64,000 nucleotides of DNA, taken from positions 24,711 to 88,710 of the forward strand of contig JAEOTZ010000021.1 of NCBI GenBank assembly GCA_016839585.1. The letters are read 5' to 3'. The DNA is from Promethearchaeota archaeon (GTDB lineage Archaea; Asgardarchaeota; Lokiarchaeia; Sigyniarchaeales; SOKP01). Every line of letters starts with the position of its first letter. The stretch's first letter is position 1. The notes below the pieces were generated by a model. It saw only the letters and a program-made list of their open reading frames with translations. It was not told where the DNA came from and ran no database searches. Of the stretch, positions 1-64,000 are shown in pieces. A program made the translations under genes and the position numbers.

Positions 1-1664
1 ACTTTAGCGGCTGCGCTTTCTGCTTGAGCAATACTACTTGGAATATCTTTTGGTCCTTGAATTGCCCCAGCTATATATATCCCAAAAATAGAACTTTCAG
101 AAGGATTTACTTTTAAATGCTTTTCTAATAAAAACCCATAAGAATCTTGAGAAATGCCTAAAATTTGACTTAATTTGTCTGTATTTTCTGCTGGCTCAAT
201 ACCTACTGCTAAGACTACTAGATCTGTTTTATTTTCAAATAAAGCATCTTCAGTAACATCTTCTCCTCGAATAATTAACTCTTCAGATGTATCACTCTTT
301 AATATTGCTGATATATTACTTCTAATAAACCGTATTCCAAAAACTTCACGTGCCCTGTTATAGAATTCTTCACAATTCTTGCTAATAGATCTAATATCTG
401 TGTAATAAATATTAATATTAATATCAGGATATTCTTTTTTTAGTAAAATTGCTTGTTTTATTGCAACATTACAACAAACCTGGCTACAATATTCACGATG
501 AATCTTTTTATTTCGTGATCCAACACATAATACAAATGATACCTTCTTTGGTGGTTGACCGTTGGAAGGTCTTATGATTCTTCCATGGGTGGGGCCATCA
601 TTATTAAATAATCGTTCCATTTGCATTGTTGTAATTACATCAGAATATTTTTGATAATTTAATTCTCCTAGTATGGATGGATCAAATATCTTTAATCCAG
701 TTGCTACGATTATTGTACCAACTGAAATATCTAAAAATTCCGGTTTTTGGTCAAAATCAATTGCATTTCGATCTCCACATGCAAGTTCACATGCCTTACA
801 TCCAATACAATATTCCTCTAAAATATTTGGAAATAGGGGAATAGCCTGTGGATATGGAACATCTATAGCCTTTCTTGGGAAATATGTATTCTCTATATCG
901 ATAGGGCACACATCACGGCAGATATCAACACAACCTACACAAACTTCTTCTTTTATAAACCGAGGATTTTTTCTTATAGATACTTCAAAATTACCAACAT
1001 ATCCATCAACTTTTTCTAACTCAGAATAAGTTAATAATTCGATATTAGGATGATCTTTAACTTCCGTCATTAATGGTCCAAGAATGCAGATCGAACAATC
1101 TAAAGTGGGGAAAGTTTTATCGAATAGAGCCATATGGCCCCCTATAGTAGGTTCCTTTTCTACTAAATACACTTTATAGCCAGCATCAGCGATAACCATA
1201 GCCGCTTTTATCCCCGCAATACCTCCACCGATTATTAAGCAGGATGGTAGTACACTTGAATATTGGACTTCTAAAGGTTTTAAGAGTTTAACTTGTTCTA
1301 TTGCCATATTAATTTGATCAATTGCTTTTTTTGTAGCTTTCTCTGGCTCATTGGCATGGACCCATGAATTTTGTTCCCTTATATTTGCAAATGATATTAA
1401 AAATCGATTAATTCCTGCTTTTTCGATAGTTTTCCGAAATAACAGTCCATGTAATTTAAATGAACATGCTGCAATAACAACACGATCGATTTTTTTTTCT
1501 TTAATCTCTTCAATAATTTTGTTTAAACCTAATTCTGAGCATAAGTATTGATCTCCAATAACATGGATCTCTGGATAATTGCTGAAATGTTCAATTAACC
1601 TCTTATTGTCAATAACTCCAGATATGTTTTTCCCACAGTCACATAAAAATAATCCTATTTTCAA
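1..1664 (-). CDS. hdrA: Heterodisulfide reductase subunit A-like flavo-Fe-S protein (3' end runs off the window; absent from ORF track)
   Basis: Manual minus-strand translation from TTG at 1664 (GAGGT upstream): MKIGLFLCDCGKNI..., ANIREQNSWVH, IIGGGIAG (FAD), DKTFPTLDCSICILGP, CVGCVDICRDVCP, CIGCKACELAC, CVGSR..YCSQVCC, QGPKDIPSSIAQA; open to the window edge. Confidence 0.93.
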   Translation of the reverse strand, partial: MKIGLFLCDCGKNISGVIDNKRLIEHFSNYPEIHVIGDQYLCSELGLNKIIEEIKEKKIDRVVIAACSFKLHGLLFRKTIEKAGINRFLISFANIREQNSWVHANEPEKATKKAIDQINMAIEQVKLLKPLEVQYSSVLPSCLIIGGGIAGIKAAMVIADAGYKVYLVEKEPTIGGHMALFDKTFPTLDCSICILGPLMTEVKDHPNIELLTYSELEKVDGYVGNFEVSIRKNPRFIKEEVCVGCVDICRDVCPIDIENTYFPRKAIDVPYPQAIPLFPNILEEYCIGCKACELACGDRNAIDFDQKPEFLDISVGTIIVATGLKIFDPSILGELNYQKYSDVITTMQMERLFNNDGPTHGRIIRPSNGQPPKKVSFVLCVGSRNKKIHREYCSQVCCNVAIKQAILLKKEYPDININIYYTDIRSISKNCEEFYNRAREVFGIRFIRSNISAILKSDTSEELIIRGEDVTEDALFENKTDLVVLAVGIEPAENTDKLSQILGISQDSYGFLLEKHLKVNPSESSIFGIYIAGAIQGPKDIPSSIAQAESAAAK

Positions 1665-1947
1665 TTTGAGACCTCTTGTAACCACTAAATTTTCGCAATC
1701 TTATGAATAATATAACTTTAAATTTATATTAATTATACTAATAATTTGTTTAAGTTAATCTTAATTCTTCGCAATTATAATAAAAAACTATTCCCTACTT
1801 ATTAATTATTTATTTAGTAAGAAAGTTATAGGCTTTAAATATATTAAAAATATTTATTCCATATCAATAGTGTATATTTTTAACAGGAAATTTTACTTGA
1901 TTCCTTTTATTCAATAATATTAATATCATAAATTAAGGTTATATAAA

Positions 1948-2595
1948 ATGGCTGATTATCAAATTTTTCTAACATTTTTGAGTTTGGGTGCATCTATTGC
2001 TGTTTTGTTCTTTATTATATGGGATCATATCAAGGACGACCGAATTCTGCTTAGGGAAGTTCAACAATTTTATGAAGATATTGAAATGTTAATCTTTACA
2101 CACATCCAAATAAGATATTATAACGCTTTAGGAACTGACGACAAATTAAATGCAAATAAAGATTTATCAGCTTTCATAAAAAATAAAAATCGAGATAATA
2201 TTCAAAATGATTATCTAAAAACAAAAATAAGTCAACATTTTATGGAATTTTCAAAATTTTTAGGACTTAGTTTTAATATTGAGAAGGAAAACTACTTAAA
2301 TGGAACTATTTTCATTTTGAACAAGGATGGACTTCTTTCGAAAAGGAATATTGAAGAATATAAAGACATGCCAATAATAACTAATTATATAGAAATTTCA
2401 AAAGTCCAAATTAATGAAATATTAAATTATTTAACTACTTTAAGGTTCTTTTGGAAAAAGTGGTATTATAAGTTCATTTTTAGACCTGAATTAAAACAAA
2501 AAGTAAATTTTTATGACCTATTGGGATATATTAAGCCATTAGAACAAGTAAAACAAAGAAAAAAGTTTTTTCGGTATCGAAAAAATTTACAATAA
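1948..2595 (+). CDS. Hypothetical protein with N-terminal transmembrane helix
   Basis: 215-aa ORF; hydrophobic N-terminus IFLTFLSLGASIAVLFFIIW; no recognised motif. Confidence 0.6.
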   Translation: MADYQIFLTFLSLGASIAVLFFIIWDHIKDDRILLREVQQFYEDIEMLIFTHIQIRYYNALGTDDKLNANKDLSAFIKNKNRDNIQNDYLKTKISQHFMEFSKFLGLSFNIEKENYLNGTIFILNKDGLLSKRNIEEYKDMPIITNYIEISKVQINEILNYLTTLRFFWKKWYYKFIFRPELKQKVNFYDLLGYIKPLEQVKQRKKFFRYRKNLQ

Positions 2596-2649
2596 TTTTA
2601 ATTTAAAATTAACTTTAGACTTTTTGTAATTATAAAGAAGAACTATGAA

Positions 2650-3255
2650 TTACTTGTTAGCTATATCATTAGGTAGAAATTTATATACTCTAAATATATT
2701 AAAATCATTTTTCTTCATTTTTATGAAAAAATTCTTCTCCATCTCATATTCTTGTCTTGCCCATTTTATAATCTCATTTTTAGAGTAAAAATATCCTTGG
2801 TTCTCAAGAGATTTTTGAAGAGCGGGACATCTTTTTGAATAGTCTTTAAAGTTTCTTAAACTATTTATAAGCATATTCCAACCAATAGGAAAAGCTCTAC
2901 ATTGGAAAGGTCTAGCTTTATGAACAGTACATTTATTATCCTTTAAAAAATGGCAATGTTCATCGTTACCAGTAAATTTAAATCCTAATGTCTTAAATCG
3001 ATAAGTTTTACCTTTTTTAGTTTTTGGATTCCTCCAAAAGAAAGTATCATTTATTATTTTCAAATACTTTTTAGTAAATTCTCTCAAACCAGATTTTCCT
3101 TTTAGATTTAAATGATTGGCAAGCGTTTTAATGTCATTTTTATATAAAAATACTTCGCCTTCGCCTAATCCTCTACAACAAGTGCCACACATCTCGCAGG
3201 AAAAGAAAATTCCATTCTCAAACTTTTTTGAGATTTTAATCTCAGTTGAGGTCAA
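2650..3255 (-). CDS. YkgJ-family cysteine-cluster protein (CxxCxxCC)
   Basis: FSCEMCGTCC ... CHFLKDNKCTVHKARPFQCRAFP ... CP. Confidence 0.85.
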   Translation of the reverse strand: MTSTEIKISKKFENGIFFSCEMCGTCCRGLGEGEVFLYKNDIKTLANHLNLKGKSGLREFTKKYLKIINDTFFWRNPKTKKGKTYRFKTLGFKFTGNDEHCHFLKDNKCTVHKARPFQCRAFPIGWNMLINSLRNFKDYSKRCPALQKSLENQGYFYSKNEIIKWARQEYEMEKNFFIKMKKNDFNIFRVYKFLPNDIANK

Positions 3256-3370
3256 AACTATAATTTATCTTTTTGTTGTTGGTTTTTAAATAATATACAA
3301 ATATTTAATTAATATTTAAATATTAATTCATTGATTATTTTAGGCAATAATGAAAGAGGAGTTTTAGTTT

Positions 3371-5620
3371 TTGGTCAGGAATTTAACCATAAATGAATAT
3401 GTAGATCTTGATCTACAAGGTATAAATAAAAAAGTAAAACAGTTTGAAAGAATTTTAATTAAAAATGAGATTCACATCGATAAAAGATTTAATAAATGGA
3501 TTACAGACTTTAAAAAGATATATGGGAGTAGATACGCAAATTTACAGTTATACATTGTTTTATCTTTACTTTATTTATTAAGCCTTGAATTTATTCATAA
3601 TTATCTTCTAAAAAATGAAACTCCTTTATTTAAACAAAAAAATACTATAAAAAACTATAAAAGAATAATAGGACAAGTAGAAGCCCTTTATAGAAATATT
3701 GAAATTTTTGAATTTGATTATTTTGAACCAATCTTATCATTCTCTGTAAGAGAAGATGCTAGTATTTTGTGGGAACTCATTGAAATATTGTCCAATCACG
3801 TGTTAAATTTAAAAATTGACCCTGAATACTTATTTGATTATCTGATACAAAAAATATTATCTCCTATTATAAGGCATAAAATTGGTGAATATTATACTCC
3901 TCCTTTTTTAGTTAAAAGAATGGTCCGAGAAGTTTATTCCTTTGGAGATACAGTCCTCGATCCTTGTTGTGGGTCTGGGAATTTTTTAGTTGAAATCCTA
4001 AGATATATAAATTCACAAGATAGGAGTAATGAAGAGAAAATAACCGCAATCAATCGAATATATGGGTATGACATCAATCCAATCTCAATCTATTTTTCAA
4101 AGATTAACTTTTTATATATTTTAAGAGAACAAGGTCCTTTAATTAAATTCCATTTATATATTCTTGATTTTTTATCCCAAGAAGGGAGTAAGTTGGATAC
4201 AAAATTTGACTTAGTAATAGGAAATCCTCCATGGTATACATATAGAGACATAGAATCAATATATTATCAAAAACAAATTAAATCTTTGGCAGAAAATTTA
4301 GAAATAAAACCACTTCCTAAAAATGTTTTAAATTTAGAAGTCTCTACTCTCTTTTTTTATAAGGCAAATAAGGTTTTTATGAAAAAAAATGCAAAAATTT
4401 TTTTTGTAATTACTAAAGGAGTAATCACAGGTTCCCATGCTTCTCAATTTCGTAATTTCAAAGGTTTTTATAATTTAAAGATTTGGACTTTTGATAAAAA
4501 GATTGAAAAGGTTTTTAACATTGATTTTATTTGTTTGTTTGCTCAAAAATCTGAAATTGAATTTGAATATTATGATAAAGAGATTCCTTCTTTACATTTT
4601 AAGATTAATGATAAAGCCAATGATATAAATTATTTTTCTAATATAGAATTAAAACAGGAAAAAATTAATTATTTGATACCCTATTGCGTTGAAATAAAAG
4701 GTGAAAAAAGATATACAAAAAAATTTATTCTAAAAGAAAGATATGAAGAATTATTCTGTATTAGACCTAGCTATTATAAAAAACAATTTCACAAGGGTGC
4801 TGATTTAAACCCAAGAAATTTAATATTCATTAAATATAAAAAAGTAGATGATAAATTAGTAAGAATTAATCCTGATGAGAGAATTTTTAAAAGAGCCAAA
4901 TTCCCTTGGAATAAAAATGAATTTAAAGATGAACTTGTTGAAAAAGAATATCTTTTTAAAGTAATTAAAAGTACAGAATTGGTAAAATTTTTTGTATGTA
5001 ATTATTATTATGTTTTTCTACCACTCTCAAAAAAAGATTTTAGTTTTAATTATTCAAGTTTATCTAAAAATGCTAAATGCTTTTATGATAAAATTAATGA
5101 AATTTATTTGAATTATAAGAAGGAAACTACAAAAAACAATTCTTTAATGGATAACTTAAATAGATGGTCAAAATTGATTAATAATAGACAACTCTCAGAG
5201 ATTAAAGTGATCTACAACAATTCAGGTTCAGTATTGAAGTCTGCAGTTGTACAAGGGAATTTCATAATAACAGGAGATTTGAGTTTTTATGCTACTCAAA
5301 ATCTTGATGAGGCATATTATTTATCAACCATATTAAATTCTACGATAATGACAAATCAAGTTCAAATAATGAAAAGTTCAAGACATATCTTTAAAATTCC
5401 ATTTGATATCCCTATTAAAACATTCAATCCAAATAACCAGAATCATCAAAAGTTAGTTAAATTAGGAAAAAGAGGAGAAGATATTGCAAAAAATACAGTC
5501 GATAAATTCCTCAAAAATAATAATTTTTCCAAAATAAAAATTCAAAATGTATTGTATGCAGAGTTAGGTAATATTTTAACTCAAATTGATGAAATTTTAA
5601 AGAATGAATTTGAAGAATAA
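3371..5620 (+). CDS. Amino (probably N6-adenine) DNA methyltransferase with C-terminal target-recognition region (type IIG/Eco57I-like MTase-TRD)
   Basis: GEYYTP, VLDPCCGSGNFL (motif I), GYDINP, VIGNPPW (motif IV), C-terminal YYLSTILNS...HI. Confidence 0.85.
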   Translation: MVRNLTINEYVDLDLQGINKKVKQFERILIKNEIHIDKRFNKWITDFKKIYGSRYANLQLYIVLSLLYLLSLEFIHNYLLKNETPLFKQKNTIKNYKRIIGQVEALYRNIEIFEFDYFEPILSFSVREDASILWELIEILSNHVLNLKIDPEYLFDYLIQKILSPIIRHKIGEYYTPPFLVKRMVREVYSFGDTVLDPCCGSGNFLVEILRYINSQDRSNEEKITAINRIYGYDINPISIYFSKINFLYILREQGPLIKFHLYILDFLSQEGSKLDTKFDLVIGNPPWYTYRDIESIYYQKQIKSLAENLEIKPLPKNVLNLEVSTLFFYKANKVFMKKNAKIFFVITKGVITGSHASQFRNFKGFYNLKIWTFDKKIEKVFNIDFICLFAQKSEIEFEYYDKEIPSLHFKINDKANDINYFSNIELKQEKINYLIPYCVEIKGEKRYTKKFILKERYEELFCIRPSYYKKQFHKGADLNPRNLIFIKYKKVDDKLVRINPDERIFKRAKFPWNKNEFKDELVEKEYLFKVIKSTELVKFFVCNYYYVFLPLSKKDFSFNYSSLSKNAKCFYDKINEIYLNYKKETTKNNSLMDNLNRWSKLINNRQLSEIKVIYNNSGSVLKSAVVQGNFIITGDLSFYATQNLDEAYYLSTILNSTIMTNQVQIMKSSRHIFKIPFDIPIKTFNPNNQNHQKLVKLGKRGEDIAKNTVDKFLKNNNFSKIKIQNVLYAELGNILTQIDEILKNEFEE

Positions 5621-5713
5621 GAATTTTTTAAGATTAAAATAAATAGGTGTATTTATTTCTATCACTTAATTATACCACAGTATAAAATTATATGATTTCT
5701 TTGGTAAATTCTA

Positions 5714-6232
5714 ATGCGGTCATTTGTTTTTAAGGTCTTAATCGCGGGGAATGGCGGAGTGGGTAAAACTTCATTGCTACGTAGATATGTAGATGGATTC
5801 TTTGATGATTCTACTATTGAAACGGTAGGTGTGGATTTCTTCATTAAAGAAATCGAATTTAACAATACTTATTGCATGTTGCAATTGTGGGATTTAGGGG
5901 GTCAAGAAAGATTTAGACATTTAATAGAAAATTATGTAATGGGTGCTAGGGGAGCCCTCCTTTTATTTGATATGACAAGGATGCCAAAAATCGAAAGTAT
6001 TTTACAATGGGTGAATATTATAAGAATACATGATTTGAATTTACCTATAATACTTGTTGGAACTAAACTTGACCTCGAGGATGCTATTGCTGTCGATGAT
6101 GAAAGTGCAAATCATATAAAAAATGCCTTTAATATGATTAAATATGTTAAAACCTCTGCTAAAAATGGTGATGGTGTTAAAGAACCATTTGAAATATTAG
6201 CAAAAACCATAAAGAAAGGAATTAAATACTGA
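5714..6232 (+). CDS. Rab/Ras-like small GTPase
   Basis: G1 GNGGVGKT, G2 ETVGVDF, G3 WDLGGQERF, G4 GTKLD, G5 TSAK; no C-terminal Cys. Confidence 0.93.
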   Translation: MRSFVFKVLIAGNGGVGKTSLLRRYVDGFFDDSTIETVGVDFFIKEIEFNNTYCMLQLWDLGGQERFRHLIENYVMGARGALLLFDMTRMPKIESILQWVNIIRIHDLNLPIILVGTKLDLEDAIAVDDESANHIKNAFNMIKYVKTSAKNGDGVKEPFEILAKTIKKGIKY

Positions 6233-6382
6233 AATTTTTACTCATACATGTTCCATGCTTAAAATACTTATCTCAACTAAATGTTGTTGAAATAAAAATT
6301 CCTTTTATCGAATTATAGAGAAAAAATTATTTGTTTTGTATTATTTAATTTAATAATTATATAGATAGTAAACTTCGACAAG

Positions 6383-7192
6383 ATGCAACAAGATCAACTT
6401 ATAATTTTAGGGTCTGGTGGCGGGAGGCATCATATAAGAACTCAACATCGAGCAACTGGAGGCATTCTTTATAAATTTAATGGGATCCAATCTCATATAG
6501 ACCCTGGACCAGGAGCAATTGTGCGAATAAATCAATATAAAGAAGATCCCATTAAAACAGAATTATTTATCACGACTCATGCTCATGTCGATCATTTTAA
6601 TGATTTAAGCGCTTTAATTGAGAGTTCTAGGGAAATATTGCATAATAAAAATTATAATTATTTCAAAAAAGGGACCTTAATTACTACAAATGAAGTGCTT
6701 AAGTTAATGTCTAATTATCACCTAAACATGCTTGAAAAGATAATCTCTTTTAAAGCTGGAAGCAAATATAATTACAAAGATATTGAAATTATAGGGACTA
6801 AAGTCGTTCATTCCCTCAATAACGAAGGATTTGGTGTAATTTTTAAACTAAAAAATTATTCATTAGCATTTGCAAGTGATACTATGGTATATGACAGTTT
6901 TTCTGAACAATATTCGGGAGTAAATATTCTAATTCTTAACTTATTAAGACCAAATTCCGTTACTTGTAAGAGGCACTTATGTACTGATGAAGTAATCCCA
7001 TATTTAAATAAAATTGTCCCTCCTCTTAATGGATTAGTTATAACTCATTTTGGTTCTTATATGGATGGACCAAGATCTCCTAAAAATTTTGTGCCAAGTC
7101 AAGTCAAAAAGCTAAAAGAGAAAACTACCATTAAAAATATTATCGCTGCTGAGGATGGATTAAAAATCAAAATTGCTTCTTTATTAGAATAA
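6383..7192 (+). CDS. Metallo-beta-lactamase fold hydrolase (archaeal PhnP-like family)
   Basis: ILGSGGGR, IDPGPG, THAHVDH, ASDT, ITHFG. Confidence 0.85.
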   Translation: MQQDQLIILGSGGGRHHIRTQHRATGGILYKFNGIQSHIDPGPGAIVRINQYKEDPIKTELFITTHAHVDHFNDLSALIESSREILHNKNYNYFKKGTLITTNEVLKLMSNYHLNMLEKIISFKAGSKYNYKDIEIIGTKVVHSLNNEGFGVIFKLKNYSLAFASDTMVYDSFSEQYSGVNILILNLLRPNSVTCKRHLCTDEVIPYLNKIVPPLNGLVITHFGSYMDGPRSPKNFVPSQVKKLKEKTTIKNIIAAEDGLKIKIASLLE

Positions 7193-7553
7193 AATTAACT
7201 CCTCCTTCTTTAGGTAAAAATACTAATTCTAAATTTAGTATGTTCTCGATATTGAAACATAAATAATTTATAATCGCATTATTTTTATAAGAGGATATAC
7301 CTATATATTCTAGGAAGGGAAATAAAAAACAAGATAATTTGAGCTAACATTGGATTTCGCCCTCTATTAAACTCTTTGATGAGTTTAATTCTCTCCCTGA
7401 TTTTTTTCTAATTGCTCGAATTTCTTCTTCCCTTCACTTCTTTATATTTTTATTAAAAATAAGATAGAAATAAATTTAACAGTGAATTTTTATAATTGGG
7501 TTATTTTTAAAAAGGATCAAATTAATTTATAAAAAGAGCAGAAAAATAAAGAT

Positions 7554-7712
7554 TTATTCTAAAGGAATCCAATACCTACATACAATACATTGGAGTACCG
7601 TCTCAAATTTTTTCTCTTCAGAATTATTATTGGCAATTTTTCTTGTTATCATTACATTACCGCACTTTTTACAAATATAGAGTTCTTTTGCTCTTATTTT
7701 TTGTGCAGTCAT
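7554..7712 (-). CDS. Small zinc-ribbon protein, 52 aa (below ORF-track cutoff)
   Basis: MTAQKIRAKELYICKKCGNVMITRKIANNNSEEKKFETVLQCIVCRYWIPLE*; two CxxC pairs. Confidence 0.7.
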   Translation of the reverse strand: MTAQKIRAKELYICKKCGNVMITRKIANNNSEEKKFETVLQCIVCRYWIPLE

Positions 7713-7946
7713 GCTCTATTTCACGAAAGTTACATTATTATATTAACATAAATTTTAATCTAAATATTATAAAGGAGAATATTTCTTAATACCAACCCTT
7801 TACTTATAATATAGTAAAAATCTATTTATTTAAATTTATTCAAATGGACTTCTAAGCAAAAATTTGTCGGAATTTAACATAAAGTTCAATAAATTCAATA
7901 ATTTAACGAGGTTTTAGGAAAGAAAAATAGCTTCAAAAATACCACA

Positions 7947-8858
7947 TTATCTAATTTCTTTATTCTCTTCGGTTTTTAGAACTGTTATAAGGATTGCTAC
8001 AAAAATTAAACCACATCCAAGCCAACCTAAAATAGTCATTGTTTCATTTCCAATTATAAATGAAGCAAAGAGAACAGCAAAAACAGGTTCAAGAGTAAAA
8101 ATTATAGCTGTTTGAGCAGGGCCTTGATGTTGTTGCCCCCAATTTTGAAAAATGAAAGTTCCCGTAGTAACAACTATACCCATATAAATAATTACCAACC
8201 AATAGCCTAAATCAATTGATGAGAAGCTATATGATTCATTTATTAAAAAAGAACTTACAAAACAGAATAAACTAATAATCAATAATTGAACAATAGAATA
8301 TAAGTATACATCTACAAGATTTACAAATTTATCATTCAAAATTATAAATATTGCATATAAAAAAGCACATACTAACACTAAAATGTCACCAATAATTATA
8401 CCTGCCTCACCTTCCAATAAAAGAAATGCCATACCAATTATGGATACAAAAACTGCAATCCATATCCTTTTATTTAGTGATCGATTGAATCCAAGCCATG
8501 CTATAAATGGAACCATTATTGTACTCAACCCTGTAATAAATGCTGCTTTTCCCGCTGTTGTTGTTTGGAGTCCTATTGTTTGAAATACAATTGCAACAAA
8601 ATAAATTAATCCAGTTATACTGCCCCATAATAAAATCCTTTTATTGACTTGGTTTATTTTGATAAAATATGGGAATAAGCCAATTATAGCAATTGAAAAT
8701 CTTAAGCCCAAATAAAGAAAAATAGGAACTTCTTGGGTAAGCATCTTAGTTATTATAAAAGAAGTACCCCATAGCAGTGTAGTTAGGATTAATAATATTG
8801 TTGCAATTATCTTAAGTCTATTTGAAGTGAAAGAGTTATCTCGAATGACCATATCCAT
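7947..8858 (-). CDS. EamA/DMT family transporter
   Basis: LWGTSFIITK, LRF, GLQTTTAGKAAFITGL, GDILVL, FTLEPVFA; about 10 TM segments. Confidence 0.9.
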   Translation of the reverse strand: MDMVIRDNSFTSNRLKIIATILLILTTLLWGTSFIITKMLTQEVPIFLYLGLRFSIAIIGLFPYFIKINQVNKRILLWGSITGLIYFVAIVFQTIGLQTTTAGKAAFITGLSTIMVPFIAWLGFNRSLNKRIWIAVFVSIIGMAFLLLEGEAGIIIGDILVLVCAFLYAIFIILNDKFVNLVDVYLYSIVQLLIISLFCFVSSFLINESYSFSSIDLGYWLVIIYMGIVVTTGTFIFQNWGQQHQGPAQTAIIFTLEPVFAVLFASFIIGNETMTILGWLGCGLIFVAILITVLKTEENKEIR

Positions 8859-9136
8859 CTGTTAGATAATTTATTAATTACAGAAATATGTAAAAGATAA
8901 AAACTATTCTTATTTTATTATGAAGATCTAATAACTATAAAAACTTACACAATAGAAGTATTTGGGACCAATTCTTAAAGAATTTTAAATCCTTATTTTC
9001 ATCTCTTATATACTAATCCGATAAGCTTGTAAAATTAAAAAGATCACAAATTTATAAATAAAGGATAATGATCTATTTCTTCATCAATTATAAACTTTAA
9101 AATTTTTTACTTGAAACAAAAGGGAGTTTTGTAAAG

Positions 9137-9589
9137 TTGGTAAATATAAAAGAAAATTTATGGATATTTGTGTTATTAGCAGGTATTTTAGGGATAGTTT
9201 CAATCTTCACACCAACAATCTATATTAGTAGTGAGGATGCATACATTTGGGTATGGAATTTATATGTTTCCAATGATATTGTCGATTTTGTTCAGACGGA
9301 TGAAGCACTATTTGACTTAGGAATTACTGCTACAATAATCATAGCAATTGGCACATTGGTAACTCTCTTCTCAGGGATTGTCTCGAAGGTTAAAGATAAA
9401 CATTTAAGCTTATTTACTATAATTGGAGGAATATTATTATTAATTGGACCTATAATTTATTTGGCGGGTATTACAGCTGAAGAAGAAAACCTTTGGGAGT
9501 ATTTTACTGTTAATGTTGGTAGTATTCTACCATTTTTCGCAGGAAGCATAGCTATTTTAGCAGGAGTCATGGGTTTTTTACGTAAATAA
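9137..9589 (+). CDS. Four-TM membrane protein (paralogue of 10010..10471)
   Basis: Four hydrophobic segments; N-terminus WIFVLLAGILGIVSIFTP matches the neighbour. Confidence 0.7.
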   Translation: MVNIKENLWIFVLLAGILGIVSIFTPTIYISSEDAYIWVWNLYVSNDIVDFVQTDEALFDLGITATIIIAIGTLVTLFSGIVSKVKDKHLSLFTIIGGILLLIGPIIYLAGITAEEENLWEYFTVNVGSILPFFAGSIAILAGVMGFLRK

Positions 9590-10009
9590 TCATAAAAGTA
9601 AGATAAATTTCATAATTTTTTTTTCCTTATTTTAACACTTATTGAAATATATAAGACTTTTAGAGATGATTATCTATTCTTTTATTTTCAATTAAAATGA
9701 ATTAAAAGAATAAGGGAAAAAATTCTACTATTAATGCTTTAATAATTAACTCCATTTGAAATGTTAATGAGCCTATTAACAGAATGAAGTATAATTTACC
9801 AAAATATATCTCATTACGACCTAATTGCTTAGATGATTTCTAGATTTCAAATAGATGAATTAAAATAATCTTTTATAAAAAAAATTTTTCTTTAATTAAA
9901 AGATCTTCAAAATTAAAAAAATTTAAATATTTTGGGATTGAAATTATGATTAACACCAATGTATTTAAAAAAAATTATTATAAAAGTATTTAATGAGAGT
10001 TGAAAAAAT

Positions 10010-10471
10010 TTGGTAGATTGGAAAAAAGATACCTGGATGTATGTCTTAATTGCCGCTATATTAGCTCTTATTTCGATTTTCACCCCAGTAGCTAGTACTG
10101 ATGATGCTCTAATCTGGTGGACTGGACAAATAAGCCAGTTTACAAAAGATATTATGTATGGACCGTATACTATCTTTGAGTCTGGTGAATGGTTCGGATT
10201 TAATACAGCAACAATATGGACACTAGGGATTACTTGTATGAGTATCGCTATACTGTTATTTTATGGACTCCATGGTATGAAAGGTATGGAATTCAAATGG
10301 GATTGGCTAGTTGTCTTATTAGTAGGAATTGCCTTAATCGTTATGCCAATTTTAATGTTTGTTTATGATTCTACTGCGGACACAACGGTTGGTTTTGCAC
10401 CTATTGGAATACTTATCTCAGGAATAATATGTGTCGTAGTATTTATACTCGAAAAATTCATGGGCGATTAA
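10010..10471 (+). CDS. Four-TM membrane protein (paralogue of 9137..9589)
   Basis: WMYVLIAAILALISIFTP, DALIWW, LGIT shared with the upstream gene. Confidence 0.7.
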   Translation: MVDWKKDTWMYVLIAAILALISIFTPVASTDDALIWWTGQISQFTKDIMYGPYTIFESGEWFGFNTATIWTLGITCMSIAILLFYGLHGMKGMEFKWDWLVVLLVGIALIVMPILMFVYDSTADTTVGFAPIGILISGIICVVVFILEKFMGD

Positions 10472-10731
10472 ACCAGAAAAGATATAAAAACAATCTAAAA
10501 AATCATCACTTTTTTTTTTATTTTTGGACCTTGAGTTGTTAGCTTTTAAGAGATTTAAAAAAGTTCTTAATTTTCTTCTTAAATTCGTTTTTAGATTAAA
10601 TGCGTTTTTATGCTATAAATGAATATTTTCAGTATAAAATATTTATAAGCAAGATATATTTTTTAAAATTATTTAAAACACACTAAAAATATCAAATAAT
10701 ACTATAAATTTAACGAATATTAGGTGAAAGT

Positions 10732-12210
10732 TTGATAAAGCCCTATACTGAAATTAATAAAAGAATTAAAAGTGGCGATGTAGTAGTAGTAAACGCTGAA
10801 GAAATGATAGAAATAGTAAAAAATAGAGGAATTAAGGTAGCAGCTGAAGAAATAGACGTGGTAACTACAGGTACTTTTGGTCCTATGTGTTCAAGTGGAG
10901 CATTTTTAAATTTTGGTCATTCTGATCCTCCAATAAAATTTGAACATCTCTGGTTAAATGATGTTCATGCCTATCACGGGAATGCAGCTGTTGATTGTTA
11001 TATTGGGGTTACAAGAATGGCAGACATTAGACCATTTGAATATGGTGGAGGTCATGTTATTGAAGATTTAATTGCTGGAAAGTCTATAAGGTTAAGAGGG
11101 AATTCATATACAACAGACTGTTATCCATTAGCTAAAGTAGATACTGAATTTACAATTGATGATTTAAACCAAGCTATTTTATGTAATCCTAGGAATGCGT
11201 ACCAAAGGTACGCATGTGCCGTGAACAGTACTGATCGAATTTTATATACTTATATGGGAAAGTTACTACCTAATTATGGGAATGCCCATTATTCTGGATC
11301 TGGGTGTTTAAATCCGTTATGTAATGATCCTGATTATGAAACTATAGGATTTGGTACGAGGATCTTTCTTGGAGGCGGAGTAGGGTATGTGATTGGCGAA
11401 GGGACTCAGCATAATCCTATAAATAATTATGGATCTCTTTTTGTTAAAGGTGATTTAAAACAAATGATTTCGGAGTATTTAAAAGGAGTAAATTATGAAA
11501 AATATGGAACCTCTATGTTTGTAGGGTTAGGAATTCCAATTCCAATTTTAAATGAGAATTTAGCAAGAAAAACAGCTTCAAAAGATGAAGAAATTTTCAC
11601 AGATGTAGTTGATTATGGGGTTCCTAGGAGGGATAGACCCATATTAAAAAAAGTTTCATATAAGGAATTAAAAAGTGGTTATATTGAATTATATGATAAT
11701 AAAATTAAATGTTCTTCATTATCCTCTTTATTTTATGCTAGAAAAATTGCAAATGAGTTGAAGAAATGGATTGAAGATGGTATTTTTTTCTTAAATCCTC
11801 CAGCAGAACCATTACCAAAAGAAACTGAATATAAACCAATGAAACAAACATCTGAATTAAAATTCGTAAAGGATTTAAAAAGAACTGCAGTCATATGTTA
11901 TGAAGATTGTGATATTAAAACAGTAGCAGAAAAGATTATAACCCAAAATATGAATCATATTGTCATTACAGATAGAGAAAACCATTTGAAAGGCATTGTT
12001 ACTAGTTTTGATGTTACAAAAGCTATTGCTGAAGAAAAAACCAATCTAAAAGAGATTATAACAACGAGAGTTATAATTACGACCGATAATGAACCAATTG
12101 AAGTTGCAGGAAGAAAAATGAAACTGAATGATATTTCTGCTTTACCTGTTATTGATGAGAATAATAAAGTTATAGGAATAATTACTAGTGAGGAGTTGAT
12201 GCAAAATTGA
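10732..12210 (+). CDS. DUF39-CBS protein; L-aspartate semialdehyde sulfurtransferase-like (homocysteine synthesis, MA1821 family)
   Basis: EINKRIKSGDVVVVNAEEM, DVVTTGTFGPMCSSGA, NPRNAYQ, TIGFGTRIFLGG, C-terminal CBS pair; GGTGA SD before TTG. Confidence 0.88.
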   Translation: MIKPYTEINKRIKSGDVVVVNAEEMIEIVKNRGIKVAAEEIDVVTTGTFGPMCSSGAFLNFGHSDPPIKFEHLWLNDVHAYHGNAAVDCYIGVTRMADIRPFEYGGGHVIEDLIAGKSIRLRGNSYTTDCYPLAKVDTEFTIDDLNQAILCNPRNAYQRYACAVNSTDRILYTYMGKLLPNYGNAHYSGSGCLNPLCNDPDYETIGFGTRIFLGGGVGYVIGEGTQHNPINNYGSLFVKGDLKQMISEYLKGVNYEKYGTSMFVGLGIPIPILNENLARKTASKDEEIFTDVVDYGVPRRDRPILKKVSYKELKSGYIELYDNKIKCSSLSSLFYARKIANELKKWIEDGIFFLNPPAEPLPKETEYKPMKQTSELKFVKDLKRTAVICYEDCDIKTVAEKIITQNMNHIVITDRENHLKGIVTSFDVTKAIAEEKTNLKEIITTRVIITTDNEPIEVAGRKMKLNDISALPVIDENNKVIGIITSEELMQN

Positions 12211-12602
12211 CAATAATAAATGTTACACTTCCTTTTGGAGTAATTAAAGATATTAGTGATTATTCAAGATTTATAAATAAAATTTTGAAATATGATATTT
12301 CTTTTAATATTCTGAAGTTTTCAACTGGATCAAGTGGAATTAATCTTTTATTAGATATTCCTGAAGGTAAAATAAAGACTATTACTGAATCATTAAAAAA
12401 GAATAATATAATCGTTAACAAGAAAGGGAGAGTTATAATCGATGATGATAAATGTATTGATTGCGGTGCTTGTATCTCCTTGTGTCCGACAGACGCCTTA
12501 CATTTCAATAGTGAAGATAGATTAGAATTTTCTTATGAAAAATGCATTGGTTGTTTATTATGTTTAGATTCATGTCCGAGGTATGCAATTGAAGAAATGT
12601 AA
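12207..12602 (+). CDS. NIL-domain ferredoxin (MA1822-like partner of the upstream enzyme)
   Basis: CIDCGACISLCP and CIGCLLCLDSCP; overlaps the upstream stop codon. Confidence 0.85.
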   Translation: MTIINVTLPFGVIKDISDYSRFINKILKYDISFNILKFSTGSSGINLLLDIPEGKIKTITESLKKNNIIVNKKGRVIIDDDKCIDCGACISLCPTDALHFNSEDRLEFSYEKCIGCLLCLDSCPRYAIEEM

Positions 12603-12637
12603 AGAGATATACTTAAAATTTTTATAGGGTTTAAATA

Positions 12638-13651
12638 TTATTGTTGAGTTATAATTTCAAAAATCTCATCTAATCTAGGTGATTTTCTTCTTAAAGTAAT
12701 ACAGCGGTCTTCTTCACACCCTCTCAATATCGCGATTAATTCATTAAGATGAATTGTAGGAATATCTAATCTTTCTCCGTACCATTTCTTCATTTTTTCT
12801 CTATACTCTGGTTTACTTAAAGTGTATAAACATGTGGGGCAGGGCATTAACATAAAATCAGCATTAACACTCTCTGCACTTTTTAATTTCTTAAGGGTTA
12901 CCTTTAAAGCTTCTTTAGGATGTATTACTAATTGACTAGCACCCCAACCACAACAACATTCTTTTTCTTGATAATCTACAGGATTTCCACCAAAAAGAGT
13001 AACAAGTTCATCTAATTTCGTTTTATCTTTTAAGTAAGTTTCAGCAGTTCTTTTATCTCGGCTTAAATTTAAATAGTGACATCCATAATGAACAGCAACT
13101 TTAAGATTTTTTAAATCAAACTTTAATGAATTAAGAACTTCATTTCTAATTAAATATAAAAAATCCAAATCGTGAACTAGTCTTAGGTTTAGATTTTCTA
13201 AAATCTCATACTTACCCGGATAATTTTCAGTGTTATCTTTTTCTTTTAACTGATTTAAAATTTCTTGTGTTTTTTTTCTTACTTCATGATTATTTAAAAA
13301 TTCTCGCCCTCTTAAGAGACTATTGTAGCATCCATTACAACTAAATAAAACTAAATCTGCTAATTGGTTCATTTCATTTAGATTTCTTTCATTTATTGCG
13401 GCAAATTGAGCTCTTGTTATTAGATTTCGTTGAAAGAAAGTTCCACTACAACAAGATTGATTAATACAAGTCTCTACTTTTAATTGAAGTTCTTCTAATA
13501 AATCTTGGATTCCCCATCTTACACCAGGAAAATATTTTTCTAGACAAGCTTTAAATAAGCATAATTTCTTATCTTTGAAAAATTCTATAGCATTATCAGG
13601 GAACTTTTTTTCTATTTCATCTAAATTTAAAGCTAAATTGCTAAATTCCAT
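12638..13651 (-). CDS. hdrB: Heterodisulfide reductase subunit B-like (two CCG domains)
   Basis: SCCSG, CNGCY, VAVHYGCH, CCGWG, PCPTC. Confidence 0.85.
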   Translation of the reverse strand: MEFSNLALNLDEIEKKFPDNAIEFFKDKKLCLFKACLEKYFPGVRWGIQDLLEELQLKVETCINQSCCSGTFFQRNLITRAQFAAINERNLNEMNQLADLVLFSCNGCYNSLLRGREFLNNHEVRKKTQEILNQLKEKDNTENYPGKYEILENLNLRLVHDLDFLYLIRNEVLNSLKFDLKNLKVAVHYGCHYLNLSRDKRTAETYLKDKTKLDELVTLFGGNPVDYQEKECCCGWGASQLVIHPKEALKVTLKKLKSAESVNADFMLMPCPTCLYTLSKPEYREKMKKWYGERLDIPTIHLNELIAILRGCEEDRCITLRRKSPRLDEIFEIITQQ

Positions 13652-13666
13652 CTTAATTATCCTATA

Positions 13667-14188
13667 CTATTTTTTCCTTTTAGCTCTATTTTTATTTGAT
13701 CTACTTGCTTTAAACACATATTTTATACGTGCAAAATTACATATTTCATCTAATTCCTCAATTCTTTCTTGTGGGAGTTTATCTCCTAAAGGTTCTTCAA
13801 CGACTACACCACTTGTTAGAAATCTTTTAGACATTTCCACATATTTTCTTAAATCATTATATTGGGGGCCATATCCCTTTTTGAAACTCTCATTCCTAAG
13901 ATTGATAATTAATAATGGAATATTGATGTTATCTTTTGGGCATACACGGGTACATCTTTCACATAAATAGCAATACCAAATATCAGATTCTTTTAATACA
14001 CTTTTATCTCCTCGAAGAACTTTTGTAATTATCTTTCTTATATTAAAATTCGTAACTTTAGATGCAGGACAATCTCCAACACATTTTCCGCAAGATATAC
14101 ATTGAATCATATTTTTATTTTCATCTACATCATCTACAAGTTCTTCATAAAAGTCCCAATTCCAGTCTGAATCAGAATATTCGTCCAT
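13667..14188 (-). CDS. hdrC: Heterodisulfide reductase subunit C-like (2x[4Fe-4S])
   Basis: CISCGKCVGDCP, IWYCYLCERCTRVCP; directly upstream of hdrB. Confidence 0.85.
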   Translation of the reverse strand: MDEYSDSDWNWDFYEELVDDVDENKNMIQCISCGKCVGDCPASKVTNFNIRKIITKVLRGDKSVLKESDIWYCYLCERCTRVCPKDNINIPLLIINLRNESFKKGYGPQYNDLRKYVEMSKRFLTSGVVVEEPLGDKLPQERIEELDEICNFARIKYVFKASRSNKNRAKRKK

Positions 14189-14392
14189 TATTTTAAATTT
14201 TAATGATTTAATATTTTGTAATACCTCTTTCTATGAGAGATTCATAATTCATTGTAAAAAAATGTAAGGTTTTTTGTTCATAAAACAAGACTAGAAATTA
14301 ATTACTAAAATTAACTTTTAGATTTATTTTTTTATTTCATAATCCCGAAGAGGAAAAAATACAAATTTAATAATAAAAAAAAAATAAATAGT

Positions 14393-15151
14393 TTATTCAC
14401 TTTTTAAAAAGATTTCCTTCATCCATCTTGGTAAAAGAAAACCTCCATAAAATTCAATCGCACTTGTTATTAACAGTAACCGAACAATAACGACCAATAT
14501 CGATAGAAGGAGGTCAGCAGGATCTTCAAAAACTGCTCCAAGGGAAGAATCTAAAACTGCAGCGACTGTAAAAGTAATGAAAGCAGCACGGAGTAGTTTT
14601 CCTTTCAATCGTACTTCCCGATCATCGGATTTAACCGATTTTTGAGCGAAAATAACTCCAGTAATTAACATTATTAGGATAATAAGTATTAGATAGATTG
14701 TTATAAAAATGCCAAAATCTACTGTGAAGGGTCGTGTAGGATTAATTATTCCTATTAAATCAATATCTATGAAAAATAAAATGAAGAACGTTACTTCAAA
14801 TACTAAAGAAAAAATATAAGTTAAAATTACTGCCATTAATTGAAGATTTTTATTGATCATATCTGTATATGCGACGATCCAGCATAGAAGTGCTATTGGA
14901 ATAAATACATTACCGATAATAAAGTACCATCCTGCTGGTAAGGACTCCCCAACAATTAAATTCATTAAGAAACTAATAGAATCAGGCCACCAAGGTAAAG
15001 AAACTCCCACCCAAGATAAACCCACTAAAAAATATAACCGAGATTTATATTTAGGATATTTTGATAAAATTGCAAATCCTAATATCAATGAAATGATAAC
15101 AAAGATTAAACTAAAACTACCTTGTAAAATATCTACTGGTTCGAGCGTCAA
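14393..15151 (-). CDS. Stand-alone seven-TM membrane protein
   Basis: Seven hydrophobic segments, no soluble domain; GGTGA SD before TTG. Confidence 0.75.
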   Translation of the reverse strand: MTLEPVDILQGSFSLIFVIISLILGFAILSKYPKYKSRLYFLVGLSWVGVSLPWWPDSISFLMNLIVGESLPAGWYFIIGNVFIPIALLCWIVAYTDMINKNLQLMAVILTYIFSLVFEVTFFILFFIDIDLIGIINPTRPFTVDFGIFITIYLILIILIMLITGVIFAQKSVKSDDREVRLKGKLLRAAFITFTVAAVLDSSLGAVFEDPADLLLSILVVIVRLLLITSAIEFYGGFLLPRWMKEIFLKSE

Positions 15152-15234
15152 TAAATTTCACCAAATTTTTAAAAAATTGCATATAAATTTATTGAATTAA
15201 AATTAACTTTTTAACATAAATAATTTTGCTTAAA

Positions 15235-16323
15235 TTATATTATTTCATAATTTATATATGATGGGTGCCTCTCTAATTGATCTGTTAACAACTTAAGATG
15301 AGTTAGATATTCATCCGAGGAGATACTCCCCTCCTTATACCTCTTAGTTAATCTTTCAAATATATAAAAAGGTGTAAATTTAATGAAATGGACATCCGAA
15401 AAACTATAAACAAAACCCTTTGCTTCATAAATAAATTTTTTCTCAATTAGTTCCGTAAATAGATCTTCCTTATTATTTAAAATATTTAAGGATTCATCTA
15501 CAGAAAGCCTCTTTTCTCTTAATGTTTTTAACAATGAAAAAACATCTTTATCTAATATTACCGTTTGTAGAATTGTTTTATTCTCAATGTCTGCTACAGA
15601 ATCATAGTTTATAAAAAACTTTATCAACGCTTTCTTATACTTTCTTAAAACTTTCTCTTCTATTTGATCATTTGACAAACTTTTAGGAGGAATTCGTGTA
15701 CAAGAAAGATCCTTTATTAAGAAATAACATTCTTTGATTCCAGGGATATTATCTTTAATAATTAAGTTCTCTTGTATGAAAGAAATTAGTAATAAATCAA
15801 TATTAATAGTTGAGAATCCATATTCTTGCCTTAAAATATTGGTTAATTCCAATTTAGATATTACTCCATTTCTTAGAATCTCTAGAATAGTGAATTTTAT
15901 TCTATCTTGGAAAAAGCTAATTAAGTTTTCTTCTTCATCTAATTTAGAATAATTAATTATAGTATTAAATGCCTCAGAAATAGCACGAGTAATTTTATTA
16001 GTATTGATCAGTTCTACTAAATTCCTACTCATAATTGCTAATATGTCAGGAGAATCTTTTATAATATTTTCAAACATATTTTTTTTATTATAAACTAACA
16101 CTAGAAAGTATATTTCACCTTCAAATTTTTGTATAATTGAAGTAAAATGGTAAATACCCTCTTCATGAAGGAATTCTATTATTGAATTTTCTTTATTTAA
16201 TTCATGCTTAGCCCAAATTTTCAAGAATACATCTTTTGGAGGAAAAGACTTTTCTGGTGGATATTGGATTATAGGTTCTGGACCTGTGCTTTTATTCCAA
16301 TAAACCAAAATAATTCGCTCCAT
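15235..16323 (-). CDS. Longin/uDENN-like N-terminal domain plus two predicted winged-helix regions
   Basis: IILVYWNKSTGPEPIIQYPP N-terminus; KFTILEILRNGVISKLEL...LLISFIQENLI and VFSLLKTLREKRLSVDE...LIEKKFI. Confidence 0.6.
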   Translation of the reverse strand: MERIILVYWNKSTGPEPIIQYPPEKSFPPKDVFLKIWAKHELNKENSIIEFLHEEGIYHFTSIIQKFEGEIYFLVLVYNKKNMFENIIKDSPDILAIMSRNLVELINTNKITRAISEAFNTIINYSKLDEEENLISFFQDRIKFTILEILRNGVISKLELTNILRQEYGFSTINIDLLLISFIQENLIIKDNIPGIKECYFLIKDLSCTRIPPKSLSNDQIEEKVLRKYKKALIKFFINYDSVADIENKTILQTVILDKDVFSLLKTLREKRLSVDESLNILNNKEDLFTELIEKKFIYEAKGFVYSFSDVHFIKFTPFYIFERLTKRYKEGSISSDEYLTHLKLLTDQLERHPSYINYEII

Positions 16324-16473
16324 ATTTAAATTCTAACAATTATTCTATTAATTTTTATGTAATATACTTAAGATTACAAAGTAATATAGTTTTGAATTAA
16401 ATTAACTATTATATTCGAAATTATATGTTTCCAATATTTTAAAAATAGATATGGTTTTCAAATAGAAATGAAT

Positions 16474-16725
16474 TTAAAAAAATTGAGGATAAGTTTGCTC
16501 TATTTTATCTAAAGTCAAAGTTAAGAAATTGAGTAAGTCCTTATTATTAGAAATGTTGATATTATCAATAACATTGTTTAATATTTGATTTCCCATTTTA
16601 ATGTCATTCTCAGTAAATCGTTCTTTTTTATTACTGAATAAATAATTGAATTCTTGTTCTAACCATATGAGTTCTTCTTTTAAGGTATCTTCCAAAATTC
16701 TATTATAATTTTCATTAACACTCAT
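16474..16725 (-). CDS. Small helical hypothetical protein
   Basis: 83-aa ORF with ATG start in an intergenic gap. Confidence 0.55.
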   Translation of the reverse strand: MSVNENYNRILEDTLKEELIWLEQEFNYLFSNKKERFTENDIKMGNQILNNVIDNINISNNKDLLNFLTLTLDKIEQTYPQFF

Positions 16726-16924
16726 TCTAAATCCATTCTGAAATTATATAATTATTCATTCTTATTACTTTATGAATTAAATAGTCTTCTAACTTATAAA
16801 ATTTCCATGAATAACGTTTTTTTATAATAATGAAACGAACAATTATGAAAACTCATGAATTATTTATATATGAGATTTAATTCTTTAGTTTTTAATCATT
16901 ACTGATAAAAATTACTTTATTTTC

Positions 16925-17098
16925 CTAATCTTCTAATTCTTTAAAATAGTATCTCGTGATTATCTTTGAAAGTTCATAGATAGATTGCAAATTATTTGTA
17001 TTTATTGCATTTTTCAGTTTTTCATATGCATCAGATAAACTCATAACAAAATTTTCCCTTAGATTATTAAATATTATTATTTTTTCTTTTTCATTCAT
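16925..17098 (-). CDS. Possible small helical protein, 57 aa (below ORF-track cutoff)
   Basis: MNEKEKIIIFNNLRENFVMSLSDAYEKLKNAINTNNLQSIYELSKIITRYYFKELED*; co-oriented with neighbours. Confidence 0.4.
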   Translation of the reverse strand: MNEKEKIIIFNNLRENFVMSLSDAYEKLKNAINTNNLQSIYELSKIITRYYFKELED

Positions 17099-17220
17099 AC
17101 GCTACGAATTATGATTAAAAATAAAAAATGGAGATAATATCTCAGTAATATGATATATGTTAAAATATCTAAAAATTACAATTATTAGTTCTTGAATTTT
17201 TTTTGAAATTCAAGGATAAT

Positions 17221-17288
17221 AAAAAAAAAATAAACAGTTGTAAGTAATTTATAACTAATAATATAGTAAAAATTCTTAATAACTGTTT
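17221..17288 (-). terminator. Possible cspA terminator: U-tract preceded by a short inverted repeat
   Basis: A-tract at 17221-17230 on + (poly-U on -); AAACAGTT (17232) / AACTGTTT (17281) inverted repeat downstream of the cspA stop. Confidence 0.3.
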
Positions 17289-17314
17289 TCAACTTAGTTT
17301 GATACTTTAAAATA

Positions 17315-17557
17315 TTACCTGAAGGTATTTCTCTTCATACGTGGTCCCTTTTCAGTAATTCGTACATCTTTTGCTTGTTTGCCTTTTTGACCCTCAACTA
17401 TTTCAAAATCAACTTTATCTCCTTCGTATAATGTTCTAAAACCACTTTCATCATCAAGAATGCCACTAAAATGGACAAAAATATCTTCCCCTTTATCGGT
17501 AGTAATAAAACCATATCCTTTCCGGCTATTAAACCATTTTACAATTCCATTAACCAT
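17315..17557 (-). CDS. cspA: Cold-shock domain protein
   Basis: [15 protein letters not shown] (RNP1), DIFVHFS (RNP2), GQKGKQA. Confidence 0.95.
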
Positions 17558-17720
17558 TATTTAGACCTATTAGAGTACATAATACATAGTAATTATTGCT
17601 TCAAATTGAAACAACTAAACCCATATCATTTTTCATTATAAATAACTTTATTCTTTCATGCATTGATTTTTTAATTTAATTTTAGAATAAAGAGAGCTAA
17701 TAAATGATTTCTCGCTTAAC

Positions 17721-18563
17721 TTATCTTTTTTTCTCTAAATATTTTATAAGAAGATAATAAGCAATAACCATTAATAGTAGTGCTCCTAAAATAATTAACA
17801 GTATCGTATTAAAATAAAGAGATTGTGCTTCTATAGCATTAATCGGTAAATCATCTATTGGAATGGGAAGATCAAGATTATATTTGTTGAATAATAAAGC
17901 ACCTAAAGTAGCATAAAAGAATGCTCTAAAAATTGATCCTATCAATGTTCCAATTAAATACTTTTTTATATCTATTTCAACTAATCCTGATGTGTAAGAG
18001 ATAACGTCAAATGGGATAAATGGTACAAATCTAGTAATGATAATTGCTGTTGTACCATGTTTTTTAATAAATTCATCTGCGATATTTATAGCTTTTTCTC
18101 CTACAAATTTTTCTGCTAAAGGTCTTCCACCTTTTTTACTTATATAGAAACATAATATACCGGCTGCCATTGAGCCAATAATACCCATAAGACCTCCCAA
18201 GTAAATACCCCAAATCATTCCAGTTGCTAATAAGACAACTTCTGACGGAATTGGAACTATAAGACCCTGAAATGCCATAATTACAATGAATAAGAAAATC
18301 CCTATAACTTGCAATTTATAAATTGGATTTACAAAATATTTTACAACAAATTTATATAAAATAGTTTCATCAATGAAAAAAATGTAATATAGAAGAAATA
18401 GAGATATAGCTAATAAAAATATAAATATGATAATATAAATTATCGTTTTAGTGTCATACTGAGAAAACTTAATTAAGTTTTTGAAATAGCTTTTTATTCT
18501 AGCTGAAAAAGATTGTTTTTCTTTAAAATCATTCTCATTATCTCTTTTTTCCATTCTACTCAA
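17721..18563 (-). CDS. TVP38/TMEM64 (VTT/DedA superfamily) membrane protein
   Basis: QGLIVPIPSEVV, GSMAAG, GGRPL, TRFVPFIPFDVISYTSGL. Confidence 0.88.
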   Translation of the reverse strand: MSRMEKRDNENDFKEKQSFSARIKSYFKNLIKFSQYDTKTIIYIIIFIFLLAISLFLLYYIFFIDETILYKFVVKYFVNPIYKLQVIGIFLFIVIMAFQGLIVPIPSEVVLLATGMIWGIYLGGLMGIIGSMAAGILCFYISKKGGRPLAEKFVGEKAINIADEFIKKHGTTAIIITRFVPFIPFDVISYTSGLVEIDIKKYLIGTLIGSIFRAFFYATLGALLFNKYNLDLPIPIDDLPINAIEAQSLYFNTILLIILGALLLMVIAYYLLIKYLEKKR

Positions 18564-18703
18564 AACATAAAGTAAAAATTAAGTAATATAGGTAATTTAG
18601 ATTTGAATAAAAATTATTTTTTTTCTTTAATTCAAAACAAATTTATTAGTTTGCTTATCTATCTCTTATTATGTATTGATATATTTATTCAAAGTGCTTA
18701 AAA

Positions 18704-19348
18704 ATGAAAGAAATTTTTAAGGATATTTACCATATCGGAAATTCTGGCTGTTCTGTTTACTTGGTGGATACAAAAAGCAATAATGGTTTAGTGTTAATTG
18801 ATTGTGGTATGAGTCTTAGTTTAATAAAAAAAATAAGTAAAAGAGCTTTAAATCCTATGAATATTAAACATTGTATTTTAACTCATTTCCATATAGATCA
18901 TATCGGTGCATGCCATGATCTTAAGCAATTTAATAAAAACGTAAAATTTTACGCTCATGAGTTAGATGCTGTCGCTATTGAAGAGAAAGGGCATGATAAG
19001 GAAACAGCAGCTAAGTGGTATGGGGTAAATTATAAACCTATAAAACTTTCGAAAAGATTAAAAGGAGAACTAGAAATTTTAAAATTTGGATCATACGAAT
19101 TTAAATGTATTCACACTCCAGGGCATACACCAGGATCTATATCAATATTACTGGAGTTAGACGAAAAAATCTTATTTGGTCAAGATATACATGGTCCAAT
19201 AATTCCAGGTGTAAGTGATTTTGAGGAATATCAGGATTCTCTCAAAAAGCTTTTAGATTTAGAAGTAGATATTCTATGTGAAGGTCATTTTGGTATCTTT
19301 CAACCCGCTGAAGAAGTACAAAAATATATTAAACAATATATAGAATAA
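18704..19348 (+). CDS. Metallo-beta-lactamase fold hydrolase (glyoxalase II-like)
   Basis: LIDCG, THFHIDHIG, HTPGHTPGS, GQD, CEGHFG. Confidence 0.9.
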   Translation: MKEIFKDIYHIGNSGCSVYLVDTKSNNGLVLIDCGMSLSLIKKISKRALNPMNIKHCILTHFHIDHIGACHDLKQFNKNVKFYAHELDAVAIEEKGHDKETAAKWYGVNYKPIKLSKRLKGELEILKFGSYEFKCIHTPGHTPGSISILLELDEKILFGQDIHGPIIPGVSDFEEYQDSLKKLLDLEVDILCEGHFGIFQPAEEVQKYIKQYIE

Positions 19349-19376
19349 ATAAATAAAAAAAATAAAAATTTTCTTC

Positions 19377-22300
19377 TTATTTTAATTGACTCTTAAGAGT
19401 ATCTGCATTCTTTTTTATTATACCAGCTAAACTTGACTTGCTAGCACCTATCTTCTCTAAAACTTTTAATGCCTCATCAAATTGCTTTAATGCTTTAGGT
19501 TTTTTACCTTGATTTTTATAAATTAAACCAATACTGTGTAAAACTTCCGCTCGACCCTCTAGATCTCCGAGTATACTAAAATCTTCTATTGCTTCTTCAA
19601 AATATTTTAAGGATTTTCGATAAATCTCTTGATCCATATAGAGAGATCCGATTTTATTGAGGAAATTTGCTTTTGCCTTAATATCATTTTGATTTTCAGA
19701 TAGATTAAGCCCCTCTTCATAATATCTCAATGCTTCTTCATATGATTTCTGTTCACTCATAATTAATCCTAAATTCTCAAGTGCCTCAATCAGTCCTTCA
19801 ATATTCTCAAGATGTTCAAATATTCGAAATGCCTCTTCAGATCTTTCCAAAGCCTCATCAAACCTTCTCTGATTAAAGTAAATCATACCGATATTTTTTA
19901 TTGAATTAGCCTTATCTTTCAAGTTACCAACTTGTTCATTGATTTTTAATGCTGCTTCATATTGAGTTAATGCTCTTGAATATCTTTTTTGTATTTGATA
20001 AATTTCTCCTATATTTACTAATCGTTTTGCTCTTCCCGGTAGATTACCTAATTCATCATCTATTTCTAATCCTTTTTCATATTGGTTTAGTGCATCATCA
20101 TATTTTTCTTGATATTGATAAATATTTCCTATAGTTTCAAGGATATTAGCTTTCATTTCAAGATTTCCTAGTTTTTCAGCAACTTGAAGTATATTTTCAT
20201 ATTGTTTTAGAGCTTCATCATACCTCTCTTGATATTGATAAACATTTCCGATAACTTCTAAGATTTTGGCTTTTTCTTCGAAGTTTTCTAATTCTTCAGT
20301 AATAAAGAGTGCTTCATCAAACCATCTTAGGGCTTCGGGGTAATTAACTTGATCTAGATACACATTGCCAATAGTTTTAAGAATTTTCGCTTTCATTGAT
20401 AAATCCTCCAACTGTTCAGAAATTAATAGTACTTCTTTAAAATTTTTTATAGCCATATCATAATTTACTTGATAAAGATAATTAAGCCCAATATTAGTAA
20501 TTGCTATGGTTTTTCCTTCGAGATTTCTCATTTTTTCATAAATATTTAAGGTTTCTTCGAATTTTTTGAAAGCATCAGAATAATTTCCTTGGTCTTGATC
20601 AATCAAGCCAAGATTTATAAGAGCTTTGGCCTTTCCCTTAAGATTTCCTTGTTGTTCATACACATTTAAGGCTTCTTCAAACCGACTCAAAGCTTCAGGG
20701 TAATTTCCTTGATCAAGATAAATTACTCCAATATGATTGATGCTATCTGCATATCCAACATCATTCTTTAAATCCAAATAGATGGTTACTGCATCTTCAA
20801 ATTTTTTTAAAGCTTCCTTATAACTAGCCTGTTCACGATAAATTAATCCTATCTTGTTGAGATAAGCAGCTTTATCTCCCAATCTGCTTAGTTTTTCAGA
20901 GATCTCTAATATTTTTTCATATCTCCTAATTGCCTTGGGATACGCTTTTTGTTTAACATAAATGCTTCCACTCTTTTTAAGAATACTTGCCTTTCCTTCA
21001 ATGATGCCCAATTCATCTATAATCTGTAAGGTATTTTCATATTGTTCTAATGCAGCTGGAAAATTTTTTTGTTTCTTATAAATATTTCCAATATTGAATA
21101 ATAATCGTGCTTTATCCTCCAAATTACCTGTTTGTACAATGATATTTAGAGCTTCTTGAAATTGGTTTAAAGCTTTAGTTAAATTCCATTGATTTGTATA
21201 AATTAAGCCATTGTTAAACAGACATTCAGCTTTTCCTTCTAAATTTCCTAATTTTTCAAAAAGAGGAAGCGCTTCTCCAAACTCTTTTAAAGCTTTTCTA
21301 TGGTAACCTTGCCTTCTAAAGATTGTACCTATTTTTAATTTGGAATTTGATTTCCCTATTAAATCTCCTAACTCATCATAAATCTTCAACCCCTCTTGAA
21401 AAACATCTAGAGAATCAGAATATCTGTGTTGAATATTAAGTATATTTCCAATTTTTCTTAGAGTATTAGCTTTTTCTCTTAAATTACCCAGTTTATTATA
21501 TATCTTAATTAAATCTTCATATTTTAATATTGCTTCATTAAAATTCCCTTGTTCTTGATAAATTTGCCCTAAATTATTAAGATCATATGCTATCCTTGCA
21601 AGATTTTTTAACTTTTCATCAATCTTTAAAGCTTCATTAAAATATTCTAATGCTTTAGTATAATTTCTTTGACTATGATAAATTACTCCGATATTACCCT
21701 TGTTCATTGCTTTGTCTTTAAAATTCTTTGTGGTTTCTACAATTTGAAGTGCTTCTTCAAAAGAATTTAGTGCTTCCGGGAATTTTTCTTGATCCTTATA
21801 AATTAATCCTATTTTATTTAGTAATGTTGCTCTTAGGCTTAAATTACCTGATTCTTCAGAAACACTAATCAATTCCTTAAGACATCCTAATGCTTCATCA
21901 TATTCATTAAGAAAAAAATAAATTTTGTAAGAAATAGTATTTTTGATAATATCATCAATAGCTTTAAGATTATCTTTAAACCAATCTGAAATATTTATAG
22001 AGAAGTTTTCTTTACTAATCTCTGGCTTAATATCTAATAAGTCTTCAAATAATTTTGTTGTATTCGTATTTACGCGATATATATTTACATCGTAATTTAT
22101 TTGTTTTATGTCATTTAGTATGTAATCAAAATTATCCAATTTTTCTAAGGATTGAATTCGCTTAGCATCAACTTCATAAATTTCTTCCTTTCCTTCGTCT
22201 TCAATATGATTAATCCAAATGATATTTCTAAGGTTCTTTAAGATTTTAAGTGTAGGAATAATATCATTATCATTCTGACCAGAATAGCCTACAATAATAA

Positions 22301-22967
22301 GTGAACGTTCATTTGTGATATTATCAAATAAAGGACGTTTATATGGTTCTAATTGAAATATATTTAATCCTTCTTTATTAGAACCTAATAACTTGATTGT
22401 ATCAATTAAAGAATCGCTAGTATCTTCCTCAAAAATAATATTTTTAGCTGAGCCATGGATCTTATGTAGTGAAAATCTTCCACTTTTCAACAATTTGATA
22501 GGATCACTAAATTTTTTAAAATCTTTTTCAGTAATGGCAGTAACTATCCTTTTTTTCATCACATTAGATTGTAATAGAGCATATTCGATTAAAAAATCGA
22601 AATTCGTAGTTATAACAAAAGCCCCTTTCTTAATCATTTCTGCAATAAAATAGTGCTGAATATTTGGTTTATCGCATAATCCATAATAGTCAAAAATCAT
22701 TATTGCCTCATCTAAGCAATCACGAATAATATCTAAAATTGTTTCAAGTCTTAAGTTTTTTAATTTTAGGATTTTCTCTATCTCTGATTTAGCACAACTA
22801 TACTTAATGATGTTTTTTATCATTTCATTGCTGGCTGGTAGACATGATGGTGGGTCGACAGAACAACCAGCACCTACTAGAAATGTTAAATCTTCACCTT
22901 TTTTCAATAAATCACGTATATTGAGCTTCGATTCATTATTTATAGACGTCATTTTTTTCGCACTCAT
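19377..22967 (-). CDS. SIR2-like domain fused to about 20 TPR repeats
   Basis: FLVGAGCS, ITTNFD, KIHGS, IVGYSGQND; followed by 40-aa repeats of the type KA..L.NIG.IY..QG.Y.EAL..FEEAL.I.E.LGNL. Confidence 0.9.
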   Translation of the reverse strand: MSAKKMTSINNESKLNIRDLLKKGEDLTFLVGAGCSVDPPSCLPASNEMIKNIIKYSCAKSEIEKILKLKNLRLETILDIIRDCLDEAIMIFDYYGLCDKPNIQHYFIAEMIKKGAFVITTNFDFLIEYALLQSNVMKKRIVTAITEKDFKKFSDPIKLLKSGRFSLHKIHGSAKNIIFEEDTSDSLIDTIKLLGSNKEGLNIFQLEPYKRPLFDNITNERSLIIVGYSGQNDNDIIPTLKILKNLRNIIWINHIEDEGKEEIYEVDAKRIQSLEKLDNFDYILNDIKQINYDVNIYRVNTNTTKLFEDLLDIKPEISKENFSINISDWFKDNLKAIDDIIKNTISYKIYFFLNEYDEALGCLKELISVSEESGNLSLRATLLNKIGLIYKDQEKFPEALNSFEEALQIVETTKNFKDKAMNKGNIGVIYHSQRNYTKALEYFNEALKIDEKLKNLARIAYDLNNLGQIYQEQGNFNEAILKYEDLIKIYNKLGNLREKANTLRKIGNILNIQHRYSDSLDVFQEGLKIYDELGDLIGKSNSKLKIGTIFRRQGYHRKALKEFGEALPLFEKLGNLEGKAECLFNNGLIYTNQWNLTKALNQFQEALNIIVQTGNLEDKARLLFNIGNIYKKQKNFPAALEQYENTLQIIDELGIIEGKASILKKSGSIYVKQKAYPKAIRRYEKILEISEKLSRLGDKAAYLNKIGLIYREQASYKEALKKFEDAVTIYLDLKNDVGYADSINHIGVIYLDQGNYPEALSRFEEALNVYEQQGNLKGKAKALINLGLIDQDQGNYSDAFKKFEETLNIYEKMRNLEGKTIAITNIGLNYLYQVNYDMAIKNFKEVLLISEQLEDLSMKAKILKTIGNVYLDQVNYPEALRWFDEALFITEELENFEEKAKILEVIGNVYQYQERYDEALKQYENILQVAEKLGNLEMKANILETIGNIYQYQEKYDDALNQYEKGLEIDDELGNLPGRAKRLVNIGEIYQIQKRYSRALTQYEAALKINEQVGNLKDKANSIKNIGMIYFNQRRFDEALERSEEAFRIFEHLENIEGLIEALENLGLIMSEQKSYEEALRYYEEGLNLSENQNDIKAKANFLNKIGSLYMDQEIYRKSLKYFEEAIEDFSILGDLEGRAEVLHSIGLIYKNQGKKPKALKQFDEALKVLEKIGASKSSLAGIIKKNADTLKSQLK

Positions 22968-23171
22968 TAAAAATATAAATTTTTAGTTGAATTAAGTTAG
23001 ATGATTCTTTTTATTCTTAAAAAGTTTATTTTAAAACTTATATCCTAATTTTTTGAAAGGATTTTGCACAAGTATCCATCTTATTATATTAATTTTGTTG
23101 TTTAAAAAAGTAAAATTTAAAGAAATTACAAAATTTTTTGAGACAATAAAACCAAAAAATGAGTATGTTAA

Positions 23172-23405
23172 ATGGAAAATAAAAAATTCCTCCAAATAGG
23201 GTTATCAGGTAGTATAATCACTATCTTTTGCCTTATAATATCTCTGATGGTATCCTTAGCGACTAATTATTGGATTTGGGAGCTGGGTAATCTTCCATTA
23301 CCAACGGCAGAAATATTTATAATAATCTTTGGAATTATTATTGGAATTAGTGGAATTTTTTCTGGTGTTTTTATTGCTATATGGATTATTAAAAGTAAAA
23401 CTTAA
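23172..23405 (+). CDS. Small two-TM membrane protein
   Basis: 77 aa, two hydrophobic helices, ATG start. Confidence 0.55.
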   Translation: MENKKFLQIGLSGSIITIFCLIISLMVSLATNYWIWELGNLPLPTAEIFIIIFGIIIGISGIFSGVFIAIWIIKSKT

Positions 23406-23503
23406 AACAATCTAAAAAATTTCTTAATTTCATAATTTAAATTCTACAACTTCTAATATAAAAAGTAAAATTTTACTTCTTTCTTGTATTTCACAATTTT
23501 AGA

Positions 23504-24355
23504 ATGAAATTAGAGGATTGGCATACGCACAATGCTCTTTGTCACCATGCGGTTGGTTCAATTGAAGATTACATAAGAAAAGCTATTGAACTTGAATTAA
23601 ATACGATTGGTATATGTGATCATTTTCCCTTTGAATTTTTAAAGAACATTGAACGAATTCCATATGAAGATTATGCAATAACTTTAGATGAGATTAAGGA
23701 TTATTTATCATTAGCAGAATCTTTAAAAGATAAATATAAAAATATTATAAATGTAAGAATCGCTTTTGAAATAGATTTTTTTGAGAATCAAGAGTCTGCT
23801 CTTAATACCCCCCTTTACAAGTATAAAAATCATTTAGATTACATCTTAGGTTCCATTCATATTTTAGATTTTCATGATGGAAGAGGAGCATGGGGATTTG
23901 ATGATAGTAGATTTAGAATTGATTATAACTATTATGGTCCTGATAAAGTATATATGGAGTATTACAAGACGGCACAAAAAATGATAAATTCCAATGAATT
24001 CGATTTTGATATCATAGCTCATTTTGATTTACCTAAGAAATTCAACAATATCCCTAATAATAAAGAAATAATAAATAATGAGGTAATGAAAACCTTACAA
24101 CTTATTAAAAAAAGAGATGTTGTAATGGAAATAAATTCAGGTGGATTGAGGAAGGATGCAAAAGAGCAATACCCAAGTAAAGAAATTATTCAAGAAATGT
24201 ATGATCTTGATATTTCAATATTATTAGGCTCTGATGCCCATGATCCTAATTATATCGCTTGGGAATTTGAAAAAATTATTAATATGTTAAAAAAGATAGG
24301 ATATAATCACCTTGTTCACTTTAAGAAAAGAGATAAATCATATATGGAAATATAA
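23504..24355 (+). CDS. hisJ: PHP-family histidinol-phosphatase (HisJ/HisK family)
   Basis: DWHTH..LCHHA, ICDHFP, LGSIH, AHFDLPKKF, EINSGGLRK, GSDAH. Confidence 0.88.
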   Translation: MKLEDWHTHNALCHHAVGSIEDYIRKAIELELNTIGICDHFPFEFLKNIERIPYEDYAITLDEIKDYLSLAESLKDKYKNIINVRIAFEIDFFENQESALNTPLYKYKNHLDYILGSIHILDFHDGRGAWGFDDSRFRIDYNYYGPDKVYMEYYKTAQKMINSNEFDFDIIAHFDLPKKFNNIPNNKEIINNEVMKTLQLIKKRDVVMEINSGGLRKDAKEQYPSKEIIQEMYDLDISILLGSDAHDPNYIAWEFEKIINMLKKIGYNHLVHFKKRDKSYMEI

Positions 24356-24379
24356 TCAAGGGAAAAAATACCCTATTTT

Positions 24380-25303
24380 TTAAATCCCTCTACTCTGTAG
24401 CCATCCCTCCATCGTTAGGGAGTTAAAAAGACGAATATGTTTTGAATCTTTAGTATGAATTGCTAAATGATTATTCTCAGAATTTCCTTTAACAGCAATG
24501 AACATTTCCTCGCCATCTCTCACTAAAACATATCTATCCTCACGTTCATAACTTCTTAGAGTAATGTTATCAAGACTAGTAAATTCTTCTAATAATTCAG
24601 AATGTTCATCTATTCCAGGATTAATTAAACAAGAGATCCTCATACTTACAGATGACTTCACTTCATAAAGATATAACTCTTGTAAATCAAGAATAGTAGG
24701 AACGACAATCATGACATTGTGCAAACCTTTTTCTAGAATTTCTCTCATTTTTTTAAGAATTTCAGATTTTGTAATTTCAGTTTTGGTGAAATCAATGATT
24801 TTTAAACCTGATAAGCTTGATTGTGTTTGTCTTAATTTCTTATTTTCTAATTCTAACGTCTCTAAATCGACATCTGCCTTAGATAATTCATCATTTAAAA
24901 TTTCTATCTCTTTTTGGAGTTTGTTGATTTTTTCATCTTTTTCTTTAAGAAGATTTTCATCAGTTACAGATGATGCCAGTGCTTTCAACTCCTCCTCTTT
25001 TAATTTAATTGTTTTTCCTAATGTTGCTATTTTTTCATCTTTAGCTTTTATTGAATTTTCAATATTTTTAATTTGCTGATCTTTTAATTCTAATGAATCA
25101 CGAATAGTCTTTATTTGATCATCCTTTAACTTTATTGAATCTTTAAGAGAATTTATAAGGCTATCTTGAGTTTGAAATTTTTCATTTAATTTATTTATAG
25201 ATTCTTCAACTTTTCTTAATGTCTCGTCTTTTTTTTCATTTTCAGCTTGTAGCTTATTGATGAGTGCGTCTTTAGATTCATCATTTACCATTATGATATT
25301 CAC
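24380..25303 (-). CDS. Coiled-coil protein with C-terminal TrmB/PLD-like alpha/beta domain
   Basis: 14-residue repeats (SIKLKDDQIKTIRD / SLELKDQQIKNIEN / SIKAKDEKIATLGK), then VMIVVP...VLVRDGEEMFIA. Confidence 0.65.
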   Translation of the reverse strand: MNIIMVNDESKDALINKLQAENEKKDETLRKVEESINKLNEKFQTQDSLINSLKDSIKLKDDQIKTIRDSLELKDQQIKNIENSIKAKDEKIATLGKTIKLKEEELKALASSVTDENLLKEKDEKINKLQKEIEILNDELSKADVDLETLELENKKLRQTQSSLSGLKIIDFTKTEITKSEILKKMREILEKGLHNVMIVVPTILDLQELYLYEVKSSVSMRISCLINPGIDEHSELLEEFTSLDNITLRSYEREDRYVLVRDGEEMFIAVKGNSENNHLAIHTKDSKHIRLFNSLTMEGWLQSRGI

Positions 25304-25523
25304 AAAATCTTTTATATATATTAATAAAAAAGTTCAGCTTAAAATATATTCTTAAAGTATATAAAATCTTAAATAAAAATTGAACTATATTTTTCATTTT
25401 TAATATAAAACTCTATTAATAAGATAATCCTAGAATATTCAGATAATATCCTATCATAAAGTTTTAAGATTATTACTTGATTATTAGAATATCTTTTTAT
25501 TTTTATAAGAAGAAGATAACATT

Positions 25524-26261
25524 ATGGAAAAACACGATAATATGATAAAAGTATTAAAATCGGATGTCTCTGAACTGATAGAAAAAGAACTTCAATCGGC
25601 ACCAGCCATTCTAGGTATTAATGTTGGAACGCCTGAAGGAACTAGAATTGCGAGTAAATTCAAAAAAGAGACAAGAATGTCGATGAGTGAAGTAACGGCC
25701 GCTAGTAGTAGCCTCGTTTTTCTATCATCAAAAATTTTGAAGGATTCATTAAACCAAAAGATTTCTTATCATTTAATTACTGGAAAAGAAAAAATAATCC
25801 ATTCTATTTTAACAGAAAACATTACGATGATTTCCTATCTGAATCGAGAATTAGCAGAACTCGAAGGACTAAGTACTTACATAAATAATTTATATAAGTT
25901 AAGTCTACAGATATCAGCAATTATTGAAACTTCTGATATCCTCAAAGAACAAGTTTTTGTAGCTATAAAGAGAGCAATTCCTAACGCACTTGTTATAGCT
26001 ATTATTACAAAAGACGGTTTACCCATTAAAATTCAAGCAACTATGCCTGAACCTATACTATCAGCTATTACTTCCGCAATATATAATTTAGCTGGTGTTT
26101 TATTAGAAGAAGGGTTAGAGTTTTCGATAATTGGAGGAGAAAATGGTTCAATTATTATTCATGAAATAGATGAGAATCGTATATTGGCAATAGCGGTTCC
26201 AGAGGCAGACGAAAGGAAATTAGGTTCTTACATTGCTAAAATAAAAGCAATTATTCAATAA
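25524..26261 (+). CDS. Tandem Roadblock/LC7 (LAMTOR/MglB-like) domain protein
   Basis: Two units: ILGINVGTPEGTRIAS..VTAASSSL and ALVIAIITKDGLPI..LSAITSAI..IGGENGSIII. Confidence 0.75.
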   Translation: MEKHDNMIKVLKSDVSELIEKELQSAPAILGINVGTPEGTRIASKFKKETRMSMSEVTAASSSLVFLSSKILKDSLNQKISYHLITGKEKIIHSILTENITMISYLNRELAELEGLSTYINNLYKLSLQISAIIETSDILKEQVFVAIKRAIPNALVIAIITKDGLPIKIQATMPEPILSAITSAIYNLAGVLLEEGLEFSIIGGENGSIIIHEIDENRILAIAVPEADERKLGSYIAKIKAIIQ

Positions 26262-26271
26262 CATTTAAAAT

Positions 26272-27525
26272 TTAATGAATAATATTTTTAATTTTATCTA
26301 TTATCTTTAAAGCACCAAAATAAGATTCTGAGAAATTTTTTCCCTTAAATAAGATCGTACATAAAGGTTCTTCTTTTAAGATCTTCTTAATGGGTTCAGT
26401 TTTATCATGAACAAATTCAATATTATTAATTTTATTCAATAATTCTTTATCTATTTCTTTTGGAGGAGCAAAAAATATAAATTTTGTAGCAAATCCAGTT
26501 GCTTGTGCTGATCTAATTTTATTTTTTACAATATCCCATCTTTTCGGATCAAAACTTTGAACGTGTAAATCTAAAAGGTTTAAATCTAAAACTTTTTCAG
26601 AAGCTCTAATACTACCTGGAATTCGTGGATTTATTTCCATTAAATATGGATAATGGTTTTTTAACACAAAATCAAATCCATTAATACCTTTTAAACCTAG
26701 TTTTTTTGTTAAAATTAATGAAATTTCAGAAATTAGTTTGTTATCCTCTTTTAATAAATTTGCTGGCACAATATTTCCACAATATACAAAATCTCCTGGT
26801 GGATTAAGAAATTTTTCTCCAATTATTTGACGGTTAATGGAAATAATTTCGCATTCAGCACCATTGGATATAATAGTGCAACTTACATGTATTCCTTCAA
26901 CAAATTCTTGAATTAACCAATCAGATGGATTAAATCCTTTTACTTTTAATATTTTTAATTGAAATGTTAGGTTTTCTACACTTTCAATTTTAAAAACATT
27001 TAATCCTCCTGCACTCCTCTTCTTTTTTAAAATAAAAGGAAATTCAATTCCTATCTTGTTTTTACCCTTAAATTTTTCATAAGAAACAGATAAGGGCACA
27101 ATAATTTTCTTAGATTTGAGATATTCATATATTTTCTCAATATCTCGAGCTTTTTTAATGATTTCTAAATTATTATTAACATTTTTAACTTTTAACCCTT
27201 TTTCTTTAATCTTTTTTAAAATAAATTCCCTTCCTTCATAATTATTATCTAAACCACTCCCAATTAATAAATAATTGATGTTTTTATGTTTTCTAAGCAT
27301 TTCTATTGTAAAATGGACTAAAAATTTACCATACTGATCTTTTAGAAATTCATAATTAGATTCTAACTCTTTTGTAATAATTAAACTATCTTTAACATGC
27401 GGAAATAAGTCCAGATCTCCAAAGAAATCTACTGCATATACCTCATACCCCGCTTTATTTAAAGAATGAGCTAAAGGTCGAGTATTAAATCCTACTGCTA
27501 AAATTGAATTTAATTTTATTGCCAT
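26272..27525 (-). CDS. Archaeal ATP-grasp enzyme (COG2232-like)
   Basis: GFNTRPLA, AVDFFGDLDL, KRSAGG, QEFVEG, FVYCGN, GINGFDF, EINPRIPGS. Confidence 0.82.
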   Translation of the reverse strand: MAIKLNSILAVGFNTRPLAHSLNKAGYEVYAVDFFGDLDLFPHVKDSLIITKELESNYEFLKDQYGKFLVHFTIEMLRKHKNINYLLIGSGLDNNYEGREFILKKIKEKGLKVKNVNNNLEIIKKARDIEKIYEYLKSKKIIVPLSVSYEKFKGKNKIGIEFPFILKKKRSAGGLNVFKIESVENLTFQLKILKVKGFNPSDWLIQEFVEGIHVSCTIISNGAECEIISINRQIIGEKFLNPPGDFVYCGNIVPANLLKEDNKLISEISLILTKKLGLKGINGFDFVLKNHYPYLMEINPRIPGSIRASEKVLDLNLLDLHVQSFDPKRWDIVKNKIRSAQATGFATKFIFFAPPKEIDKELLNKINNIEFVHDKTEPIKKILKEEPLCTILFKGKNFSESYFGALKIIDKIKNIIH

Positions 27526-27568
27526 TAACTAGAGTTAGTAATAAAATTTAATTGAAATGTATTTCGGT

Positions 27569-29773
27569 TTAAAGAATTTTCTTCAATTCTAATATCAAAG
27601 AAGATGGATTATACTTATCAAATTTATATACTTCTGCATTACCAAATTTTTTAAAGTTCTTTTTAATGTTATCTGCTGAATAAGTATGTACTCCTAAAGC
27701 CTGAGTAGCGTAAGATTTTTTTGGTTCTAATACAACTATATGGACTTTTTGTTTTGATAATTTTTTTGTTAAATCCTTCAATTCTTCAGTTACTAAGGCA
27801 TAATCATTCTCAACTTGTGCAATTAAATCAGGATATTTTACTGAAATATTGGCTCCACAGTCAGAAAATATAAAGATTACCGGGATAATATTTCGATTCT
27901 TTAGTTTCTCTGCTTTTATTAAATCTGAACATTTCTTTAATGCTGCTGCCATTGGAGTATAAGATTTTCCCTCTATTTTTTTCAATTTATTTACAGCGCT
28001 TTTAAAATTTACTGTAGGTTTTTGGAGAACAATTGCTTCTTTACCTCTAAAAATAATTAAAGCAATTTTATCCTTTTTACGATACCCTTCTTTATGGAGA
28101 GATAATATAACATCAGTCATTTGCTTTATTACATAATACATTGACGCAGAACTATCGAGAACGAAAAAGAGAATTAAAGGAGCACGGTATTCATAAATTT
28201 TGTCCATTAAATCATATTTGTTAAAGTGTATTGGAAATTCAACGTCAGTTTGATTATATACTTTGTTTTTCAAATAATTTCTTATAGTTGCATCTAAAGC
28301 AATACTTTTTGGAAGTAGATTGATTGGTCTCCTATATGAGACATATCTCCCTTTTTGTGAAGATGATATTTTAATCCGTCTTCCTATACCTCTTCCTCCA
28401 TAATCAGAAATTTTTCGATCTTTTCTAATATTATCCAATATTGAGGTCATTTTTTTTTCCATTTTATAAATGAATGTCCTATTACTCAATTTGTCCTCAA
28501 AAAATCGAATTTCCTCTTTTTCTCTAGGAATATTTTTTACTTTCCATCCTCCTGCAGGTTTAGGACTCCTTTTTTTGTTATCAGGGTATTTAGGAGGGGG
28601 TAGTTTCTGTTCCTTTGTTTCAGGTATATCAACTTTTTTAGGATCTACCGACTGACGTTTAAATTCCTTTTGTGGAGTATCGTCATGTTTTAAAGGACCT
28701 TCTGTGTCTTTACTAGGACGGTATGCTTCTGGGTCCTCATAGGCTTTCTGAATTTTACCATAGACTTCCGCAATTTTAGCCTTCACCTCCTTAGGGGTCA
28801 TTTCGTAATGAAGTGATAGAATTCTATGCTCAAACACTAAATCCATTGCCACATCTAAGTCTTCTTCAGTAATGATTTTCCTATCACTAAATGCGGCATG
28901 AGCTCTAGCACACCGGATGAATGTTATATCTGCTCTTTGAGAAAAGATTTCTAACTCATTAACTATTTTAGAAACAAACTCGTAAACAGAAGCGGGAATC
29001 TGGACTTCGTGAAGAATTTCTCGTGCTCTTACAATTTTGTGTTTTAAAATCTCTTGTTCACTTTTATAGCGTTTAATAAATTCTTTAGGATTATCATCAA
29101 AGTCAATGACTTTTTTTGTTATTTCAGCTCGAAGTTTATTATCTCGAGGAGCTTTTATTCTAACTTCTAATCCAAGCCGATCTGCAATTTGAGGTCTTAA
29201 TTCCCCTTCTTCAGGATTCATACTACCTACTAAAACAAATCGGGAAGGATGTGTAACAGATATTCCTTCACGTTCAATTATATTAATACCTGAAGCTGAA
29301 GCATCTAGAAGCGTATCGACAATATGATCTTGTAATAAATTAATTTCATCAATATATAATATTCCTCTATTTGCTTTAGCTAATAATCCAGGATGAAGTT
29401 CTGATGTTCCCTCTGTTAATACACGATCAATTGATAAGGAACCGCAAACCATATCTTCTGTTACACCAAGAGGGAGGTTAACCAATCGCATCTCTCGAAA
29501 TTCAGTTTCAATTTCCTTTTTCTTTTTCAATCTACAATCTTCACAAAGATCATCAATATTAGACTTAGGATCACAGGAAAACTGACAATCTTTAACAACT
29601 TCGATATCTGGCATTACCTCAACCAAAGATCTTACAGCAGTGGATTTTCCCGTACCTTGATGTCCCGTTAAAAGCACTCCTGCTATTTGGGGATCGATGA
29701 CATTTAGTATTAGTGCCAACTTCATCTTATCTTGTCCTAATATAGCAGTGAAAGGATAGTTAATTTTTTTCAT
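27569..29773 (-). CDS. chlD: Mg/Co chelatase ChlD-like subunit (AAA+ ATPase, Pro/Lys-rich linker, VWA)
   Basis: YPFTAILGQ, GHQGTGKS, PGLLAKANRGILYIDEINLL, GSMNPEEGELRPQ; MIDAS LDSSASM, TPMAAAL, FSDC. Confidence 0.85.
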   Translation of the reverse strand: MKKINYPFTAILGQDKMKLALILNVIDPQIAGVLLTGHQGTGKSTAVRSLVEVMPDIEVVKDCQFSCDPKSNIDDLCEDCRLKKKKEIETEFREMRLVNLPLGVTEDMVCGSLSIDRVLTEGTSELHPGLLAKANRGILYIDEINLLQDHIVDTLLDASASGINIIEREGISVTHPSRFVLVGSMNPEEGELRPQIADRLGLEVRIKAPRDNKLRAEITKKVIDFDDNPKEFIKRYKSEQEILKHKIVRAREILHEVQIPASVYEFVSKIVNELEIFSQRADITFIRCARAHAAFSDRKIITEEDLDVAMDLVFEHRILSLHYEMTPKEVKAKIAEVYGKIQKAYEDPEAYRPSKDTEGPLKHDDTPQKEFKRQSVDPKKVDIPETKEQKLPPPKYPDNKKRSPKPAGGWKVKNIPREKEEIRFFEDKLSNRTFIYKMEKKMTSILDNIRKDRKISDYGGRGIGRRIKISSSQKGRYVSYRRPINLLPKSIALDATIRNYLKNKVYNQTDVEFPIHFNKYDLMDKIYEYRAPLILFFVLDSSASMYYVIKQMTDVILSLHKEGYRKKDKIALIIFRGKEAIVLQKPTVNFKSAVNKLKKIEGKSYTPMAAALKKCSDLIKAEKLKNRNIIPVIFIFSDCGANISVKYPDLIAQVENDYALVTEELKDLTKKLSKQKVHIVVLEPKKSYATQALGVHTYSADNIKKNFKKFGNAEVYKFDKYNPSSLILELKKIL

Positions 29774-29926
29774 GAGTATAACTGTTAGTTCAATTGATTT
29801 AGTTTATTACTTAAATACTCTTCTAATTAAAGATAATATCAAAATAAATAAAGATTTTCCTATAAACAATAGATTAATGTTAGGTTTAGGTTTATCTTAA
29901 AATAGAACTATCATTAAATAAACCAT

Positions 29927-30874
29927 CTAAAACTTTGATAACTCATCAATTCTCTGATCTAATTTAGATATAACCTCATCCCATTTAGATAAAATTTCTT
30001 CTACTTTAGGAATAACTATATCTCTTTCCTTATATTCTAAATAACCCAAAAATTCTTTAATATTTTCAATCTTCATGAAAGTTTCTGCAACATACTTACG
30101 AATTTCGGATTTTTGGTTATCTAGAACTTCAGGAACTCTGTTGTGTTCCCCACGTCGTATTAATGTCGCTATATATTCTTCTGTTCCTTGCAAAAGGGAA
30201 TTTAATTGATTTATCCTTTCCATAATAAAGTTTTCATAGGTCTCAAAAATACTATCTTTTGGAAAGAAATTAGTGATATCAATAATAAATTTCTGGGTTA
30301 GCTTAACTAATTGCTCCATATTTTCATATCCCTCAATTCTATATTCAACTATATGATAAGATGCTTCGATACCTTTATTAACATCATTCAATCTAAAAAT
30401 TTTGAAACCAGGATCATTTTTTAATCGCTTTTCGGGATCCCCTTTTTTGTCTGCTACTTCAATTTGACGTATTAACCTTGTTGGATTAAATACGAGAGAA
30501 ACTGCTAATGGGTTATTGGTTTGATAAGACAATGTGGTTTTAATATCTATGTGGCTCATCATTACTTTAAAACCGGGATGAGAATGCCACCAGCCTACTG
30601 TAAATTCTTCTCGAGAAAACGCCTTATCATCAATAATATATAAAGCTTCATAATCTTCATCTGACCATTTATATTGGTCGATAACTGCATCCTTATCGAG
30701 TTTTTGATGCATAATGGGATAGGCTGCAGCAATCATTACGTCATCACCTTCATTTTTACCAATAAAAACACCACTTACTTCAAGCCAATCATCTTTTGGG
30801 ATTTTCTGGTTCGCAAATCTCACAGAGGCAGCAACTATTGTCAAATAAACCTTCTTCGGAATAATAACAGTCAT
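29927..30874 (-). CDS. MPN+/JAMM metalloprotease (Rpn11/CSN5-like) with helical C-terminus
   Basis: EVSGVFIG ... GWWHSHPGFKVMMSHID: complete E...HSH-x7-S-x2-D motif. Confidence 0.88.
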   Translation of the reverse strand: MTVIIPKKVYLTIVAASVRFANQKIPKDDWLEVSGVFIGKNEGDDVMIAAAYPIMHQKLDKDAVIDQYKWSDEDYEALYIIDDKAFSREEFTVGWWHSHPGFKVMMSHIDIKTTLSYQTNNPLAVSLVFNPTRLIRQIEVADKKGDPEKRLKNDPGFKIFRLNDVNKGIEASYHIVEYRIEGYENMEQLVKLTQKFIIDITNFFPKDSIFETYENFIMERINQLNSLLQGTEEYIATLIRRGEHNRVPEVLDNQKSEIRKYVAETFMKIENIKEFLGYLEYKERDIVIPKVEEILSKWDEVISKLDQRIDELSKF

Positions 30875-31040
30875 GTTCTTAAATCATTTTTCTAATTATT
30901 CAAATGGAATTATATTGATTAATACAAATTTTACTATTTATGTTTTAGTTTGAATATAAAATTATATAACTATGAAATTTATATTATAATATTATTACAA
31001 TATTCAATTCTCAAAATTATATGCAATTTTATAGATAATT

Positions 31041-31694
31041 ATGTCATTAGATTTCGAAGTTCTTACAAGTCAATTAGGTGTTCCTGGCACTTCCTATAGA
31101 CTTCAATTGGGATTAATTAATGGGAAATGGGCTTGTAGATTATTGAAGGGAAAAGACGTAATTGATTCATATGTATTCAAAGATGTAGATGTGCATGATG
31201 ATATTCCTAATCAAAATCGAATTGTCTCGTGGGTCTTAATGACTGTAGCTATTCCAAATATAAACCCTCATCAAATTATGAAAACAACCCAGGCCTTGGT
31301 CAAACAAGCACTCAAAAAGAAGGAAGAAAGAAAAGCAGTAGCACCCATATCTGAAACAAAAAAAGTAGAGTTAGAGAGAGTTCCCGAAAGTGAATTGAAA
31401 CGATCTAAAGTGGCAGGATGGGTTAAAGAAGAGGGAATGAAAACAGTTCAGGAATTAGAAGTTGAAAAACGACAAGCATTTAAAGAAAGGATGATAACTA
31501 AAAGGGAAGAAGAAAGAACTCGAGAGGCTTCTACTTTAAAAACCTCAAGAGAATTACCATCTATTCCAACAGGTGCAGGTGGATCAAATGTATCTGCTGG
31601 TGCTGAGGTATCAAAATTTTGTCCATTTTGTGGAAAAGATTTAGACTGGAAATTCTGCCCTTATTGTGGGAAACCTCTACCACATGAAGATTAA
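31041..31694 (+). CDS. Hypothetical protein with charged linker and C-terminal zinc ribbon
   Basis: FCPFCGKDLDWKFCPYCGKPL. Confidence 0.75.
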   Translation: MSLDFEVLTSQLGVPGTSYRLQLGLINGKWACRLLKGKDVIDSYVFKDVDVHDDIPNQNRIVSWVLMTVAIPNINPHQIMKTTQALVKQALKKKEERKAVAPISETKKVELERVPESELKRSKVAGWVKEEGMKTVQELEVEKRQAFKERMITKREEERTREASTLKTSRELPSIPTGAGGSNVSAGAEVSKFCPFCGKDLDWKFCPYCGKPLPHED

Positions 31695-31835
31695 TTTATT
31701 TTTATTTTAATAAAATCTATTTTTGAAAAAAATTATTTTTAATTTCTAAAATTCAATTCAAAAATTTAAAACATTTAAATTATATATAGATAAAAAATTA
31801 ACTATATCTAAAACTCATAAAAATCGTGATTAAAT

Positions 31836-33311
31836 TTGATATCTGATAAAACTGTCATCATTAAACCACTCGCGTATTATAAAATGCTCATTCATGTTTT
31901 ACGTTTTGGTTCTAAAGTAAGAGATCGCAAACAATATAAAGAGGTAATGGGGATCTTAATTGGTCGTCTTGAGTCAGGAGAACCTGATAAAAAAGGGATC
32001 AATGATGTAATTGTGGAAGATGCAGTACCAATTTCCCATGGCGGCTCAATAGAGGTTGCTTTTGCCCCAGAAGATTATGTAACATTCTCCATGGTTGATG
32101 CAGAATTTGCAGAAAAAGGATGGTTTAGTGTAGGGTGGTATCATTCACACCCTGGTTTGAAGATATTCTTTTCGAGTACGGATATAAAAAATATGCTTGG
32201 TTGGCAAACTCCTAACCCAAGCGCTATTGGAATTGTTTTCGATCATACTTTCTTAGAAAAACCTGGAGATATGGGATTTCGCGCATTTAGATTAGATGAT
32301 CCTTCTAAAGGTCAAACAACAGGTTATCATGAAGTAAAAACTGTAGTTGCACCTCCAGATAGTCTTGAATATTACCTAAAACTTATGGAATTGATTAACA
32401 GTGTTCACTCTAAAGAACCAACAATCTTAGAAATTAATGAAATGCCTGATTTATTTGGTGATATTGCTATTCCTAGTCAAGATCAATTAATAGCTAAGAA
32501 ACCAGAATTAGAATTAACTAAAATATTTTCTGCTATACAGAATGGAATATCAAGTTTTTTAGAGTTTACAATTGAACCATTTGTAACATTTCTTAATGTA
32601 TGGAGTCAAGAAATGATTAGAAAAACAATTGAATCTAATTTAGAAATGAGAAATAATATTTTAGCTATAAAGGAAAAGATTGGAAATGGTATCTCTAATA
32701 TACAAAAAGATTTTAAATTTTCCTTAAAAGATAAATTGAATCAATTAGATACGTATATCGATGATAAATTTGATGAATTTGATAATAACAATGAAAGTCT
32801 TAAAGAAATTATAAGTCAATTTAAAATTGAACTTAATGATAAATTGAAGGTTATATTTGAAGAAAAGCTAAAGGTTTCTCTAGATCAAGGTATAAACTCG
32901 TTTAAAGAAACTCTAGAAAATTTAACAAAAATAAATCAAGAAAGTTCTAATGTTTTTGAAAAATTAGAGAGTGAAAAAAATTCTCTAAATAGTATATCAG
33001 AGAAAATTAATTCTATTGAAGATTCAATCAACAATAAATTAAAGAATCTACAAGACGAAGTTATAAATAAACTATCCAAAAACACCAATAAAATTGTAGG
33101 AAATTTTATTAATTTAAATAAAGACACAAAGAGTTTCTTATCAGATTTAAAAGCCGCAATTATATTACTGGAAAGTTCAAAGAATCCTATACAGAATAAA
33201 ATAAAAACCCTAGAAATGGAAAATAAGACCCTCCAAAAAGATTTATTAGAGTTGAAAAATGAAAATCAAGATTTAATGAATAAATTAAAAAAATTAGAAG
33301 GAGGAGAATAA
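31836..33311 (+). CDS. MPN+/JAMM metalloprotease with long coiled-coil tail
   Basis: EVMGILIG ... VGWYHSHPGLKIFFSSTD (intact JAMM), IVFDH, AFRL; long heptad-rich C-terminal half. Confidence 0.9.
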   Translation: MISDKTVIIKPLAYYKMLIHVLRFGSKVRDRKQYKEVMGILIGRLESGEPDKKGINDVIVEDAVPISHGGSIEVAFAPEDYVTFSMVDAEFAEKGWFSVGWYHSHPGLKIFFSSTDIKNMLGWQTPNPSAIGIVFDHTFLEKPGDMGFRAFRLDDPSKGQTTGYHEVKTVVAPPDSLEYYLKLMELINSVHSKEPTILEINEMPDLFGDIAIPSQDQLIAKKPELELTKIFSAIQNGISSFLEFTIEPFVTFLNVWSQEMIRKTIESNLEMRNNILAIKEKIGNGISNIQKDFKFSLKDKLNQLDTYIDDKFDEFDNNNESLKEIISQFKIELNDKLKVIFEEKLKVSLDQGINSFKETLENLTKINQESSNVFEKLESEKNSLNSISEKINSIEDSINNKLKNLQDEVINKLSKNTNKIVGNFINLNKDTKSFLSDLKAAIILLESSKNPIQNKIKTLEMENKTLQKDLLELKNENQDLMNKLKKLEGGE

Positions 33312-34721
33312 TTGAAAATGCCCGAAAATGAATTAAACAACAATCAAGACAAAAATGAGAAAGATCAAACCATTTCAACGAAAAAAGGCAAAATTATAAT
33401 AAAAAAAGAAGCTTTCAGGAATATGATAACCCATGTTTTAAGATTTGGAAGCATTGTATTAGAAAAGAGTGTAGAGGTTATGGGGATTTGTTTAGGAGAA
33501 TTAACTGAAAATGAGAAAGACATTGTTTTAATTAATGCTATTCCGATCACTCATGGAAAAAAGGTATCAGCAGGTTTCACTAAAGAAGATTATGATTTAT
33601 TAACACAACTCGAAAAACAATATCAAAAGAAGAATCTCAATATCGTAGGATGGTATAGTTCTCACCCCGGGTGGGGTCTTTATTTTTCTGACATAGAAAT
33701 AAAAACTCATCAATTTTTTCAAAAGGAAAGTAATCCTAACGGATTTTGTATTGTTTTTGATCATACTTTAATGGATAAAGATAAGTCTTTTGGTTTTGAG
33801 ATTTATAGATTTGATGATTTTAAAAAAGCAGATAAATATCATAATGTAGTATTTGAAATTGAAGAACCAGCAGACCTAGATTACTTTAAATGGGTTCAGA
33901 AATTTGTAGAAGATTTTCAAAAACAGACACCTATCTTAATTAAAGAGATTAGTGAATCAAAAGAATCAATTCCGGGTGAATTACAAGAAATACCTATATC
34001 AGAAGAGATATCACCAGCAGAAGAATTAGATGACTATTCACATATTTTACCGATAATTTCAGGATTTCAAAAAGGAGTGTCTAAATTTTCTGAATTGATA
34101 ATAGATACCTTCAAGGCTCAATTTGGAGATTGGACTAATAATCTTAAAGAAGGATCTTCGAAAGGTTCAGAATATTTACGTAATAGCATAAATAAAATGA
34201 AAGAAGCAGCCTCTCAAAGTCTTATTAAAGTAGAGAATTGGTTTAACAAAAATATGGATAGTATGTTAAATGGATTTAAAGAAACTGTCGTTAATTATGT
34301 AGACAAAAGAGTTGAAGCTCAGACTCAGTTAAGAAATGAACTAAACAATATAAAAGAAGATCTATTTAATGATTTAAATATTATTGTTGATGAAAATTTA
34401 AAATATATTAAAAGTGAAATAGCATCTGTCGTTAAATTAACAACAGTCAAAGTAAATAATAGCGTTCAAATAAATTCTAAGATTGAAGAGATGACAGGCA
34501 GCATTTCTAAAGTAATTTTAGCAATTGAAAATGAATCAAGTGATCTTGGTAGTAAAATAGAAAAAAATATTGAAACAACGATCGATCAATTTGAAACAAG
34601 TATTAATGAAAAAATTGAAAAAATGAGTTCAGAATTACAACCATTTAAAGAATATTACTCAGAAATTAGTGAATTGTTAGAAAAGTTACAAAAAATAATC
34701 ACAGATTTTCGCAATATTTAA
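33312..34721 (+). CDS. Degenerate MPN (predicted inactive JAMM) protein with long coiled-coil tail
   Basis: EVMGICLG ... VGWYSSHPGWGLYFSDIE: first His to Ser and Asp to Glu, confirmed in DNA (TGG TAT AGT TCT CAC ... GAC ATA GAA). Confidence 0.88.
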   Translation: MKMPENELNNNQDKNEKDQTISTKKGKIIIKKEAFRNMITHVLRFGSIVLEKSVEVMGICLGELTENEKDIVLINAIPITHGKKVSAGFTKEDYDLLTQLEKQYQKKNLNIVGWYSSHPGWGLYFSDIEIKTHQFFQKESNPNGFCIVFDHTLMDKDKSFGFEIYRFDDFKKADKYHNVVFEIEEPADLDYFKWVQKFVEDFQKQTPILIKEISESKESIPGELQEIPISEEISPAEELDDYSHILPIISGFQKGVSKFSELIIDTFKAQFGDWTNNLKEGSSKGSEYLRNSINKMKEAASQSLIKVENWFNKNMDSMLNGFKETVVNYVDKRVEAQTQLRNELNNIKEDLFNDLNIIVDENLKYIKSEIASVVKLTTVKVNNSVQINSKIEEMTGSISKVILAIENESSDLGSKIEKNIETTIDQFETSINEKIEKMSSELQPFKEYYSEISELLEKLQKIITDFRNI

Positions 34722-34781
34722 CCATATAAAACTATTACTTTTTTCCTAAAAACTTATTATTAATTATAATCTAAAAATGGT

Positions 34782-35066
34782 TTAGAAAAACTGTAAACTT
34801 GAAACTCTAGAAATATGTAATCTATATTTAGGAATGTTAGTACTCAATCGCTTTAATTGATTCAATTTAGCAATTTTACCTAAAACTCTTCCTATTTTAT
34901 CAACTTTAATGTCAACTCCAAAATTTTCCTTTAGAACTGAATTAATTTTATAGGATGATAAAATAACTACGCTTGAGATATTTTTTTCGCATAGCAACTC
35001 AATTGCTTTTTTTACTAAGCGAATCAGAGTTTCTTTATTATCTATCTTAGTTTTTTCCATTCTCAA
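34782..35066 (-). CDS. Small basic protein, possibly winged-helix
   Basis: LSSYKINSVLKENFGVDIKVDKIGRVLGKIAKLNQL; helix-turn-helix-like pattern. Confidence 0.5.
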   Translation of the reverse strand: MRMEKTKIDNKETLIRLVKKAIELLCEKNISSVVILSSYKINSVLKENFGVDIKVDKIGRVLGKIAKLNQLKRLSTNIPKYRLHISRVSSLQFF

Positions 35067-35346
35067 GAATTTTAAAAAAATTTGCTATAATTAAATTTAT
35101 TATTAACTATTTTTAAAACTTTCATCTAAGTTTGATTCTTATTTTGGTTTTAACATTATAATTAGGTTTAAATTTAAAAAAATGATTTATTAATATAATG
35201 TCTATTAAGCAATCTAATTCTGTTATTTCTCTAAAAAATTTGAGCTCATTTAGAGTACAAAAAAGTTCAGAAGCAGAAATAAAATTACTGAAATTAAGGC
35301 GTTACATTTATCACATAATTCAAATATAGGGAAAGGTAGGTTCAGA

Positions 35347-37695
35347 ATGAAAAAAAAAGAGTTTATATCAAACCTTCGAACAAAGATTGCAGCCTTTAAG
35401 TCAAGAACAGGTGAAAAATTAAAGGATTATACTGATAAACTTGTTCACAAGGAAGTTTATGTTGATGGACAAGAACCTCCAAAATTTTATTCATTTGAAA
35501 AAAAATTTCTTGGCTTGTATATTATTTTTATAATATCATCTTTAGTTTTAATAATAGCAATTAACTTTTCACAAAATAATTTTATTGATACAATAATTTT
35601 TACTGTTTCAAATGCAATTGTTGCATTCTTCCTGCTACTATCTGCATTATTAAGTGTAGATAAGTTTAGATTATTTTTATTTGAAGAAAGAACTTTTATT
35701 AAACAAATTATTTTGTATTTAGCTTTATTTACTTTACTTATTCCAATTTCTTTTTATATCTCAACAGACATTAACTTCATAACTTATTTATCGATTTTTG
35801 CAATGATTTGGTTATTTCTTCTAAGCAGCAGATTCTATATTTATTCTAGGAAATTTGCTACAAAAATTGAAGCAAGATTTATTAAAAAATATTCCATCCC
35901 TAGATATCTTGTCGCCATTATTATTCCCTTTTTAATATTAGTTGTTCTTGTTATTCTTTCACTATTTTATAGGAGTTTCTTAGTGTTTCTTTCATTAGAT
36001 ATTTTTGGCAAGATTGATCCTAGTGCCGCTGTTAAAGTGTATAATCTAGAAATGCGTGTTGTTATGCCGCTAATTTATTTTAGTTTGGTATTGACCTTGG
36101 TATTTATAATTTTTGAATTCGTTTTTACTAGAAGGCGTGCAGAAACAAAAAGAGCTGGAACCTTTGACAATTTTACTTTTTCTTTAATTGTTTTATTCAT
36201 CTTTTTCTTTCAAATTTTAGAAATCAGTATCTTTATGTTATTAAGACCAGAAACAATAGATGCATTTAAAGCAACGGTAGGAGCTACTGTCTCGCCTGTT
36301 GGCATTATTTTAATTTTTGAGTTTATTATATCTATGTATTTTCTATATAGGGTTGTCAAAAAAACTGGTAGAACATTAGGATGGCGTATTTTTATATTTA
36401 AGAAAGACGGATTAGTTTTATTCTTTTTAGCATGTGTACTCGCTCAAACTATGACACGTTTTGCACTAACAAATGAAATAACAAATCAAGAAGTAACTCC
36501 AATTGGGATTTGGTTAATGGCGGATAAATATGTAATTTCAGTATTGATGATTTTTCTCTTAGGTAGTACTTTATTAGTCTATTATATAAAACCTCATGAG
36601 ACTTCAATGTTTATGAGACTTCAAAAAGAATTAGTATATGATGAAGAAAAGAATATTGAAAAAATTTATAAGATTATAAGAAGTGAATACATCCGGAGGG
36701 GAGAGGCTTTTCCAATTGAAATACTTGAGCGTGAATTAATTAAAGCAACTCGACTATCAAAAAGTAATGTTTACTCTCTAGTTGAGCAATTAGCGACTAA
36801 AGATATGGATATTCTTATAAATGAGAGAAAAGAAGAATTTGGTACACCCGTAAAATTTATAGATTTCACCTCTGTTACCGAACGATTTGATAGAAAAGGA
36901 AAAGCACAAGAAAAAGCTAAAAAATATTTAGCTAAAAGATTATATGAAACTAGTTTAGCGGAAAAGAGTGAAAAAAGCAGATTAAGAGCTGTCAGCGAAT
37001 CAGAAAAAGCTTCAGATCAACTTATTGCCTCTCTTACTACAAACTATGCAAAAAAGCAAGTAGACGAACAAGAAATGAAAAAAGTAAAAGAAGATGCAAA
37101 AATAACCAAAGATTTGAAAGTAAAATTAACAGATGCTTTAAAAAATCAGCTGTTACAAATGATTAAGGATGAATATTTTTATAGGATTGAAAACAATGAA
37201 AAGTTTCTTGACTTATATATCCCTATTTCTGAAATATCAGATCAAATTGAATTAAATACAAGAATAACTCCTGGAGAATTATATCCTATCTTAGAGAGGC
37301 TCAGTAGCGCTGATTTGGAATTGGTTCTAATAGAGAATCCCGATGAACCTGAGGATAAAAAAATCAAATTCTTACCTTTTTCTGATGATAGTATGAACTT
37401 CTCTTTAGCTAATTTTAGACCGGAAGAGTATGCTAAATTTAGAGTTCATGTAACTAAAAATTTTCATAGAGCTCTTAAAACCAAGAGAGAAAAAAGAGTT
37501 ATATATCAATTGAAAAAAGAGGTTTCAGATAAAAATGAAGATCAAAAATCGTGGTTTAATCTATTAGATAATTTATATAAATACTATCCTTTATATGCTG
37601 AAAAATTATCATCTGTTCCTAATACAACAAAACTTAGAAATCAATTGAGGAAAATGGAAGAATTTTATGAGAGAAAACGTACCTTAAACAGCTAA
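35347..37695 (+). CDS. Polytopic membrane protein (about 10-11 TM) with a soluble C-terminal half containing two related winged-helix-like units
   Basis: Hydrophobic aa ~55-415; KIIRSEY..PIEILERELIKATRLSKSNVYSLVEQL vs QMIKDEY..PISEISDQIELNTRITPGELYPILERL. Confidence 0.7.
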   Translation: MKKKEFISNLRTKIAAFKSRTGEKLKDYTDKLVHKEVYVDGQEPPKFYSFEKKFLGLYIIFIISSLVLIIAINFSQNNFIDTIIFTVSNAIVAFFLLLSALLSVDKFRLFLFEERTFIKQIILYLALFTLLIPISFYISTDINFITYLSIFAMIWLFLLSSRFYIYSRKFATKIEARFIKKYSIPRYLVAIIIPFLILVVLVILSLFYRSFLVFLSLDIFGKIDPSAAVKVYNLEMRVVMPLIYFSLVLTLVFIIFEFVFTRRRAETKRAGTFDNFTFSLIVLFIFFFQILEISIFMLLRPETIDAFKATVGATVSPVGIILIFEFIISMYFLYRVVKKTGRTLGWRIFIFKKDGLVLFFLACVLAQTMTRFALTNEITNQEVTPIGIWLMADKYVISVLMIFLLGSTLLVYYIKPHETSMFMRLQKELVYDEEKNIEKIYKIIRSEYIRRGEAFPIEILERELIKATRLSKSNVYSLVEQLATKDMDILINERKEEFGTPVKFIDFTSVTERFDRKGKAQEKAKKYLAKRLYETSLAEKSEKSRLRAVSESEKASDQLIASLTTNYAKKQVDEQEMKKVKEDAKITKDLKVKLTDALKNQLLQMIKDEYFYRIENNEKFLDLYIPISEISDQIELNTRITPGELYPILERLSSADLELVLIENPDEPEDKKIKFLPFSDDSMNFSLANFRPEEYAKFRVHVTKNFHRALKTKREKRVIYQLKKEVSDKNEDQKSWFNLLDNLYKYYPLYAEKLSSVPNTTKLRNQLRKMEEFYERKRTLNS

Positions 37696-37743
37696 AAAAA
37701 ATAAAATAATTTTAATTCTATTTTTAATATTTAAAGATAAGAT

Positions 37744-39057
37744 TTGCTGACTCAAAAAATTCAAGAATCAAATTTTAAAGTATTCATTGGATTATCATCT
37801 TTCCAAATTCTCGCTATGTTTAGGCGAGGATTATTTTATACATATCTATCAATTTATTTAAGATTCTATCTAAAATTATCAGTTACAGAAACGACTTTAT
37901 ACGCCACTCTACCAATGATAATGAGTGTATTGTTTCAAAATCTAGTTTGGGGTCCCATAAGTGATAAATTTCAACGTCGACGTTTGTTAATTATTTTAGG
38001 TGAATTAATCGCGGGGATTGGAACAATGCTAGTATGGGGCGTTCATTTTATTTTCGAGGAATTATATCTAGCTGGATACGTAATAATAATTGGTTTAACG
38101 ATTGTAGAAATGTTTTGGTCAATGTCAAACATTGGATGGAGTGCTCTAGTGAGTGATGTATACCCTTCTAAAAAGCGTGGTAAAATTATGGGCTATTTAA
38201 CTAGTATTGGAGGATCAGGACGTATTATAGGAATCTTTATCGGTGGATTTCTGTATGATGGAGGCTTGGGGTTTCGAAACGGAACATTATTTTTTATAGC
38301 ATCATTTACTATGTTTATTTCAACTATTCCAATGCTCCTCTTTGTTCCTGAAGGTGGTGTCACCTTAAGAAAGAAGCAAGAAGGGAATTCTGATATAGAA
38401 TTAGATGATGAGCAAAATAACATTTTTATATTTGTCATATTCATTATTGCCTTAACTTTTATAAATCTTGGAAGAGGTTCTATTACTGTTCCTTTCCCAC
38501 AATTTTTAAAATTGGAATCTGGTTTTGCAGTTGATGATATAATGCTCAGTTTTATTGCGAATACACGTTCAATTTCTGTTGTTTTAATTGGACTTTTAGC
38601 AGGAATATTAAGTAAAAAATTAGGCTATGCAAGGACCTTAATATTTGGATCAATTATTGGGATCATCGCTCTAATCATTATAGCAACTGCAGCCAATCTA
38701 CTAACCATTTTCCTTGGAAATTTCTTAATAGGTGCGGCTGAAGTAATTATATACGCCTCATCATACGCTTTTGCTTCAACTTTAATGACAGCAAGAATTC
38801 GAGCAAAATTATTTGGGGTATATAATACTACATTCTTCTTATCTTGGGGTTTAGCTTGTACTCTTGTATCTGGACCTTTAATAGATCTCTTAATAAACAA
38901 GGGAAAGAGTGATATTTTTGCGTATCAAATGGCATTTCTAGTAGGTGCGTTAACCTGCTTAATTGGTCTATTAATGTTCACTTTTTTAGAAATTTGGCTG
39001 AATATAAAAAAGAAAAAGTCAAAAGAAGCTTTAAACGACTCTAATATATTAATTTAA
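37744..39057 (+). CDS. MFS transporter
   Basis: Motif A WGPISDKFQRRRLL, GILSKKLGYAR; about 12 TM segments. Confidence 0.9.
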   Translation: MLTQKIQESNFKVFIGLSSFQILAMFRRGLFYTYLSIYLRFYLKLSVTETTLYATLPMIMSVLFQNLVWGPISDKFQRRRLLIILGELIAGIGTMLVWGVHFIFEELYLAGYVIIIGLTIVEMFWSMSNIGWSALVSDVYPSKKRGKIMGYLTSIGGSGRIIGIFIGGFLYDGGLGFRNGTLFFIASFTMFISTIPMLLFVPEGGVTLRKKQEGNSDIELDDEQNNIFIFVIFIIALTFINLGRGSITVPFPQFLKLESGFAVDDIMLSFIANTRSISVVLIGLLAGILSKKLGYARTLIFGSIIGIIALIIIATAANLLTIFLGNFLIGAAEVIIYASSYAFASTLMTARIRAKLFGVYNTTFFLSWGLACTLVSGPLIDLLINKGKSDIFAYQMAFLVGALTCLIGLLMFTFLEIWLNIKKKKSKEALNDSNILI

Positions 39058-39067
39058 ATCAAATTAC

Positions 39068-39223
39068 TTATTTATTATTTATTTTTTTCTTTTTTAGCTG
39101 AAATTCACTGCATACATTTATGGCTTTAGTATCATTACAATTATAATTCTTAGGTAAAATACAAGAATGATAAAAAGGACAAATAATTCTTATTTTTGAT
39201 TTTTGATTTGATTGTTCACTCAT
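39068..39223 (-). CDS. Small Cys-rich protein, 51 aa (below ORF-track cutoff)
   Basis: MSEQSNQKSKIRIICPFYHSCILPKNYNCNDTKAINVCSEFQLKKKKINNK*; AGGTGA SD just upstream of ATG. Confidence 0.55.
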   Translation of the reverse strand: MSEQSNQKSKIRIICPFYHSCILPKNYNCNDTKAINVCSEFQLKKKKINNK

Positions 39224-39332
39224 ATTCTCACCTAAACCCTTAAAGATGTTAATAAACAGATTCGTTGATTTATCTTTTTATTTACCAGTTAATATTATAA
39301 TTTGTAAAATATAAGATAAAAAATAAAATTTA

Positions 39333-39500
39333 TTATTTACAACAATTTTCACAGATAAACTCATCCAAATCTATGTAACCACAAGATTCTCCCATATAAC
39401 ACTCTAACGCTCCAGTTTCTTCATTAAAAATCATATCTTGACCACAATGTTGTGGAAGCGTCTCAACAACATTTCCACATTTAATACATTTTAATTCCAT
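39333..39500 (-). CDS. Small Cys-rich metal-binding protein, 55 aa, paralogous to the CopA C-terminal tail (below ORF-track cutoff)
   Basis: MELKCIKCGNVVETLPQHCGQDMIFNEETGALECYMGESCGYIDLDEFICENCCK*; AGGTGA SD. Confidence 0.8.
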   Translation of the reverse strand: MELKCIKCGNVVETLPQHCGQDMIFNEETGALECYMGESCGYIDLDEFICENCCK

Positions 39501-39550
39501 AATTTGTGTATCACCTTTTATTTTTATTTGTACTAATAATTACTATTTCT

Positions 39551-42406
39551 TTACTCAATCACTTCCATAGGTTTCCCGTGATGTTCTGGGATTGGTTGAG
39601 CACCACAAGATGCGCCCATCCAACAGACTAACTGGTCGCCTTCACTATGCATAGGTTCACCACAATGCATTGGAAGTTCTTGTTCTACTCCACATTCCAC
39701 ACATTTTAATTTTCCCATTTTTTTATCAACCTCTTTTTTATTTACAGATTTAACATACTTTTCATTAATACTTTTCATTTGCATTAATTTGGGATCCATA
39801 TTATCATAGTTCTTAAATCTTTCTGGATCACGCTTAAAGTGAGTTTCACAGTTAGGATTACAGAAGTGATAAAGTTTCCCCTGATACTCATACTCAATAG
39901 CACGACTAGGAACTATTTCCATTCCACATACAGGATCGATTACTTTTTCTTGAGATAGAAGTAAACGCCCCTCTTCAAGTTGCTGAGGTGTTTTCGGTTC
40001 GAACCTTTTTAAGAACAAAGCATTGGTCACCACAGAAACGGAACTAGTCGCCATGAAAACTGCTGCTAAATAAGGAGGTAAAAAGAATCCCGTTAATCCA
40101 TATAAAATACCCGCCGCAATAGGTATTCCTATGATATTATAAATAAATGCCCAAAACAGATTCGTAATCATTTTTTTATAAGTTTTTTTAGATAAATTAA
40201 TAGCAGAAACCACATTTCTAAGGTCACCTCGCATTAGAACGATGTCAGCAGTTTCAATTGCTATATCTGTACCAGATCCAATAGCAATTCCTACATCTGC
40301 TTGAGCTAAAGCTGGTGCATCGTTAATTCCATCACCAACCATTCCGATAATCTTATGATCTTTCGAAATTTGTAAATTTTGAATTGTTTGGGCTTTTTCA
40401 TTTGGCAATACCTCCGCTAAAATATGTTCTTCATCGATTTTCAATTGGTTACCAATACTTAAAGCAGTTTGTCTGTTGTCACCAGTAATCATATATATTT
40501 CCAATCCTATATCCCTTAATTTTTCTAAAGCATATGGTGCTTGCTCCTTTAACTTATCAGAAATACCGATAATTCCTCTTATCACATTCTCAACACCAAC
40601 TAAAATAGTTGTACTTCCTTGTTGCTGGAATTCATTGAATTTCTGCTTATAATCTTCAATTGAGATTTTCTCATCTAACATTAGTTTTTCATTTCCAATT
40701 AATACAATCTTGTCTTTTATTATAGCTTTTATTCCTTTTCCAGGTATAGCATCAAATTCAATAGGAGTATCAAGATTTAGCTCTCGCTGATTTGATTCTT
40801 CTATTATTGATCTTCCAAGAGGATGTTCAGAACCCATTTCAGCACTCCCTGCGAAATATAAAAGGTCATTTTCATCGTATCCACTTCCTTTTAACTCCTT
40901 CTCAGCTAAAATTACAGAAACTTTTGGTTTTCCAACTGTTAATGTTCCAGTTTTATCAAAAACAATTGTGTTTATTGTATTTATTGCTTCTAAAGAGTCA
41001 CCACCCTTAAGGAGAATTCCATTCTCTGCTCCTTTGCCTGTGCCTACCATTACTGCTGTAGGTATTGCCAAACCTAGAGCACATGGGCATGAAATAACTA
41101 CAATTGATGTAAAAACTAATAATGATTGCTCAAGTCCTATTTGAGCAATAAGATACCAATATAAAAACACTCCTGTAGCTATCAATACTACAATGGGCAC
41201 AAAATAATTACTCACTTTATCAGCTAGTAGTTGTTTAGCTGCTTTTTTACTTTGAGCTTCTTTTACAAAATCTATGATTTGAAATAAAAGTGTATCTTTC
41301 CCTATTTTATCAGCAACAATATTAACTAGTCCAGTCTGATTGACAGTAGCGCCTATTACTTCACTATCGATTTCTTTTTTAATATATCGACTTTCTCCCG
41401 TAATCATAGATTCATCAACTTTTGTCTTACCTTTAATTACCTTTCCATCAACGGGTATCTTTTCACCTGGTCTAACTATTAAAATATCACCAACTTCGAT
41501 TTCTTCAATAGGAATTTCAATTTCTTTATCATCTTTTAAGAGAGTGGCTGTTTTTGGTTGTAAACCGATTAATTTCTTAATTGCTTCTGAAGTTTGTCCT
41601 TTTGTTTTATGCTCGAAATACTTTCCAATTAAAAGAAAAGATAGTATCATACTCATTGCCTCATAAAAAGTTTTTCCCTCGATAAAGAATGTTGTTAAAA
41701 TTGAATAAACCAATGCTGTCGTTGTTCCTAAAGCCACCAAAACATCCATATTAGTAGACTTATTTTTTAAAGACTTATATGCCCCGATTAGGAAAAATGA
41801 GCCAGCAATACTATAATTTCCTAACGCTAAAAATAATAGTAGTAGATTTCTAAAGACTGATTCAGCAACAAACCAACTAATAGGTGTAATTATAAAGGTG
41901 AAGATTAATGAAATTGTCAATATGCGAAGTCTATATCTCATTTCCTTTTTATGTTTCTCTATTTCTTTATCAATGACTCCTGCTGCTTTCTCAATTTTAT
42001 AGCCCAATTTATTTATATTTGAATAAATTTTACTTTCATCAATTTGTAATTCATTAAATTCTAAGAATAACTTTTTGGCATTATAATTTCCTCTAACATC
42101 ATTAACACCATCGATGTTTTTAATAGAATTAACTAAATTATTGAAATCTTCTTCACTAAGCAAACTAATTACTTTAATATCTATTTTAGCTAATGTAGAT
42201 TTATAACCCAAATTCCTAATTGCTTTATTAAAATCGTCATAACCAGTTATTCTACTATCATATTCAACTGTAGCCTCTTCATTAGCAAAATTTACAACTG
42301 AGCTACTTACACCACTCAAATTTTTCAATTTTGTCTCAATTTTCAATGCGCAAGAAGCACAGGTCATGCCACTGAGTTTAATTTTTACTTTTTCTTTTGA
42401 TTCCAT
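39551..42406 (-). CDS. copA: Cu(+)-exporting P1B-1 ATPase with N-terminal HMA, C-terminal YHS domain and Cys/His tail
   Basis: [38 protein letters not shown]; YHS DPVCGM...YHFCNPNC. Confidence 0.95.
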
Positions 42407-42544
42407 ATATATTCACCATCTATTAGTAATCCTAATCATTAGAAATCAAATGGATTAAATATAGATATTGTTTATAAATTGTAAATAAAAGTAAGGATCA
42501 AGCAAATAAGAATTGATAAAATTTCTAAAAAAGTCTATATAATA

Positions 42545-42925
42545 TTATTTTTTCTTTTCACGATATTTTTTTATAGCATCGCGTAAAGCATCAGAGGCTA
42601 AATTACTGCAATGCAGTTTAATCGGAGGTAAGCCATCTAATGAGTCCGCTATATTGTCTCGAGTTATTTTTGCTGCTTCTTCAAGGGTCTTTCCTTTAGC
42701 TAATTCCGTTATCATAGATGATGTTGCAATTGCTGCTGCACAACCAAATGTTTGGAAAGATATACCATCAATTACTTCTGTGACTCCTTCTTCTTTTACC
42801 TTAATATAAATATACATTAAATCGCCACATACAGGATTTCCAACTTCCCCAATTGCATCAGCATCTTTCATTTCACCCATATTTCGGGGGTTTCTAAAGT
42901 GATCCATAACTTTTTCCGAATAAAT
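42545..42925 (-). CDS. iscU: IscU/NifU-N Fe-S scaffold (start extended to a probable ATT codon)
   Basis: (I)YSEKVMDHFRNPRNMG, GNPVCGD, FQTFGCAAAIA, LPPIKLHCS; in-frame TGA two codons above ATT; GGTGA SD. Confidence 0.92.
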   Translation of the reverse strand: MYSEKVMDHFRNPRNMGEMKDADAIGEVGNPVCGDLMYIYIKVKEEGVTEVIDGISFQTFGCAAAIATSSMITELAKGKTLEEAAKITRDNIADSLDGLPPIKLHCSNLASDALRDAIKKYREKKK

Positions 42926-43045
42926 AGATCATCACCTTTTAAAAAATTGTTATTATATATTGATAAAACTTTATAATTTAAAGTCTTGATGGTTGTTATC
43001 TAATAAGTTTAAATAGATAACTTCAAAATATTGATAAGTCTAACT

Positions 43046-45358
43046 TTAATTTAAGATTAAGAGTTTTCTCTTAATTGGAATTGAAACTTTTTCTACCCCT
43101 AAACCTTTTACGTATTCTACTGCTTCCTCTAATCTCTTAGGACTTTGATGGAAAAAGCAAACTTCTTTTGGCTCAAGACTTTTTATCATTTCAGCCAACT
43201 GATTTTTATCAGCATGTAGTTTAATTTTAAGTTGAGGAGCAAATGTATTTATTAATAATGCACGAAATGGCATTTTCCATGTTTCTGATAATTCAATTTC
43301 TTCACTTCCAGAGATCAAATCAATACCAGGAGGTTCATGAATTGAACCTGCCAAAAACACAAGATTGTGAGGGTTACGTCCAATAATATTAATAATATTT
43401 CTAATAATACCATATGAAAGATCAGGAGGATGTGAGATAATTATATTATTTTTCGCTCTTAGAAAATCTAAATTATCATGATCAAACCATCGAAATTTTA
43501 TGCTATTAAATGGATTTGCTTTATCACGAATTAATCTTGAGATAGGACCATAAATATATTCATATCGATGATTAATAACTTGAATATTTTTCCTTACCAT
43601 CATGTCTACATAAATATTAGGTCGTTTTTTGAAACCTTGTCTTAGTTGCAACTTTCTAAAATAGCGCCAAAAGATTAGCATGAATGTAATTGCTAAACTC
43701 GAAGGGTCGGCGCCAATAAGCACATTGTCTTCATATTCTGCTTTTTGTTCTAAAAATAGAATCAAACTGTGAAATTGATCTGATAAATAACCGAAATCCT
43801 CACTTGCACTTGTTCCATCAATTAAAAGATAATCAATTGGTCGAGAAATTTGTTCTAGGAACCTCCTAGTTCCTGCAAAAGGGGTAATATCATGATAAGT
43901 ATAATCTCCAGTATATAATAATCGAAAATTATTAATTTTTGCTAATAGCATCAAAGCTCCTGGCATATGTCCAGCATGAAAGAAAGAAAGGTAACAATTT
44001 TTCATTTTAAATTCTATTTTATCGCCATTTTCTACATAAATTACATTTTTTACAATATTTTTATATTCTTCTTCTTCAATTTCTTCATGAGTCTCTTGCT
44101 TTAAGAAGTTAGAATCCCTTAAGAGAAATAGATCTAATGTAATTCTTGAGCATAATATAGGGATATCTGGATATAATTCAATCAATTTTTTAAGTCCTGA
44201 AATATGATCAAAATGACTATGTGAAATAAAAATTGCATCAATTTTTGGTTTGTATGGTGACAAATTTTGGATTATTTCATGTTCAGATTCAATTTTCTCT
44301 TTTTTTTCTTCTTCTAAGATTAATTCTGGAAGGTTCTCAAGATATTCTTCAATGTGTTTAAAGTCATCTACTTTTTTACTTATATCAATTTTTTCTTCTT
44401 CTTCACCTTCTTGAGAAATTGGTTTAGAAATTCCGCAATCTAATAAAATATTTAGATTTCCTATCCCTATAATATGGCAATTGTGATTTGGTTTAAGTAT
44501 TATTGGATAAATAGTTACTCTAGATTTGGCATTATTATACTGAGAAATTGATAAACTTTTAAAATAATCTTGGTTATATCTTTTTTCAATTCTATCAATT
44601 GCTAGTGAGATTTCACTAGATCCAACAGGAACTCCTGTTATATAAAAGTACCATCCATATTTCTTAACTAAATTTTCCAAATGTTCATACATCTTATCCC
44701 CAATAAGGGATTTTATAACAATAACCTTCTCTCTATTATAATATATAACCTTCCTAATCGCCTTCTTTTCTTTTAAAGGTATATCTTCATATTTATGGAA
44801 AAAATCTTCTAAAACTTCTTTAATGGGTACTTGTGGAATATTTTCTGATTTAATTAATTTAATATACTGGAAATATTCTTTTGTATGATATAATGGACGC
44901 ATATTTTCTTTTTGTTTAATTGGAAAAACCAGATCTTTAAACTGAAAATTAACTTTACTTATCGTTATCTCTTTTTTTATCTCTTCCTTTTCTCTCTTTT
45001 TTTTGGATTTTTTTTTTCCAATATCAGTTTTAGCTATAAAAAAGAACCAACCATAATCTTGAATGAGTTTATCTCTATTCCAAATAATGTCCTTTCCCGA
45101 TTTTGTAATAATAATTAGTATTTTATCTTTTGGACAGTGGATAATTTTCGTAATTGACTTCTTTGACTTTTCAGAAATATATTTGTTTTTCAAAAAAAAA
45201 TGGTTTAATACTTCAGAAATTGGTTTCTGAGGAATTTTTCTGTTTTCCATAAACTTAAGTTTTTGATAATACGACTTAATTTTATAGGAAGAATCAATAT
45301 CCTCTTTTTCTTTAATTATTATTATTTTATCTAAAAATAAAAATTCCTCATTATTCAT
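43046..45358 (-). CDS. Beta-CASP metallo-beta-lactamase ribonuclease (CPSF73/aCPSF-like) with duplicated N-terminal domain
   Basis: LLDCG, HSHFDH, AGHMPGA, YTGD, LIDGT, LHAD, FFHQ; two ~75-aa N-terminal repeats ending YGWFFFI / YGWYFYI. Confidence 0.85.
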   Translation of the reverse strand: MNNEEFLFLDKIIIIKEKEDIDSSYKIKSYYQKLKFMENRKIPQKPISEVLNHFFLKNKYISEKSKKSITKIIHCPKDKILIIITKSGKDIIWNRDKLIQDYGWFFFIAKTDIGKKKSKKKREKEEIKKEITISKVNFQFKDLVFPIKQKENMRPLYHTKEYFQYIKLIKSENIPQVPIKEVLEDFFHKYEDIPLKEKKAIRKVIYYNREKVIVIKSLIGDKMYEHLENLVKKYGWYFYITGVPVGSSEISLAIDRIEKRYNQDYFKSLSISQYNNAKSRVTIYPIILKPNHNCHIIGIGNLNILLDCGISKPISQEGEEEEKIDISKKVDDFKHIEEYLENLPELILEEEKKEKIESEHEIIQNLSPYKPKIDAIFISHSHFDHISGLKKLIELYPDIPILCSRITLDLFLLRDSNFLKQETHEEIEEEEYKNIVKNVIYVENGDKIEFKMKNCYLSFFHAGHMPGALMLLAKINNFRLLYTGDYTYHDITPFAGTRRFLEQISRPIDYLLIDGTSASEDFGYLSDQFHSLILFLEQKAEYEDNVLIGADPSSLAITFMLIFWRYFRKLQLRQGFKKRPNIYVDMMVRKNIQVINHRYEYIYGPISRLIRDKANPFNSIKFRWFDHDNLDFLRAKNNIIISHPPDLSYGIIRNIINIIGRNPHNLVFLAGSIHEPPGIDLISGSEEIELSETWKMPFRALLINTFAPQLKIKLHADKNQLAEMIKSLEPKEVCFFHQSPKRLEEAVEYVKGLGVEKVSIPIKRKLLILN

Positions 45359-45470
45359 TATTTAATCATATTTAACAATCAAAAAAATAGTTGCGATTTC
45401 TAATAATATAGAAATATAATAAAATTACTAAATTATTCCTAATGAATTTTAATTTTTTAATTAAAAGATT

Positions 45471-45707
45471 TTATTTTATTTTTTTTCTTCTTAAAAGATC
45501 CCATGTTGTTTTCTTTCTTGGAGGAAAAGCTCCCCCTATTACGGATTTAACTTGTTCAATAGAAACAAAAGCATTTGGATTAAAATTTCTAATAATTTCC
45601 ATTATTTTAGAAAGATTTTTACGTTTAATTATTAAAACAACTAATTTAACATTATCTTTCATACTTTCAGCTGTCAATGTAGTTAGGCCATAACCTTGAG
45701 TTAAATT
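45471..45707 (-). pseudogene. DUF2179 (UPF0316 C-terminal, PII-like) fragment lacking its membrane domain
   Basis: QGYGLTTLTAES...IIKRKNLSKIMEIIRNFNPNAFVSIEQVKSVIGG; the frame starts right after the upstream TAA. Confidence 0.5.
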
Positions 45708-46376
45708 TTATCCCGCTACAACAACTCCAGGATGTCTAATCTTTTCTCTTTCTGCTAATTTTAAAGAATGTTCTTTCTTTAAATCAGCAAGTTTATTTTC
45801 TCTTTTTCTAATATTATTTTCTTTTTCTATTACGTCTTTTTTTTGTTTTAGTAGGTTTTCTTTTTGTTTTTCATAGTTGATTTTAGCTTTCATTATTTTT
45901 TCCTCTGAAGCATGTGTTTTAACAACTTTTAAATAATTAAATTGTGCTTTAGATAACTTTTCTCGTTCTTTTGCAACATCCAATTTTTCATTAGCCAACT
46001 TTAATTTTTGATCGGCAATCGATTTTTCAAGTAAAGCTACTTTTTTATTAACCTCAGCTATATCTTCTTGATTTTTGGCTATTTTTTCATTATAAGTAGC
46101 ATATTCACTTTCTATTTTTAATTCTTCTTCTGGAAAATCAATTATCTGATTCTTTTTAATTTTAATTTTTTCTTTTGCTAAAAAATTTCTCTTTTCTGCC
46201 AATTCTTTTTTAATTTTTGCCAATTGATATTCAATCTTCATCAAATTTTCTCTAACCTTTGATCTTTTAATTTCAACTAAAGCATTATTTTTTGATTTTT
46301 TAGCAACCTCTCTTTCATGTTGAGCAATTCTTTGATTCTCCTGGGCTTCTTTTTCAATATGCATTAATTCATCCAT
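45708..46376 (-). CDS. Coiled-coil protein
   Basis: K/E-rich heptads throughout; GAGGTGA SD. Confidence 0.75.
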   Translation of the reverse strand: MDELMHIEKEAQENQRIAQHEREVAKKSKNNALVEIKRSKVRENLMKIEYQLAKIKKELAEKRNFLAKEKIKIKKNQIIDFPEEELKIESEYATYNEKIAKNQEDIAEVNKKVALLEKSIADQKLKLANEKLDVAKEREKLSKAQFNYLKVVKTHASEEKIMKAKINYEKQKENLLKQKKDVIEKENNIRKRENKLADLKKEHSLKLAEREKIRHPGVVVAG

Positions 46377-46648
46377 TTACTTTCACCTCTTAATATTTCA
46401 TTTTAAATAAAATCTATTTAGAAACTGATTTAAATCCTTTTAAAAAAAGGTCTAAATATTAATTTGATAAAAATGCTTTTTAAATGTTTGTTCCAAATAT
46501 TTGTAATTTAGTATAATAAATTAAAATTATTAAATAGATTTAAATAATAGATATTAATCTTTTATGAGAGAAATAAAAAGTATATTTTTTAGCCAGTTTG
46601 TTTATTTATTTATATTGAAAATATAGTTAATATATTTATATCTTTAGC

Positions 46649-47323
46649 CTAATAACCAGAATTTTGTTTATAGAATTTTATTAATTTAGCAATATCAATA
46701 GGACCATTGATATTGATCAAACTAACTAATTTTTTATCTAATGGTTGAATAGATTTTTCCACAGATACAAAATTTATTCTCCAGTTTTTATCTATGAAAT
46801 TATATAAACCATAATTTTCTTTAGTTAGAATTTCTTTTGCTTTATAATATCCTTTTTCAACGGGATAAATAGCAAAAAATGGTTCTAAAAAGCCATTATT
46901 CCATCTAGGTATACAACAATCATAATCTTCAGATTCTTTTATCATTAATTCAATTATTTCTGGTTTAATTAAAGGCATATCACATGATAATAAGAATACT
47001 TTTTCAAAATTTAACCTAATTAATTCCTTTAATCCAGAATATATGCCTAACATTGGGTTAAAGATTTTTGGATATTTAAATTTCTCACGGTCGTCTACAA
47101 TAAAAGTGATTTCTTTAGGGAATTCTATTAATTTGTGATAATCAAATACTTGATCTTCAGAATGTGCCACTAAAAAGATATCCTCATCAAAGTTATTTAA
47201 AGTTTCTATTTGATGTAAAATTAACGGTTTTCCAAAGAAATCTACAGCCGCTTTTTCAGTACCAAAACGAGTACTTTTACCTCCAATTAAAATAAGAATC
47301 GCAAGGTATTTTGGTTTTTCCAT
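46649..47323 (-). CDS. mobA: Molybdenum cofactor guanylyltransferase
   Basis: ILIGGKSTRFGTEKA, PMLGIYSGL, LSCDMP, EPFFAIY, NINGPIDI. Confidence 0.88.
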   Translation of the reverse strand: MEKPKYLAILILIGGKSTRFGTEKAAVDFFGKPLILHQIETLNNFDEDIFLVAHSEDQVFDYHKLIEFPKEITFIVDDREKFKYPKIFNPMLGIYSGLKELIRLNFEKVFLLSCDMPLIKPEIIELMIKESEDYDCCIPRWNNGFLEPFFAIYPVEKGYYKAKEILTKENYGLYNFIDKNWRINFVSVEKSIQPLDKKLVSLININGPIDIAKLIKFYKQNSGY

Positions 47324-47462
47324 TTTAGACAGTATATTTATTATTATGTTTAGAATATGTAATTAATATAGAACTAATTATTTCTAAAAAAACTTCATTT
47401 CAAGAGTTATCTTTTTATTGGAAGATTTTAAGGATTTTAGATTTTATAATTATATACTAAAT

Positions 47463-47597
47463 TTAATATTCTTCGTCATATTCTTCCCAATCCTCATCTT
47501 CATCCTCATCTTCATCCTCATCCTCATCCCATTCTTCTTCATCCTTATATTTTTTTTTCCCACAAGTATATTCCATTTCCATTTTCTCCATCTCCAT
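47463..47597 (-). CDS. Hyper-acidic low-complexity peptide, 44 aa (below ORF-track cutoff)
   Basis: MEMEKMEMEYTCGKKKYKDEEEWDEDEDEDEDEDEDWEEYDEEY*; a purine-rich GAT/GAG/GAA island in very AT-rich DNA. Confidence 0.6.
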   Translation of the reverse strand: MEMEKMEMEYTCGKKKYKDEEEWDEDEDEDEDEDEDWEEYDEEY

Positions 47598-48400
47598 TAA
47601 TATCTCAATTTAAATTAAATTAAAATATATATATTTTATCAATTACGTAAAAAATCAAAATACATATTTAAATATTTCTAATTTATATAATAATTGCTAA
47701 AAATTACTATATTAATAGAAATATGGTAAAATCTAAATAGAGTAATAAAAATATCATATAATTTTTTTTCTCAATCTTTACAAATAATAACATAATATAG
47801 ATTTTCTTGGTTAAAAAATTCATGAAATTAATAGAAAGGTATCAATAATTCTTAAATTTTCTAAATTTTTTTTTAAAATTTAAAAAAATGCTGATCATAA
47901 TTAATCTATAAATTTAATAATTTCTCTTTTGGATTTCTTGGATAAACTTAGAGAAAACCTATTTATTTAATAATGAATTAGATATATTTCAAATATATAA
48001 TTCAATAAAATATATACAAAGCAAAATAGCTTATACTTAAAATTTTTTACCTCGTAAAGTAAGATTAGTATTCTTAAAATCTATCTGATAATTAGTAATC
48101 CTAATATCGTGTTCTTAGCTTATCTCCTGTTAACAAGATGTAAATCGAAATATTTATAAATAAGATTATGTATATATGTCATCAATAATCAAGTTTAATT
48201 TATAAAAAAAAAAATTAAATCTATATAAAATAGAGAGGAAATAAATAAATTTAACAAATTTAAAGATTAAAAACTAAATAAAATTTTTAATAAAAGAGTG
48301 AGATATCAGAAGAAATTTAAGATCATTTGTCAATAATAAAAACCTAATAAAATATTCGAAGAGATTTTACGGTTCAATAAAAAAAGTCTAAAAAAAAAAG

Positions 48401-50341
48401 ATGAACGTCAAACAAAGTTATCTTGATCAAAAAAAAGTTAGTTTAAATAAAAAAGAGAATAAAATTCCCCTCTGCCTTGGTCCCGTTGCTGATTTAGAAG
48501 AATTTGTCAGAAAAGATTGGTGGAAAAAAATCTTTAATGCTTTTTATTTGAAGACAGATGGTGATGTAGTTGAAGATCAAAAGATTACCTCTTATGAAGT
48601 AGATGTTTCTTCAAAAATATTAGATTTGAGACCTGAAGAACATATCCTTGATCTTTGTTGTGGACAAGGTAGGCATTCAATTGAGTTTGCAAAAAGAGGT
48701 TTTGAAAATATTGAAGGATTAGATCGATCACGATATTTAATTCAAAAAGCAAGAGTCAATGCTAAAAAAGAGGGTGTAATATGTAAATTCCATGAAGGGG
48801 ATGCAAGAAAATTGCCCTATTCTCCAGATAGCTTTGATAAAATTATGATTTTAGGAAACAGTTTTGGGTATTTTGAGTCTATAAATGATGATTTTAATGT
48901 TTTAAGAGAAGCATATCGCGTGTTAAAGCCTTGGGGTAGTATATTAATCGATTTAACAGATGGAGAGTATTTAAAACACAATTTTCAACCACGTTCATGG
49001 GAATGGATTGATAAAAATCTCTTTGTATGTCGTGAAAGGTCATTATCATTAGATAAACAAAGATTAATCTCTCGTGAAGTAATTAATCATGTAAATAAAG
49101 GTGTTCTTGTAGATCAATTTTATGCTGAAAGATTATATTCTAAAACTAAAATCTCAGAGATCTTAGAAAAAGCTGGTTTTAATGATATAAAATTCCATGG
49201 TTCAATAAAGCCTGAGTCTCAACGGGATCAAGATTTGGGTATGATGGAGAGAAGAATATTAGTCAGTGCAGTTGTTAAAAAAGAATGGACACAAATTACA
49301 AGAAAAATAACTTCACAAGATAAAAATGTAGTTGTATTATTTGGGGATCCAAATAAACCTGATACTCTTAAACCTTCGACTATTTTTGATGATGATGATT
49401 TTTATACTATAGATCAATTAAAGTCTGCTTTAAGAGAACTTGAAGGATATAATTTTGTTTATCTAAACAATCACGATACTTTAATCCAAGATTTACAGAA
49501 TTTAAAAGGAAAAATCGATTATATTTTTAATTTATGTGATGAAGGATTTTACAATGATCCAAGAAAAGAATTACATATACCTGCTATCCTAGAAATTCTT
49601 AAAATTCCTTATACTGGTTCGGGACCACAATGTTTAGCATTTTGTTATGATAAATCATTAGTGAGAGGTATCGCAAAAGAATTAGAAATTCCTGTACCCG
49701 AAGCAATATATATAAAACCTGATGATAAAATTATTGACTTACCTTTATATTTTCCTGCTATTGTTAAACCAAATTTTGGAGATTCAAGTTTTGGTATTAC
49801 TCAAAGAAGTGTGGTTAATAATGGAGAAGAATTATTAAATGCAATAACAGAAATTAGAGAAAAATTTGGATATGATAAATCAATTTTAATTGAACAATTC
49901 CTCACTGGAAAAGATTTAACATTAGGTATTATTGGAAATCCTCCTGATGATTATATAATTCTGCCGATAATAGAAGAAGATTATTCAAGTTTATCCCCAG
50001 AATTACCGAAAATTTGTGGATATGAGGCTAAATGGCTTCCAGATTCTCCTTATTGGAATATTAAATCAATACCTGCTGAACTTCCGGAAGAAACAGTTCA
50101 GTTAATTGAATCATATTCATTAAAATTATTTGAAAGATTAGAATGCAAAGATTATGGAAGATTTGACTGGAGACTTGATATTAATGGAAATCCAAAATTA
50201 TTAGAAGTTAATCCAAATCCTGGTTGGTGTTGGGATGGACATTTAGCTAAAATGTCTAAATTTGCAGGTTATTCATATAAAGAAATGTTAATAAAAATAA
50301 CTAATACTGTCGAACAGCGATTAAAAACATATAAAGAATAA
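48401..50341 (+). CDS. Class I SAM methyltransferase fused to D-Ala-D-Ala ligase-like ATP-grasp domain
   Basis: LDLCCGQGRH, GNSFGYF; FNLCDEG, IPYTGSG, YDKS, VKPNFGDSSFGI, EQFLTG, GRFDWR, LEVNPNPG. Confidence 0.88.
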   Translation: MNVKQSYLDQKKVSLNKKENKIPLCLGPVADLEEFVRKDWWKKIFNAFYLKTDGDVVEDQKITSYEVDVSSKILDLRPEEHILDLCCGQGRHSIEFAKRGFENIEGLDRSRYLIQKARVNAKKEGVICKFHEGDARKLPYSPDSFDKIMILGNSFGYFESINDDFNVLREAYRVLKPWGSILIDLTDGEYLKHNFQPRSWEWIDKNLFVCRERSLSLDKQRLISREVINHVNKGVLVDQFYAERLYSKTKISEILEKAGFNDIKFHGSIKPESQRDQDLGMMERRILVSAVVKKEWTQITRKITSQDKNVVVLFGDPNKPDTLKPSTIFDDDDFYTIDQLKSALRELEGYNFVYLNNHDTLIQDLQNLKGKIDYIFNLCDEGFYNDPRKELHIPAILEILKIPYTGSGPQCLAFCYDKSLVRGIAKELEIPVPEAIYIKPDDKIIDLPLYFPAIVKPNFGDSSFGITQRSVVNNGEELLNAITEIREKFGYDKSILIEQFLTGKDLTLGIIGNPPDDYIILPIIEEDYSSLSPELPKICGYEAKWLPDSPYWNIKSIPAELPEETVQLIESYSLKLFERLECKDYGRFDWRLDINGNPKLLEVNPNPGWCWDGHLAKMSKFAGYSYKEMLIKITNTVEQRLKTYKE

Positions 50342-50557
50342 ACAGAAACTTATATTACTCAATTAATACTACGTATGTTACGATTGCTCCATATGAATGG
50401 ATAGAAATTTAGATTAGATAAGGTTGAATTCAGTTCCTACTTGGACTGGAATCATTAATTCTTTAAGTATTGGAAATTATAAAGTAATAGATATTGAACC
50501 CTCTAATGAAATTTATCGCTAATAATTTCAGATAATAAAATCTAATTCATTAAAAAT

Positions 50558-51790
50558 TTAATTATAATGATCCGTGGCAGTCTCATCAAACATATACTTT
50601 ATTCCTTTCTTAAGTGGAGATATTTTTCTTAGTCTTTCTATTATTAAAGGCAATTTCTCTAAGAAATAGTGAACTTCTTCCTCTGTGGTAAATCTTCCTA
50701 TTGAAACTCTTAAAGAACCATGAGCCTCTTCTGGTTTTAAACCTATAGCTAGTAATACATGGGATGGATCAAGTGATTTTGAGGAACATGCTGAGCCTGT
50801 AGACGTACCAATACCCTCCATATCTAAATCTAAGACAATAGACTCTCCCTCAATATATTTGAATCCCAGATTTATATTATTAGGTAGCCTTTGAGAAGGA
50901 TGACCATTAAGATAAGTATCATCAATATTTCCTAACACAGATTTTATGATTTTATCTCGCAACATTATTTGTCTTTCAGCCTCTTTAGCCATCTCTGCTT
51001 TTGCTATTTCTACTGCTTTAGTAAAACCAGCAATTAATGGCACTGCTACTGTGCTTGGTCGCATGTCTTTTTCATGCCCTCCACCAAACATTAATGGCTG
51101 AATATATTTACCCCACCCTTCCTTTTTCCCTTTATTTCGTATATATAATAATCCAATACCCTTTGGACCATAAATCTTATGAGCAGATGCAGATAACAGA
51201 TCAATATTCATCTCGTTGACATCTATTGGGAGTTTACCAAAAGCTTGAACTGCATCAGTATGAAATATAACATTGTGTTTTTTAGCTATTGCTCCGATTT
51301 CCTTAATAGGTTCAATCGTACCTATTTCATTATTAGCAAATATTATAGTTATAAGAATTGTTTTATCTTTTATTGTATTTTCCAATTCTTTAAGATCAAT
51401 TAAACCAAAATTATCAACTGGTAAGAATGTAACTTCAAATCCTTTCCTCTGCAATTCTTTACATGGATTTTCGACTGCATGGTGCTCTATAGTAGTAGTA
51501 ATTATATGATTTCCCTTTTCTTGATTTTTTAAAGCTACACCCATTATTGCAAGGTTGTCAGCTTCAGTACCTGAAGATGTGAAATAAATATCCTCTGATT
51601 CTGCATTAATCAAAGAAGCTATAGTTTTTCGTGATTTTTCTAATAATTGTCCTGCCCTTTGTCCTATTGAATGCAAGCTAGAAGAATTTCCATAAGTTTC
51701 TTTAAAATGTTTATTAATTTCTTCAATTACTTGCGGATCCATTGGAGTTGTAGCGGCATTATCCAGATAAACATATTTTGAATCTTTCAT
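50558..51790 (-). CDS. iscS: Cysteine desulfurase (IscS/NifS class I)
   Basis: YLDNAATT, FTSSGTEADN, IEHHAV, NNEIG, HTDAVQ, SAHKIYGPKG, STGSACSS. Confidence 0.95.
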   Translation of the reverse strand: MKDSKYVYLDNAATTPMDPQVIEEINKHFKETYGNSSSLHSIGQRAGQLLEKSRKTIASLINAESEDIYFTSSGTEADNLAIMGVALKNQEKGNHIITTTIEHHAVENPCKELQRKGFEVTFLPVDNFGLIDLKELENTIKDKTILITIIFANNEIGTIEPIKEIGAIAKKHNVIFHTDAVQAFGKLPIDVNEMNIDLLSASAHKIYGPKGIGLLYIRNKGKKEGWGKYIQPLMFGGGHEKDMRPSTVAVPLIAGFTKAVEIAKAEMAKEAERQIMLRDKIIKSVLGNIDDTYLNGHPSQRLPNNINLGFKYIEGESIVLDLDMEGIGTSTGSACSSKSLDPSHVLLAIGLKPEEAHGSLRVSIGRFTTEEEVHYFLEKLPLIIERLRKISPLKKGIKYMFDETATDHYN

Positions 51791-51906
51791 AGTTGATCTA
51801 ATAGTAAAATTTTAGTATTGCTAATTAAATTAATTAATTGGGAATTTATAAACTAAGTTTAATTTTTGATAAATTAAGATTTATCTAAACTTATATAATA
51901 GAAAAA

Positions 51907-52464
51907 ATGACATTTAAATTAATGTGGGGAATAACTGGAACTGGTTATGTTCTTCAAGAATCAATTAATTTAATGAAAGAATTGCAGGAGAATCATAATG
52001 TGGATTTAACAGTAATTCTATCAAAAGAGGGGGCAGCAGTTGTAAAGTGGTATAAAAAATGGCTTCCATTAACAGATATAGTTAAAAAGGTTAAAGTAGA
52101 AAAAACTCCAAATATTCCATTTTATGCTGGGCCTCTACAGCTTGGACAATATGATATGTTTTTAGTGTGTCCAGTTTCGGCTAATAGTATAGCCAAAATT
52201 GTTTATGGAATAGCTGACTCATTAATTACTAATTGTGTAGCTCAAGCGATAAAAGGTGGTGTCAAAGTATATTTATTTCCTTCAGACCAAGATTTAGAAC
52301 CAATTGTCACATCAAGACCTGATGGAAGTCCTTTAGTTCTAAAAATTAGAGATATAGAAATGGAAAATATTGAAAGATTAAAAAAGATGGAAGGAATCCA
52401 TGTATTTTCAGATTTTTCTGAAATTAAACCTCTAATCTTACAAAAAATTGGGGAAAAAAGTTAA
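51907..52464 (+). CDS. Archaeal flavoprotein (AfpA / dihydromethanopterin reductase-like, HFCD family)
   Basis: WGITGTG, CPVSANSIAKIVYGIADSLITNCVAQAIK, PSD. Confidence 0.85.
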   Translation: MTFKLMWGITGTGYVLQESINLMKELQENHNVDLTVILSKEGAAVVKWYKKWLPLTDIVKKVKVEKTPNIPFYAGPLQLGQYDMFLVCPVSANSIAKIVYGIADSLITNCVAQAIKGGVKVYLFPSDQDLEPIVTSRPDGSPLVLKIRDIEMENIERLKKMEGIHVFSDFSEIKPLILQKIGEKS

Positions 52465-52482
52465 TATAATTCAAAACGTTTT

Positions 52483-52923
52483 TTAAGCTTCATATTTCAC
52501 AGGTTCTATTGCTCCTTCTGGGCAAGAGAATTCGCATTTTAAACAACCTTGACATTCTCCAATTTCGCTAAACTTATATCTTATTCCTTCCTCTTCTTTT
52601 CCAACTGTTTTCACAATATGCTTAAAAAATAAATTTTTCGGGCAAAATTTTCCATCCTCATCCAGACATTCTTCACACATCGAGCACTTTTCATGATCTA
52701 TCTTAATGCTTACTATTTGATTTGGATGAGTTATCGATGTTACTTCAATTGCATTTCTAGGACAAACTTGAACACAATTGAGACATGCCTTACACTTAAT
52801 GTAATCAACTTTTCTTATTCCATGTTCAAAATATATTGCTTTAGCCTTACACGCTCTTAAGCATCGTTCACACCTAAGACATAATTCTTGATCGATTTGA
52901 ACTGGGAAAAATTTTTCTTTAAT
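52483..52923 (-). CDS. Polyferredoxin, 146 aa (extended upstream of the track ORF; probable ATT start)
   Basis: Open frame: CLRCERCLRAC, CKACLNCVQVCP, CSMCEEC...CP, CQGCLKCEFSCP; GAGGT SD 8 nt before ATT. Confidence 0.85.
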   Translation of the reverse strand: MKEKFFPVQIDQELCLRCERCLRACKAKAIYFEHGIRKVDYIKCKACLNCVQVCPRNAIEVTSITHPNQIVSIKIDHEKCSMCEECLDEDGKFCPKNLFFKHIVKTVGKEEEGIRYKFSEIGECQGCLKCEFSCPEGAIEPVKYEA

Positions 52924-53069
52924 ATAAGATTACCTCGAAATTACTCTTAGAAATTAATTTTATACTTATTCAATTTGACTAAATAAAGGTGAATTTTAAA
53001 ATTAATTTTTATAAATTATCAATGAGATTAATAAAAAAATAAAGGAGAAATCAAAAATAAAGTATTTAA

Positions 53070-53882
53070 TTATTGAAAATATTGAGTATATCCTTCTTTT
53101 GGAGAGGAAGGTAATTGTTGTTGTCTTTGATATTCTTGTGCTTTCTGAGCTAATTCTAACATTTTGGCCTTAATCTCTTTCCCTTGTTCTATTAATTGGC
53201 CAGTATCAATCTTTAATTTATAAATTTTATTCAAAATTGCAATAATACTAGCCGCTCCTTCTGGTGTGGGAATTTCCAATACTGGAGTAAATAAAGCATA
53301 AGCATCTAATTTATTAGATAATGCCTCATTCAGAATTGTTGCCTCAGGTCCAACAATAATCCCTTTCTCAACAGGCTCGATTTCAAGGTTTAAATCCTTT
53401 AACTTTTTAATCATATTCTCTTCTGCCGCGTAATAAACAGGATACTCATCAATTACGCCAAGACGTTGAGGTATACCTTGGAAAATTAATATTTCTTTAG
53501 CTTTTACATCATCACTAAGAGCCCAGTTACATATGGTTCTAGAAAGGTCGTTGTAAGCTGTGGCAACCTGAAACGGAACTTCTGATATTCCAACAATTAA
53601 GTTTTGTGAAGGTGAATAATACAATCTAAATGGATGTTTAAGTACTCCCTTATAAAAGACACTAATAGGTGGTAAATATTCAGAAGTTAAAAATCCAATC
53701 TCTTGAATATCTGGAAGCTGATCTATTAGGGTGTTAGCAATAATCGGTCCTATTAAACCAATTCCTGCAAAACCTAATATGAATGTAGAACCCTCTTTAA
53801 TTTCAATTGGAAAATCTTCTATAACAATGGAACTTCTTTTACCTTTGTTGCACACATACTCTTTTTTAGCCATTAATAACAC
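53070..53882 (-). CDS. PAC2-family proteasome assembly chaperone (PbaA/PbaB-like)
   Basis: ILGFAGIGLIGPI, PPISV..G...HPFRLY, GIIVGP, PTPEGAA, KIDTGQLIEQG. Confidence 0.85.
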   Translation of the reverse strand: MLLMAKKEYVCNKGKRSSIVIEDFPIEIKEGSTFILGFAGIGLIGPIIANTLIDQLPDIQEIGFLTSEYLPPISVFYKGVLKHPFRLYYSPSQNLIVGISEVPFQVATAYNDLSRTICNWALSDDVKAKEILIFQGIPQRLGVIDEYPVYYAAEENMIKKLKDLNLEIEPVEKGIIVGPEATILNEALSNKLDAYALFTPVLEIPTPEGAASIIAILNKIYKLKIDTGQLIEQGKEIKAKMLELAQKAQEYQRQQQLPSSPKEGYTQYFQ

Positions 53883-54073
53883 TTCATAATATATTGTTAT
53901 AATTTTTTAATTTGATTCTATATAATTTTATGAACATTTCAATATTAAAATTAGTCTATTATTATTTTTTAATGCAAATATTTTCTTCTATTTGATAATG
54001 AATGATTTTAACATGGAATCTAATTTTTTATAACTAAAGTATTAAAAATTATGTATATTATACTAATTAGTAA

Positions 54074-54898
54074 TTGAACAACCAATTTGAGTGGTTTGGA
54101 ATGCTTTTAGAAGTAAAGAATCTAACAATACCAACATTAGACCAAAAATGTGTAATTCTTAATAAAGTATCATTTGAGGTCAAAGAAGGGTCAATTCACG
54201 CGATAATCGGTCCAAATGGGTCTGGTAAATCAACGTTAGCATACACTATTATGGGTCTTGATAATTATAAACCTTCTGAAGGTAAAATATATTTTGATGG
54301 CATAGACATAACTCCAATGAAAATAACTGAACGAGCAAATTTAGGCATAACTTTAGCATGGCAAGAACCTGCAAGAATTGATGGATTATCCATTCCTAGA
54401 TATATATCACTTGGTATCAAAGACAAGGCAAATATGAAAGAAGAAATAATTGGAGCCTTAAAAATTGTAAATTTAGAACCAGAGAGATTTATGAATCGTA
54501 TTATTGATGAATTCTTAAGCGGAGGAGAGCGAAAAAGAGTTGAATTAGCTGCTGCTGTTGCTATGAAACCAAGGTTAATTATTCTTGATGAACCTGATAG
54601 CGGTTTAGATATGATTGTTATTGAGGATTTCATGAATATATTTAATAAAATAAAAGAGTTAGATATGACAATCCTTTTAATAACACATAGAGAGGATATT
54701 GGAATGGTTGCGGATTATGGAACTTTATTATGGAGAGGAGATGCTTTAATAACGGATGAATTTCCAAAGGTTATGCTAAGGTATTGTGCTAAAGCGGGTT
54801 TAAAAGAGTTTTGTAAACGTACCTTGTTCAAAAATGGAGGCTTTTGTGTTGATGAGGATTATATTGACAGAATCTTTAGGGAGGAAGGACAATCATGA
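54074..54898 (+). CDS. sufC: SufC-like (SmsC) ABC ATPase
   Basis: GPNGSGKST, LAWQEP, LSGGERKRVE, LDEPDSG, ITH; Cys-bearing C-terminal extension. Confidence 0.88.
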   Translation: MNNQFEWFGMLLEVKNLTIPTLDQKCVILNKVSFEVKEGSIHAIIGPNGSGKSTLAYTIMGLDNYKPSEGKIYFDGIDITPMKITERANLGITLAWQEPARIDGLSIPRYISLGIKDKANMKEEIIGALKIVNLEPERFMNRIIDEFLSGGERKRVELAAAVAMKPRLIILDEPDSGLDMIVIEDFMNIFNKIKELDMTILLITHREDIGMVADYGTLLWRGDALITDEFPKVMLRYCAKAGLKEFCKRTLFKNGGFCVDEDYIDRIFREEGQS

Positions 54899-55860
54899 GT
54901 AATGTTGAGTATCCGAGAGAAATTTTAGAAAGTCTGGAGGATTATAATATTGATATTAGAGATTTTTTGCCAGGACATGGAAAAGGTGCTAAACTTCTCT
55001 TAGATTTTAATAAAATTAGAGGAATGGAGGATGTAGATGGTGTAATTCTGAAAGGTAGAGAGATTGAAAATGGAATTATAGCTGATGTTATAATAAAAGA
55101 AGGAACTAAGATAGAAGAACCAGTTCATTTATGCTTCGGAGTAAATAAAGAAACAGGAATTCAAGAAATATTTCCACGAATCATTGCTGAAGATAATACA
55201 GACGCTACTGTACAAGCCCATTGTAGTTTTCCTAAAGCAAATGGTCTAATACATAAAATGTTTGGACATTTTTACATTGGAAAAAATTGTAACTTCACAT
55301 ATAGCGAAACTCATTATCATGGTGAGAATTCTGGTGCATTAGTTGCGCCAGTAGGTTATGTGTATGTTGGTGAAAATAGTGTATTTGAAAATACTTTTTA
55401 TCTTACACGAGGAACTCCTGGTAAAGTAAAAATCATGATTGATATATATGCTATGAAAAATAGTGTCATTAAATCTAACATAAAAGCTTTTGGAAAATGC
55501 AAAAATGATTCTGTCAGAATAAGAGATTCTGTATTTCTTGAAGGCGAAAATGCAAGAAGTGTTATTAAAATGAAAGCAGTCGCTAAAGATGGCGGTGAAG
55601 TGTTAATGTTTGGCATTACTGAAGGAAATGCACCACGATGTAATGGTCATGTTGAATGTAGTGAAATTGTATTAGGGAAAGGATCTATTTGTAGAGCACG
55701 TCCATTTATTAGAGCTATAGATCCTACATCCAGTGTTTCACATGAGGCATCTTTGGGGAGGTTTCCACAGAAATGGCTTGATGAGCTTCAAGCAAAAGGC
55801 TTAACCGAGGAAGAAGCTACTCAAATTCTTATTGAAGCAATGCTTCAAGAGGAGAGATGA
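54895..55860 (+). CDS. sufB: SufB/SufD-like (SmsB) Fe-S scaffold
   Basis: PVHLCFG, AHCSF, GHVECSEI, VSHEASLG, LQAKGLTEEEA; ATGA overlap with sufC. Confidence 0.88.
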   Translation: MSNVEYPREILESLEDYNIDIRDFLPGHGKGAKLLLDFNKIRGMEDVDGVILKGREIENGIIADVIIKEGTKIEEPVHLCFGVNKETGIQEIFPRIIAEDNTDATVQAHCSFPKANGLIHKMFGHFYIGKNCNFTYSETHYHGENSGALVAPVGYVYVGENSVFENTFYLTRGTPGKVKIMIDIYAMKNSVIKSNIKAFGKCKNDSVRIRDSVFLEGENARSVIKMKAVAKDGGEVLMFGITEGNAPRCNGHVECSEIVLGKGSICRARPFIRAIDPTSSVSHEASLGRFPQKWLDELQAKGLTEEEATQILIEAMLQEER

Positions 55861-55930
55861 AAAATCTTAAGTTAATATGATAATAATATAAAAAATCAAA
55901 TATATGATTAATAAAAAGGTGAATAAATAA

Positions 55931-56449
55931 ATGGGAGAAAATAAAATAAATGTAGGAGATAAAGCACCCTTATTTAAATTGGAATCTTTTAATGCTGGAT
56001 CAATTGATCTAGCAGAATTATTAGGAGATCAAAAGGTGGTATTAATTTTTTCACGATATTTTGGTTGTCCTCTTTGCCAATTAGATTTAAAAGAATTAAT
56101 GGAACGACATTCTGAGATTGAAGAAAAAGGAGCTAAAATATTATATATAACTCAATCTGGTGAAAAAGTGGCAAATGAGTTCATAAAAAAGGAAAATATT
56201 AAATTTCCCATAATTCCAAGCTCAAAAGATGAGTTATATGCTGAATATGGTTTAGGTGTAATGGAATCTGAAGCAATAAAGCAAGTTAAGGTAAGATTTA
56301 AAGAGTCTATAAAAGCAGGAATTAAACACGGTGAATATGAAGGATGGGAAAAACAAGGACCTGGCCAATTCATAATAAATCAAGAAGGTAAGATAATTCA
56401 TGCAAAAAAAGGATGGCTTGATATCAACAATATACTCGCAGATTTATAG
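55931..56449 (+). CDS. Peroxiredoxin-like AhpC/TSA (PRXL2-type) protein
   Basis: VGDKAPLF, FSRYFGCPLCQ, QGPGQFII. Confidence 0.82.
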   Translation: MGENKINVGDKAPLFKLESFNAGSIDLAELLGDQKVVLIFSRYFGCPLCQLDLKELMERHSEIEEKGAKILYITQSGEKVANEFIKKENIKFPIIPSSKDELYAEYGLGVMESEAIKQVKVRFKESIKAGIKHGEYEGWEKQGPGQFIINQEGKIIHAKKGWLDINNILADL

Positions 56450-56484
56450 TCTTAAATGATTAAAAAAAAATTTAAACCTCAAAA

Positions 56485-57141
56485 TTGAGAGATAAAATGA
56501 AAGAAAACACCAAATATCATAATTATCGTTTCATAGGAAAAATAAATGTGGATGAAATTCAACCTTGGTTTGATTTTACTACAACAAAACCATGGGATGA
56601 TCCAGAAGTTCCTTGGATTTTGGATAATAAAGTTAGACGTGAAATATTAATAAAATTAGCAGAAGGTCCAAAAGACTTCCAAGAACTCTATGATAATATT
56701 AATTTTTCTCCTAAACCTTTATTAATTTCAAAAGAGGAATATGATTGTAAAGTATCTTACCAATGGACTAAAGAAACAATTGAAAATCATTTAATGACTC
56801 TAGAGTGGTATAAATTGATCAATTCAAAAGAAAATCAATTTGAATTGGCAATACCAATTTTTTCAATGGAAAAGTCAGCTAAAATAGAAAAATATATTAT
56901 ACAATTTGCAGAACATTGGATAAACATTATAAAACTCTTAAAAAATGAGATAAGTAGCAATTTAGGAGAGATAGAAAATAAAGCACCATTATATGAAATA
57001 TTAATTGAGAACGCTGTAGAAAAATTATATGATCTTCTTAAGAAGGAAAATTTACTTCCTGATGAACCAAATGTTAAAGCTTTATGGGCAGAACAACTTA
57101 GAAAAGTTAAATTTGAGGAATGGATTGAAAAGAACTTTTAA
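56485..57141 (+). CDS. Winged-helix (ArsR-like) domain protein
   Basis: LDNKVRREILIKLAEGPKDFQEL ... TIENHLMTLEWYKLI. Confidence 0.65.
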   Translation: MRDKMKENTKYHNYRFIGKINVDEIQPWFDFTTTKPWDDPEVPWILDNKVRREILIKLAEGPKDFQELYDNINFSPKPLLISKEEYDCKVSYQWTKETIENHLMTLEWYKLINSKENQFELAIPIFSMEKSAKIEKYIIQFAEHWINIIKLLKNEISSNLGEIENKAPLYEILIENAVEKLYDLLKKENLLPDEPNVKALWAEQLRKVKFEEWIEKNF

Positions 57142-57224
57142 ATTATTATATTAAATTATAGAAAAAAAAATAAGTATCTTTTAATATCATAATGACCAAT
57201 GAAGAAATCTAATCCAATATTAAT

Positions 57225-57521
57225 TTATGTTTTAGCGTTTTTATTTACTGTTGTAATATCTTCTACAATCTTATCAAGTTGCTCTTTTAAAGAATCTTCT
57301 TCTAATGTTTTTCCCTTTAGTTTATCTAGCCATGTTTTAAATTTATTTGTTTCTCGATGTACTGTATTCCCATGGCGATCTTTAGTGGGATAAGTAGGAT
57401 TTTGATTTGTATCTTGTTCATATTGTTTATATAAGTATTCTCGATTATCTTGTTGATGGGCTTTTGCTTCTTTTACACTTTCTTCATTACTCATCATATT
57501 GAACATACTTTTTTCCTTCAA
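57225..57521 (-). CDS. Hypothetical protein
   Basis: 98-aa ORF with ATG start, charged composition. Confidence 0.45.
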   Translation of the reverse strand: MKEKSMFNMMSNEESVKEAKAHQQDNREYLYKQYEQDTNQNPTYPTKDRHGNTVHRETNKFKTWLDKLKGKTLEEDSLKEQLDKIVEDITTVNKNAKT

Positions 57522-58021
57522 AAATTAAGGTAAATTTCATTTTTTCTAAATGTCCAAGTATGGAAGGATCAGCAAGACATTCAAGAACCCATTTTAACCA
57601 ATTGGTTCTTTTCTTAGTTAAAGCGTTATTTCCCTTCATTTGGGCAACCATACTCAGCAGTAATATATCCACGGGCTTTTAATTCATTAATCAAAGAAGT
57701 AAAATGTTTGTCAATAATTAAGTGTACTTTTAAATCAGCCGTTTATTTATCAACTCCATTATTTTTAATTATAATTATTGGTTCAATTTTCCATTGAACT
57801 TGTTTTTTAGTAAATTTCATTATACTTCAATATACTTTTCTTTACAATCTTTTTAATAGATGAATATTAAGGACATATTTTATTAAACTATAAACATTTG
57901 AATTTATAAAGGCTGAGACTAATAGTTCCTTTTTAAAGTTCTACGCAGTTTTATTTTGAACTCTACGCATATTTTGTTAAGAGTCTGATCCAGTATTATT
58001 GATTACTGTGCGTATACTCTC

Positions 58022-58043
58022 AAGTAATACCTATGTATTACTT
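58022..58043. promoter_or_regulatory. Perfect palindrome, candidate transcription-factor site
   Basis: AAGTAATAC-CTAT-GTATTACTT between divergent small ORFs. Confidence 0.35.
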
Positions 58044-58157
58044 AGTTTCAAAAGAAAAAATTATATGTTTATCTTATATATGTGGATATTTTGCTGCTAT
58101 CACCAAGATATTTATAAAATAATAAACGCCCATTAAAATATAATAAGAATCTAAAAA

Positions 58158-58436
58158 ATGATGAGTTCAAATATAGGTGAATCGGAACCCGTCCTCAAGA
58201 TTAACGGTTTGTTCTATGAAGTTGAAATCGACAATAAAAAAAATGAAATCCTGGAGCAAAATTCCGATACTCCTATGAATGATAATTTAGCGATTCTTGA
58301 AGAAATCGGTGAGATTTTACATAATTGTACTATGCTGACTGAAAATCAAAAATTAGATTATTGCAAAAGTCAGCGATACTTCATGAAATTATACTTAAAA
58401 GAAGTTAATAGGGATTTAATAAGGAAAACAGTATAA
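58158..58436 (+). CDS. Hypothetical protein
   Basis: 92-aa ORF with ATG start. Confidence 0.5.
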   Translation: MMSSNIGESEPVLKINGLFYEVEIDNKKNEILEQNSDTPMNDNLAILEEIGEILHNCTMLTENQKLDYCKSQRYFMKLYLKEVNRDLIRKTV

Positions 58437-58689
58437 ATTTAATAAAAAGATAAATTGTAATAAATCCAGAGTTATTCATAGTAGTAATTAGTTTGGTATT
58501 TAGCTTTAACTAATTTTGTTTTTACTCATATTTCTCTTATTTTAATTGCTTTAAGAGAGAAATAATGAAAGTCTAAAATTTTTTTATTCCTCAATACGTT
58601 TAAAAAAAATTAAAAATTAATAAGCAAAGCTTTGAAATATTAATAATACAAATACAACTTATTAAAAAAATAAAAAAGTGTTATTTTAA

Positions 58690-60399
58690 ATGAGTAAAGA
58701 TAAATTTTGGCTTAAATCTTATGACAAGCATGTGACCCCAACTTTAACTTATCCAACAGAGGATCTTGGTACTTTGTTAACCAATGCAATGGAGAAATTT
58801 GCAGAAATTGTAGGTTTACATTTCATGGATCGTTCCTTTCTCTTCAAAGAAGTATTAGAATATTCTCGGAAATTTGCTACTTTCCTACAGAAAAATGGTT
58901 TGGAGAAAGGTGATGTTGTAGCAATATGTCTTGCAAATTCTCCCCAATACTTATTTGCTGCTTATGGAACATATATAGCTGGTGGTACTGTTACAGGGTG
59001 TTCACCATTGTTGAGCCCTGATGAACTTGAATATCAAATGAAGGATTCTGGTGCAAAACTTTTAGTTACCTTGGATATCCTTTATGAAAAAGTCTTTTCA
59101 AAGATACTTGATAATTTACCTAATGTACAAGTAATAGTTCCGACAAACATTTCAGAATTTATGGGTTTTGGTGGCTTTAAAGTATTTATGGGTAAAATGT
59201 TAAAAAAAATCCCTAAGGGAAAGATGGACCCATGGCCAGGAAAAACTGTTGTTCCATTTCTAGAAGCAATTGATATTGAAATCGATTTAAAGAAAGTAAG
59301 TATAGATCCCAAAAAAGACTTGGCAATGATACAATATACAGGAGGTACTACGGGACGCCCGAAAGGAACAGAAGTTACACAATTCAATATGATAGCTAAC
59401 ATAACGCAATTTGATGTTTGGCTTGATAGAGAAAAAGGAAAAGTAATGGTTCTCTCTGCATTTCCCCTCTTTCATATCGCGGGGTATTTCATTGGGCTTT
59501 TATTACCCTCTATAGGTGGTGCTCAAATATTAATAGCAAATCCAAGAGATACTGATCATATAATTGATGAACTTATTGATAAAAAACCAAATGCTTTTGG
59601 TAATGTACCCACACTCTTTTTAATGGTTCAAAATAACCCAAAATCGAAAAATATTCCACCAGAAGTCTTAGACAATATAGAAGTATATGTAAGTGGAGCT
59701 GCACCTTTTCCTCCTGAAGCCATTAGGGAATTTGAGAAAAAATTTCATACTGAGAATAAATTCATCGAAGTTTATGGAATGACGGAAACTTCACCTTTAG
59801 CAACTTCTAATCCAATGTATGGAGAGAAAAAAATTGGGACTGTTGGACTTCCACTACCAGATACGGACATTAAGCTTATAGATACCGAATCTGGGAAAGA
59901 AATAAAGGAAATTGGACAACCAGGTGAAATTTTGATAAAAGGACCTCAAGTGGTTAAACAATATCATAATAAACCTGAAGCTACAGCCATTACATTTGAT
60001 AAAGATGGTTATGTTCACACGGGTGATGTTGGTGTTTTTGATGATGATGGTTATTTAAAGATAGTGGATCGCACAAAAGATATGCTTATAGTAAGCGGAT
60101 TCAAGGTATATAGTGTACATGTTGAAGAAGTTATGACAAAACACCCTGACGTAAGTATAATCGCTATAATTGGAATTCCTAATCCAGATCGTCCAGGTGC
60201 AGAAATTGTTAAAGCAGTTATACAATTAAAGGAGGGTGTTTCCGCTACTGAAGATGTAAAAGAAAGCATTCAGAAATATGCTGAAGAAAACTTATCCAAA
60301 TATGAAGTTCCAAAACTTTGGGATTTCCGTGAAGAACTTCCATTAACAATGGTAGGTAAAGTATTGAAAAAAGCACTTCGAGAAGAGGAAAACAAATAA
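58690..60399 (+). CDS. fadD: Long-chain fatty acid-CoA ligase (AMP-binding)
   Basis: QYTGGTTGRPKG, PLFHI, SGAAP, YGMTETSP, TGD, VDRTKDM, TMVGKVLK. Confidence 0.9.
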   Translation: MSKDKFWLKSYDKHVTPTLTYPTEDLGTLLTNAMEKFAEIVGLHFMDRSFLFKEVLEYSRKFATFLQKNGLEKGDVVAICLANSPQYLFAAYGTYIAGGTVTGCSPLLSPDELEYQMKDSGAKLLVTLDILYEKVFSKILDNLPNVQVIVPTNISEFMGFGGFKVFMGKMLKKIPKGKMDPWPGKTVVPFLEAIDIEIDLKKVSIDPKKDLAMIQYTGGTTGRPKGTEVTQFNMIANITQFDVWLDREKGKVMVLSAFPLFHIAGYFIGLLLPSIGGAQILIANPRDTDHIIDELIDKKPNAFGNVPTLFLMVQNNPKSKNIPPEVLDNIEVYVSGAAPFPPEAIREFEKKFHTENKFIEVYGMTETSPLATSNPMYGEKKIGTVGLPLPDTDIKLIDTESGKEIKEIGQPGEILIKGPQVVKQYHNKPEATAITFDKDGYVHTGDVGVFDDDGYLKIVDRTKDMLIVSGFKVYSVHVEEVMTKHPDVSIIAIIGIPNPDRPGAEIVKAVIQLKEGVSATEDVKESIQKYAEENLSKYEVPKLWDFREELPLTMVGKVLKKALREEENK

Positions 60400-60484
60400 A
60401 ATTTATATCCTGAAAATTTTTTTTTCTAACTTTTTTTAAAAATTAATGAATTGGTTATCTAATTTCTAATCAATAATTTTTAGT

Positions 60485-62200
60485 TTAACAGTAATATTTC
60501 TTAACTTCTTTTATTACTAAATTGATCAAATCTTTAACATCCCCTATTCCATAAAAAGTAACTTTATCAAGCAAATCTTTAAACTTATCTTTCGGGATTT
60601 TTGTAGATCCAATAAAAAATCCAACAATTTTGTGATTTTCGGCTAAATTCATCATAGTTTTTTTAGCTCTACTCCAATTATATATTCCAAAATCTGTTAT
60701 CAAAAATATTAGAGCTTTTTTCTCCGCTTTTTCACATTGATTCGCTATTTCTTTTAGTGGTAAAACGGTTCCTCCTCCTTGATATCTTAAAAGGGTGTTC
60801 TCTGCTTTTTGGTAGTTAGCAGTCCAATTACAAATATCTGCTCTATTTGAAAAGTTAATAACACTTAATTTTACTCCCTTTTTTGCTGCATAATGGAGGG
60901 ATGCAAATGAAGCAACTAATGCTATATGATAAGGACCTTTACCTCGATTTGTGCGTGAGGTGTAATTCCATCCCATAGAACCAGAAGAATCTAATACAAT
61001 TAAAAGATCTGGGGTTTGTTTTTCTACATGATGCCCTGGTCCTTCTCTAAATGCCCATTTTCTTGTAGTAACATTTGGTATTATTACAGGGCTTGTTAAT
61101 AGAGTTTGTACAATATCTAATTCTTCCATTCTGTCGCCTAAACGCCATACTTCTGGATAAATTGGCAATTGCCCTCCAGGTTTTTCTTCATATATTTTAA
61201 TTTCAATTAAGTTTTTAGCTAATCCTCGATACCATGTAGCTAATGGACTGCCATCAACCAAGATACCTGCTTGTCTGGCCGGACCTCCAAATTCAGAATA
61301 AGGTATATCTTTCGCAAATTCCTCTGCTTTTTGTCTTAACTCATCTTCATTATCTTCTTTTAATTTATCTGAATTCTTATTCTCCAAAGGATTATCCATT
61401 ACTTCTAAAACATCCTTAGGTATTTCAATAAATGCACCACCTGGACTCTTTCTTTTTTCTTTCCCTTTACTCAAGATCCCACCTGTTCCAATTAAATTAA
61501 ATGTATCTTGAATCAAACTACTTAAATATCTAGCAATTATACTTACCTTTTTCTCCCAAGTTGATTCATCTTCGAGATTTTTTAAAATAACTTTTGTAAC
61601 TCTTTCTGCTAAGGAATCCATTTCTTTAAGTGTATCATCATTTAAAATTTCAACATCCCACATTCTTTCATAAGCTCGAAATAAAAATTTTGTGAAGCTA
61701 CTAATTGATCCCTTGCTTTTAATATGCTCATAAGTGATTTTTAGCTCCCACGTTATAAGACTAGGATATTTTTTGTATAATTTCGTATCAATTATTAAAT
61801 CTGCAAAAATATTTACAATTATAGGAGCATAATTCTGATTGACATTTTCCATTGCTGCCCTAAGTAATTTAGCATTAATTAAACCATCATAGGGAATAAT
61901 CTGATAATGTGAGACCTCATGGAGAGAAATGATATGAAAATAATCAATGTATTCATTGTCATCTTTTAAAATTGGTGTATTTGCAAGATTCATTGTTATT
62001 TGCCATTTATGTTCAGGGTCTATATAAAAACCTTCTAAATGAGTATAATCAAATATATAGTTTGGGTCATTAAGAGGAGGAAAATAAAATTCCGCAAGAG
62101 CTTTATTAAATGCGATTTTAGCTAATTCAATTATTTTCTCTTGTTTTGCAACTAGTTCTTTTTTAATAAGTTTTGATTTACTACGTTTAGATTGTGGCAT
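60485..62200 (-). CDS. VWA-domain protein with N-terminal HEXXH metallopeptidase-like domain
   Basis: LHEVSH, NIFADLIID; MIDAS VLDSSGSM, GGGT, LITD. Confidence 0.82.
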   Translation of the reverse strand: MPQSKRSKSKLIKKELVAKQEKIIELAKIAFNKALAEFYFPPLNDPNYIFDYTHLEGFYIDPEHKWQITMNLANTPILKDDNEYIDYFHIISLHEVSHYQIIPYDGLINAKLLRAAMENVNQNYAPIIVNIFADLIIDTKLYKKYPSLITWELKITYEHIKSKGSISSFTKFLFRAYERMWDVEILNDDTLKEMDSLAERVTKVILKNLEDESTWEKKVSIIARYLSSLIQDTFNLIGTGGILSKGKEKRKSPGGAFIEIPKDVLEVMDNPLENKNSDKLKEDNEDELRQKAEEFAKDIPYSEFGGPARQAGILVDGSPLATWYRGLAKNLIEIKIYEEKPGGQLPIYPEVWRLGDRMEELDIVQTLLTSPVIIPNVTTRKWAFREGPGHHVEKQTPDLLIVLDSSGSMGWNYTSRTNRGKGPYHIALVASFASLHYAAKKGVKLSVINFSNRADICNWTANYQKAENTLLRYQGGGTVLPLKEIANQCEKAEKKALIFLITDFGIYNWSRAKKTMMNLAENHKIVGFFIGSTKIPKDKFKDLLDKVTFYGIGDVKDLINLVIKEVKKYYC

Positions 62201-62217
62201 AAACCTTATTTATCTCT

Positions 62218-63945
62218 TTATTCTTGCTTTTGTATGTAATCTAAATTGTCTAGAATGGATCTTAATTTTAAAGCTTCTGATCCTCCAGAAATTTGAATAT
62301 TTACAAGTGAATCATCATTAGTTCCAGTAACATTAATTTCAATTAATAAATCTTCTGTTCGTATCTGCTTTGTTTGTCTTTGGTTAAATGCTTCTCTTAT
62401 TGGTTGATCTAAATTCGAAAATTCAGCCGCAATATCAGCCCATATTTCTTTCCAGTAAGAGTATTTAATAATATAATCTGTAACTGTCTGTTTATATAGT
62501 TCCCTATTACACCATTCAATTAAATCACCTCTATTCGGAAAATCAATATTTTCCATTAGATTATTTCGGATTTCCGCAAGCTTATTAATATCTCCTTTTT
62601 TAGTAGCGTCATTTATTTGTTGAGCAAGAGGAGAATATGTTTTATTATTAACTGAATTAATAAATGGAATTAAATCATATTTAACTATCAAATCATTTTT
62701 CTCAAATTTTTTCAATTCAGTGAGATCATTTTCCTTAGGACTCCCTTTGCGAAATCTTTCAGTAATTTGATAACAAATCTCACGGTTTTTAAATCGCTTC
62801 TGGATTAAGGTTAATATATTTTTAGAGAATTCAAATTTATTTCCATAATAAGGAGATTTATCTAATTCTCTTTTAACATATTCTACTCTATGTGAAATAA
62901 CATACGGAGCAATAGTATTAACAACATTGATATCAACTAAAGATAAATTTAGTAACCATGTGACTGCTTTTGAATATCGAAGGAGATCTTTAGCTACTCT
63001 GACGCTTAAAATCGAATCTATCTTATTACAAATATTCTGAGCAGTGTTAAAATGACATCCTGAACATAAACCTGTGCTAGGTTTAAGATCTTCGGTATTA
63101 CCCTTATCAACTCTAGCACATAATGTAAATTCTCTAATTATGGCATGTATATAAGTATTAACATCAGACAAGAAGGGTAATCTATTGACATAATACCAAA
63201 TTTCCATAAGATCGTCAATTGTTAAAATTTTAGGTACTTGAGTGAGTTCATCCCATCCGCTATATTTCTCATCTTTACCTGACAAAATTAATTGCAGATC
63301 ATGACTCGCAGGCATAGAAATAGGAACAGATATGCCAAATCTATCTAAAAATGGTTTTGATAATTCAAATGTTCCAACATCATGTGGATTTATCGTAGAA
63401 AATAAACAAAATTTATTAATTGTTATAATAGAATCATAATATTTAACGGTGCCTTCAGCAAGCAGAGAAAGTAATATATCTTGAGCATATGGTGTAAGGC
63501 GGTTTACTTCATCAATAATTTTCCAGAAGTTAGTGACAAATTGTCGCCATACAACCTCTTCCTCCCCTTCTTTCATTAACTTCCCAAGTTTTAATGTACC
63601 TATAAGTTTCTCTTCAGTTAATTGAGGATGACCTCTTATAATTGAGTTCTCGATTTCATTAAGAGAATAGGCAGTAAACATTCTTCCTAATAATTTTACT
63701 AGGGTTGTTTTACCTCCACCATGACCACCAATTAATAGCATAGCAGAATTGGGGACTAACGCATTCAATACACATAGAGATAATATTTCCGGTAAAAGCT
63801 GGGTTTTTACCTTTTTACTCTTCTCATCGATATGCTTAATTGTTAAAACTTTATAATGTACGAATAATTGATTTGCTTGAATGAGATTGATGATTTTCCA
63901 GACTTTTTTCCTTAGTTGGTTTTCTTCTCCTAATTTTGTCGACAT
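62218..63945 (-). CDS. MoxR-family AAA+ ATPase
   Basis: GGHGGGKTT, IRGHPQLTEEKLIG, IIDEVNR, TINP, FLDRF, SVR. Confidence 0.88.
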   Translation of the reverse strand: MSTKLGEENQLRKKVWKIINLIQANQLFVHYKVLTIKHIDEKSKKVKTQLLPEILSLCVLNALVPNSAMLLIGGHGGGKTTLVKLLGRMFTAYSLNEIENSIIRGHPQLTEEKLIGTLKLGKLMKEGEEEVVWRQFVTNFWKIIDEVNRLTPYAQDILLSLLAEGTVKYYDSIITINKFCLFSTINPHDVGTFELSKPFLDRFGISVPISMPASHDLQLILSGKDEKYSGWDELTQVPKILTIDDLMEIWYYVNRLPFLSDVNTYIHAIIREFTLCARVDKGNTEDLKPSTGLCSGCHFNTAQNICNKIDSILSVRVAKDLLRYSKAVTWLLNLSLVDINVVNTIAPYVISHRVEYVKRELDKSPYYGNKFEFSKNILTLIQKRFKNREICYQITERFRKGSPKENDLTELKKFEKNDLIVKYDLIPFINSVNNKTYSPLAQQINDATKKGDINKLAEIRNNLMENIDFPNRGDLIEWCNRELYKQTVTDYIIKYSYWKEIWADIAAEFSNLDQPIREAFNQRQTKQIRTEDLLIEINVTGTNDDSLVNIQISGGSEALKLRSILDNLDYIQKQE

Positions 63946-64000
63946 AAAGATGAATTTCCTAAGATTTTCAATATTAAATAAAAATCAGATTAATTATTTA

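Follow-up and report, generated by a model that had tools for sequence, protein, structure and literature searches.

To our knowledge, all eukaryotic JAMM complexes are built on a pair of MPN domains of which one is active and the other dead, and because this arrangement originated before the last eukaryotic ancestor, the steps that led to it are not visible. In the PCI complexes (the proteasome lid, the COP9 signalosome (CSN) and eIF3), six PCI subunits surround the MPN pair. In the deubiquitinase BRCC36, bundles formed by helices alpha4 and alpha5 support activation by the partner protein KIAA0157 (PMC4579573). The archaeal protein CsRpn11 forms a dimer through helices H1 and H4 in its crystal, and according to the study that described it, no pairing of MPN+ with MPN- subunits is known from archaea (PMC6043591). 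We analysed two tandem MPN genes in a window of 64,000 nucleotides (the whole stretch of DNA examined) from a Lokiarchaeia (Promethearchaeota) archaeon, for which a sequence-only reading had proposed a protease/pseudoprotease heterodimer that is either ancestral to or convergent with the eukaryotic design. A literature search of papers available without subscription returned no description of this pair; a paper on ESCRT names MPN in a legend and nowhere else.

A tandem pair of MPN genes in Lokiarchaeia

The two genes both match Pfam JAB (E 7e-12 for gene 1, 1e-15 for gene 2) and share 28% identity over 449 aa with the tails included (E 2e-45), which bears out the paralogy claimed from the sequence alone; the claimed reading frames, their coordinates, the TAA stop of gene 1 (33309-33311) and the embedded GGAGG were likewise all found (Table 1). 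The active sites also read as had been described: gene 1 carries the full E...HxH-x7-S-x2-D motif (E36, H103, H105, S113, D116), and gene 2 has E55, S116 (codon AGT), H118, S126 and E129 at the corresponding positions, with His replaced by Ser and Asp by Glu. The His-to-Ser change is common to independent genomes (L002-L004) and is therefore not a sequencing error. By fold and motif, gene 1 is a predicted JAMM/MPN+ metalloprotease, and gene 2 in this genome is a predicted pseudo-DUB, an MPN fold that has lost its zinc ligands.

Table 1. Features of the MPN gene pair and its upstream neighbours (window positions)
Feature	Position	Strand	Remarks
g0, third MPN gene (315 aa, intact JAMM, shorter helical tail)	29927..30874	-	
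Conserved protein with a zinc ribbon (217 aa), upstream of gene 1 in the same orientation	31041..31694	+	
Gene 1 (predicted MPN+/JAMM protease, 491 aa)	31836..33311	+	ORF list, Pfam JAB
Gene 1 zinc-ligand segment H103-x-H105...S113...D116	32142..32183	+	codon of catalytic E36: 31941
Gene 1 helical rod (~248 aa, ~37 nm), periodicity mainly hendecad	32556..33299	+	
GGAGG Shine-Dalgarno-like motif for gene 2, within the last codons of gene 1	33300..33304	+	
Gene 2 (paralogous MPN, predicted pseudo-protease in this genome)	33312..34721	+	ATG 33318 is the likelier start (467 aa); 469 aa if read from TTG 33312
Degraded zinc site of gene 2: S116 (for His), H118, S126, E129 (for Asp)	33657..33698	+	E55 codon 33474 retained
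Gene 2 helical rod (222 aa, ~33 nm), ungapped register with the gene-1 rod	34050..34715	+	

The sequence-only reading had the stop codon of gene 1 abut a TTG start of gene 2; the letters are as it gave them, but the start is probably the ATG, because an ATG lies 0-9 nt past the gene-1 stop in most of the relatives listed, the TTG is retained in the closest relatives only, and close homologues of gene 2 are annotated as 467 aa. The exact abutment is likely incidental, and we rejected it as the main evidence of coupling. Across 70 syntenic pairs the intergenic gap ranges from -35 to +57 nt and is mostly 0-12, with a Shine-Dalgarno-like motif near the end of gene 1 in 55 of the 70. A scan for sigma-70 promoters returned fewer sites than in shuffled sequence.

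Homologues are labelled Promethearchaeota or Lokiarchaeota. The gene-1 profile finds 128 of the 134 genomes of the host's family, mostly with two matches each and with gene 2 usually adjoining, as well as 4 of 14 genomes of a second family and, in another, more distant long-tailed relatives; outside the class, the gene-1 query returned only three weak matches in about 190 genomes. Searches of the closed genomes G032, G038 and G300 yielded neither gene, so the pair is dispensable in part of the order. About eight MPN genes are present in this genome, two of which sit elsewhere in Ubl-E1-E2 operons (C61, C89); Ubl and E1/E2-like genes are part of the gene set, and no Ubl, E1, E2 or E3 gene adjoins the pair. 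At the family level, most loci keep the order g0-ZnR-g1-g2-wHTH-membrane protein. The gene g0, which the sequence-only reading had missed, is an older paralogue from the Lokiarchaeia clade to which the pair also belongs, and a candidate partner of the pair. The older linkage of the zinc-ribbon (ZnR) gene is head-to-head with g0, and a search of the ESM Atlas with its product returned its own cluster only.

Catalytic loss and selection on gene 2

The E/H/H/S/D set of gene 1 is retained in all 113 complete homologues and at all 68 readable loci, and a 69th locus has an in-frame TGA downstream of an intact motif. In gene 2 the same set is intact in 63 of 120 homologous proteins and at 29 of 69 syntenic loci, and degraded at the other 40. 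The degraded states comprise Glu to Gln alone, second His to Arg alone, and first His to Ser, Ile, Leu, Val, Asn or Cys with Asp kept or replaced; these routes of loss are mutually exclusive, and the exact combination seen here, His to Ser with Asp to Glu, is confined to a small clade. Since about half of the gene-2 orthologues are intact, including a clade of 19 genomes in which the motif is almost invariant, a pseudo-enzyme partner is not a general property of the system. The proposed protease/pseudoprotease pair therefore stands for this genome, where gene 2 appears to be a selected pseudo-protease, but not as an enzyme with a fixed MPN- partner. The sequence-only reading had also held that orthologues of gene 2 that mostly kept the motif would indicate lineage-specific decay or sequence error; about half do keep it, which bears this objection out in part, but the cause appears to be repeated selected loss rather than either of these.

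When a tree of both genes was built after the motif columns had been taken out, dead gene-2 lineages fell among intact ones, and of the three most distant pairs two are active/active. A loss-only (Dollo) count gives 10 losses, or 7 after branches under 95 are collapsed, and every one of these 7-10 affects gene 2 (two-sided sign test calculated by hand, p about 0.016-0.002). A single origin of dead gene 2 was rejected (p-AU 5e-6; gene-1-only tree, with the dead copies as one clade), and the AU test also rejected sisterhood of two lineages with the same dead motif. In deep gene-2 copies the Ins-1 loop remains similar to its gene-1 counterpart, which suggests that the ancestor was a near-identical active twin.

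The loss of zinc ligands appears to have left purifying selection on gene 2 unchanged. For the gene-2 MPN domain, median dN/dS is 0.126 where the site is degraded (15 pairs) and 0.127 where it is intact (11 pairs), in sets of pairs that are not fully independent, compared with 0.09-0.095 for gene 1. When this genome is compared with four relatives, its gene 2 gives 0.09-0.12. Conservation of alpha1, alpha4 and the linker (0.71, 0.67 and 0.62) is as high in degraded gene-2 lineages as in intact ones, a comparison in which the intact set is richer in close relatives; in these same degraded lineages Ins-1 falls to 0.45 and the JAMM segment to 0.61, and the strand that carries the Glu is also relaxed.

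Predicted architecture and rival explanations

AF2 models of both products consist of an MPN head (aa ~5-191 in gene 1, ~27-202 in gene 2), helix alpha4, a linker that is conserved although modelled with low confidence, and a single unbroken helix (248 residues, aa 241-488, in gene 1; 222 residues, aa 247-468, in gene 2). In Foldseek the heads match the Rpn11, CSN5 and BRCC36 folds, with BRCA1-A chain 6gvw_B as the top match of gene 1, and gene 2 matches the Rpn11 fold; a fold search of the ESM Atlas found no clusters other than MPN ones from Promethearchaeota and eukaryotes, at TM <0.4, and a separate Atlas search with the gene-2 tail gave no usable match. Matches of the tails to apolipoprotein, MCP and SNARE-like proteins were read as generic amphipathic-helix matches, not homology. 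The tails, which had been described as long and heptad-rich, are indeed long and helical, but their periodicity is mainly hendecad (11-residue, 3.64-3.70), with heptad stretches in the distal part only. The gene-2 rod measures 222 aa in 116 of 129 orthologues, the two rods align without gaps in 6 of 7 alignment windows, and in distant pairs they are equal or jointly shortened (193/195, 194/191, 193/192 and 100/78 aa). Across relatives, gene-1 and gene-2 distances correlate (r 0.96).

Prediction of the full-length complex gave a weak pass at 0.49 (runs 0.49, 0.48 and 0.56; best of three controls 0.00), with at least 56% of contacts shared among runs and partner pLDDT at least 65. The mark applied is reached by 58 of 80 solved and 2 of 110 mismatched pairs, and passes at scores up to 0.60 comprise only 7 solved pairs and both mismatches; the pass may also reflect likeness to solved MPN heterodimers. 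The prediction returned no interface by which to judge a shared bundle of the C-terminal helices. Because of the predicted complex, the coupling of the genes and the conserved interface helices, we consider it likely that genes 1 and 2 form a heteromer.

The best explanation of the whole, which we hold to be reasonably probable, is a heteromer mounted on a rod, in which gene 1 is the Ubl isopeptidase and gene 2, whose own activity has ceased to be required, provides a scaffold. A long-tailed Rpn11-like JAMM gene would have duplicated in tandem within one Lokiarchaeia order, as the trees support, and the layout of the genes suggests that both products are made together from a coupled pair. The chains would assemble in parallel, 1:1 or perhaps, by analogy, 2:2, with the MPN heads packing through helices alpha1 and alpha4 and two in-register hendecad helices forming a rod of ~33-37 nm that spaces or tethers the heads. 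Gene 1 would be an essential zinc isopeptidase acting on ubiquitin-like conjugates or precursors, a role suggested by its family and by the Ubl/E1/E2 operons of the genome. Gene 2 would originally have been a second active subunit, whose catalysis, but not its scaffold role, became dispensable within the heteromer, so that zinc ligands could be lost independently 7-10 times and always from the same partner. In this genome gene 2 would be a pseudo-DUB scaffold and possibly, by analogy with the effect of KIAA0157 on BRCC36, would activate gene 1. A more specific form, which we put forward only tentatively, is a BRISC-like deubiquitinase of Lokiarchaeia, an obligate heteromer on a hendecad rod of ~35 nm, in which gene 2 turned from co-catalyst into allosteric activator 7-10 times.

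The two products may instead form separate homo-oligomeric rods, with gene 2 binding Ubl or serving a purely structural role, its catalysis optional, and co-expressed with gene 1 but unbound. Shared ancestry of two such homo-oligomers would account for the in-register rods, the conserved helices and the correlation of distances, and the CsRpn11 homodimer forms through H1/H4 (PMC6043591); we nevertheless regard this arrangement as unlikely given the near-invariant translational coupling across the whole family, the joint changes in tail length and the pass, weak as it is, of the heterodimer prediction, while decay of Ins-1, the loop that binds the Ubl tail, argues against gene 2 as a Ubl reader. 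Still less probable is a pair that forms the core of a larger, BRISC-like assembly with g0, the zinc-ribbon protein and possibly an AAA+-vWA or polytopic membrane protein: the conserved gene order speaks for it, but the zinc-ribbon gene stays linked to g0 where the pair is absent and shows no linkage to the pair in distant genera, and g0 lies 10-20 kb from the pair in one genus. A modified Ser/His/Glu metal site with weak or altered activity would be consistent with the retained E55, H118 and S126 and with the conservative nature of Asp to Glu. Single ligand mutations generally inactivate characterised JAMMs, however, and in the nearest relatives residue 129 may be Ser, Ala, Gly or Thr as well as Glu, and residue 116 Ile or Thr; with position 129 so variable, no substitute set of ligands is conserved, which makes such a site in gene 2 very unlikely. 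That gene 2 is a decaying duplicate or its substitutions assembly errors is refuted by its dN/dS of ~0.12: gene 2 does evolve faster than gene 1 (p-distance 0.63 versus 0.53), but more than 120 homologues have intact frames of conserved length and the same substitutions occur in independent genomes.

Descent of the pair from the duplication that gave rise to Rpn11-Rpn8, CSN5-CSN6 or BRCC36-Abraxas is largely refuted. Both chains find their best fold matches in Rpn11, CSN5 and BRCC36, and grouping gene 1 with eukaryotic MPN+ sequences was not rejected by the AU test (p 0.16, 163 columns). In MPN-domain trees, however, whose eukaryotic members were of the MPN+ type, gene 1 and gene 2 fall together in a single clade (SH-aLRT 97-98). 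This clade lies within an expansion restricted to Lokiarchaeia (94-98), to which g0 and further paralogues also belong, and Rpn11- and CSN5-type sequences, which were assigned by motif, with two confirmed as eukaryotic, group elsewhere with other Asgard JAMMs. The trees thus support a single duplication inside Lokiarchaeia as the source of both genes, which are full-length sisters confined to one order. The gene-2 profile scores Rpn11, CsRpn11, CSN5 and BRCC36 at 48-54 bits (Rpn11 54) and Rpn8 at 24 bits, and inactivity throughout the family, which marks the eukaryotic MPN- clade (Rpn8/CSN6/eIF3f/Abraxas), fails for gene 2; gene 2 does not appear to be an ortholog of that clade. With active/active pairs among the most distant and losses that are recent and multiple, the evidence disfavours the ancestral option of the sequence-only reading and favours the convergent one. 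Because the losses post-date the diversification of the order, the dead state was neither inherited from nor passed to eukaryotes, and the active/dead design seems to have been reinvented separately in these archaea.

Implications and comparison with known systems

If the more specific form, a BRISC-like heteromer whose second subunit repeatedly turned into an activator, is correct, living genomes hold all of the intermediates (active/active, Glu-only loss, His-only loss and fully dead), and the origin of eukaryotic MPN+/MPN- pairs, and of pseudo-enzymes, from a homomeric ancestor becomes directly testable. The same outcome recurs many times in Lokiarchaeia, on the same partner each time, with selection on the dead copy unchanged, and the family offers a natural series in which to ask whether heteromerisation preceded catalytic loss and whether activation by a dead twin arose before or after it. 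These findings point to a branch of Asgard Ubl signalling that is mounted on rods and still uncharacterised; they do not demonstrate that eukaryotic pairs came from archaea by inheritance.

Among described systems, which include the Ub-operon JAMMs of Asgard archaea, CsRpn11 of Caldiarchaeum subterraneum is an archaeal Rpn11-like JAMM, as gene 1 is predicted to be. Of PDB sequences it is the one that the gene-1 profile matches best (56 bits), and the helices of its H1/H4 crystal dimer have conserved counterparts, alpha1 and alpha4, in gene 2; in contrast to the pair, CsRpn11 is small, works alone and is encoded in a Ub-E1-E2-E3 operon (PMC6043591), whereas the JAMMs of Ubl operons in this genome are other genes. 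Rpn11-Rpn8 of the proteasome lid and CSN5-CSN6 of the COP9 signalosome share with the pair an Rpn11/CSN5-type MPN core with Ins-1 and an active/dead pairing, but here gene 2 is nearer to MPN+ proteins than to Rpn8, the origin appears independent, and a search for PCI subunits found none that convince, only three weak PF01399 matches (22-23.5 bits) of a kind that control genomes also give. The pair is also like BRCC36-Abraxas and BRCC36-KIAA0157 (ABRO1), the cores of BRCA1-A and BRISC (PMC4579573), in which an MPN+ enzyme is likewise joined to an MPN- paralogue, C-terminal helices follow each MPN domain and no PCI subunits are needed. Where those complexes have a short helical bundle, each chain here has one hendecad helix of ~220-250 aa, and the partner, a sister of recent origin, has stayed active in roughly half of the lineages. 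By analogy, we anticipate that the pair works like BRCC36 with Abraxas or KIAA0157, but it belongs neither to the eukaryotic MPN- families nor to the PCI complexes.

Dead gene-2 motifs and exceptional loci

The gene-2 copies of two loci (L017 and L020) carry a distinctive dead motif that they have in common with an unrelated clade (L029-L032 and L066), a likeness confined to codons ~105-140, across which nucleotide identity is 0.82 to that clade versus 0.52 to their own relatives. We rejected a placement of L017 and L020 as sisters of the clade; either a dead active site spread by segmental recombination or the motifs converged strongly.

Two further loci depart from the usual form of the gene 1/gene 2 pair. 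Gene 1 of L088 (G199 C380) contains an in-frame TGA at a conserved Trp, directly after an intact JAMM motif. Because gene 1 reads through with the stop absent in other genomes of the same genus, this TGA is probably an assembly error or a lesion of a single genome. At L096 (G178 C10), inserted genes of about 6 kb part gene 1 from gene 2, a split found only there among the loci read.

Additional MPN genes and pairs

Genome G000 encodes two additional intact long-tailed JAMMs belonging to the Lokiarchaeia-specific clade of gene 1/2 and g0, the older JAMM paralogue, and the C-terminus of the one on C60 is helical and repeat-like. The four-gene run of G039 opens with MPNs of 203 and 246 aa, both short, fully dead and lacking the C-terminal helical rod; after them comes a long-tailed pair that is active/active. 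The second pair of this genome, at L093, is a further, independent active/dead pair, and the tails of both its genes are shortened, to about 100 and 78 aa.

Coordinates of MPN genes and of genes around the pair
Feature	Location	Strand	Remarks
Intact long-tailed JAMM	G000 C43:23769-24911		Lokiarchaeia-specific clade
Intact long-tailed JAMM	G000 C60:27061-28644		Lokiarchaeia-specific clade
Four consecutive MPN genes	L091:3947-8168 (G039 C41)		
Second tandem MPN+/MPN- pair of G039	L093:4198-6271 (G039 C78)		
Coiled-coil protein	window 24380-25303	-	307 aa
Tandem Roadblock/LC7 protein	window 25524-26261	+	245 aa
ChlI-type AAA+ fused to vWA	window 27569-29773	-	734 aa
g0 and zinc-ribbon gene	window 29927-31694		head-to-head; also G038, G040, G034, G036, G030, G213
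Small helix-turn-helix-like protein	window 34782-35066	-	
Polytopic membrane protein with soluble tail	window 35347-37695	+	782 aa

Gene neighborhood of the pair

The helix-turn-helix-like and membrane-protein genes adjoin the gene 1/2 pair throughout the family, and the latter does so in the distant G039 as well. Downstream of g0 and co-oriented with it lies the AAA+-vWA gene, which retains 76-97% identity across the family and whose product may be linked to g0 as a chaperone or unfoldase. Genomes of the order without the gene 1/2 pair still have the zinc-ribbon gene head-to-head with g0, and this persistence suggests an older functional link between the two.
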